This document shows, one piece after another, positions 1-64,000 of a stretch of 64,000 nt of DNA. The stretch comes from Lingula anatina (Eukaryota; Animalia; Brachiopoda). The notes under the pieces were generated by a model that had not been told where the DNA came from, did not search any database, and saw only the letters and a program-made list of their open reading frames with translations. The stretch lies in the NCBI GenBank assembly GCA_051362555.1, contig CM120647.1, positions 6,758,001-6,822,000 of the forward strand, read 5' to 3'. Every line of letters starts with the position of its first letter. The first letter of the stretch is position 1. A program made the position numbers and the translations under genes.

Positions 1-43
1 GATCAACTTTGGTTGTGAATGCGGCCATAAAAAAGCTACTTAC

Positions 44-615
44 GTCTTTTAACCTTTGTCCCTTGCAGTAGCAGTACTCTAGCCGCCCCAGTTTACAGCG
101 GTACTCTTCGAACATCTGCGACGAAATCTCATCCTCTGTAATCTCGTTTTCCAGAGTCAACTGAACCGTCTGATTTGTCGAATTGTGTTTTATTACAAGA
201 CTCTAAAAAATGAAACGCCGGTAGTAAAGGTATGTCTATGTTTATCAGACTTCGTGTGCAAAGGCGTTTCTGTGTGCCGAGTTTGAGCAATCCGCAAAAA
301 CTTATCAATATTATTCTCATCTTTTTACAGCTTGTGTAATAAATGAATAAATAAATGACTGACTGACTGCTAATCAACTGATAAAGAAATTAAATCTTGT
401 CATATAAACAAGCAACACCGATACAAAAAAAAATAATAATAATATGGAATAATACTTAATGTCATTATTTGAAATCGTCTACACAATCGACTGCATTAAG
501 AAGAATCACTACATTAAAAAAAATAATAAATAAATAAATAAGGATAAAAATAATGTCAATAGTAAAGAAATTAAAGGAAAATAGTTACCTCTGATAAAGG
601 AGCTCCAGTTGCCAT
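44..615 (-). CDS. 5' portion of an unidentified spliced gene (continues beyond left edge); exons 615-589 and 202-44
   Basis: ATG at 615 gives MATGAPLSE then GAG|gtaac donor. The 159-nt exon 202-44 lies between a ttttttag acceptor and a GAC|gtaagt donor and is open in phase 0 (SLVIKHNSTNQ...YCYCKGQRLKD). No family recognised. Confidence 0.55.
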
Positions 616-1099
616 ATATTGCAGAAAACAAACCAAGAACAAAAAACACACGTGTTGTTTCCCGTCCATTTTACAGCTATCGTCTGCTAAACAGAATTTA
701 CATAAATTGCAATCCTCTGATTTTTACTTTGAGACCTGTTAAAAAATTCTCTATCTCAAAGACACAGTTTGAGCCCGTTTGCCCAATCTCTACTACAAGA
801 CAGTCCAGAACATTATCAATAATGTCCATTTATTCCGGTGACTCGCACCGTTCACTGCTACGTGGTTTGTTCAGATACAGTTTAAAGACTCTTAATGTCC
901 CTTTCGGGCCTCTAAATTGATGTCGTCTGCCTGTCCCGGGAGTCCCGTGCTCGCTGAACGATGACATCTTAGCGTTAATTATCCCAACTGAGAGAGAGCA
1001 TTAACCCCTCCGCAACCAACAGAATTATTAAGTGTCAATGTATATATGAGTTTTGTGTCCTCGATTTCAGTATAAATGGGTTAGAAAAAAATTAAATCT

Positions 1100-1262
1100 T
1101 CTCCAGTTTTGCTCATCAGGCACACTACGTTCTTTTTCCCTTTTCTTAAAGCTCTCCTGTCTGTTTCTTTTTTATCTCATTTTTTCTGCACTGTTGTCTT
1201 TTTCTTCCTTCTTAAACATCTGATACAATATTTTCATCCTTTTCTGTTCAGCTGGTCAAACT
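1100..1262 (-). pseudogene. Degenerate duplicate of the 5995-6163 exon of the Bfr1-like gene
   Basis: ctacgttctttttcccttttcttaaagctctcctgtctg...tctttttcttccttcttaaa...gatacaat...cagctggtcaaact aligns colinearly with ~6025-6162, with substitutions and indels. Confidence 0.8.
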
Positions 1263-3172
1263 AGTATTCTCATTAATGGACATCTTTAAGCCGTCTTGGA
1301 AAGAGCAAAAGAAATGTCCGTGTACAAACCTCAGTCATTTTGAACTGTTCATGAGCAGACGATAGTTTTCTGCAAAGTCTTGTGCTAGAGGCTCGTGATC
1401 CCAGTACAGAATTTTACACATCGCGTTGTTTTCACAATGACGAGTAGGCTATATGGGTTATTTAAATCTGCTTCTTTAGGTTCTCTTGCAAGGTTAATAT
1501 AACTGAAGACGTCTCTTGTAACCGAAGCAAGACAAGGATCCCCCCCCCCCCCCAAAAAAAAAAAAAAGGTCATAAATTATTTAAATTATGCACATACAAC
1601 AAAGAAAACGATTCAGGCTCATTGTCTTTTTACCCTTTCAAAGATGTATGGGCACCAGGCTTACTTAATTTTACTCATTTATAAATTCATTTTATTTTAA
1701 TTCACTATGATCATTATTTCCACTTCCTAGGACGAAGACACCCTTTGGCAGAAACCAACAAAGAATTCAAAGGCAATTTTCAAACTTCTAAATCACCGAC
1801 GGCGTGTCATGAAAATCGCGTTCAACCTTAAGAGATAATTGAAATTAAAGAGACTTAATTCAAATTCATTAGAAAAGGAAATGGAGTGATTTATGTAGCA
1901 CAGCACTTAACTATGAGATACCTTGCTGTTGTCGTGCTTCTACTACACAAATAGGCTATTTAATAAACTGAAAAGGCAGTTTCGCGCCAACGGTTCATCA
2001 TGCATGATGAGCATATTCAATTTATTTACCGGATCAGAGTCGCTAGCACTCACGCAGACGAAGTTCAATTGACTTAACATGGACAAAGGCTTTCAGCAGG
2101 GCAATGGCAGTGTTGTTTGAACGTGAAGTCGTCCTCGTATTTATCATAAGGACGCGGATTTTTTTCATGCAATTACATCATAGTGTGGGTGTGTGTGTGT
2201 TTGAGAGAGAGAGAGAGAGAGAGAGACGGAGAGACGAAAGCTGATATCTGCGACACATCCGAGATATTTTCTCATCCATACATCTGTATTAGGCCAGTAT
2301 GATAACAAAACAATCAAATTTATACCTAAAAGTATAACTTCCATTCATGTACATGTAGATAATAGTGCTCTGAACATTTGCCTCTTTATCACATTGACGA
2401 TAGAGGGCGCACGTTAACGTCTGCGCCACGTTACCTCATCCACACAGTACACGACGTATAACGTGGAACAATAAATAAATATAATGATGACAATACCAAA
2501 AAGTAAACAAGGGTAATCATTTAAATAACTTGTAATCAATTGGATGTCTAAAAAAATCAGAACTACATTATTACATTATTACCCTTTTCTAATTACGTTC
2601 GCAACAAATTTTCATCCCATTTAAAATAATCTTTTAGTCAGCAGCTTTAAAGCTGTAAACTCTTTTTAAAAGTAGAGTCATTAAAGCTCGGGTTTGTGCA
2701 TCTGATAAAAGTCAAGTGGTAAAATTGTATTTACCAGGAAAATATAATACTTTCATAAAAAAATAGTTTGATATGCCAATGTAATAAAGTCGTTGCAAAT
2801 GAATAGTTTAAAAATTAGTCTCAGCTTTTGTTTGTAAATACAAACCTTACTCACTATCAATCGTAATCCTTTTAAAAAGAGAAACAAAAGTAAGTGAAAA
2901 TGAGGAAGCAAATACTATGTTTTAAAACCATTGGATGTGTAGCATTCGTCTTTGTATATATCAGAATTTCTCCGTCAATAATTCCTAGCAATTTTTCTTC
3001 ACTCCCACTGATGTTTTTCAATAAAACTAATTTTAACTTAAAACTAGAAGACAACCAAGGCTCCTAGAAAAATAAAGTCATACAAAAAAAATTAATGTCT
3101 CTTTTTTAAAGGCAACCAACACCATGTTTCTTTTTTAAAAAATGACCTCGACCTAAGTTAGATCATTAAAGG

Positions 3173-6100
3173 TCAAAGACTCGGATTGTTTTCTCCATCT
3201 AATTCTGCAAAGTCAAGTTTATCAAAAATATCTTGCAAACTCTCTATTTCTCGTCTTTTTCTTGGTAAATGCCCTGAATAAGAGGTAACCAGTGGGCTTG
3301 TCTTGCCTGAAGCCCCATCTACAGTCTTGTTTACATTTTTGCTCTCTTCCTCACAGCATTCTTCATGTACCATATCAACTTCTATTGGATCAATGACATC
3401 GCTGCTGTCTTTAAAAATAACATGTCTTTCCTTGTCTCTAGACACTTGTGATTTGGTTAGCTGTGGAATGAGAAGGGGATCACATGGGGTACCATGTGAC
3501 TTGTCATGTGATGCATCATGTGAGGGGCTGTCACCAGCTGTATGTTCAGTGACAGTGGAATGGCTGCTGTCGGATGAGGTAGATTCAGTCGAACTACGTG
3601 GCCCTGAATCGCAATCAGGTTCCTCGATGCCAACAGATAGTGTTCCTTCTTCCTGTGAGGCTGTGGCATTTAGGGGAGCTGCACCACTTGCACCCACGCA
3701 TTCTGATACTACATTTTCTACATGCATCTCAGTGCCCTGTGAAGCTTGAAATGAAGAACAAATTGGATCCTCTTTCCCGTTCTCCTTCTCACCCTCCTCG
3801 GCACTTTCCTCCAGATCTGTCACACACATGGGCTGCTCATAGGAACCCTCGGATTCTGTGTGCGAAATCGAGCGCGAGTAACTAAATGCATTGCTGTCTG
3901 CACTCTCAGGAAGGGAGGAAAGACTGTGGTGTTCAACCTCTTGAACGCTGATATCTGGCAAGGTACGAACTTCCCCTCGGACTGGGCCAGGAAGGTGATC
4001 GTAGTATTTCTGCAATGACAATGTTTTTATGAAAATATGCTGGATTAAAAAAAAAAAAAAGACAGCAATCCTGGTAAAAATACTGATGCTATAAGGGCTG
4101 TAAAGGAAGAAAATCAACATGCTATAAGGGCTATAAAGGAATAAACATCAACAAAAAGTGCAAAAAATTAATTTTTACCGTAAAAGAAATTCAGTCATGC
4201 CATTTCCAAAAGAAAGCTGTCTCTTTAACAAACAATGCCACTCAGTAACTTAAAAGCAGTAACTGTGGTACCTCTAAAATTAATTTTTTCTGTGAATAAA
4301 GGGTCTCTACAAAATGTTCCCAAACATTCAAATATGAGCCACATAAATTATTTTTCATCATGTCTTGTAACATCGAGAATCGCCACTTGTGTTGTGAAAG
4401 TTACCTTTCTGGCACGAAGCTGTTCAATAGAAGCTGTAATCTCGTCTGTGTGGGCAGGTGCCATAAGATTGAGAGCAGCAAACTGGGTCAAGGTCTGAGG
4501 AGTGTGACTGATTGGCTTGTTCTAAAATAGGTCAAGTATACAGCCAATTATATAACTCCAAATTATGTTTACTTCATAGTCAATGATATGATTGGCTTGT
4601 TCCAAAATAGGTCAATTACTAATAGCACATGATGTATGCCTTCATTAATCCTATAGTTGTCTCAATCAAATAAATAAAGAATATGGAATAACATTCTTGA
4701 CACTCAGATGCAGGTGGTGAGGGTTGATATTCCATTTATATCACATTTGTATTTGTCTGTCCTAAAAATTCCCATATCTATTTTTCTTTTGAAATCACAG
4801 GAAAACAAGGAAGCCCAAATGAACCTTTATTTGTTCAGAATATATATTTTTTTATAAATGGTACAAAACATCCAAATTAAATCCAAGTTTGAGCAATGAT
4901 ACAAGGGTGGTGTTTTTTTTTTTTTAATCCATGACAAATCAAAATTTCCCTTAATCCTGGAGAAGTTTTCATAATCTACATATCCCTAATGTGTATTTGA
5001 CATACCTGAGCCCTCTTCCTGTCCCTTTTGCTTCTCTTAGAAGTCTGCTTCTTCCATCCTCCAGGGATGGTGTCTTCCTCAGTGGACCTTTTCCTTAACA
5101 CATACATGCCTTCTGCCTCTTCTACAAAGGAGGGATTTTCTGGAAATATAACAATGAATTTAGGATTTTTTTTTTAAATATGAACATGCTTTCTGCCTCT
5201 TCTACAATGGAGGGATTTCCTGGAAATGGAAATGTCAGACTGAATTTAAAATCATTTAATACGAACATGCCTTCTGCCTCTTCTACAATGGAGGGCTTTC
5301 CTGGAAATATGACAATAAATTTCAAATCATTTAATACGAACATGTCTGTTACTCCTAAAACAAAGTATGGGGTCCTTGACAATAAAACACAAAATCAAAA
5401 AGATGAAGTGGACATTCTCTGTTGTTAAAACTACACTTATCTGCTCAACTCTAGTCAGCCAATGATGCCATAAAAGTACTTACCCTGAACGCCCACGTCT
5501 CCTGCCGTTTCTGTCCTCGTCTCTGGGTTGAGAAAACGCTGCAGATAGGTGATCAACGCTGAACACATTAGTTTTTCATTTTCATAGGGTTCTCTTGTGG
5601 CCTCGTATTGCTCTCTGAATATCAAAAAATATCACAACATATCAGAATAAATTGTAACAGTAGGAAGACTTCAAGTACAGTTAAACTATAGACTCCAGTT
5701 TTCTTTTGAACACTGAAATATTTGTTTGTATCTACATAGGGTAAAACGTTCATGGAAACTAATGTGGTTAGGCCATATTTCACATTATTCAAAATTATGC
5801 TTATGAGTCATGATTTAAATGGAAAGTTTTTTTTTCCCCCCGAGATCTTTTGGCCATTGCCTATAGCCTTGAGATAGATATTCACTTTCATATAATAATC
5901 AAAGATCAGATAAAAGCTCTCGGAAAGTGCTTTAACATGCAAAGACACGTGCAACTGTTTGAATACTTTGAAACAGGGTTCAAGGGTAACTTACATTTCC
6001 TTCTGCTTCGCCTCAGCATGTGCTCTACGTTCTTCCTCCCGTTTCTTAAAGCTTTCCTGTCTGTGCTTCTTCCTTATCTCACTTCTCTCTGCATTGTAGT

Positions 6101-6259
6101 CTTTTTCTTCCTTCTTAAATTCCGATACAATCTTCCTCTTCTGCTCATACAGCTGGTCTAACTCTGACGAGTAGATTGGAAATAAAAACAATGACTAAAA
6201 CTGTTTCTATAATTTCTTGAAATAATCTTTTCTTTCACTGACATCAAAAGTACCAAAAA

Positions 6260-6302
<43 letters not shown>

Positions 6303-6638
6303 AAATTGAAAAATGCACACATTTACTCCATATCTATTTTTCAATGAACAAAATATAGCATGCCGAATATAACAAGCATTTATGTTATGAATGTTGTCTT
6401 TCTGACAGTGTGTGTGTGTGTATGTGTGTGTATGTGCATGCGCATGTGCACTGAGAGAGCGAGAGAGAGAGAGATTGACATGAAATGTGTTAGGTGTGCC
6501 ACCAGTCTCATCTAGCACAATCATCTGCCTGTACCTCTCTTCAGGGTCTCTGTCTTGGAGCGTGATGCACTCAAGGTGCGCCTCTGTTCCTCTTCCTTGC
6601 TCTTCAGACCCGTGACTATTTTAAACTGGCTCTGAAGT

Positions 6639-6671
<33 letters not shown>

Positions 6672-8704
6672 CTATTCCACTTGCTTGTTCTTTGTACCAT
6701 CGACTGTTTTTGAACCAAATGTGAGAGTAATACTATTTCTACTGTGATACAACAACTACTACTTATAATAAATAACTAATGAATAACTTATGTACATTGA
6801 AAGAGTAAAGGGTTGTTTTTATCTGGTGATCAAGACCCAAAATGATCAAAATATGAAGGTGTATGCTAGTGTATTTTCAATTTTAAATCCTTTGCATATT
6901 ATAAATCCCATTTTCATGGACGCACTTCACCAGTAAGGGCCAGCTGCCTGTATGATTACTAATAAAAATAATCTAACAGACCTATTTTCTATGGTTTTCA
7001 AAGCTTTTACTTGCAACAATCTTGCTTCCAAATTTTATTATTTCTAATATACCGTATGGTGTAACCATGCCATATATTAAAATCAAAACTTGAAAAGAAA
7101 AAAAAATCAACATGCAAGAAAAAGGATGCACTTACATCTCTTTCTTCTCTCATCTTTCTCTGTCTATCTCTCATCTCTTCTATCTCTGCCTTCTGGGTCA
7201 AATATTGACTGGAAGAAATAAAGACATCACTCAGATCAAAAGACAAGATATATTTGTTAAAGGTGCAATACAGTTACTGTGAAGACAAAAGTGGACAGCA
7301 CCACTTAATCTCATACAAAAACTTCACAAATAGTTCATTTATACCATGGTGCATGTTGAGAAAGAAAGATCCAGCCATGTACCTTACAAGAATGCATGAA
7401 CAGACATAAACAGAGACATATAGTTCCTAACAGCTTATAAAGCAAAGATTCCATTCAATATTTTGCAGCTTTATTCATTCTTTTGTATGTGTATTTGCAC
7501 ATGTGGGTGGGTATCAGTGTTCATTCACTATGTATTTTTTCAGCCTATCTACTGTGCACTGATTCCATCTGAATCCTCGTTGAATGCAATCATATTACTA
7601 GACTAACGTGCCTCCTCTTGGCACCGAGTAATACACAGTTAAAGGGAGAATAACTCTTTGTTTTGGCCAAAAAAAGAATTTTCCTGAAGTAAACAACAAT
7701 TTTCACGTACTTATATGTACCAATGGTTAATGAATCCATTTTTACATTCAAAGTTAGTCCCTGTTTTTTTCTAAAAAAGTTTGGTTTTTTTGTTAAAATC
7801 TCTTAAGAGATTTAAACAGAGTATAGCCATCAATGGAGGTCATGTGGTCTAAAGACAAGCTCAGATATCAGATAAAATAGCTATAACTGCTGTTTTTGTG
7901 GTAAAAAAGAATATATTATATTTCTATGAGTTGTATTTCTATGTTTTTATTGTGAAATATAGATCTCACACGAAGAGTTATTATCCCTTTAAGCTGGTGA
8001 TTACACAAGTATGTCGTGTGTTAATCTGGGCCCCGTATCTCGAAAGGTTCACTTTGTTGCACACGTGCGCAAGCGTCTTGATTCCATCACTCGCCCATAC
8101 TCATCCCATATAATACATTGTAGCCTCTATTTGATATAGGGATTCGCAATACAGGATGCTTTCGAGATATGGGGCCCTGATTGCATTCAGCGAGATTCTG
8201 TGTAGTAGCTAGGCTGATAGAATCCATTGTGAACAGTTCCTTTAACATCCTCCACCATTCATATATCTACCTTAACACCTTCTTTGATCTCCGTAAACTG
8301 TCAATTTCTGCTACAATTTTTCTCTCTTCACTCAGCTTAAAGTTGTGGGTTTTCAACTGGTGCTCCAGTTTCCTGCAAATGATGCATGCCCGTTGGTTAA
8401 AATTCAGCCAATGACAGGGCAGATGAAAGCCGTCTTCTGGGTCTACCAGAAGAAGGCCAGAATTTTTCTTGTTTACAGTGACCAACATCTTATTTTTTCT
8501 GTTGGAAGATGATCAAACATGGAGGATGGATCAGTAAGAATAATTTGGAAGTCTGTCAGAAAATATTGCTGAACCTGTCCCTGAATCACATTACTAGTAT
8601 ATCTTTCAGTGAATATATGCAACTCTTTTAACAATATTGCCATGCCATCATTTTTATTTTCCAGCACATCATTTTCTAATTTTCTTTTTCTCTCTCCTAT
8701 TTTT

Positions 8705-8743
<39 letters not shown>

Positions 8744-11700
8744 TTATTATAATTATTATTATTATTATTATTATTATTTTCTTTTGGCTCTCATAAATAC
8801 CCTATGGCATCATGAATCCTTTTCTCCGTTCTATAATGAAGTGTGGCCTGGACTTTGGTCAGGGCATCCATCTGGAACAAATACCAATTGGTTATAATTC
8901 AACCAATCAATTGCACTGACACCATTCAATGCATAAAATATAAATAACCCAGGTTGCTGACAAACCAAGGTTTAAATTATTATAATATAATTATACAAAA
9001 GTTTTTTCTTGGAAAACTGCAAATAATTGTATTTCAAATTAAACACAAATTTTTGTGATAAAGGTTCAAAACATACTATGCCGTTGCCAAGGGGCAAATG
9101 AAGCCCAATTACAAGAATAATTTCTATTGCTTTGTAACAATTCCAAATACTGTACAATCAAACTAACTAGTGTCCAATTAAATAATAATAGAATCATTAA
9201 CAAGGGTTTTCATCCTGTTCTTTCATTAAGGATTCCAATTGGCAATATTGTCAATCTCTGCAAGAAGGCTAGGACACTGTTGCAGTGTGGCACTATGACA
9301 ACAGCTGATCAAAACCACCACCTAGCATTTTATGTAGAAATATGTTGTTCGCCATCTCATGTCAAATAACATTTTTTTTAAATTGTTTTAAGAGAGACTG
9401 AAGGTGTTTTTCTACCTGATTTATGAAAACCCTTGACGGAAGGTTGAAAGCACTTATAATTATATGTACAAAAAAATTTTAAGGTCCTTTACGAACAGTT
9501 ACCTTGGCATCCTTTTTTTTGTTTCTAAGATTAGATTACAAGCTATAAGAAATCCTAGTGCTTTATATTACAAAAAAAAAAAAAAAAAAACATGAAAGAC
9601 AACAAATGTTACAGTACCACACACACCTCTGATCAGAAACAGCTCTCTTTTGCTTAACTCACATTTACAGACCGGCGACTGCATTCACAACCCAAGTTGA
9701 TCCGCACACTAACTCCCCCACAGATCAAATATGGCCGCCCACACACTTGAAAGCTCGCCTTGTAATCCCTGTGGGGAACCTATTCAGTGTCTACTGGGGA
9801 TTATGTGACAAGCTTTAAAGCGGGTCGGCTGTATTTGACCTGTAGATCTGTTAGGCCGCATTCACATTGAGTTGAGCCATGGCTCCACAAAGCCATGACC
9901 TAAATATGGTGGACGTACAGGAAAGGAAAACCGCTTAATCTTTTAATAGTCTCTCCGCCTCTCGCATGCCTCCCCAGCTTCCGGGTTAATGGAGCCGAGA
10001 TTTAATGACTGTAGTACCCCTGCAGGGACGACTCGTGAGGAGGCGTGTGAGAGGCAGAAAGACTATTAAAAGATTAGGCGGTTTTCCTTTCATGTACGTC
10101 CGCCATATTTAGGTCGTGGCTTTGCAGAACCATGGCTCAACTCGATGTGAATGTGCCCATAGTCTGCTGATGAACTAGTTGTGAATGCAGCATTTAATAT
10201 ACAATATCATTACCTTTTTTGAAATCTCATGATTCAGTGCTCTCAGGTCAAGATCTATTTTCTTGCGTCGTTCAATGCTGGCGTCTTTCTCTGCTCTGGT
10301 GTGGCGTAGTCGGGAGTGAATGTTATCTTCTGACGCAGACGAATCCTTGAGGGTTTTCTGTAAACGTAAAACATCCAATTTGCATGTTGAAAGTTGCATG
10401 TTGTTGCTTTGAATCGTGCTTCAAGGAAATCTTTATAAGAGCTGTTGTCTTTCACAATTTCAGTAAGGCCTAAATCAGTTTTTCATCAGCCATCAATGTT
10501 TCAATACATCAAAATCAATATAATAAAATACCAAAAAGCTCAAATCAATGTGCCTATTCCACGTCTTGCATCCAACAAGACAGATGCGGCAAACACCAAC
10601 TTCTGGAAACATAAATGGCAAACAAGATATCGATCACGTTTTATTCTTTTTAGTTTCTTGTCCTCTGCTAAGTTCCTACAGTTATCACCAACTCTGACTT
10701 CCCAGGTAAGGAAAGCGGCGTTGTCAAAACAAAGCTGTAATAACAATACCGAGGAGGCCTGAAATATTCCATCAACAGTATCTGCGTTGTTCCATTTCAA
10801 AATGACACCTTAAAGGGAAAACAGCTCACTGTTAATGTTTTTTTTTTTTTTTTTTGCAAGAAAAAAAAAAATCCAAGGGTAAATGGTCATTTTTCCATAC
10901 TTATCATGGACTAATCAATCTGTTCTGACATTCATATTAATCCAAGTTTTTTTTTTTTTTTAATTTGGGATTTTTATAATATTATCTTAATAGATTATTA
11001 CAAAGGGTAGCCATCTATGGAGGTCGTGCGGTCCGATGGCAAGCACAAGTTCCAGAATTATTTTGATACTAGTAATTGGTGGTAAGGTGGAATGTATCAT
11101 ATTTCTAAGAGTTGTTTACAATGTATTTCTTGTGAAATATGAAATTGAATCTCATATGAACAGTTGTTATCTCTTAAAAATGATTTCGTGCTGATAAATA
11201 GAAGCTGATTGCCGCAGAAAAACATGTCACTAGGAGGTGGGATGAAATTGCTCTAATTACTTATTGTGATACTAGTAATTATAAAGGAGGTGTTAATACC
11301 TAGCTTCTGACATTCTTTACACTTCAATCTGATCCAAAAATAAAAAAAAAAATAATAATAAATAAAATTAAATAATAAACAAAAAATAAGAAAAAATTTT
11401 TAAATGCCTTCATGATATCAATTGCAGTTTTGTTGGCAAACTACGATACAAATCTGGGTCGTTGAGCTTCACGTGTATCTTTAATCAACTAGGGACTGTT
11501 CCCAATGAGACTACCAGTCTACATAGATCAATCCATCTCCACCGGGACTCACTGCAATGTAATCAGTTGATCAGATTAATACTCTTAATCCTGATGAATC
11601 CAACTACTGGGTAATGCAATTAATTTACTGCTTAATTAACTGGCTCCCTTCCAATACCACACCTGATTTACTGCAATTGCCACTAATTTTCGTCATTTTG

Positions 11701-13536
11701 TTAAAGGCGTAGAATGAGATTTATACTTTTGCGTAGCAAACAGTTAAATTTAAATAATTTCCAAGAAATTATTCAGTAATTTCCCGTTAATCAAAAAGGA
11801 TTTCCCTTTCCTGTATCACCCAGGTACTAGTATACCCATATCAAAATTGTTGCAAAAAATTAAAATCTGCACGTAGTTGTCGAGATCTAACCTTCCCATG
11901 TTTCTCATACTGGTGATGTAGGATGGATAATTAATGACCCGACCTTTAAAAAAAGTTTTAATTCAAAAAAGTTACTACTTAAAAGTCTTCTGTGCAATTT
12001 ATATTTTAAAATGGTACGAAAAGAAGACAAAATTATAGGAAATGAATCTGTCTACAGTAAAGTAACAAATACTCAGTAGGGGGTGTGACCAGTAAACCCC
12101 TTATTTTCATCATGCTTGTTAAAACTAGGCATTAAATTTGACGTTGCATTAGGACACACACAATACTAATAGTTAACACAAAATGTGTTTGGTATTGTAT
12201 TCTTAACTAAAGATGGCTTATTTTTTTATTATTTTTTTTTTTTTTTGTGAAATGCAGGTATTTTGGAAATACAAATTGTGACATTTTAAAGTACATGTTT
12301 TACTGAATATTTTTCGCTGCACAATTCTTTGTCTAGATTAAAAGGCTATAATCAGTATCAGGGGTGTTAAAATCTATGTTCCTGATTATTTTACACAGAT
12401 TTGGAGAAAAATACTATTTTTCAAACAATTTTAAAAATGCATTATGGCATTTATGGGAATCCATCAAATCTCTTGACATCTCTTAGGCATCGTGTTTTCT
12501 GTTTCAACGTAACACTAGTACATTTAAATCATTCTTCTAGATTTCACATATTTAACAGAAATAATGTTACGATTAAAATCCATTCTAAACATCTACAATC
12601 CTTACTGTCCGATAAATGTCAAATACTAGGCAAAAATGGAGGGGTAACAAAGACATATTGTATACTGTAATTTACATTTCTTACGTTCAATAATAAAAAA
12701 AAGACCGATTTCCATCAAAACACTAATGAATAACAACCGTCATATCCCCTTAGAAACGTCAACAAACTTCCATTGATTATAGTGTAAAAAGTTTTGTAGG
12801 TAAAAAGCCGTTTCTTGTTCATATTCATTATTCTGTCTCATGTTGAAGGAAAATGGATGCTGTTACGAGACCCATATATATATATGCTTATAGAGATTAA
12901 CCCATGCAAATAAATATTTTCTTCATCTGGTTGTGTTTTACACCAGACTTTAACCTAATTTTTTTTTTTTTTTGTTTTTGTTTTGTTTTTTTTTTGTTTT
13001 TGTTTTTTTTTTTTTTTTTTGTATCAGTGACTAAAATGAAATATTAAGAACAAAATGGAGTCAATCATCACAACAGCAATGATGGTGATTGCTATATTTC
13101 ATCCAAAACTTTCAGAACAATGTGCAAGCAGTTATGTTGTACCATTATTTTTTCTGATGATTGGGGTATATCTCTTTGAAATAAAACCAACAAACCAGAG
13201 TATGTTTAAGATCTCAATTTTGACCTCCATGTCACAATTTTGACTGTGGACAGACCCAAATTGCAATCAAGTTATGCAGTGGACTGCTGCTGAACACTAC
13301 AACAACAACAACAACAAAATCATTTGAGGTATCATATCAACAATTTACCATTTTCAAATTCCACCATGTGGGTGACTCGTAAATTAGACATTTTAAATTA
13401 TATTTTTATCGTTTTCTTTTTCACTTATTCTTCAAGATAAAAGCAAATTGCTTACTAGTTGTGCCTCCTTTTCCTGTATGCTTGTCAGTATTGACTGTAG
13501 TTCTGCTTCAAACTTCTTCTTGTTTGGTGGTTTCAT
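3173..13536 (-). CDS. Bfr1 / proton-pump-interactor-like coiled-coil protein, ~651 aa, 11 coding exons: 13536-13456, 10357-10214, 8871-8801, 8372-8271, 7208-7136, 6631-6535, 6163-5995, 5614-5484, 5139-5006, 4521-4405, 4009-3173
   Basis: All introns are GT-AG and phases are consistent (1956 nt total). Motifs MKPPNKKKFEAEL, LEHQLKTHNFKLSEERKIVAEIDSLRRSKK, EPYENEKLMCSALITYL, a basic KRSKRDRKR patch and QTLTQFAALNLMAP...IEQLRARK follow the fungal Bfr1 motif order (recalled). Long acidic/Ser-rich C-terminal tail. The gene structure is more certain than the family call. Confidence 0.75.
4509..4618. repeat. Direct duplication (80-bp spacing) straddling the 4521 splice acceptor
   Basis: tgattggcttgttctaaaataggtcaa at 4509 and tgattggcttgttccaaaataggtcaa at 4589; the intronic copy has lost the AG (minus strand ttttag to ttttgg). 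Confidence 0.8.
5101..5345. repeat. Tandem repeat, ~3 x 81 bp, straddling the 5139 splice acceptor
   Basis: Unit acatgccttctgcctcttctacaa(t/a)ggaggg(a/c)ttt(t/c)ctggaaat recurs at ~5105, ~5185 and ~5265; each copy keeps tttccag on the minus strand. Confidence 0.9.
7639..7992. mobile_element. Kolobok-like non-autonomous element (TTAA-flanked)
   Basis: ttaa|agggagaataactctt ... aagagttattatccct|ttaa terminal inverted repeats; internal similarity to 10810-11177. Confidence 0.7.
8026..8179. mobile_element. Short MITE
   Basis: TIRs ctgggccccgtatctcgaaag / ctttcgagatatggggccctg. Confidence 0.7.
9678..10172. mobile_element. Family-B Harbinger/Tourist-like MITE interrupted by a second MITE
   Basis: Shares gatcaaatatggccg...tatttga...gatctgttag with 53198-53541, and ctattcagtgt...ggggattatg with 52751-52873. 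Its right TIR is split at tta by 9854-10158. Confidence 0.6.
9854..10158. mobile_element. Long-palindrome MITE (Harbinger/Tourist-like), ~120-bp inverted arms
   Basis: ggccgcattcacattgagttgagccatgg... / ...ccatggctcaactcgatgtgaatgtgccc; flanked by tta / ata. Confidence 0.85.
10810..11177. mobile_element. Second, more diverged copy of the Kolobok-like element
   Basis: Starts ttaaagggaaaacagctc; tagccatctatggaggtcgtgcggtc and ttgtgaaatat blocks match 7639-7992. Confidence 0.65.
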
Positions 13537-13684
13537 TTTGACAGGGGAATTCCGCCTCTCTGGAACAATGTCATAAAAACTGGCATCAGTAAGGAATAAA
13601 CTTTTGTGAGACTAAGTAATGCTTTATAGTAAGTAAAAAGTCATGTTGTTTCACTAAGTGCTGTTACACTCTCATACATACCCA

Positions 13685-13725
<41 letters not shown>

Positions 13726-14200
13726 AAACACACACACACACACGGCTGTCCTCAATTACATGCCAACAATGAATTACATACAAAATTCAAAAGATACTAC
13801 ACATTCAAAAAATACAGTGCCAGTACTTCACATGAAAATATCACAAAAAAATTTGGCGGTTTACTTTTGTCAGTAAGTCTAGTACAACATTATCAGTATA
13901 CCAGTACTAGTACTAGTAAGCTGTTCATTAGCAAAAGTATTGAACATTTCAGCTTTATAAATGTACTATAAGGTTAATTATACCTGATCAGAATCACATA
14001 CTAGTACTAGTACACAAATGAACAGACACATACCAGTACAATAAAGCTCTGTAAAATTATACAAGCACACCAAATGCCTGCTAAACACCACACACACACA
14101 CTCTCAGATTCTCTGATAAGAAATAGGAAATACACCAGAATACCTTCTGGAAAAAAAAAAAAAACCCACATGCACATGTATACTAGTAGACATGTTACTT

Positions 14201-14423
14201 AGACTGCATTCCCATAGATTTTTAGATTGATCTATCCCTGTGGGGAGTCTCACTAGATTGTTGTCAGCCTGGCCACCTTAAATGTCTGTGTTTTCTAAAA
14301 GCTGTAAGGGGGTAATTAACTTTTGTGCGTGCTCGGCTCTCGGAACTTGACAGCAATTTAGAGTGAACCCCCAAGGAGTTAGGTCGATCCGGACAGATCG
14401 ATCTAAATCTATAGGAACCCAGT
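14201..14423. mobile_element. Family-A palindromic MITE (reverse orientation relative to the 28460 and 52112 copies)
   Basis: Contains reverse complements of taactccctgggggttcacgctaaattgc, ttaattacccccttacagc and agtgagactcccc. Confidence 0.8.
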
Positions 14424-15585
14424 TTTAGTCACTCAGCTGTAACACTGCCCAGACCTAAACATACAAACTGCCTGGTACATACACACACATGAAATGCCTG
14501 CAAGAAATCACACACTAGCAAACTTTAATCTCTAATCGCATGTAGGAAACTGTAGGAAAAGGGGAATTCAAAGTTGGTTAGTCAGAAAAAATACAGTTTA
14601 GCCTGCAAATTTTGTTAAGTTCCAGTGCAAGTTTTTTTTCTTTCTTTTTTTCAGGAAAATCTTAAATCCATATTGACAGGTATGAAAGTGTGGAAAAAAA
14701 AAGGGGGGGGGTGAAAGGTTAGTCAGTAAAAAATAATGTTTACCCTGGAAATTTCGTTAAGTTTCAGTACAGGTTTTATTTTATTATTCTTTTTTTTTAA
14801 TTTTGCACTGTGCATCTTTAATGTAACACAAACCACTTCCTGTTGAACTTATCCAAGGACAAGCAATATTTTAATCATATTTTTACAGATATGTAAACTG
14901 CCACTCACTACTATCATAAAAAATAATAAAATTCCCTACACAGTTTTACACTATGAGCTCTCCAGAAGGCGATACAAGAATTTTAGATTTTCATATATTG
15001 TTTTTGTGGGAAAGGCAAGTGTCAGGAAATGTTGGTCTTGATGTTAGTTAGCATGGGAAAATTCTGTTTAAACTATAAATTTTGTTGTGGGAAAAATATC
15101 ACACTGTGCATATTAAACTATGTTAATGTGTTATTACTATTAAGTGAATTACATGTAAAAGCATCAAGTGTTGGGTCTACTAGTATACCATTAATAAACT
15201 GTACTGGAATATTATGGAGTTGGAAGCTTTCTCCAAGAGCAGGCAACCCCTCTGTCGGTATATTTCTCTCGCCATGACGAGTCCAATATCTATCACTTAC
15301 AGAGATTACTGTCACTGTGAATGACACAATCACACTGATTCACAATGACGCAATGTATTTGGTGGATATACATTAATCCACCTAACTTCAAGGGCTGTTA
15401 ACCGAGATGATCCATTCACCTAATTTAATACGAAGTTCAATGGATCCCAAGGTCAACAAGGTATAGTGGCATTATTCATTGTAAGCAAGCACTGCAACAC
15501 ATGTCACTGCTAACACGTCTAGTTGCTCAGGGGGTCTCTAGAGACGTCAGTAGCACGTTCAGGCAAGACTTCTGTCTTTACTCAC

Positions 15586-16389
15586 CTCCCTCCTCGCCTC
15601 CAGCGTCTGTTTCTGCAGCACACGCCTCGTCTCCCATCGTTGTAAATGATACAGGTATTGCACAATGAGGACGAGCTTCGCCCACTCCTTTAAGATACCG
15701 GTTAATTCATTGCTAATCTCATTGGCAGAGAAATGCTTTGCTTAGCTATTTCGTCGACCATCTTGAAAACAATATTATCACGTGATAAGGAAATACACGT
15801 CATCCATTCATTTGGGTCAAAGGTTGATCTTTTCTGGTGTTTATGTATGTCCGTCTTTGGAGAAGTTATTGGGAGATTTTATTGCATCATATTTGTAATA
15901 TGGGTTCCGTGTTCCAGAATGAATTTAAATAAGTGTTTTCTAAATGAAAAACTTTCCGAATACATGCAAGATTCATATTAGCATAAGATCGTCTAGCACG
16001 TTACAGTACTTGACCTTTGTTGTATTTGCATATATGAGATTAATGCGCTTCAAATAAAGTATGTTTCCTTCAAATATATAGTGACAAACAACAAATAATG
16101 ATTTCATTTATGTTAAACTTCATAACTTATATGCTTTCAATAAGGAAAGCAATGTTTTGTTGCCTCCTAGTTATTAATATTTTACTTCCGTGTAAGAAAA
16201 CAATGAGTGAGAAGGCTTCATTCGAAACATTTCATGAGCGGGAACACAAAGCGACGCCATCTTGTTTGCATCGGGAAAAGACACAGTTTTGATTGTTGTT
16301 AAATTTCCAAGCTCCAGATATGGTTGCTTGATGAAATAACATAACGAACTAGTAGAGGTGTTGAGGCATCCGAGTTAACCTTTTTAGGG
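15586..16389. promoter_or_regulatory. Putative bidirectional promoter with first non-coding exons of the Bfr1-like gene (-) and RAD21 (+)
   Basis: Minus-strand donor GAG|gtgagt at 15585 and plus-strand donor GG|gtaagt at 16390. Between them: CCAAT box (attgg 15721), E-box cacgtg (~15780), E2F-like gcgggaa (16238) and YY1-like cgccatctt (16255). TSSs are inferred. Confidence 0.55.
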
Positions 16390-16970
16390 GTAAGTTAAAC
16401 TGTTAAGTTGGGAAAACATCTTGTAGAAAGATAGCGTGGGTTTTCTCGCACCTGCACTGTTTTCTTTGCACGGATTCGTAGCCACCGGTTTAAAGTGGCC
16501 CACTATAAAATCAACAAGGCATTGCAGATGTATCGGTTTCAGACTGTTGAAAACACTGTCATCTAAAGGATTATTTGTTTGCTACAGCTTAACATAACTC
16601 TCTCAGTGGTTTATTTCCATCTTCACTGTTGGTAGCGTCCTGACGCGATATGTGACCTACTTTATTTATGATCAATAGGATGAACACAACAACAAGAGCG
16701 GGAACAAAATTATCTCCCTGCATTTGCTTTTGATAATATAATGTTGTTACAAGTTATAAATAACTGAGCTGGATCGTTTCTCTCCCTTTCTGGCGACAGA
16801 ACACTACACCCTTTCTGAAGCCAACTTTAACTTGTTCAAGAATATTACTTACAACAAATTAATGCAAGTGGCACTGTATGCTGGGAACAAGTTTGTGTTT
16901 CTTATATCACAGATTTCAGCATTTATGAGGTCATCATCTTATGTTCTAGGTGCCGTAAAAACCAGCCAGC

Positions 16971-19900
16971 ATGTTTTACGCACACTTTGTATTAAGTAAA
17001 AAGGGCCCGCTGGCCCGTATCTGGCTGGCGGCCCATTGGGATAAGAAACTGACCAAGGCCCATGTGTTTGAAACAAATATCAGTTCCAGTGTGGAGGCCA
17101 TATTGGAACCAAAGGTAAGTGAAATGTGTATGAGAATTTATTTGGAATTTAATATTACACTATTGACAATGGACTCATCAGCAAGCTGGATTTTTTTTTT
17201 TTCTGTGGGATGAATTTGTTTATTGCAAGTGCAAGATTTCATTAATTTGCACATTTTTATACTTATATATGGTTATGTTAGTCCTTTGATTTCACAATCA
17301 AAATCTCTTGATAAAGACTTGTTTTTCAAGTGAAATCTCTGTCAATATTTATATTTCACTAATTAAAAAATGTTATGTTTATACACTGTTATTGATGGCA
17401 TGTCTGTCAAATGTAGCAAAATGCTTATATGTATATTTATATATTTTCATCGCTTTGTTTTAGGTAAAAATGGCCCTAAGGACATCTGGGCATTTACTAC
17501 TTGGAGTTGTCCGTATCTACTCCCGGAAAGCAAAATATCTTCTTGCTGACTGTAACGAGGCCTTTGTAAAGATTAAGATGGCCTTTAGACCAGGAGTAGT
17601 AGATCTCCCTGAGGAGAACCGAGAAGCAGCAGTGGCCGCCATCACCTTACCAGAAACGTTCCACGATTTTGACACAACAATGGCGGATCTAAAGTAGGTG
17701 TTATACGCATGCTGTCCTTGGTTTATTTGGCAGATGCTTTGTTTTGGTCAAATTTTTCCTCTTGATATTTTAGCCAAAACAAAATTCTGATTAAAAAAAA
17801 AAAAGACATAAATTTATTTAATTAATGTTAATCTTTATTTTTAAAAATTTAAAAAATTGATGAATATTAGAATTTTCTTGAGTTACTTCGAAACTGGCGA
17901 CTCGGTCTGGGCATGGTGTTTTTGGAACACTACTTGTTGATGTTTTGAAATGAGAAGACTTGCTGCAGTATTGCTTTTGTTTTGTTTACCTGACATGCTC
18001 ATTCTGTTTAACTTTTTCAGCGATATAGATGTGAACGCCCAGTTCTCAGTGAACCAGAGCAGACCAGAGGAGATCACGATGAGAGAAGACTTCGGGAACA
18101 TCACCCTGGTTGGAGACGATGGCTTTGGTAAGAGAATTAACACAGTCATGAATTTTGTCTTCAGGTAGTTGTTAGGTTGAAGAGTTATTTCTTCAAAGAA
18201 TGATTTCACCTGTGTAAGGATTCAGGAAGTTGGAATGGTTGCCTTCTTGACAACAGGCCAGGTGGGTTGAAAGGAAAGCTACTTTAATCTCAAAACCTAG
18301 TATTGGACTTTGAACCAGGATGTATTTTTTATGCTATTGATTGATTGAGTGATTTTGGAGGGAAAAAAAAACAGAGGGAGACAGAGATTGGAGGAGGGGG
18401 TGGATTCAAAGGATAAAATCAAATTCCTTGCCAGTATTATTATTTTTTTTTCAACCAAAAATAAACATACTTCAATGAGTGTAGATAGGAGCAAACATTT
18501 TGTGAGAAGATCTTGTCCATGGTGATGCTAATGCGTAATGCAGATTCCATGTTTTTATTTAGATGACTCTGACGACGATTTAGGAGGCTCAGTTGATGAG
18601 GAGGTCGTTCACTGTCTCATTTGTACTTTCTTTACGCGGGACAAGCGTATAGACATGAACTTGATTTTAGATACCATAGACAGTCTTTTGGCTGAAGAAA
18701 AATGCAATATCTTAGACATTAAAACTATTTTAGAAACAGACCATTACTACACAAGTGCAATTTTCTTTAAAAACCATAGGACGTTTAAAACTAGTACGCC
18801 AAACAAGAGGAAAATGAATAGTAGTAAGAATGGTCAGGTTAAAAATGCCTCTTCTCAGGAACTATCACAGAAAGTGAATGATAGGAGTTCAGAAGGTACT
18901 TCTTTAGTGAATAAATCGCAAACACAATCTTCACTTAATGGCAGCAAAGACTTACCTAACAATGGCAGTGAAGCCTCGTTGCAAGTGTCAACGTGCAATA
19001 GAAATGACAGTTTTCAGTCACAAGACTCTGGGATCGTCTGTGACTGCGATGGAGACGTGTCTGACACCGACTCCGACTGGGCCTTCCAAAGCAACACAAC
19101 GCGGGACGAGGCCACGCAAAAAGAGGGTAAGAGGTCATCTGTAATGGGGTCAAGGTCACTAGCAATAATGAGGGCCAATCCGGTTCACTTAGTGAGCAGC
19201 TTACTTCAGCCTCGGGCCGACTTTCCGTTTTGGAGTCACGAGCCACGAAAACATTGGGTAGTTTGAAATAGATGACCTTAGTAATTAACATCTGAGTGAC
19301 CAGAAAAGTGGGCCTAGTAAAATGGACTGTCCACCTTGAAAAATGCTGTTGATCACCTTGGGGTTACCATGGCGATGACCCCTGACCCCTTAACAGATGG
19401 CTTGTTACTCGCCGCTCAGACCACCCAGAGAAATAGAAAACTTTTTTTTCCATTAAGTTCCATTACCTTATAGCCTAGCTGTATAACAGCAAACACAAGA
19501 GACCAAAGTTTACGACACGCATTTATACTATAGTCATGTGGCTTCTGGCTCCAAGATGTCGCATGCTGTCCTGTACTTGTGCATGCACACCCATCTCGTT
19601 TTTGCTTACTCCCTGTCACTGTGTGCATGGTGATCTTTTCGCTAGCTCTCAACTATTCTCTGAAAGATTAATATGCACGTGATTTGGCTTCTAGAGGATG
19701 CAAAATAAATTTGGCCATAAGATATCACGCATGCATTATTTATGAGCTCTTGCTTGTCAACCCATTTCTGTTTTGCCTTATTATAGGTCCAAAAAAAAAA
19801 AAAAGCATCAAATTGCACATGCTTTTTCATTTAGAAAAACAGGGGGAAAAAACGGCCTATCTTTTTGTTTTGCTTATAGATATTCTGCAAGTAATCGGCT

Positions 19901-22900
19901 TATAAATTAATCAATTTTTCAGCATGTAGATTAATCAAATGCAGTCCGTATTATTAAAACTTAAAATTTGGATTAGGGCATTGAGTATAACACAGTTAAC
20001 TGGTTATGGTATTATGCCCTGCATCCTCTGGTGAAGTAGCCTAACTTGATTTATATCTTGTGTCTCATCGTTTTCTCTGTCCAGGTATTTCATTTTGTTG
20101 TCTTCAGTTAATTTGGATGTATGTCTGTCATTGTTGCTTTTAATTTTGTTATCCACCTCCCTGGTCATTTAATGTGTACTATTTTAATTTTTCGTGACTG
20201 AAAATGTGATTGCTTTTAACTATGATTGGTTGAGTAAGAACATTAGATAGAAGACTGAGCACATTTCATTTCCTTAAATTTGTGAATGCTTCCGACAAAG
20301 TATGACAGATTTTGCTCCTGATAGAAGTTTATTGGCAAATACACAATGTTGTAACAGCGCTTCTTGCATTCTTATTTATTTCCTCTGATTTGTAATTGCA
20401 AGTAGATTTATAGCCTTCATTAATTAGGGTTCTGCACACTTAATTTTGGTAAAAAAAAAAAAAAAAAAAAAGAATTTTAGAATTGAGACATTGCATTTGT
20501 CTTCATTTTGTGACTACACTGAAGTTTGTTTGTGATATTATTTTATATTAAATTGTATTGTTTCAGGTGATATTGGATTTGATGATAGGGAGATGTTACG
20601 GGACGCTACCCTGGGGGTGGAGGATTCCCTGTACAAGAACCCAGACTCCTCCAACATTCTACTGGACAGCGTCCGAGACAAGAGCAAGGACGCGGAGACC
20701 TCGCTGCCCAAACCCATGGACGTGGACCTCGATGCTCCCATTAAAGATGATGGTTTTGGTGGTGCTATAGGTGGAGGCATGCTAGGTATGGTAAAAGTAA
20801 TAGTGATACTGGTCTATAATTAATAATAACAACTTTTGTTCCTTTGACTTTGCCAAAGTTTTTAAAAAAGTTATTTTTGTTTAAAGTGTAGATTTCATTA
20901 AATGAAGATTTCAGTAGTATGCAGTTTTGCATGCAGCAGTTCTTTTAAATTTATAATAAATTGCCCAGTTGCAAAATTACTAGTATCGTATGTCAACAGT
21001 GGTTCCTGTGAATGTTGTCCACTATCTTTTTGTTTATAATATTTGCTTGGTTTTAATATGCATCCTAATTTAGCTGTAGCACTCCCATCTATGTTACATA
21101 AAAAGTTCTTTTATAGGGTTAGGTTCCAATCTTCTAGTGGCTTTTGATGTTGATCTCTTGCGTAACCATACATAATTTGACACCAAGTGTGATTTAGATC
21201 ATATTCCTTACCAATAAACTATTTTCTGTAGCCTGACGTTTTACCTGTTTTCATGTAGATGTAAGGTTTTGCAAAAAAAAAAAAAAAAAAAAAAAAGAAG
21301 AAGAGGAAAAAAAAAAACTGTTAAACTCGTTATAAATTCTAATCTGTTTTTACTAATACAATATAATTGTGTTTTGCATGTGTTACTAACACTAGAATCT
21401 GTGGTGCTAATTTCTGGATATTGTGTGTATGTTGCCTTGGTCCCAATTTCATAAACACATCTGTTCAAAGTTTTGGCTTGCAATGACCAACATGAACTTG
21501 TGTTTGACTAAAAAAAAAGAGATTTGAAAAAAAAATCCCCTTGCTTTTCCGGTATATATATTTTTTTTCTGGTAGTAGAATTAGATGAAGATGCTTTTAG
21601 ATTGTGTTCTCTGTGCTGTCATTTTTGTCTTCCTGGCTAATTAATATAGAGATGTGATGTGGCTTATGATTTTAGAGAAGATGTTTAATAAGCTTTAAAA
21701 CTCACCTATCTTTAAAACTGATGAAGTAGATTAGATCACTCTGTTATTAGTGGACAAAGCTTTAAAAAACCCTGTGCACCTTAATACCTAGTAATTATCC
21801 TGTTCCAAAATATAGCACCATAGGTTCGCTGTTAATTGTTCATTTTATTAACCAAAGCGCGGGCACCTGTCAGTGACGATGATGATGACGATGGCGGTCC
21901 AATGGGTGGAGACGATGACGACGATGATGATGATAATTTTGGTGGGGACGTTGACCATGCTTTGTTTGGTAAGTTTACTAACTCGGTTCTCTGTTCATTG
22001 TTTGCTAAAGCCCCCTTTACACTGGACGGGGTCCTTTCTGCGTCCCATAGTACAGTGACGTTTGAGAGTAAAAAAAAAATGTTTCACGTGCCAACAACTG
22101 GCCAATCATTAAGCGTTCATTCTGCAACCAAAGCGATGCTTGTGCTTCCTTTCTACGACCACAGCGATGCCAGTTTCATGGTCGCAGAAAGGACGCCGTC
22201 CAGTGTGAAAGGGTTTAAGAAGAAAAATTTCAGGTAATTGATGAGAGGAGTTGTGCTTTTGAAAGTTGGCACTTCAGCTGTCTTTGTGTCAAGCTGTATG
22301 TAATGTTGCTCTACAAGGATTGGCTGAGAGACTGGAAGTTACAACTTGAAAAATACAGCTTCTCTCATGAGTTGATAAAAGAAAACAATCCAAGCTTGCC
22401 CATGAAAAAATAACTGAAATGACCTTGTAAATTAGAAAAAAAAATTTTTTTTCTTTTGATAACTACTCGTCAATATGACATTTACTCCTTGTCTGGGACA
22501 GATTTGTGTGCACTCGTCTGTGAAAGATTTTTATGTATGCTGTGTTAAGCCCCCTTTACACTGGACGGCGTCCTTTCTGCGTCCAGCAGTACGGCCCCAT
22601 TTGAGAGTTAAAAAATTATAATACTTTACTTGCCGACAACTGGCCGATCTTTGAGCATTCTTTCTGATACCAAATCAATGCTCGTGCCTCCTAATTACGA
22701 CCACAGCGACGCCAATTTCATGGTCGCAGAAAGGACGCCGTCCAGTGTAAAGGGGGTATTAACAGTGTCACTGTTTTATTGTTTCCCAGGTGAAGGTTTC
22801 ATGGAGGGAGGACCTCTGTTTGAGGATGCTCCAATGGCTGAAGTCTCTATGGTCTCTGAAGTTGCCCCCATGGATGCTCATGCTAAACAAGGTAATTAAA

Positions 22901-25900
22901 ACAAATCCATTCCGTACAGGGTGTCTTATAAGTCTGGTCACATGGGCAAAATGAATATTTCCAATCAGAAAATGTCAACAAAAACTTTCTGAATCAAGTA
23001 AAGAAATATGATGTATTTTATTAGAAAGAATAATAAATTGATCAACAGGAAATATTTGATATGTGGGGCATAAAAAAGTTAGTTATAAACAGCATGCCCA
23101 GAGGAAAGGGTACCCTGTATTTTGTATAAAAAATATTAGCCAAATTACAGTGTAAAGCAAAATGCAGGACATTTGTGTATAAATAATCTTTTTCAAGATA
23201 TCAGTGTTAAACTTCAATTTTTCTCAAATTTCAGTTGAGAAGATCCAAGCTGTGGTCCATGATGATGGTCCAGAGACCACAGGGGCTGGTGTGTCCACCA
23301 TGCCCAACCAGACCACACTAGTCCAGAATGAGGAAGAGGCGTTTGCTCTGGAACCACTAGATGTCACTAGTGTCCATGGTAAGTGAATGGGATGTTTTAG
23401 GAAGTTAAGCGGTGTTGAGAAAAAAAGAAAGAAAAGAAACAGCAAAAGAAATTTTAAAATGATCGAAATTAAATGATTTGCAGTTTCATTAGCTTTAATA
23501 AAAATGTATGCACAAATAAGATAATGAACTACTTATATATATATAATATATAAATGAATTATGTAATAATAATAATATTATATAATAACAAATGAAATAA
23601 CATATGAAATGCTAACTTGAATGCATCTGAAGTATTATGATATAAATTGCAAGTAGTAATAGATAAGTAAATAAATAATTAAATATAATTTTGGATGAAA
23701 AGCCCTCCCTAAAGAAAATCTCAACTTACCGTACTAGGCACAGAGAAGAGGACAAAGAGGAAAAGAAAACTGATCGTAGACGAACAGAAGTGTATACAGA
23801 GTGAGACCATGAAGTTACAGCTGTCAGACGCGTCCGACATCCTGACGACCCTCGACCTTGCCCCGCCCACCAAGAAGCTGATGCACTGGAAGGAGACGGG
23901 AGGGGTGGAGAAGTTGTTTGCTTTGCCAGGGAGAGCACTACCCAGTAGGGTGATATCTAAGGTGATTAAATGGTGAAGGTGTCTGTCAGTTGTTGGTATT
24001 AGGAATGCCTGCAAAATCTGTTTTCAGCCTCTTGTACTTTGGAATACCTAGGAATGAAAAGTTGGCTGTTACTTCTCAATATAATCTCTCTTCATCTTGA
24101 AGCACTTAATCCATCGCTGTTCTAATTTACGTATCCCTTCAAAATTGGAAGTCTACATCCTGGTCCCCCAAGTACTAGTTTACTGCATCTATGACACCTT
24201 CATTGCTTCCCAATTTTCTTCCACAAAGGTTAGTTTTCAGTTTTGGGAACAGATATAAGTCAGTAAAGGATAAATCAGGAGAATATTGGAGATGAGGAAG
24301 AACTCCGAAGCTGCATTCAGTTGCAGCAACCATGGCAACTTGGGACTTTTTCCATTTTGTCAGTTTTACGCATCCTTCTCGTCTTTACAGAGACTTCCAG
24401 GTGTAATAATAAGCGTTGGAATCCTATTCTCTCAACCAATGACCTTCAATAAGATGAAATTATCGACTAATTTGGATTGTCTGTCACTGTAGTGAATCAA
24501 TGTCTGTCTAGCATCAGTAAAAATTCCAAGTTTATATACATTGTCATTGCCAGAGTTAATAATGACCTGGTTATCATTGTGTACAAGAAAAGATGTCAAA
24601 GTTGTTCTGACGCAGTATTCCAGCCAGCCAACGCCAGAATTATAAGCAGAGTGTGAGTTATGACACAGCAAGTGGAGTTTATCAGTTGAATATGTATAAC
24701 TCTCACAACATAAACTGCACCAAGGCAAGCGTCCAACGCTTCTGTATGACAACGCCCACAACGGTCCAGTTGTTTTACTGACTGTCTCTGTACGATATAG
24801 TGGAATTTCAGTGACTGCATATTTGTTGATGTGTCAAATCTCAATTGTTCTCATCCCGGAACTTCTGCCACTTGCAACAATATAAGGACAGTGTTTTAGC
24901 TTTCTAGAAGTCCTCCAGAATAATCTGAGCAGGATAGACTGTGTCAAACGCTGTTCTTAGGCCTGGTATGATGTCTTGGTGACCGCATGAGTGATGTGGT
25001 CAGTCTGGAGTCCCTGGACGGTCGAGTCCCAGTCCCTGTTTCGGCGCCAAATTTTGTAACAGTAGCTTCTTTTATTCCAAAATATTCTAATTTTTTAAGG
25101 ACTTCTTAAAGCCGAGAACCTCTTAATCGTACCTCGTAATCTACTCTACATTTCACATTCTATTGCAGCTGTTTAACAAGAACCTGGTCACACAGCCAGT
25201 CACAGAAGAAGACCAGGAAGCTGGGGAGAAGATTGAGCTGTCTGAGGAGCCGGAGGTGGCCAGAGAGGAGGAACAGCCAACCATGGGTAGGTGGTGCAGT
25301 GCTGATCTTATAACAGTATCAGAAGTATGCTTTGTGGTAATCAGATGGGAATGAAAGATTCATTTCTTCACCATAGACTAGCGTGCTGACGATATGACTT
25401 GAGTTGACATCACAACAGGCAATTAGTTCAGTCTCCTTGTGAAATCTTGGTATGAAAGTCTTTAATGATGACATTTTCGTGTGATTGAAGTCTGCTCCCA
25501 TAGTACATTATGAAAAAATGACAAAAGTGAAAAACTTTGAATTAAAATTATGGAATAAGAATAATTATTGATTTCAGCACTGGAGGAGATTTTGCCTCCA
25601 CCAGAGCAGGAAAGCACAATCGTACCACAAGAAAAATCAACCACTGTGGAACCAGAGAAGAAACGCTCTCGAAAAGAAAAAGCAGCTGACAAGGAAAATC
25701 GCCTGGAGAAGTCGTCCATATTGGATCATCCTCCTGTCACACCAGGACCAGAGGACAACGATGTTGGGTTGATAGATTTTCAGGACAATGTTGAACTTCC
25801 CGTTGATTTAGATGGGCAGCCAGTGGTATGTATATTCTATATATTTTATATAAAAATTGGCATCACCAAGAAATATTTTACTACCAAAATGGCTTGAAAA

Positions 25901-26586
25901 TAGGCCCTGAAAAATTCAGTTCTTATGTAGGCCCTCAAAATTCAGTTTTTCTTGAAAAGTAAACATCTTTTTGCCTCGGTGATATTTTGTTTACATTTGT
26001 GTGCCATCAGGTATTGTTTACTCTCAATACAACATAAAATATTCTGAAAAACTTGCTCACCACAATAAATTGCCTTTAATACCCCAGCAGTAAAACAGAC
26101 TTAGAAAATGTAATGTACAGAAGCTCCTTTCAAGCAAAATCTTCTGACCAAGGCACTGGAGATATTAGTAAAGCTAGACAATTCCGTATTTTGTTCAAAT
26201 TTTAAACAAAAAAAAAAATTGAAAAAATCCAAAATGAATTTTATGTTTATGTATGTGCAAGTATTCAATGTCTTTATCCTGTGACCCTCTAGTATAGAAA
26301 AAATATGTAATTTGCATTTCTTTTGCAGGAGGAGACGGCAGAACAAGAAGAGATTCGATGGAACAAGCGGTCCCTTCAAATGCTCCATTCACTTCAGACC
26401 TTACTAAAACGTACGGACAGTATCAAATTCCAGGATGTCACCAATCGCAATAATCGCAAACAGGCTGCGTCGAAGTTTTATGCCCTCTTGGTGCTAAAGA
26501 AGCAGAACGCTGTACAAGTGGCCCAGTCTGAGCCTTACACGTCGATTCACATAAGCAAAGGACCTCAATTCACTGCAGTGTTTTAA
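16971..26586 (+). CDS. RAD21: Cohesin alpha-kleisin RAD21, ~634 aa; exons 16971-17114, 17464-17693, 18021-18127, 20567-20785, 21858-21968, 22790-22891, 23235-23378, 23738-23961, 25169-25286, 25578-25825, 26329-26586
   Basis: N-terminus [27 protein letters not shown]; [23 protein letters not shown]; [16 protein letters not shown]; [10 protein letters not shown]...[22 protein letters not shown] (STAG-binding); separase-type ExxR motifs (EMLR, EVAR); C-terminal [17 protein letters not shown] winged helix. GT-AG junctions are phase-consistent (1905 nt). Confidence 0.97.
18563..19126 (+). CDS. Candidate alternative (cassette) exon of RAD21, 564 nt / 188 codons, phase 1-1; or a terminal exon running to the stop at 19266
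   Basis: gtttttatttag|AT acceptor at 18562 and GAG G|gtaaga donor at 19126, stop-free in between. Phase matches the 18127 donor and the 20567 acceptor. Confidence 0.6.
22009..22215. mobile_element. Harbinger/Tourist-like MITE, copy 1
   Basis: ~30-bp TIR agccccctttacactggacggggtcctttctgcg / cgcagaaaggacgccgtccagtgtgaaagggtt; TAA target duplication. Confidence 0.85.
22548..22758. mobile_element. Harbinger/Tourist-like MITE, copy 2 (same family and orientation)
   Basis: Same TIRs and internal sequence as 22009-22215; flanked by tta. Confidence 0.85.
22917..23117. mobile_element. Tc1/mariner-type MITE remnant
   Basis: ta|cagggt ... accctg|ta termini with TA duplication; only a short TIR match. 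Confidence 0.4.
24068..24480 (-). mobile_element. Degenerate mariner transposase C-terminal fragment in a RAD21 intron
   Basis: Minus strand reads [37 protein letters not shown]...[17 protein letters not shown], frameshift, [24 protein letters not shown]. This has the mariner YSPDL motif and the canonical C-terminus. Confidence 0.85.
25032..25076 (-). mobile_element. LTR-retroelement remnant: LTR 3' end plus tRNA-Lys(UUU) primer-binding site
   Basis: Minus strand aataaaagaagctactgttaca-aaatt-tggcgccgaaacagggac: AATAAA, a ...CA LTR end, then a 16/18 match to TGGCGCCCGAACAGGGAC. Confidence 0.7.
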
Positions 26587-27713
26587 TGGGGAGACCTGCC
26601 ATTAGATTTTATTTTATGCTATCAATTCAGGATGTGTATGAAAGGAACTTGATTGATTTACAACTTGTGGGGATACAAGACCTTTATTTCATTGCAGTTG
26701 TTTGGGGGGGGGGGGGGGGAGCATTTGTTCCCGATTAATGCCTAAACATCAGGGCAAGAATTAACCAAGTTTGAAAAAGAAGAGTTTTCTTTGTCCTATG
26801 TAGAGAAAAATGGCTGAAATGACTTCTTTTCAGATCTACCCATATTCTTCATATTGGTGATCTGACCAGTTCATTACAAGTATAAATATTGTACCAGCCG
26901 GCAATGAGAGCTTTCTCTTTAGATGGGGTTTCAGAAAGCACAGAAATGAAAGTTATTTCTATTTTCAACCTATTTATTGTCTTCTGCTAGCTGTTGGTAA
27001 ACGGTTCAGCTGAATTGGAGAGAGATTTTGATTAAAACCTTGACTGTTTATGGGAGAGGACATATGATTGGCTAATATTGATACTCGACTTTGGCAGATA
27101 GCTAAGTTGTTGGGGCTCATCATTATACAAAATTCCCTTTTTGGCCAGTTTGCATTGCATGAAGATGAATTTGCACACCCTATAAAATATTTTTCTTTAG
27201 CCAAAGTGAGTATATTGACAATTTATTTTCTGGAATTATTTCAATTTTCTGTATCCAAAGTGAGTTAATTGTCTTCATCATTTAGCAAAACTTAAATATG
27301 TGAGCTCTGCAACTGTTTATTGAACAAGACTTCTCATTGGTTAAAATTTGCAGAGGATTTTGTAGCCCATATTTAGATGATATGGTGTTTGTGGTTGGTC
27401 AAAATTGTCCAAAATGGATATAAATATTATTGTAGCTAATTGTAAATAAACCGCTTTATGTCTATTTTTTATTCGGCAAACTTTTATAATTTTAAAAACC
27501 GGTATCATATTTTGTCGAACATTTTTAATTAACCCTACTGTTATAGATTCAAGTAAAGTTCAATTTGTATCACCACTGTAAAAAGCTGTACAATTCCACG
27601 TGATGTTTTAATATAAAGGGCTAGTTTCTATCTTTTGTTCATCTTTTGTAAACGTAGCTTTTTTTATTTTACAGTGAAAAGAAAAACAATTTTGACAACT
27701 CTAGATTTGTATC

Positions 27714-27719
27714 AATAAA
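27714..27719 (+). terminator. Candidate polyadenylation signal of RAD21
   Basis: AATAAA followed by GT/T-rich sequence, ~1.1 kb after the stop codon. Confidence 0.4.
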
Positions 27720-28459
27720 ACTTCTACAATATTGAAATGTGTCTTTATTTATAATAAATTTATTGTGAATATACTTAATTAATTAATAAAAGAAAATAAT
27801 TTGAAAACTATGATCCTTGAAAACTATCTGCAAATAACCGTAGGAAAAATGAATGTAAAAGTTATTGGATTTTTCTCTAATAACTGATTCTCTAAAAGTC
27901 CCATATTTTCCACCTTGAGTTCTAAGGGTATCAAGAATCTTCCCATTACTGTGGGGCAGGGTGATTTTTTTTCCATCTTTCAAGGTGATTTTCCAGCGAT
28001 CTTAAATGAGGGGGCTGATTTGGGGGAGGGGGTGAGATGGTTGTCACCCACACAAGATCAGTCTTCTTACATTTACAGAGTCTGCAAGTGTAGGCTGTGG
28101 TTGAAATAATCCAAGATGATCTAAAACTAGTAAGTTGGCACTGACTGACACTGTACAAGACTAGAAAATGTATAAAAATCCCTGTGGTGAAAACTTTCCT
28201 GCCATAATGGTGAAACACTGCTAGAGATGTTGTCACAGAGAGCAATACAAACTTTAAGTGACATGCAAATCATTCTGAATTCCTAATATCATGCACAGAA
28301 GGGCTGTAATTTGACAGAAATTTTAGAAAAGAAAAACAACCAGACAAAAATTGTTGGACACTTTCACTATAATGCAAACTTGCATTCCCTTGCTTTATCA
28401 TTAAACCTGGCTTTTTTATCTGTCACCCTGGGCATCAGGGGCTAGATTGTGACATGTAA

Positions 28460-28707
28460 GACTGGGTTCCCATACTTAGATCGATCCAACTGGATTGACC
28501 TAACTCCCTGGGGGTTCACGCTAAATTGCTATCAGCTCAAGAGGCTTAATGTGTTTGTCACGCCAACCGAATCAGCTAGGGGTAAAGATAATTATCCCTT
28601 AACAGTTTTACAAGGAGTGACAGATGTTTAAGCCGGTTAGTTTGATAACAATTTAGTGAGACTCCCCAGGGAGACAGATCGAACCAAATGTCTGTGGGAA
28701 TGGTCCC
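28460..28707. mobile_element. Family-A palindromic MITE
   Basis: gggttcccatacttagatcgatc...taactccctgggggttcacgctaaattgc...tttagtgagactcccc...tgggaatgg; shared with 14201, 45185 and 52112. Confidence 0.8.
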
Positions 28708-28845
28708 TTAATCTCCACATGCCCAAATTCAGACAATAGTGGCCTCAGCCTTAATTCAAGTGATAGATTCTTTTTCTTTTTCTTAGGCCTCTCTTAAAGC
28801 AGCAGTTTTGAGTTCCAAAACGAGCAATAAGAATATTGTTTAACC

Positions 28846-29146
28846 AGTGGCAAATTTAGATGGGAGGGGGGGGGGGGGGGGGGGGGGGTCCTCCCCCCCC
28901 CCCCTTTGGTTTCTGAAAATATTTCACATCAATATTTTCCTGCTGAAATTAGAATTTTGACTAGCTGAATCATAGTTCTAAACCATACCAAAGGGCACTG
29001 TTTGTTCTCCAAAACAAAAAAATTGGGGGGGGGGCCTTGAGTAGGCCCCGAACCCCACGCCAAGGGGGCAATGGCCGACTTTGCATCTGAGGCCTGTTGT
29101 TCCAACCCTCCCCCCTCCTCCCTCAAATAATCCTGGATCCGCCCAT
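28846..29146. mobile_element. hAT-like non-autonomous element with G/C homopolymer tracts
   Basis: cagtggcaaatttag ... cctggatccgcccat termini, typical of CAGTGGCGGATCCAG-type elements; degenerate. Confidence 0.5.
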
Positions 29147-30839
29147 TTAACTGCATGGTTAAATGATCAACAGTGCAAAAGGAAACTTAATCTGTGTACT
29201 TTTATTAATTTTTTTCATTTAATTATTTTTTTTTATTTATATTTAAAAATTATATTAATTTTAGTAAACTTAAAAATTTCAAAATGTTTCCACCTGTACT
29301 TCAGCTGTGAAAAAGGTAAACAAGGGGCATTTATGCTTACTATGTCCATACACGGTGAACATTTAGTAGCCTTTGAACAGATATAACAGACTTAATAGAG
29401 CGTACGAGTTAAAATAACAACACTTACACCTGTTTCAAATGGCAAAATCTTCAATGATAAAGGGGCTTTAAGACGCATTTATTTTACAGCAGTAAGCTTT
29501 ATTTCTTATCTTAAATTCAAACTTAATCATCCTTATAAATAGTTCTATTTAAGAAATTTACCACTAAAGGTATATGTTGTTCAAATAAACTTAACATCGT
29601 TGAATAAATATTATATTTCAAAAAGCACATGCTTGAAATGTTAAATGCATAGTAACATATTAAGGGGTTGAGAGAATATATGATTTGTATATGATATTGG
29701 TGCTGCACTACTGCTTTAACAGCTCTCCCAGACAAATTTCAATGCAGCTATGGGTTGTGGCAAAAATATTTAACAGAAAACTAAACCAAAATTAAGCCAC
29801 TTAACAAAAACTTGTTGCATTTTTTTTTCAATAAAAGTAAATATTAAAGTACTGCAACATAATATTCAATACATGATGATTAATGATTAATTTGAAACTG
29901 AAATCATCACAAATGACTGAAAATGATCTGTAAAACACAATAATTTTATACACTAACATCTACTTAAAGTCTTTGGAATATGACGAACTTTTCAATTTAA
30001 AAACTGTGCATTAAATAGTTATGATTGATATATGACATAAACATGGACTCTAGGACTTATTCACCGTTATTTTAGAATACTACATTCTTTTTCAGAGAAG
30101 TGAAGTTCTATATATATATCCTTACTTTCTAACTAGCCGGGGCATAATACAACTCAGTTTCCTTTACACAATAAACCTACAAAATACAGTAAAAGAAAAG
30201 CAAAAAGATTCTGGGAAATTATCTAATATGGCTAGATAAAATACTTGTTTTTAAAAATGAAAAAAAAAGATGCAAACATGAAAACTGGATGAATCAGATG
30301 AATTGGAATAACCGATCACTTTGTGACAAACGAACAAAAACAATTTATACTTAAATATGATATATCAACAATGCATTTAGAAACAACAAACCAAAAACTA
30401 ATAAAAAGGCAAGTACTATAAATTTTGATTTTATAACATTTCAATGGCAGCAGTGATGATGAGCCAACTTACACAAATAAACATCCGTCATGAAATTTAA
30501 ACTTTGAATCTTATAAAAATATTAAAATGTGGAAAATAATTATTTTACTCGTCTAGATGTCAAAGTCCACTATCTCAAGCTGTAAAATTCAACAAAATTA
30601 GTTACGCTGCCAAAATGAGTAGCTGCAACAACCTCAGATCTTCTATCTTCAATTTATTTATTCTTTTACACTTATCTTTTTTTGCTACAAAACATTGTTT
30701 GCTAATTGAGCATTCAGATCTTAATGTTCAACCCTGATTTTGGTGAAACACATTTTTTATTCTCTCTGGTGTAAGTATGATCCTTAAAAAAAAAGTAAAT
30801 CGTAAATCATTTCTCTAACACAGGGTGCAGTCTATAACT

Positions 30840-33065
30840 TTATGTGTGTTTGTTGATAGGCAGATCTCTTTTCCCTTGCTCCTTTTCCTTATCTTTGTGT
30901 CTTTTATGCCTTCGATGCTTTTTCTTCTTATCTTTTTTCTCCACTTTTAATTTCTCCATCCTTTCCATGACTTCCCTTAGAAATATCTGAACATCTTCAG
31001 TGACTGCACAATCTACTGGCAAGCGAAGATTACCGTCCTTCACACTGGGCAAGGCTCCCAAGTCCAGCAAAAACTGGACCATCTCTAAGTTCCCGCTTTG
31101 AGCAGCTAGGTGTAGTGGACATTGTCCACTTCCGTTAGCCTGATTAACATCAGCCCCTTCACTGACTAGAATTTTGGTGACGTTGAGATGACCCCCACGA
31201 ACCGCTAAGCTTAAGGGACCATCCCCATTGCAATCTCCCTTGTTGATTACAGCTCCGTGACTTAGTAGCAAAACCAGTAGGTTTTCTAATCCCTCTGCTG
31301 CCACCAAATGTAGAGGACTCTGTCCCTTGCCATCGCAGATATTGACAATATCGGGGTTTTGACTTAGAAACAACTGGACCATCGCCTCGTTGGCTCCCTG
31401 AATTGCCAAATGAAGGCAATTATCTCCCTGGTTGTTGCAGATGGCCATATTGGCACCTGCTGCGACCAAGCACTGCGCCATTTCCAAACTCTTCTGTTGA
31501 CTGGCCATCATTAAGGCAGTGTTACCGTGGTGATCGCGACACTGGATATCCGCCCCAGCACTAACCAGCACCTCTACTGCCTCCTGGTGGTGATTTCTTG
31601 CTGCTAAAATTAGTGGTGATCGCCCGTCGTGGTCTCGGTTGTTCAAGGTTACCTTATGAGCTGTGAGGAGTTTCATTGCACTAATGTTGCCTGTGAAATA
31701 AGAAAAGTTAACACAAGTTATACATAAAAATGTGTGTATTTAGAGCATAAGAGTACCGAGTACCCAAGTTCCTTTGGGAGGGGTCAAAGCCTCATGCCTC
31801 ATAGGTAGAAAACACATTTACAGTAACATTAGTTTGCTCATCATAATAACCTGTAGGCATTTGGCCTGATGATGCTCTTGTGACAAGAGGGAAACATACA
31901 TGAAGCTGTTTCACTGTTATTTTTGTTTCAAAGAAAGTGACTACTATCACTAAAATATCACTAAATGAGCCATGACCAATCTTATTGATTACCAATATAA
32001 TATAATATAATATAATATAATATAATATAATATAATATAATATAATAAAAAATGCAAGCTAAACATATGCCTCAACTCACCATAGAATGCAGCCCAGTGC
32101 AAGGAAGTCCAACCAACATAATCCGCCATTGTAATAGCTGCGCCATGTTGCATCAGGACCTCCATCACCTCAGGATGCTGACCTTTGGTTGCCATGACGA
32201 GGGATGAGCAGCCATCTTGGTCTTTCAGGTTGACATTGGATCCGGACTCCAGTAACGTCTTTGTGACATCTCTGTTGCCCTTGTATGCAGAGTAATGGAG
32301 TGGAAGTCGTTTCGCCTTATCTTTTGTATTAACCTCGCTTCCGCTTTTGACCAATAGGCTTGAAGTGTCTGCGTCTCCATTATATGCAGCTAGGTGCAGC
32401 GGAATTCGTTCTTCAGCATCTGATTGGTTTACTTTGGCACTGTTGTTGAGCAAGAGTTGGACGATGTGGGAATGGCCGTTAAATCCAGCTACGTGCAGGG
32501 GAGTGGTGCCAAGATTACACCAGGTGGCAGCCTTGGCGTTGAAGAACGTGCTCGACTTTGGGGTTTGCTCCAGAGGGAGGTTCACATCTGCTCCGCTACT
32601 TAAGATCTAATATTGAAAATAAAAAAGTGTAAGATAAACACAATAATAACAATAAAAATTTTAAAATTTTAAGATTATAATAATAATAATAATAACAATA
32701 ATAATTATAATATTGATTAAGAGTTCTTTAAGTCCATGTTCTACAATCAACTCAAAAATGCATGCAATATAGAAACTGAATTTTAGATCAAGACACACAT
32801 ACAAAAATATTCATACCCAGAATTCATACAAATAGGATATTTATATGCAGTATATCTCTGCCAAATTTAGAAACTGGTATACCTTCTGAGCCATCTTCAT
32901 GTTTCCACTGTGGACCACCGCATGCAGAGGTGTCAGGCCACATATTGTTGGCGTTTCGCATATCTTTTTCAGCTGGTACGAATTGCCATCAAATATTCTC
33001 TCCACTGCAGCGCCATCTTCATTCTCGATGGCCACGACTAGACGATTGGCCCAGATAGCAAACAT
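30840..33065 (-). CDS. Ankyrin-repeat protein, ~519 aa; exons 33065-32883, 32606-32081, 31690-30840
   Basis: More than ten G.TPLH.AA..G repeats. Junctions AAG|gtatac, tag|ATC, G|gtgagt and cag|GC are phase-consistent. Basic C-terminal tail KKDKKKKHRRHKRHK (NLS-like). A non-coding upstream exon donor lies near 33955. Confidence 0.9.
31995..32046. repeat. (ATATA)n pentanucleotide microsatellite
   Basis: About ten tandem copies. Confidence 0.95.
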
Positions 33066-33954
33066 GCTGGCAATGCCTGGCTGACTACATCTGAAAGAAC
33101 ACACATCATTTTTTATTGTGCATTTTATTGTATTTGCTAGGTTAAATTTTTCTCTAACTGTGTCTTTTTAGCTTAAATCTTAATCTAAGTTTATTTTTCT
33201 TTATCTATCTATCTATCTATCTATCAACCTATTTATTCATTTATTTATTTATTTATTTATATATTTATTTATTTATTTATGTCAGGCATTGGGAACAAAG
33301 CCTATAGTTTTTGTTGAAAATAACATTTGGATGTCAAAAGTACAAACTTCCATAGAAATCTAACATGGCTCACTTTACTGGAATTTTTTTCCCCCTTTGT
33401 TTTATCGTAATAAATAACACCAAAACCATTCAGTAACACTGATATTCTTAATATCTATTGTGGTAAAAAAAAAAAATAAATAAATGACGTACGAAAGGTA
33501 AATAAAAGTGATAACACAATATTTTTTGTAGTAATTACAACACGGTTACGTTGTGCTTGCTTACAATTGAAGCAATGTCTATTTAAACTGAAATAATGCT
33601 TATCTAGTTTGCAAAACACAATTTGTAAATGAATCCCTCATAAATATTTCTCATATAATTCCACACTTGTTGATGGATATAATTCATTAAATGGATATAA
33701 TTTATTAAAACTGACATAAAATAATATTTATCTGCATAAAATATCAGGGTATATCCGCTCTGTTTCAGAATTTGACCTAGGTCTTGGCCTAAGCCTGGGG
33801 GTCTACACTCACACAATGACTCCAGCTGAGCCTGTGGCAAAACTTCAACAAAGTTCAAGTCTGCAGTGCTTCATCAAGATATAATATCAAAAACAGAAAT
33901 TTCTAGACAAATTATCCGGCAGTAAACACATATTTGTGAAAATGTTGTTTTTAC

Positions 33955-34655
33955 CTTCAATGCCTCCTTTTCGGCAGCTGCCACAAGCTCTGGATATCTA
34001 AAATTTCACCCCCCTAGCAACAAGTACACAGCGCTGTGTACTCCATATATAATCAATGGGCGCTATTCCAACGCACCCGCGAGGTCAAATTGCCATTGAC
34101 CTCCCTCGACCTATTTATTGTGACTAATCAAAAGCCTTGTACTATTCGCCTTAATCGTCCACGTTGCATGCTCCGGGCTGGTGTTGTCTGAAATTAGGTT
34201 TTAAAGATGAGACTGTCATTCATTTTTGTTGTCAGATCTGGAAAAGTAACATGATTTCGTGAATAAAACTTGCTCACAAATTCACAAGATGCCCTTAAAC
34301 CATGAGTAAACGCGCATCGAATTTTGGAAGAACTGAATTTTGACTAATCAGAGAGCTTGTCTCAACCGGTCTCTTTGATTGACTCCATCTTGATATTGTG
34401 GACGTGTTTCCTGAGTGGGGTAAGGAAATCGTGTGATTTCTCAAAGTTGGACCAGTTTCGAATAAAGGCAACGTTGAATTTTTATAAATATTATAGGCCA
34501 CAGCTTTTCATTTAGATATGATTGAAATTTATACCTTGATTTTTGCGCAAATGGCCATCGGCTTTAGGGCTGCGGGTTCGGTCACTGCAGATTACTGTAC
34601 ATGGCCACGTACGCCGGTGAATTGCTAGAGTAGTAAGTGCTTAGAAGTCTTAGTA
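33955..34655. promoter_or_regulatory. Putative bidirectional promoter region, ankyrin gene (-) / STT3A (+)
   Basis: Divergent non-coding first exons: minus donor AAG|gtaaaa at ~33955 and plus donor gtaagt at 34633. Locally CpG-richer sequence. Confidence 0.5.
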
Positions 34656-34911
34656 AGTTAGACATTAAAGCAATGGATTTTTAAATAAAAAAGCGTCGGT
34701 CTGGACTCAAAATTATGCATCATAATAAATTGAAGTAGTTATTTAAAATACAGCGGGAGCAAACTTGAAGAAACGGGCGTTAGAATTGTTTGAAGAAAGA
34801 GGGGGGAAAAGGTGAAAAATTATATTTCCTTCATATTCACTTACAAGGAGCCTGTTTGAATAATACAGAGTCTTGCCTTTCATATTTTCAGGTTGTATAT
34901 AACTGTTCAGC

Positions 34912-42265
<7,354 letters not shown>

Positions 42266-43587
42266 TTTTACGACTTCTTCATCATAAAAAACCTAGCTCT
42301 CCGTCACAGTCAATGCCACTGACTTAACTCGTCTTACAGGGCAATTACACTTATGCAAGACTCGACAGTAATTTTTTATAGAGACCCAATAATATAATGA
42401 TGATGATAATTATGTTTTTTTTTCTTTAGATTTATGATTTGTATATGACTATGTATATATTTACATCAACTTTATGGTCAGATTATACCAAGTTGGATTG
42501 TATTGGAATGGGCGTGAAATGTTTAGTAAGATCGTGCTCAGTTATAAAACCAGAGAATTTCCTTCTGTAAGTTTACTGAATCCTTATGCTAAGACGTTAA
42601 AATTGGCAGATTATAAAAAAAAGAAACGAGTGTGGGGATGAAATTCTGTATTTGAACTTTGGAATGGGATGAGGAGAGTAGCAACTTTATTTATTTATTT
42701 ATTTATTCATTTATTTATTTATTTATTTATTTATATAAATGGTCTCGGTGGTAGAGATCAGAACTGTAGGATGATACAAAATCCATCGATAAAAAGCAGG
42801 CGCTGTATTTGCATTTTGGAATATGAGGTGGTGAAATTTTTTCTTCACGTGTTACTTCTACACAATAGACGACAGTCTCCTTGGTAAATAGACAAGATTT
42901 ATGAAACGGTATCATATTTGACAGCGTATCATGTGTACATATGTATGATCGACCGAACATTATTTTGCCGGCATGGCGGCGTGTATGCCATCTGTTAGCC
43001 GCGTGTAATTGCGGACGGAACACGGTTTTGTCCTGCTGAATCCGGCTGTTGTTTGTAAGTACACACTGGGATACATGTTTACTGGGGTGTGACTGTGAAA
43101 TTTGATTTGACCACAAGTGTAAATGACCAAAGGTCAGTGCCTCCTTGACCAAGCTAAACCTCGGTTGAAGAGTATTGGGGGGGGGGAGGAATGGAAGATT
43201 ATTGGAACAACCGCTGGGTTGGAGGGGGGGGGGCGAGATCGGAACATCTCAACCACACAGCGGGATTCTGTTGCAAGAGAATTAGGAATAGGATTCTAGA
43301 ATCGCTTTATGTTGAAAGCTTGTTGCCTCCATCCACCTCAACCCCCAAGTTGTTTCATTGGATTTCTAGATGGATTCTTTCGATTTTAGCTGTGTCATTT
43401 TGCGACCCGTTCTGTTTGCCATAATCTTGTTAATTAACCTATGTTAATAAGATTATCTAATTACACCCAGCATTTTAAGGTGCAGATAAAGCCGTCATCA
43501 GCTGGCCGTTGCGAGTTCTTTTACATCCCACGCCAGTTGCACATATAATTGATGTAGGCCTACGTTTTGCGCAACTGGTGAGCTAAC

Positions 43588-43624
<37 letters not shown>

Positions 43625-44981
43625 TAAAGGCAGTTCTTTGATGACTGGCTTGTTCTATGGACCCAACGTGTTAAGCAATTTAAGCTGTCGCAAATATGAA
43701 CAAAGGCAATGTCAAAAACTGCTTGTAGTTGACAATACTTGGAATTCTTTGTAAAACGTGACTTGAGCGATTTGGATCTTTTGAACATGAAGATTGGCAA
43801 TTAAGATGCAAGTTGTTGCAAAAATATGTGTGTAACAAGATAAGTGCTTGGTAAGACACGTCTGTTTGAAATATTTTAAGAAGTTAAGGTGTCAAGATGC
43901 ACATTCCGTAGCTTGCGGCGGAGGCAGAAGAAAGTGCCCAAGTCGCAAGACCTGTTTAATTTTTTTTAATGTAACCAAAGTATATGTGGCTAGGACTGAG
44001 TTTGTGAAAAACAAAGATGGTGGCGAAATTGAAATAAAACCTAAGATTATTTAAGATAATTAGAGCGTTTTATCTTGAATTATTGTTTCTCTGTAGTTTA
44101 AATTTACGCACTTCATTGCCAACCAGTGTGAGATTGGAAAAAAGAAAATACATATTTCCTGAACAACTTTTGAATATTTAATGCTTGCAAAGCCCAACAT
44201 ATTATACGAGACCAAATTATCACCACCAACTATCAAATCGGCTTAAAGACTCAAAGAGAAGTCTTTTTATGAAAAAAAGGGGCAAATTAGTCGAAGCAAA
44301 ATGATTATAGAAAAGTTGTCAGGTTTTAAGACAAAAAGTTCTACTTTTCATGAAAATGGAAAATGATATTAAAATTAAAATATTGATAAATCGGAACTAG
44401 ACGACCAATGATATATGAAACGCGTTCATGTGCAGTTTGAAAGAATGAATAAGGGGATAACGTTGCAACATGGAGTAATTTCATTAACTCAAGAAGTCAT
44501 CGTCGCCTTAATTGTGACAATGGTATACAGCATTAATTCTCCCTATGAGAAATTAGAAAATGGTAAGACTCTTCCGGTCTATTCAAATTGAGCGTTGTTT
44601 CTTAGCTGCACACGTATGCTCCAAAAGACTGACAAGAAAATAGTGAGGCTCATACGTAAGCGAGTGATTTACATGGTTTTTGAAATCATTTTATTATCAG
44701 AGCTCCTTCCACCTCAGTGGTTACATAGTTTTTCGTTTCAAGCCTTTTTAATCATCTTAGATTATTTTTCACACAAACTGATGACGCACTTCCTGTCCAG
44801 TTGTGACGTTTCAATTTGGAATTGTGCTTCTCTCGTCAGGAAGCCGAGACTTTTATTTTTGGCAAATGGCGTTTCAGAATACCTACGCTGTGTGTTACTT
44901 TATTTGCACTTAAAGTTTTTACCCCTTTTTTCGGCCTTTTCGTGTCTAATTATCCCATAAAGGAACATCCGAACGAACTAT

Positions 44982-45168
44982 TCAGGGGGCGTTTTCACAA
45001 ATGGATCCTTAAAAGCTATCCAACTTCTACACTAAAATTTGTTCTCTTCGACTAAAAAATAGCTCATAAATAATAGAAAATAATTTTTTTTTTCGCCGGA
45101 GTTTTTTTTTTAACAAGAAAGAGATGACAAATGTTTGAGATCAATGCTCAATTTGTAAAATCGCCCAG
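44982..45168. mobile_element. Possible short TIR element
   Basis: gggcgttttcacaaat ... atttgtaaaatcgccc imperfect inverted termini. Confidence 0.45.
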
Positions 45169-45184
45169 GTGCTTGTCGTGAGCG

Positions 45185-45431
45185 CCGTTCCCATAGTTAG
45201 ATTGATCTAGCAGGATCGACCCATCTCCGAGGGATTTTTGCTAAATTGCATTCAGTTTAAGTGGCTTTGATGTCTTCCACGCCTACTGAAGCTGCTAAAC
45301 GATAGTTAATTACCCCCTAACAGCTTCAGAAGGCGTGCCAGACATCAGAGACGCTTAAGGTGAATGCAATTTAGCGAGAAACCCCTCGGAGATGGGTCGA
45401 TTCTGCTAGATCGATCTAGGTATTGGAATGG
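45185..45431. mobile_element. Family-A palindromic MITE, nearly whole-length hairpin
   Basis: tagattgatctagcaggatcgacccatctccgagggatttttgctaaattgcattca / tgaatgcaatttagcgagaaacccctcggagatgggtcgattctgctagatcgatcta. Confidence 0.85.
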
Positions 45432-46339
45432 TATCGTAGCCGTCGTTTCCTTGAGATACGCCCCTGAACAAGGCACGCAACTTAACGCTAAGGGTGGGCG
45501 GTACAATAAAAGATTAGATGGACTCCCCATGGTGAGGCTATCGCAATCCCACACTGGACTGGAAATTCGCTTTCAGTGATCAACACATAAGCTATACAGT
45601 TCTAGCTTTAAAAGAGATTACACTTGGCCTGGTAAAACATGCCACAACTTCTTTTTGACAAAACCATAATAATAACATATTTATGAAAATTAACCATCTT
45701 CTTAACTTAACAAAATACTCTGATTATTGAGAAGTTTGTTTATATAGTACCCCAAATCACAGCTGCGTTATAGTTTTTGATTACAATTAAGTTTAATGAT
45801 ACACTTGTATTATACGGCGTATATATTGATTGGCTTCATTCCTTATATGTCATAGAATATATGTATATTTTTCAAACTAACTCGGCCTATCATCTTCACC
45901 TTGAAACGAAACGCATAATGTTTGCAGCAGAATAAACACGTACGATCTTTTAGCTTGTTCCTTGTTACAGACATAAACGGGGTTTCCACTCTCTTCTTTT
46001 CCTCGAGATACAGATTCTGAGCCTAGCACACAAACAGAAATGTTTAAAAGTATTTTACCCACGACAAATGTCAATTCAACTTGGGCTACTGAATCTGTTT
46101 CACAAGGAGTTACAATGGCAGATGTTTCGTTTCGGTTCGATAAATGTTGCAATATTTCGATTCATTAGTTAGTATTTATCTTAGGTCAAAATAGCTGTAA
46201 TTTTGGGTAAAAATACTAGGACCAGTTTTCCACTTAAGTTATTTTTGTGCCCTGCCCCTCTGCTGTCTTAAAGATTCAAACAAGGAGATGTGACGTCATA
46301 TTAAATCCAGAAACGGTGTCGTTTGCTAATCTAGATCCT

Positions 46340-49300
46340 TCAGAGCCATCTGTCGATATTCTTCTTGCTACCGCGCATGCGCTGTTGACTCCCTGTCCTG
46401 CGCAGTTTAACGCCAATGTCACTGCCCACAGCAGAACAAGAGTCTGAAATGGAGATGAGAAATGAAGTGTTTTCAATCATTTTATATATTTCTTTATTTA
46501 TCAAAGTCTATATTTTAATATTATTTATTTATTTATATTTATATTTTACATACATGTATTTTATTTAGGAACTATATTCCAAATTCAGTTAATTTGAACA
46601 TAGAACTGAAAGTTTGGCAATATGTGATGTAATCTTGCAATTTAAACTGAAAAAGTTTTGAAAATCTTGACAATTAAGATCTTTGACATAGGGACGTTTT
46701 CAAATAACCAGAATTTCATTGCCGTTACAATTTTATTTTGCCGTATTAGATGTAAGAATCTGTCCTTGATCGAAGATGAATAAAAAATGTAATGTCTGGC
46801 ACTTAAGTCAATCTGTGCAATGACCTTCAACTTGAACGCCATTCGTTGTACTTAAACAAATCAACAGTTAAAGTTCCACATATTCGATTATACATGTAAG
46901 TGACATATTGTCGTGTGTTGTATCTTCAGACTTATTTCAGCTTTGGGCGCATATTTTAAATGTTTACGCGATGTTCAATCCCAGATTATCAATTTCCAGT
47001 GAGCACGTGTTCTGCATGATAAATAAGGCATCTGTTTGTTCGTATGTTACTGCTTGTCTGAACGGGATATATGTATAATAATACTACAAATTCAAATCTA
47101 GCTATGAAAAAGCACGAAAGAAACGAAAAAGAAAAGAAAGAGAGGAAAACAGAAAGAAAGAAAAAATAAAGTAAGAACTAGATATACAAGAAGGAAGAAA
47201 AGGGAAATAAAGACAGGACACCTACAAATTTTACAAAAATCTCAACTTTGAACAGGGGTTTACGCCAAAATTTAATCAGTTTCACATCTCCTGTTGACAT
47301 TACGTGCTCTTACCTAACAAATCACGCGTCCTTAACTGACAAAAACCGTGTTCCTACCTGACAAATCACATGTTCTTAGCCTACCTGACAAATCCTCCAC
47401 ACATTTTACCAGCAGCCTGTTGGTGCGAGGGGAGTGGGCCAGCGTTCCGTTGTCATGGAAGCTGAGTAACTCGACTTCCTCCTTTCTCCCCAACCTCCTT
47501 GGACTTCCATTAGAAATTGCAGCGCGGTGAGATCGTGGACTCATCATCTCGAGACCGGCCTGATACACGTGACGCCAGTCCGTGACGTCACGCCGCTGTT
47601 TACGTGAGCTATCTAGCGTATGGCTGCGGACGTCAACACGAAGAGGGGTGAATTCAGAGTCCGAGTGGATTTCCCGTCCTCGAGATGTCTTGCCAGGCAG
47701 AGTTGTGATGAGAAAAGGAGGACGAGCGGTCTGGTTTTGCATGTACTTATCGCGTTGAGGGTGTCGGTTCGATGACCCATCGTTAGGTGACGGTGTTCGT
47801 ATCAGCTGGTTATCAGCTCTTCTTCTTGGCAAGTTCTCCTTTGATGAAGACGTACGGCGGCTGTTGCGGCGCACCCGAGGTAATGGGCTTAGAGAATGGT
47901 CCGTATCGTCAGTGGAGAGTGACGTCACACTCGGTGCACGCTGGTACGTGTTACGTTGATCTGATCTTGGGCTGTTGTTATTCTTTATGGCTATAAAACT
48001 TCTCCTGAACTGAGACTCTAGCCGACTGTTCGGGGATCGCTGCGGAGAGCGCTGGGGAGAGCGAACCGGGGTCGGTAAGGGCGATGTGTTCGGGGTTCGT
48101 AAGGGAGATTTTTGTGGGGTCAGAGCCGGTGATCGGTTTGGTGTCTTCGGTCTCACGTAGCCATTGGAGTCTGTCTGATAGCCTTCGATATCGCATTCGT
48201 TGTTCAGGAACGCTGTTTCTGGCTGCCGGGCAAGGAGAGCTTGAGACAGACGCCTCTGCAACTGAGCTTCCAAACGGTTTGGGTTCGGTGATTTTGTCTT
48301 AGAGGAGCGCCCTGGGCTAGTGACCATGATCTGAGGGGATCCCATGGACTCAGAATACGCCTCCCTAGTGTTAAGAAGATCATCGGCACTGGTGGAGCGC
48401 TGTAGCTGACTTCTGCCACCACCGCTGCTGAGAAAGGCGTTTCTTTGATTCCGGTTTTGTATGAATTCGTTAAAGGTGCTGTACCGTGGGGCACGAATAA
48501 AACCGCTGCATTCTGAATCAGTTGTGAAGCCACCGTCGTCCGAACGTCCGCTAGAGTAGCCATGCGAGCTGGCCGCGCAGTATGATTCTCGATCCTGATA
48601 TTCGGTAAACCTGGTGTTTTTGGCGCGTTTTGGATGCAGCGTTTGCTTTATCAGCATGTTATTATTGAGGTTCATTTTGGATTGGCTTCCGACATTTGCG
48701 CATGCGTCTTCTTCGAGTATCTTGGATAGTTCTGAAGCGAGCGTGGACGCAAACTGGTGTCGATTACTCTGCGGACTGTTCCTTGGCGAATTTTCGTTGA
48801 CGGCATGAGATGAGCGGGTTAATTCTGTTGATCGGTTAACTTCGGGTGTTTTCGTTGGTTGCCACGGAGACCTCGGGTCAGATACAGGCGGTTTCAGAAG
48901 AGTAGGAGAGCGTTGTCCTGGATTGGGTGATGTGGTTTCCAAATGGATTTTCCGTTTCTGGATGAAAGCCGCTAATTCGGACTTGTGGACACTGCCATTG
49001 CTGGTTCTTTGGGTGTTCGGCGATTGCCGCGGCGACTTCCTGGGAGGACGTGGACTTGTCGGGCATGCGGTCTGTCCCGACCCATGCACGGAACCCGAAC
49101 GTCCTGGTGAAGGCAAGGACGAATATGACGTCACAGCGTCATTCAAACCATGGCACGAGGAGTACATCGGTGCCGCATTGTGTAGCCGACGCGGTGAGAG
49201 ATTTACGAGAGACTGGTGCTGCCTGGCGTTACTCGCTGGCATCGACAAATTCAGTGCCCTGACGTCATGGCAACTGTTGTACTTCGCGGAACCCAGACCA

Positions 49301-50742
49301 TTGGATGGCGGTTTGATGTAATCGTCGATAAGCGGGTTTTTGATGTAGGATAAATTTGGGTCGCTGAAGGTCTTGCTCCTGTCGCTCTTCGAGATGCGCC
49401 GCAGAAAGGTCACGGTTGGCACTTCCTCTAGATTGAGGTCAAGGTCGAATTGGCTGGCCTTGTTGAGACGAAACTTGTCGCGTAGGTTATCCTCCACGTG
49501 GCGTTTAAAGGACGCTCTTTTGATCTCTTTCTGCAAGTTAAATCTGAAACAAAAGAGGCAGGTTTAATTGCGATTAGCTGTCTTAAAAGACCGATTTGAT
49601 GTAAAAGGCTTGTGATACCAGTTTGTTAAATTTGGATGTTTGCTGCATTGGCGAAAGCATATTGAAGCAATATCGAAAAACAGTCCAAAATATCATGGCC
49701 ACCGTTTCGGTGTAGCTTAGTTGGCTTTGGTATGCCAACTAGATGAATTCAGCCACCTTAAGTTTTTGAGAATTTTAGTGAAACGGGTGCATGGAGTATT
49801 TCATTCCAGTAGCTTGTCTATTACGCTTTTGGTTTTAACAGTGAAAGCAATTGTCGTCCCACGTCCTATATGAGCAATGATCTTGTTAATATTGGGTTGC
49901 TTAACATAAATCAAAATATTTTACAGCATGGTATACTGTATGTCTGTTCATCGGTATTATGTTGAATGATAACCGAAGCTTTAATCTTACCTTATAGGTT
50001 TATGAAATTTTGAAGTTACCTGAAAGTTTTTGACTTCGTACTTTTACTGTGACCTAGCTAAGTCGCCAATCTACACCTGAGGCAGCGGTCAAGGGCATTT
50101 GTTAATTATCATGCAGTCACGCAATGGGTAATTTCATGTCTCAATTACACGAATGACATTTTATGAAAATGTCAGCAGTGAGATCCATAGCGTGATTTGT
50201 TAAATCTTTCTAACTCAATTAATACATAATTCATTGACTGTAGTGTGAAAGTGATATTACTTCTAGTTGCTTTCTAACACATCATGTGAAAGTCATACGC
50301 CTCGTGACGTATGACTTTCACGGCGCTGCGTGACGTCATACAAGACTAGAACACGTGTGAGAATTCGTATGAGATGGAGTGTAGCTTATGCAATAAGGGT
50401 GAAACTCCAACCGCCAGGAATCATAGGAAGACTTTCTCAGAAAGCAATACACAAGGAACACGAAAACGTGCATGGTGATCAATACATAGGCCTACTTGTG
50501 AAAAAGAGTTATTCTGTAGACTAAAAACAATATAAATATCCATAAATAAAATCTGAGAGCTTTGTTTCATTGCCGCGAGGCACTAGTGAGTCCATCATTA
50601 TTTCTGACCCCCACATTGCCTCCAAATTCTGCAAAAATTTGCGTCATTTTACGTTAAATCGACAGACTTTTGACTATCTCGTATGATTCTTATTGACTTA
50701 AAAGGTGTGTGTGTGTGTGTGTGTGTGTCTGTGTGTGTGTAC

Positions 50743-50798
<56 letters not shown>

Positions 50799-52004
50799 AG
50801 GAGGAGGGAGAGAATATCATTAAATTAATCTTTTAATTTAACAGTATGAACTTTTTATTAAACAAAATAGACATGTATATACATGACTGATACGAAAATT
50901 TCCAGGTTGGAAAGACATTGAAAATATCTTCCAAAGCCTAAGAGAAAAAAACGAACAAAGGCCTTCATAATTTGACTTTGATGTTTTGATTGCCTGCCAA
51001 AAAAATCGCGAAAGGTGCTACACATAAGACAAAACGGAAATACATAATTTAAGAAATGTCAGTGTTGGTGGAAATTAAGCAAACAGATGCAGAAAAAAGA
51101 ACAGGTGTGAATATTATTAGTGAGTGCCAAAAAAGGCGCCGAATGAAAACCCAATTTATTTTACTAGCGACAACTGGTCGAACATGTAACAGCGCTTTCT
51201 TTAACTGACCTTTCCAGTGCAGAAACCTTGAGTTAGGGTAATTACCCTTGTGGTACGTGTTTAAATACGTTGAAATTTAACTTGCTGGAAGTTATATGAT
51301 TTTTCATATGACTTATCATTTTTTGAGGCACTCTGGAAATGAGGATGGGCGTATGTGTGTTACAATAAAAACACTTTTGAAATTTAGAAGCAGAAAACAG
51401 ATTCATGGATACTGACTTTTTGTTCTTTATATCGTGATAATGGTAGGACTTTCATGGACACAGTTTTTAAATTCTATTAATCTGTAGCTATTTTCTAATG
51501 TTAGCTTTGTAATGTATGGTCTTATATGCGACCTATGCCTTTAATTATAATTATGCTAGTTTTAGATTTTACTATAGTCTGACATGTATCGATCATACCT
51601 CTACGTATTAAAATAATAATCTAGTGTAAGTGCACTAGTCCAAACACATTTCAAATTACGTTCGAAGTCATTAACTCACCCTTTGGCATATATACAAATT
51701 ATATATGCAAGCACCAACTGTCGACATTAGGCAATTATCACAATTACATTTGAAATTGCTGCAACATGGTCATTAAATCTTGCCAACAGATGATCTCTTT
51801 TCACAATTAACGTTTTGGCAGCGAGGGCATACTCATTACGAAGATACGATATATCTTTACAAGTCTTTAAAAGTATTTTGGCACAGATTTACGTTCAGCA
51901 GTACTTAAGGCATTTTGAGGTTCAACGCATTAACTTTTTTATGATTTACCCTCATTGTTTATATATTTATTTATTTATTTATTTATTCATTATAATTATT
52001 ATTA

Positions 52005-52047
<43 letters not shown>

Positions 52048-55000
52048 GCATAACTAATGCCATTTCGCAATTAGTCATACAGTTTCCTGCACCGCACCAG
52101 TTAGAGAGACCCCATTTCCAGAGACTACTTTAGATCGACCTAACTCCCTGGGGGTTCACGCTAAATAGCTGTCAGCCGGGCGGACACGAAAGTTAATTAC
52201 CCCCTTACAGCTTGTAGTAGGCGGGACGGACATTTAAGCCGGATTATCTGACAGTAATCTAGTGAGACTCCCCGCGGGGATAGATCGATCTAAAAGCTCT
52301 GGGAATACAGCCAGAGATTGGCAACTTCATGCCCTCTGATATCAGTGCCCCACCTAAAATACAAAACAGAATAACACTTTCAACATCTTTGTAACAGACT
52401 ACTGGCTCATCCTGTGGCCAGAGATTAGCAACTTAAAATATGACTTTTACAAACGTAAACGTAAATGGGCCTATTACGTAAGATAGTTGCCGCGCTGGAC
52501 ACGCCAGTAAAATTGATTTAGATTGATTTGCACATTAGGGCTTGTGAAAGGGAGTTGAAGCTCGTAGTGGATATGTAATGGCATGTAAGGACCAATCAAA
52601 CGTGTGCGATACAGCAAAACTACAATAGGCCTTTTGCAGCTAGATGACTGTATATTAACTTGTTATGTGAACTGAAGAGCTTGCCCTCCAGTGGGGAAAA
52701 GAATGTTGGAGAGCAAGATCTTCAGTAAACAAAAGAAGTCAACTTCCTTAAGCCGTATTCGCAACAGCGGACTAATACTATTCAGTGTTTATTAGGGGAT
52801 TATGCGAGAAACTTTTCAGTGGGTCGCCATATTTGCTCCAAGGACTAGTTAGTCCGCTGCAGTGAATGCAGCTTATGTCATCTAGCTGCAAAGACCGATT
52901 CGATGTGAAAGTTGGGTCCTTTGTTTATGGCTTCAACATCTGCGTCAACAACCCAAAGACACTGAGCCAATTACCCAATTATAACGTTATGCCCTTTGAA
53001 ACTGAAGCTCGTAGCATCTGACAGCTATAAATTTTCAGAATTCGTTTAAAGTATCACACACGATGAAGTCCGAATGGGGAAAAATTAGTATCTTTGCGGA
53101 ATATGTAGAAATAGAACATATGAATTAGGACTTTTCCCAAACTCTGATAGTATACCTTTGATATATTAGTCGTGACCAACCTTGTTGCTCCCTTTCAGGG
53201 CATTCAGAACAGCGAAATAACAGATCTTCGGATCAAATATGGCCGAACCACTTGCATGCTTGTTGCGGAATCTAATTACAGGGGCGGATTTAGGCCGTCT
53301 TCTGGGTCTTCCAGAAGACGGTCAGATTTTCAAGTTTACATTGACAGGTATCTAATGTTTTCTGTCGGTAGACGGTCAGAAATGTAGGATGGAGCAACAA
53401 AGATAATTGGAAGACTGTCAGAAAATATCTCTGGACCCGCCCTAATTAAATTAGTGTCTAATCAAGAATTAAGAGGCAAGCCTTTTAGTGGATAGCCATA
53501 TTTGATCCGCGGATCTGTTAGTCCGCTGTTCTAAATGCACCTTTTGGTTGTCTCTTTTTTTATATAATAACCATGCTATTTTGTTGTCATACTCAAAAAC
53601 ATGCCAGCACAGCTGTGTCGTTAAGATATAATTATCGGCGTGACGGTGCCTTAACAATTATGCTTCCCTCCGTTTCTCTTCTCAGAAGACATTAAATAAA
53701 AGGTAAATAAATAAACGAAAAAGGCCCGATTATGAAAAGGACGTCATTATGCATATGCTGCATGCAACATTTTGATTAAGTTACTTCACATATTGTCTTT
53801 AATGTGCAATGCATTGGCCCAATAAATCTGAAGACAGGGGACTTATGTCGCGACATATGTTTTCTCTTTATGTATACGGATTACCTCCCTAGTGTTGGCA
53901 CCACAGCTGTGATTGATTATAAATTGATGAAGGGGGTACGGAACGTTAGTTTTTTTCTTATCCGTTAAAATCACGCGGAAATAAGCATTGTCATATCTTA
54001 TTTAGTTTCTGAGTGACGTTGGGAATAGATCACTGCCTAAAACCAATTAACAAAGCAGCAAAATATTCAAGAAATGTTTCTCCACCCTGTGTGCAGAAAC
54101 GCGTCAGGTGATAAAATAACAGAGAAGTAATTTATATGTTTTAATAGAGGCAGGATGAAATATCATATACACCTATTTTTAATTTGGTGTTAAAATTGAT
54201 GAGTCTCCTCTAGCAGTGTGGTCAACTAAATTTGGTGTTTAAGCTGATGCTTTAGCTATCTACCTTGTGATGTATAGTGTATTGTCGCTTTTCATTTTAC
54301 AATTAATACACCAGCTTGTTATTTTCTCATTTCCCTCGTTAAGTTTAACTTAAGAAATCATTCATTTTGCAGAGACTAAAAGGAAATATGGGTATCTATT
54401 CTCGTGATCGCGCTTATCTATGGTTGTTTTAACTTTAAAAAAAACCCAAATGACACACACGTAATAAACTACTTCGTATTCATATGACTGTCCCTATAAC
54501 AAAATACGGAAGAGGTTAGAATAACCCTGCCGGGTTTGGCACTCTTTCCTGGCAAGAGATCAAGACTGCGACATTTGATCTATACAAAGACGAGCCAAAA
54601 ACATTATGTTACCCAGAATTTCCACCAATAAGGTCAAGCGAGTTGTTACTCTTATAGGACGCCAAAGTCAAACAGATGAAACTGTCAGAAAGAAGGGGTT
54701 TTATTCCGTTTCCAGAGTTCTCCGTTCTTTACTTTTTTGGTCATGTCGACTCTCTTAACGTTGTGTATATAGCTATTCACTGTTGTTGTCAATTGAAATG
54801 AAACAACCGACAAGCAGGCTAAGGAAAAAAAACAACAAATTTTGCTCTTGGACTTCTGCCCAACCTTGTGCCAGAAATAGAGATGTTTTGCGACATTTAC
54901 ATTGACATACATGAATCAAATTATATCAATCAGGTTTAGATCTCGGTCTAGAGCAAGGCTTGCACTATTAATTTGCCTACTCCCCGCTTTTCAATATAGC

Positions 55001-55399
55001 TCCCATAACATACCTGCTTTTGCAGAGGCGAGTCGCATTGAGTAATTTCTCCGTCCATTCCGTGATTTCTTTGGGCGACGCCCGCAAAAACACTTTTCGC
55101 CCATCCTCCAGGAGTATCAGCAAATGTTTCCCCTTTCCCTTGTGACATATCTGCGTTGTTTCAATCGTCGACAGGGGGATTTCGAATTTCGGCGTCTTGT
55201 TTCTTCCGGTGAAATCCTCCTCTGACTGAAAGCACATGAGCGTGTATCGGCTGAGAACGAAATATTTTTCCCGCCATTTTTTGAAAACCCGCTTGGCTGT
55301 CTGCTTACATAGGATCCCTTGCTTGATGATCTCAACGTTGTCCCGGCCTATTAGCATTTTGGAAAAGTCTGCTTTCAACGGCAAGGGTCCCACGTCCAT
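46340..55399 (-). CDS. PH-domain protein with a long Ser/Pro/Arg-rich disordered tail, ~882 aa; exons 55399-55014, 49543-47385, 46443-46340
   Basis: Exon 1 IIKQGILCKQ...KKWREKYFVL...LMCF...EIPL...FLRAS.KE..EWTEKL is a PH fold signature. AG|gtatgt (phase 2) joins tttcag|A at 49543, in frame with the 734-aa ORF. G|gtaggc (phase 1) joins tttcag|AC, giving DSCSAVG...KNIDRWL*. Additional exons cannot be excluded. Confidence 0.75.
47309..47394. repeat. Three copies of a splice-donor-spanning motif
   Basis: Minus strand gatttgtcag|gtag at 47394 and ~47367, and gatttgttag|gtaag at ~47323. Confidence 0.75.
50704..50792. repeat. Compound (GT)n/(GA)n microsatellite
   Basis: Directly visible. Confidence 0.95.
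52112..52312. mobile_element. Family-A palindromic MITE
   Basis: tagatcgacctaactccctgggggttcacgctaaatagc...agtgagactccccgcggggatagatcgatcta. Confidence 0.8.
52627..52900. mobile_element. Palindromic element containing an inserted family-B MITE (52751-52873)
   Basis: Outer IR tttgcagctagatgac / gtcatctagctgcaaa; inner IR cagcggactaa / ttagtccgctg. Confidence 0.65.
53198..53541. mobile_element. Family-B MITE with a nested hAT-like insertion (53279-53441)
   Basis: TIR gcattcagaacagcgaaataacagatc / gatctgttagtccgctgttctaaatgc. Inner caggggcggatttag...ctggacccgcc is flanked by duplicated ctaatta. Confidence 0.75.
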
Positions 55400-57801
55400 T
55401 GGCCTTTCGTTGCATTCTAAGTCAATTATTTAAAAGGATAGGGGAGAGATCCGCGTTTTAAGCAGTGCCAATAAGCATGTTCTTTTTTTACCGTTTCTGA
55501 TGTGTGTGCTTTCTCCGTGTTCAACCCTTATAGCATCTGGCTTGGCTGAATCAAGTTAAGAAGCCGAAGTGAAAGTCCAGTGCAAATCGATTTTCCGCAC
55601 GTCGCCCTGTCATTGCTATATGTACCGTGTCCTTGCAGCATATGGACGGGTCACCCAAGTCGATTCTGTCTGCCCGCTAATCTCGCGTGAATCACTCAAG
55701 CCACAGCGCATCCAGGAAAACAGATGTGACCAGGGCGGCCATTTTGAAATTGGAAATATGCCTCAGAAGTCGATCAACAGATGGGACATGTACGGTGCTC
55801 TTTCGCCGTATAATTCGATAAAGGGAAAGTTTTCTGGAGGTATATAAAGAATACTAATGAGAAAAAATGATTGGTAGTGCTAGGATTGCGTTTTTGTTCG
55901 TGTAAACATGGCGCGGTTTTGGTGCCACGTGTTTACGTGATATCTAAAAGGGAGACAGTGGGACTTCATTTTAACATGCACTGTATCATGTACGTGACCA
56001 ACAATTTCAAAAGAGGGTTGTTTTCAAAAGTGAGCCTTTTACCTTCTTGTACCTAAATAAAATTTTACCTAGAGGGGACCTTTTTTCCGGCCGAAAAAGA
56101 TGGTTATTTCTTCGACCCCCCTCCTCCCTCCCCCCCCCCCCAACCTGTGAAGGTTTAGGCTGAGGCATCGGAGACGGTATGCCCCCTCGCACTCTTTTAC
56201 ATCAGAAGCTATGACAACCGAGACTTAAAAACGTACTTTGGAACTTCTGTGCGACGTCTCTCGATCTGACCCTCCATCTTCACTTTCCCTCTTCCTCTCT
56301 CTCTCTCTCTCTCTCTCAGTTCAGGGAATCTAAGCCATATTTGGGCCACTCTGGAATCTAATTGCCACAGTTTTTATTCACCAAAATGACATACTATAAC
56401 TCCCAAGGAATTCTAACATGGGAAATACGAAAAAAATTCGAGATGGATGCCAATGCCATAAGTATAAATGGGTAGGCCTATCTCTCTCTAGCCCTCGCTA
56501 GCCCACACACGCATCTTTTCTTTTATCGATATCTTCTCACACGTCATTGCTGACACGCGTGCCAAGAATCAACACAATTACCGCGTTCATATTTTCATAC
56601 AGACATATGCTTTTGAACACGGCACACAGATGATAACAGCTGATGCGTCAAACACAAGTTTCCCATAGCGGTATCAAACTTAAAATTTATTAAAAGTATA
56701 CCATGCTCGCTTGGAAATGTCCCAAATTTATATCTTAAATGTATAAATTCTACAAAGCTACTTATGTTTTTCAATTCAGCTCTTTTAAAATGTTAATGTT
56801 TCCCTTTGAAATATAAGGAAAGCTGGCATGAGCCCTAATTTAGTAGAATATTAATTTTAATTTCAATTAGTTATCCGAATCCAAGTATATGGATCGGTCG
56901 AACAGCGAGTTGTGAACAGGAGAAAATAACTATCTTTCTCGAGGAAAATTAATTTTGGTGCGAAATCCGTATAGCTTGCTCTCAAGACACCGTTGTATTT
57001 AGACACAAAACAAGACCAGAGAACTTCTAGTCACATCTGTTGATCCAATTATGAGGCAAATGTTTTAATTAAAACATGTAATGAACAGAATACCTGATGA
57101 CATTTATGTCTTTTTTTTTTACGATCGATCGAACTAAAATTGTGTTAAGAACAAAAATGCTATTAAAAGAATAAAATTTTAATGAATTCCTCAAATCCTT
57201 CATCGTATATCCACACGAATTCAGGCAACTGAGCAAGTAAAACAGATTGGTGCTAGGAAGAATATCCGTCGTATAATTATGAAATACACACACTGGACAA
57301 TAGAAGTGTCACCCCTTCTGTACCAATACTTTGGGGGAGATAAATGACTGTGGAGTGATACATTGCTCCTGATATCATTTTTATTACTATCAAATCTCAC
57401 AAAAAAGACCAACAATGCAATTCCATGTTACAGCGGTTTAATACTCATTAGTCACATTATAAGTAGAAAAGGCATTATAACTACTCAAGATCTACCTACT
57501 TTGATTACTCTGAGTCAGGGGCTGACACTTCTATTTTCCATTGTGTGTATATTTGTAGACTAGTGATCAACGAATTTAATGTATTGCAAACAGGTAAAGT
57601 ATTGATGTGTGATGCTGTATGATTACTTTTCTCAGTTATTTTAATGACAGTTTTACTAATTCTGTGGGGTATGTAATCTGAAACGTGTTACAAATTAAAT
57701 ATGCACCAGCTGAAAAATAACGATCGTTATAATACACTATAAGTGCTCAATTTCATGCTCAAATCTGCAATTAGTATTAGCTCGTCATTATGCACCAGGA
57801 A

Positions 57802-58152
57802 TTTTTTTGAATTAATAGTGTCACAGACAATTCTTTTTACCGTCAAATTTTCAGCTCTACTCAAGAGCCTTCCTCAGGACAAACTGGTCATGCGCTGATG
57901 ATCTTGCGCTGAGAAGTATTCAATGACCAGTTTTCCTATGAATATCCCCTACGCCCCCCCCCCCCCCAGGCCCAAGAGGTCACCATATAGATGTGGGCCA
58001 GCTGGTAGCGACCCTCGTCCCTACTGAAGTTCTTTAAAGATCGTATGTGTATGGCCTCCCTGACACCTCTGGCGAAGTCTTCACTTTCTTGAGTAGAGCT
58101 GAAAATTTGACGGTAAAAAGCATTGTCTGTGACACTATTAATTCAAAAACAT
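57802..58152 (-). mobile_element. Penelope-like element (Penelope/Poseidon type), 3'-terminal fragment with inverted partial pLTR
   Basis: Minus strand encodes TQESEDFARGVREAIHIRSLKNFSRDEGRYQLAHIY, the end of a PLE GIY-YIG domain (R..KEA.YI...LNRD.G). A ~65-bp near-perfect inverted repeat lies at 57802-57866 / 58088-58152. Confidence 0.85.
57842..57880 (-). ncRNA. Minimal type-I hammerhead ribozyme
   Basis: GUC-CUGAGGA-A-GGCUCU-ugagu-AGAGCU-GAAA-AU-U-U-GAC: helix I GUC/GAC, 6-bp helix II, palindromic AAUU in place of helix III. Confidence 0.75.
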
Positions 58153-59059
58153 TCATGGATAATTACCAGACTAATGAACTTTTTAAAGAAATTATGCACC
58201 AGTCTAGCGATGAACGAAACTAGTTCAAGGTGGTTGTGAAGATGTTTTAAATAGATGTAATTTTTTTACCTAGAAAAAAAAAGCGCTAAGACGAGGCATA
58301 CGCCTGGTAATACCGCGTTCAAATTACTTTTTGGTCTTCTCTAACACATTCTCTGCCTGAGAGTTACAGTGAAAGTATTGCGTCGGTCAAACTTGCTGCC
58401 CATAATTATAAATTCAGTGGCTCATTGACGTACGCGTGTATGCGTGCGTGTGTGTGTGTGTTTGTGAGATCGTGCACGTGCGCGTGTGAACTTTTGATCT
58501 ACTAGCGTGTTCATTTTTTTAAATAAATTTCCACAAAACGAATTCAATTGATTTTTGATTTGATCTGATTTTCAATTTTCATAATGGCAAAATATTTCTA
58601 GACGTGTTCCAAACACTTTAAACACAGCTATTAGCTTTACATTTTGGAAAATGCCCTTAAACTCTAATAAGACTAACTGTTTTGAGCAAAACAAATAGTC
58701 GATAATACAGACTTGACATTTAATATGGAATATTTTTTTCGAAAAAATTTTTTATCAGTTTTTTCCTATTTTGCTGACTGATAAATGAAAATAAGGATTA
58801 AAATCGTGTTTTAATAAGTTTACATTATCTCTTTGATGTCATTGTGACATCAGTTCATTTATGGTATTCGCCAGAGAAGCAAACAAAAACACATTGCCTA
58901 TTCTATGTCATTACGACTCCCATTAAAAGAGATATTTTGGATCTCCATATTTTCCAAATTATCGTCTGTAAAAGGGTAATACGCTCCACAAAAGACCCTC
59001 ATGTCAGTTGCTAGTCACAGTAATGGTCTTTGTTGCCAGCGCTCTCAAGCGGCAAGGCA

Positions 59060-59950
59060 TTTCTTGGGGGTAGGTTTTTAGAGTTCAATCTGGAATAGCA
59101 TTCCAGGCATCGGTCTAAAATTGTCCAATCTGGTCCAGTTTTGTTGTAGGACATGTAGGCAGTTGAATGGTGAGTAATGGTCTACCGAAATATTGTCTAT
59201 GTGGTTCAAATGTGTCGATTTTGATGACCAGGGTAGCTGCTCATTCCCTTGGTTCTGTAAGTTATCTGCTATTAAAAGTGCTCTGTGTGAACCTGCAACC
59301 TCATCGTGCAACCTAGAATTGTTCCTAAGGTGCCCCCTATCAAATGATAGTCAAGTGGTTCCGAGATTATTCCCTTATTTGATCTGGTTCAGGTTTTCGT
59401 CGATGACTACCATTGGTGTTTTGGCACCAATGTGGAATCTACTCCAAATACTGACGCTGTCAATCACCCTTGTCACTTTAGACCCCGCACATGCTTCGTC
59501 GTAGGCCTCTTCTGGATATCTGTAAACTCTGTTTTGACTAATTGGGCGGTACAGGTGAAATCTGACCGCAATAAAGAAAGACACGCAGTTTCAGTGTTCT
59601 ACCTAGAATCGTTTATGGCCCCCAATTCATTAGAGAAACAGACGACGATGTTTTGCTGTATACAGTGGGTACCTCGGAGGTCATTTGGTGTTCTTACCTG
59701 CTAAAACCAGTTTGTTGTTCGCTAAGGGCTTTGAAAAACGCATTTTAGTGGCAATATACCCCTCGTTCTGAACGGACTAAGTGTTTTTTGTTAGGTTGCA
59801 GCAGCGTATCCCGAAAGACAGAGCATCCTGTACCCTGTAGGTAAAATTCTGATACATTGAGGGTGACCTCTGTGTAGGTACATCAGTCTGGGCATTACTC
59901 TATAAAACTGTGGGGACCGTTCCGCTTGGCGCTATGATCTGTCTGGTTAT
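59060..59950 (-). pseudogene. Highly degenerate Tc1-family transposase
   Basis: Fragments PLYTAKHRRL, RFHLYR...RVYRYPEEAY, SVSIWSRFHIGAKTPMVVIDENLN, HDE...HRA, LQNQGNEQLPWSSKSTHLNHIDN (cf. WPSxSPDLNPIE), with many stops and frameshifts. Ends are approximate. Confidence 0.8.
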
Positions 59951-60790
59951 GTCTGTCTTTTTCGCGCAATTCTGCCTTAGATTAACAAATTTGTAGTGCA
60001 CTACTTGACTCATCTTACGCACTGCAAAACTGACCGCTTGCATGCAAAATTTCAAATTCTTCTATGCAGTAGTTGCCGAAATATGGATACTTTTTTGGCA
60101 GAACCAAGCTTTGCCTACGCCAAGCTTTGATCAGCCCAAAGGAACACTACCCAATTAAACCACTGCAAATTACATAATGTAGCAGCGCAACAGGCATGAA
60201 AGTCAGTTAATTGGTAGTGACACACCTGACTGCACACTTTTACATTCATAAATCTTATATGAGATCGGAGTATTTTGAAAAGAAAACGTATTTTTACCTA
60301 GGTATACCTTCGAAACTGAAATATTCCATATTAAATGTCAAGTCTGTATTTAACCCATTCCAAAGAAGCGAAATATTTAACGCTGAATGCATTCATGTTC
60401 CGTACATTGGTTGTCTTTATTAAAAACATGATTAATTCATATAAGAATTATGTACAAGTTATGTACAAAATTATGCATGAATTATGTAAAAACTATATAC
60501 AAAATCAAGTGGACGTTTTTATTTATAAGTACAGTTGTTTGCTCTGAAAGTGATGGCAGTGTTGGGAACGAAAGGCAGTGACATAAATAGAAAAAAATAA
60601 TAAATTCATCAATTAATCAATAACAATAATGAAATTTTAAAAAAATAGTCAATCGTAGCCTGTAGCAACAAAACGCCTTTTACTGATGTTCACGTGAGGT
60701 GCAAGGTTAAAGTCTGAATTAAAAAAAAAAAACAATCTCCAAAACAAAGCGTTTCTTTTCTGTTGTCCAGGCTATACTTCAAGTCCCAAT

Positions 60791-61662
60791 CTATGTTGGA
60801 TCCAAAATGACCTGTGAAGGAAGGCACGCTTTTGCGGGGCAGGTGGTCATCACGTGGTCATCGTCCTCCAGGACAGTGGGGTCAGACACATCTCCGTCCC
60901 TGCCGAGCGGCGTCTCGATGACCTGAGAAACAACGGCGCCAGAGGTGCACTCGCCTCTTTCAAGCATCTTCTGCGCGACATCTGGTGTTGAGCGTCCTTC
61001 AATCTTCATTGACGCCACCAACTGGTTCAGCTGCGAGATCTTGGCTTGCATGTCAGCCTTCTCCTTGTCTGATTGGTATTCTTTGAGTTCTGCGTCGTAT
61101 AGCTGGAATTGATACAGCCCTTTAATTTTTACGCAAACCATACGCACAAACAATAATAATAATAATAATAATAATGATAATAAATTTATACAAATATCTC
61201 CCAAAAGCTAGGCCAGAGTGAACTTACGATAACAGTCAACGTTACCAGAAACGCCGGTTTTCTTTTTTGTCATTATTTAAAAAGGGGGCATTTGCATGTG
61301 AAAGTTAAAGAAAAACCAGAATTCATTAGAACTCTACCTGTTGTCTCAACTCGAATTTTTCCTTCCTGGACAAAATGTTGTATTCTTGTTTTTCCAAAAA
61401 ATCGATCAAGCGTGCAGGACTGCGTTCTAAAATGACAAATAGTTTTATGAATATCGTTTGTAGAAAGAAAGAAAGATCACATATACAATGACAGAGAGGC
61501 AATGCTAAAATAAATGGAAATAGGAAAATGGAAAAACAGATATTGTTCTACATTTGCACCAAAACCACTTTTAGTTTAAATCACTTTCGGTAACGTGAAC
61601 GTATTTTATCCAAATTTTGCGTTGCGTTCAGTAAGGTAGGATAAAAAATAATTGCATATAAT

Positions 61663-61697
<35 letters not shown>

Positions 61698-62656
61698 AAA
61701 AGAAAAAGAAGAACAGCAACTTTCTTGCCCCGACCGGTTTCTTTCTTTCTTCAGGGGGTTTTGTTTATTTGTTACTAGGTGATGTCATAAAGGCTTAAAG
61801 GACCACCCTGAGGACCACCAAAGACAAAATTAAAAAGGAAGCCATACCGTACATATCAACATATAATCCAAAAAATCCGGAAGTACATAAGGTCATAACT
61901 GGAAACTTACCTTTGGTAAAACAAGATGACAAAATGAATGAGATACTAACCGAAATGCAGATTATAAAGAGTAAGAGACAAAGTCCATCACTAAAGCAAA
62001 TTTTATCAAAAGCAAAATTTGAAAACAATTCCAGGACATATGTGGAAACCTCAACAATACGAGTACAGAAATGTGAGGTACCCAGGTGTGGCACCTGTCC
62101 ACTAATTAGAGAGGGGAGCCATATAACATTTAAAAATGGACTTACATTCAGAATCAAACACCCATTCACCTGCACTAGCTCAAATTTAATCTATGTATTA
62201 ACTTGCAGTGGATGCGGTGAGAACTATATAGGACAAACTGGAGACACTCTCCGACATAGAATGACCGTTCACAGACAACAAATAAGACAACCTAAATATC
62301 AGTGCACGTCTGTGAGTGGGCACATTAGGGAATGCTCTATGAACAAAAACAAGGATTTTACGGTATTCCCATTTTATAAATTCACCAGGGAAACAACCCA
62401 AACCGAAAGGGAAATAAAAGAAAATCTATTCATTAATAAGTATAAACCTACATTGAATAGATAAAAGCATTGGTAAAAGTAACAATTAAACACTCATTGT
62501 TAAAGACGTCACATTTAAGCCTTTATGACATCACCTAGTAACAAATAAACAAAACCCCCTGAAGAAAGAAAGAAACCGGTCGGGGCAAGAAAGTTGCTGT
62601 TCTTCTTTTTCTTTTTATTATATATAATATTACTCGTACAGGAAAAACGTTTCCAT

Positions 62657-62715
<59 letters not shown>

Positions 62716-63818
62716 GAGCATTTTATTTCCTTGTACCATAGCAAAAGAGATAAAAAAACGAACATATTAAGTCCTCATCAATTTTCAGTTGGTATCAGTA
62801 TTTATTCCTTTTAAGATAAGGAAAAATAGTTACATCATTATCTTTTAATAGAGATCGATTCATCGTCAAATCCTGGTATCTGCTATAATAGATAGTTGAA
62901 TCCTACATCACACCTTACCTTTCATTTTCTGAAGAACGAGAGTTTGTTCTTTGGTGATTGCATTCAGTTCTTCCAAGACATTCTTCTGCAGCTGAGCTGT
63001 TTTCATAACGAGGCTCGCCATTTCATCCTGAATTCAATAAATAGAATAAATTGTTCATAAATAAACCGTTTCTTTTTTTAAAATGTTCAGTTATCTGTAC
63101 GGTGTTTGCAACAATCCAAGCAACGAACAATGTCTCTGGCTCTGAGGTTTGTATTACAACTCCCCTCTCCCCCTCCTTACTCAAAAACAAAAATTTGAAC
63201 ATGAATGAAAAATTACCTTTGTTTTGGTCAGCTTTAAATGCAGTTCTTCCACTTCCCTATCTCGTGATGCCAGGGCCAGTGTTAATTCATTCACCTTTCT
63301 CTTTAGATCTGCTTTTTCGCGGGCCTCCAGAATTTCGCTTTTATCTTTCGCAATGAGCACTTCATTTAAGGCAGCAATAGTCTCGTCTTGTTGGGCAATC
63401 CTCTCGCACTTTGCCTTCAAGTCAGTCTTAAGAATGTCTAAAAAGTAAAAAATTACTAGTGAAACATTGGTATTTTCCAAGTTAAACAACATGTTTACAA
63501 AAATCCCCAGCAGACAAATGACATTGATTCACCGTTGAATCAACGTTAATTTTGTTGGATCAACGTTGAATCAACGTAGAACCAATGTCGTTTGCCTGCT
63601 GGGATCGCTGCAGTTTTTGACATTTCTCTTTTTTCTAACGGCAGTAATGAAATGATTAGATTTTAGAAGAAAATTTAACAATGAATGCATACCGAGTTCA
63701 TCTTGCTGCTCTGAAATTTTCTGTAGGGCGGCCGACTTTTCTTCCTGCAGTGTTGCGATTTGCTGTTTTATAAGATTCAGAGTCTGCTCCTTTTCTACGC
63801 ACTTTTCCTCAATCATTG
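60791..63818 (-). CDS. 3' portion of an unidentified coiled-coil protein (gene begins beyond right edge); exons 63818-63693, 63437-63217, 63027-62919, 61426-61338, 61102-60791
   Basis: Five GT-AG exons with consistent phases (1,0,1,0) and heptad-rich E/K/Q/L sequence. The last exon could alternatively splice at CAG|gtcatt (~60812). Confidence 0.8.
61728..61758 (-). ncRNA. Minimal hammerhead ribozyme, inverted pLTR copy
   Basis: Exact reverse complement of 62555-62585. Confidence 0.7.
61799..62464 (+). CDS. PLE linker + GIY-YIG endonuclease (C-terminal part of the polyprotein; RT missing)
   Basis: Open from the truncation point: IPYISTYNP linker, Cys cluster CEVPRCGTC...C, LIYVLTCSGCGENYIGQT...LRHRMTVH...GH...REIKENLFINKYKPTLN*. 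No internal stops. Confidence 0.9.
   Translation, partial: RTTLRTTKDKIKKEAIPYISTYNPKNPEVHKVITGNLPLVKQDDKMNEILTEMQIIKSKRQSPSLKQILSKAKFENNSRTYVETSTIRVQKCEVPRCGTCPLIREGSHITFKNGLTFRIKHPFTCTSSNLIYVLTCSGCGENYIGQTGDTLRHRMTVHRQQIRQPKYQCTSVSGHIRECSMNKNKDFTVFPFYKFTRETTQTEREIKENLFINKYKPTLNR
62555..62585 (+). ncRNA. Minimal type-I hammerhead ribozyme in PLE pLTR
   Basis: CCCC-CUGAAGA-aagaaa-GAAA-CCGG-UC-GGGG: helix I CCCC/GGGG, palindromic ACCGGU helix III, predicted cleavage after GUC (62581), no paired helix II. Confidence 0.75.
63506..63603. mobile_element. 98-bp palindromic MITE (CCC-ended, possibly CMC/EnSpm-like)
   Basis: cccagcagacaaatgacattg / caatgtcgtttgcctgctggg, with internal cgttgaatcaacg palindromes. 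Confidence 0.75.
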
Positions 63819-64000
63819 CTATAAAAAAGTCACATTATAAATAGGTTGTTTTACAAATACATAGTATGTTTAAGGTTTATTTATCGAAGAGCCTGTTACA
63901 AAAACTATCAATATTCTTCAGAAAATTGCAAATTATACTTAACTGCATATTGGTCAAAATAATAGATTCTCAGAAAAAAAAAAAAAAAAACATTGGGTTA

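Follow-up and report, generated by a model that had tools for sequence, protein, structure and literature searches.

A conserved, optional cassette exon in the cohesin gene RAD21 of Lingula anatina and other lophotrochozoans

In the brachiopod Lingula anatina, one intron of the RAD21 gene holds a long stop-free frame bounded by splice signals, which raises the question of whether this frame is used as an exon and, if it is, what a RAD21 protein containing it would do. Cohesin variety is usually ascribed to the paralogues REC8, RAD21L and STAG1-3, and the removal of cohesin to separase or WAPL. A sequence-only reading of the locus had proposed an in-frame cassette that gives a second RAD21 isoform from the same gene. 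The analysis covers a window of 64,000 nucleotides of contig CM120647.1 (assembly GCA_051362555.1, positions 6,758,001 to 6,822,000 of the forward strand), and positions given without a prefix are those of the window.

The host gene was identified as RAD21, with both PF04825 (Rad21_Rec8_N) and PF04824 (Rad21_Rec8) scoring above the Pfam cut-off. The short form has 52-58% identity to lophotrochozoan RAD21, measured over the full length of its top 25 matches. In a quick tree of 31 rows, with no REC8 among them, the window protein lies among the lophotrochozoans and outside the molluscs, where Owenia is nearest by path and a well-supported sister is absent. The 12-exon model given in Table 1 has no internal stops and encodes 635 aa without the cassette and 823 aa with it. 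For the exons after 20785, loose-end reads support the joins to 21858 and 22790, and the later exons are those of the sequence model. A 17689>18017 joint in the reads was taken as an allele effect beside the genuine 17693>18021 junction.

Table 1. Features of the RAD21 locus in the window, with the basis of each assignment
Feature	Position	Strand	Basis
RAD21 coding exon 1 (aa 1-48)	16971-17114	+	sequence model; loose-end reads join to 17464
RAD21 coding exon 2, Rad21_Rec8_N, SMC3-binding	17464-17693	+	PF04825 E 2.4e-20; junction 17693>18021 read
Coding exon 3, ends with F160 and one base; N-terminal part of human 154-171 match	18021-18127	+	
T-rich tract and AG acceptor of cassette	18540-18562	+	used in 8/8 runs
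Cassette exon, 564 nt, 188 codons, phase 1/1	18563-19126	+	junction reads, ~15% inclusion
Conserved N-terminal block: acidic LGG, helix, short loop, helix	18571-18693	+	profile and helix prediction
STPNK, candidate CDK site / PLK1 polo-box docking site	18793-18807	+	S[ST]Px[KR] match
DSGI, candidate beta-TrCP phosphodegron core, second serine absent in Lingula	19024-19035	+	DSG[ILV] motif
Cassette donor and conserved intronic element, 5' arm of predicted RNA stem	19127-19155	+	
3' arm of predicted RNA stem	19380-19408	+	partly alike to L007 arm
Open frame past donor to stop, unused as exon in reads	19127-19266	+	read depth
Coding exon 4: rest of loader segment and separase site 1 (R172, short form)	20567-20785	+	
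Downstream RAD21 coding exons	21858-21968, 22790-22891, 23235-23378	+	sequence model
Downstream RAD21 coding exons	23738-23961, 25169-25286, 25578-25825	+	sequence model
Last RAD21 coding exon	26329-26586	+	PF04824 E 1.9e-16

Some other features of the gene were seen in passing. The 111-nt, very acidic exon at 21858-21968 is a second alternative exon; most reads join 20785 to it, and 24 loose-end reads in run X3 join 20785 directly to 22790. Isoform pairs with a difference of 13-23 aa are present for Gigantopelta, Liolophura and Mytilus RAD21. One RAD21 intron contains two MITE-like copies of ~205 bp with ~36-bp terminal inverted repeats (22008-22213 and 22547-22756), and inverted repeat arms ~14 kb apart flank the whole gene (14207-14406 and 28476-28702; 83 nt at 76% and 59 nt at 86%), probably as two copies of a dispersed repeat.

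The segment 18563-19126 lies between a T-rich tract with a terminal TAG and the donor G/GTAAGA, and both flanking junctions are in phase 1. The acceptor, the donor, the phases and the length of 564 nt agree with the sequence-only reading, as do the acidic start, the HCLIC stretch, the SQ/TQ sites (six) and the DSGIV motif of the encoded peptide. The stop-free frame is also present, although it runs from stop to stop over 244 codons (18532-19266) and not over 242. When the 2439-nt intron was resampled 1000 times with a first-order Markov model, 2 of the resamples contained a frame of 188 codons and none contained one of 244.

RNA reads were taken from eight of the nine runs listed for the species, which come from three studies, with 6-30% of each of the eight used. 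Reads across the upstream inclusion junction, 18127>18563, were found in all eight runs, and reads across the downstream junction, 19126>20567, in five of the eight. Pooled over the runs, 102 reads cross the upstream junction, 121 cross the downstream junction and 635 skip the cassette, where the corresponding upstream/downstream/skipping counts are 48/54/282 in X1, 33/60/246 in X3, 2/0/10 in X4, 1/0/13 in X5, 3/0/23 in X6, 2/2/20 in X7, 10/4/20 in X8 and 3/1/21 in X9. The pooled inclusion is 0.15, with a per-run range of 0.04-0.26, and the long form is the minor form in each of the eight runs. The RAD21 depth per letter (17464-20785) is ~15-fold higher in the P1 runs than in those of P2 and P3, and inclusion is minor throughout. 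With both inclusion junctions and the skipping junction present in RNA, the cassette is a genuine alternatively spliced exon, and the second isoform that had been proposed is borne out. The cassette keeps the frame without a premature stop (823-aa frame; 576 nt in L007, a contig described below), hence it is not a poison exon.

The sequence-only reading had also suggested that read-through of the donor to the stop at 19266 would make the cassette a terminal exon, giving an SMC3-only kleisin unable to close the ring. Past the donor the frame indeed has a further 46 codons before its stop, in L007 it likewise continues, and the three runs of study P2, with their low counts, contain 6 upstream-junction reads and no downstream ones. 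In X1 and X3, however, the depth of 34-93 over the exon falls to 0.5-0.7 at 19215-19335, 114 reads splice to 20567, and a 3' end past the cassette donor was looked for in the reads and none was called; in X5, X6, X8 and X9 the depth is 0-1 at 19184-19271. Moreover, the tails of the window and L007 are out of mutual frame after four codons. Since past 19214 the depth in X1 and X3 is ~1% of the exon's own, the reads do not support transcripts that continue to the 19266 stop, and we consider such a truncated kleisin extremely improbable.

The minor inclusion could also be explained if the long form were made mainly in germ cells, where it would do the job of RAD21L or REC8, so that the 4-26% inclusion would represent the germ-cell share of each sample. 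Such a meiotic kleisin would fit the variation of inclusion among the runs, and the control by CDK1, PLK1 and beta-TrCP considered below would suit oocyte divisions. In the Manila clam, rad21 is named once among genes with sex-contrasting SNPs in the accessible text of one paper (PMC9803972), and one of its supplements contains no mention of rad21. However, the long form is minor in all eight runs of the three studies, whatever the RAD21 level, the low counts in six of the runs make the spread of inclusion weak evidence, and a profile of the conserved block of the exon found no Rec8 chain among the solved structures. A germline role of this kind is regarded as quite improbable.

Substitutions were listed from runs X7-X9, which diverge by several percent from the window, using the best-supported 40 of 85 and 40 of 70 rows. 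The 21 listed changes in the cassette comprise 14 synonymous and 7 non-synonymous ones, 15 of them at third positions, which gives a pN/pS of 0.13-0.20 and, over the transition weights used, a binomial p of 4e-6 to 3e-4. Of the eight listed changes that fall in the first 81 codons, seven are synonymous, and no indels in the cassette are found among the best-supported rows listed. The cassette is under purifying selection. Since all 29 listed changes in the flanking exons are synonymous, the cassette is constrained less tightly than its neighbours.

Direct searches with the 187-aa exon peptide returned 857 candidates, none of which reached E 0.01 among longer proteins. The peptide gave no match among 1.84 billion protein representatives, no Pfam family and, in the protein atlas, rows below 0.9 only; exon 4 as a query likewise gave no match. 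The homology was recognised only by comparing the same junction in RAD21 relatives, of which 120 of the 3770 matches listed, plus cluster members, were surveyed. An insert of 110-444 aa follows the same DDGF junction in at least 15 named lophotrochozoan RAD21 models, the carriers being Lineus, Ridgeia, Liolophura, two Patella, Gigantopelta, Batillaria, Aplysia, two Biomphalaria, Bulinus, Lymnaea, Bradybaena, Elysia marginata and Plakobranchus. The carriers thus span snails, a chiton, a ribbon worm and annelid worms. At least eight of the 15 insert-bearing species also show the form without the insert.

When a profile of the conserved block was run over 5614 frames of 62 further loci, one match was obtained (E 5.9e-5), and this match lies in the same RAD21 intron of an unannotated annelid-like contig, L007, where it forms a 576-nt exon in phase 1/1. 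The same phase-1 intron is present in 36 of the 36 genomic loci examined. The other side of the distribution is that 35 of the 36 loci spanning this intron (25 distinct intron starts) have no insert and no frame above 88 codons, so that several lineages do without the exon and it is dispensable in some of them. No insert was found in the bivalve, cephalopod, Tubulanus, Owenia and Capitella models seen, nor in those of Priapulus, amphioxus and arthropods, which represent only some of the isoforms of these species. From this comparison of the named species and L007, by which the expectation of conservation in relatives was answered in the affirmative, the cassette is to be read as an ancient optional RAD21 exon that recurs at one junction across Lophotrochozoa.

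Both selection and distribution bear on the view that the cassette has no selected function and represents splicing noise, a neutral exonisation or an exon derived from a transposon. Its minor inclusion, its patchy distribution and the lack of a direct match for its peptide in two very large protein searches would be natural on that view. It is contradicted by the purifying selection, by the frame kept in L007, and by a homologous block and a motif order that recur in at least three phyla. No Pfam domain, no repeat copy and no flanking terminal repeats were found within the window, and the search for a transposon source raised by the sequence-only reading, made for copies within the window and in the protein and Pfam searches, gave no sign of a recent origin. 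An exon without function is thus held to be very improbable.

The exon's N-terminal part is where the likeness among the inserts was measured. A profile of the first 51 residues, built from 13 relatives, scores the window exon at 18.1 bits, compared with 5.0 bits for the best of 2000 shuffles and at most 7.7 bits for 90 insert-free RAD21 proteins, and relatives left out of the profile score 18.6-51 bits. In a window-wide scan of 1190 frames, the cassette frame came first with E 1.7e-4, and the next two frames had E 9.8e-4 and 1.3e-3. The block begins within ~7 residues of the junction in every insert, despite the range of total lengths, and the shortest insert, that of Batillaria with 110 aa, contains little beyond the helical block, a DSG motif and an acidic tail. 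The block is predicted as two helices; a full-length model of the chiton long form, with a mean pLDDT of 41, was used for the two helices only. In the heterobranch snail inserts, a cysteine-rich stretch (CxxC ... CxC) directly follows the helical block.

The two predicted helices would also be expected if the block resembled half of an EF-hand lobe and paired with itself or with a partner, so as to link cohesin rings or bring in a factor, in which case DSG would be a second docking motif and not a degron. Among solved structures, weak matches were obtained to centrin (E 0.44) and troponin C (E 1), and the language-model neighbours of the exon include EF-hand families at 0.83; all of these EF-hand likenesses are below significance. 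No EF-hand Pfam match was obtained for 14 block members, a second atlas search with the Patella block contained no EF-hand rows, and the calcium-binding loop pattern is not visible in the block alignment. Fold searches with a low-confidence 62-aa model (pLDDT 62) gave no match, with Z at most 4.2. An adaptor or dimerisation module of this type is judged improbable.

Linear motifs were counted in a set of 16 related inserts (7 from heterobranch snails and 2 from Patella, with B. pfeifferi left out). DSG[ILV] occurs in all 16 inserts against 0.4 expected from shuffles, where this and the other expected counts overstate independence because the motifs were chosen after inspection and the inserts are related; it occurs in 6 of 93 RAD21 proteins without the insert. 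The DSG motif pointed out in the sequence-only reading is thus the best-conserved linear motif. The extended form DSGx2-4[ST] is found in 14 of the 16 inserts (1.1 expected) and is absent in the window and Plakobranchus, and the window motif, DSGIVCD, has no second S/T. When the profile of the DSG block of the relatives was applied to the window copy, it gave -0.5 bits, and 540 of 2000 shuffles were as good. S[ST]Px[KR], whose window copy is STPNK, occurs in 10 of the 16 inserts (0.6 expected) and is missing from six, the chiton, Ridgeia and Batillaria among them. The SQ/TQ sites, to which the sequence-only reading had also drawn attention, proved not to be conserved, as their frequency is that of chance (present in 11 of the 16 inserts, with 12.1 expected); ExxR motifs likewise show no enrichment in the inserts. 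For CxxC, which is present in 14 of the 16 inserts, a count of 6.8 was expected, and DSG is found twice in most of the mollusc inserts. The extended mollusc motif DSG[IL]G..DPG might serve for docking of a different partner. A reading of DSG as a caspase site was rejected, since conservation is lacking at the four positions that would precede the cut under the caspase cleavage consensus.

The consensus for CDK1-primed PLK1 docking is S-[ST]-P with a basic residue at +3. In the accessible text of the AKAP2 study (PMC11403584), the beta-TrCP consensus is given as DSGxx(x)S and a minimal DSG degron suffices, and the accessible text on Bora (PMC2921497) describes a route from CDK1 to PLK1 to beta-TrCP together with a PLK1 docking model. 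By likeness to these motifs, the long RAD21 may be a short-lived kleisin isoform that carries a beta-TrCP degron primed by CDK1 and PLK1. CDK1 would phosphorylate S-T-P-x-K, PLK1 would dock at the primed S-T-P and phosphorylate DSG, and SCF-beta-TrCP would then ubiquitylate the long form, so that proteasomal loss of the kleisin would open the rings holding it with no need for separase. With the exon in about one in seven transcripts, that share of RAD21 would gain a phospho-dependent destruction signal. This reading is preferred because it accounts for most of the features; as all of its steps are drawn from motifs, we give it slightly less than an even chance.

The position of the insert is also informative with respect to the loader. 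The RAD21 numbering here matches that of human, and the insert lies between F160 and G161, where it splits the segment matching human RAD21 154-171, which is the NIPBL contact according to the accessible part of a review (PMC10003631). Separase site 1 (R172) stays intact downstream of the insert, and the docking motifs described for this site in the available text of PMC12609080 are also downstream of the insertion and kept together with it. Several annelid RAD21 proteins, whether or not they carry the cassette, have no separase-site-1 ExxR where exon 4 begins (L007:4781-4830). An insert between F160 and G161 would break up the NIPBL contact and put the helical block there, and the long form probably differs in its loading or in its loop extrusion. 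Human RAD21 loader-site mutants load less (PMC10303866), and in fission yeast a single change where the kleisin Rec8 meets the loader Mis4 uncouples the formation of loops from cohesion (PMC13253173).

The closest rival to the degron reading follows from this position, namely that the exon acts mainly as a loader/PDS5 switch by splitting the NIPBL segment, with the helical block replacing the second half of the segment, so that loading and extrusion would be altered and stability would be normal. The insertion within the human 154-171 match, the closeness of the block to the junction in inserts of every length, and the weaker loading and the separation of loops from cohesion in the two reports above speak for such a switch. 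However, the phase-1 intron is present in all 36 loci, so the position may merely be that of an available intron, and the switch leaves the DSG and STP motifs unexplained. As the main effect of the exon it is considered rather unlikely, and it can be compatible with the degron reading.

The inclusion level may be related to an RNA element at the donor. The first 14 intron bases after the cassette donor are identical in the window and L007 (L007:3871-3884), compared with 7, 6 and 8 identical bases at three other matching donors, and a further 10-mer in the element is shared. A one-base offset puts the tails of the window and L007 out of frame, so this likeness is not for coding. In both genomes, pairing is predicted between the 30 bases from the donor and an arm that lies 160-220 nt downstream, with a duplex of -38.5 kcal/mol in the window and -34.5 kcal/mol in L007 (0 of 300 shuffles each), compared with at most -21.9 kcal/mol for the other ten window donors; the 3' arms of the stems are partly alike, as judged from these two sequences only. 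No Rfam family matches the donor element. Opening the 9-nt donor costs most at the cassette, 7.5 kcal/mol, which is barely above the 7.2 and 7.1 kcal/mol at two constitutive donors and therefore counts against a strong masking effect, and the whole-region fold z-scores are -1.64 and -2.39. The predicted stem starting at the donor would keep inclusion low and offer a switch. TGACC-type segments downstream of the donor (window 19270-19390; L007:4016-4071 and 4185-4204) could pair with the 5' arm, so that competing structures are possible.

If the degron reading is joined with the altered loader contact and the predicted stem, a splicing switch set by the stem would, since before the split of molluscs, annelids and ribbon worms, have supplied a ring that beta-TrCP can open and that has a different loader surface, as a third way of removal besides separase and WAPL. 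This full scheme is possible, although we place it on the unlikely side. If it is true, one of the largest animal groups could tune cohesin lifetime and genome folding from a single gene. Because a single exon distinguishes the two forms, a direct comparison of their half-life, NIPBL/PDS5 binding and loop extrusion is possible, and the insert provides a natural probe of the RAD21 154-171 interface.

Several known systems resemble parts of this scheme. RNA stems that mask a 5' splice site are known, for example, at MAPT exon 10 and SMN2 exon 7. The predicted duplex likewise begins at the donor of a partly included exon; here, however, 160-220 nt separate the arms, and two distant animals share a letter-identical 5' arm. 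The automated long isoforms of RAD21 in Aplysia (XP_005103220.1), Patella vulgata (XP_050412571.1), Lineus (XP_064652431.1) and Liolophura (XP_064597082.1) share the gene, the insertion point, the homologous N-terminal block and the DSG motif with the cassette form, but they are unlabelled gene-model isoforms. In the literature searched, mostly non-subscription papers, no account of the insert, its conservation or its motifs was found, and by comparison of sequences the cassette is a conserved, hitherto undescribed RAD21 variant, with a mechanism proposed from its motifs. Bora and AKAP2, both SCF-beta-TrCP substrates, have in common with the insert an S[ST]P-type site and a DSG core in a disordered region, as described in the accessible texts (PMC2921497, PMC11403584), whereas here the module would belong to a cassette exon of one of the cohesin ring proteins, the second S/T is missing from the window copy, and the likeness is at the level of motifs. 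REC8 and RAD21L are likewise additional kleisin forms, whose linker differs close to where the loader binds (for Rec8-Mis4, the available part of PMC13253173). In contrast to these paralogues, the long form of Lingula is a splice product of RAD21 itself that keeps all RAD21 domains and is minor in every sample.
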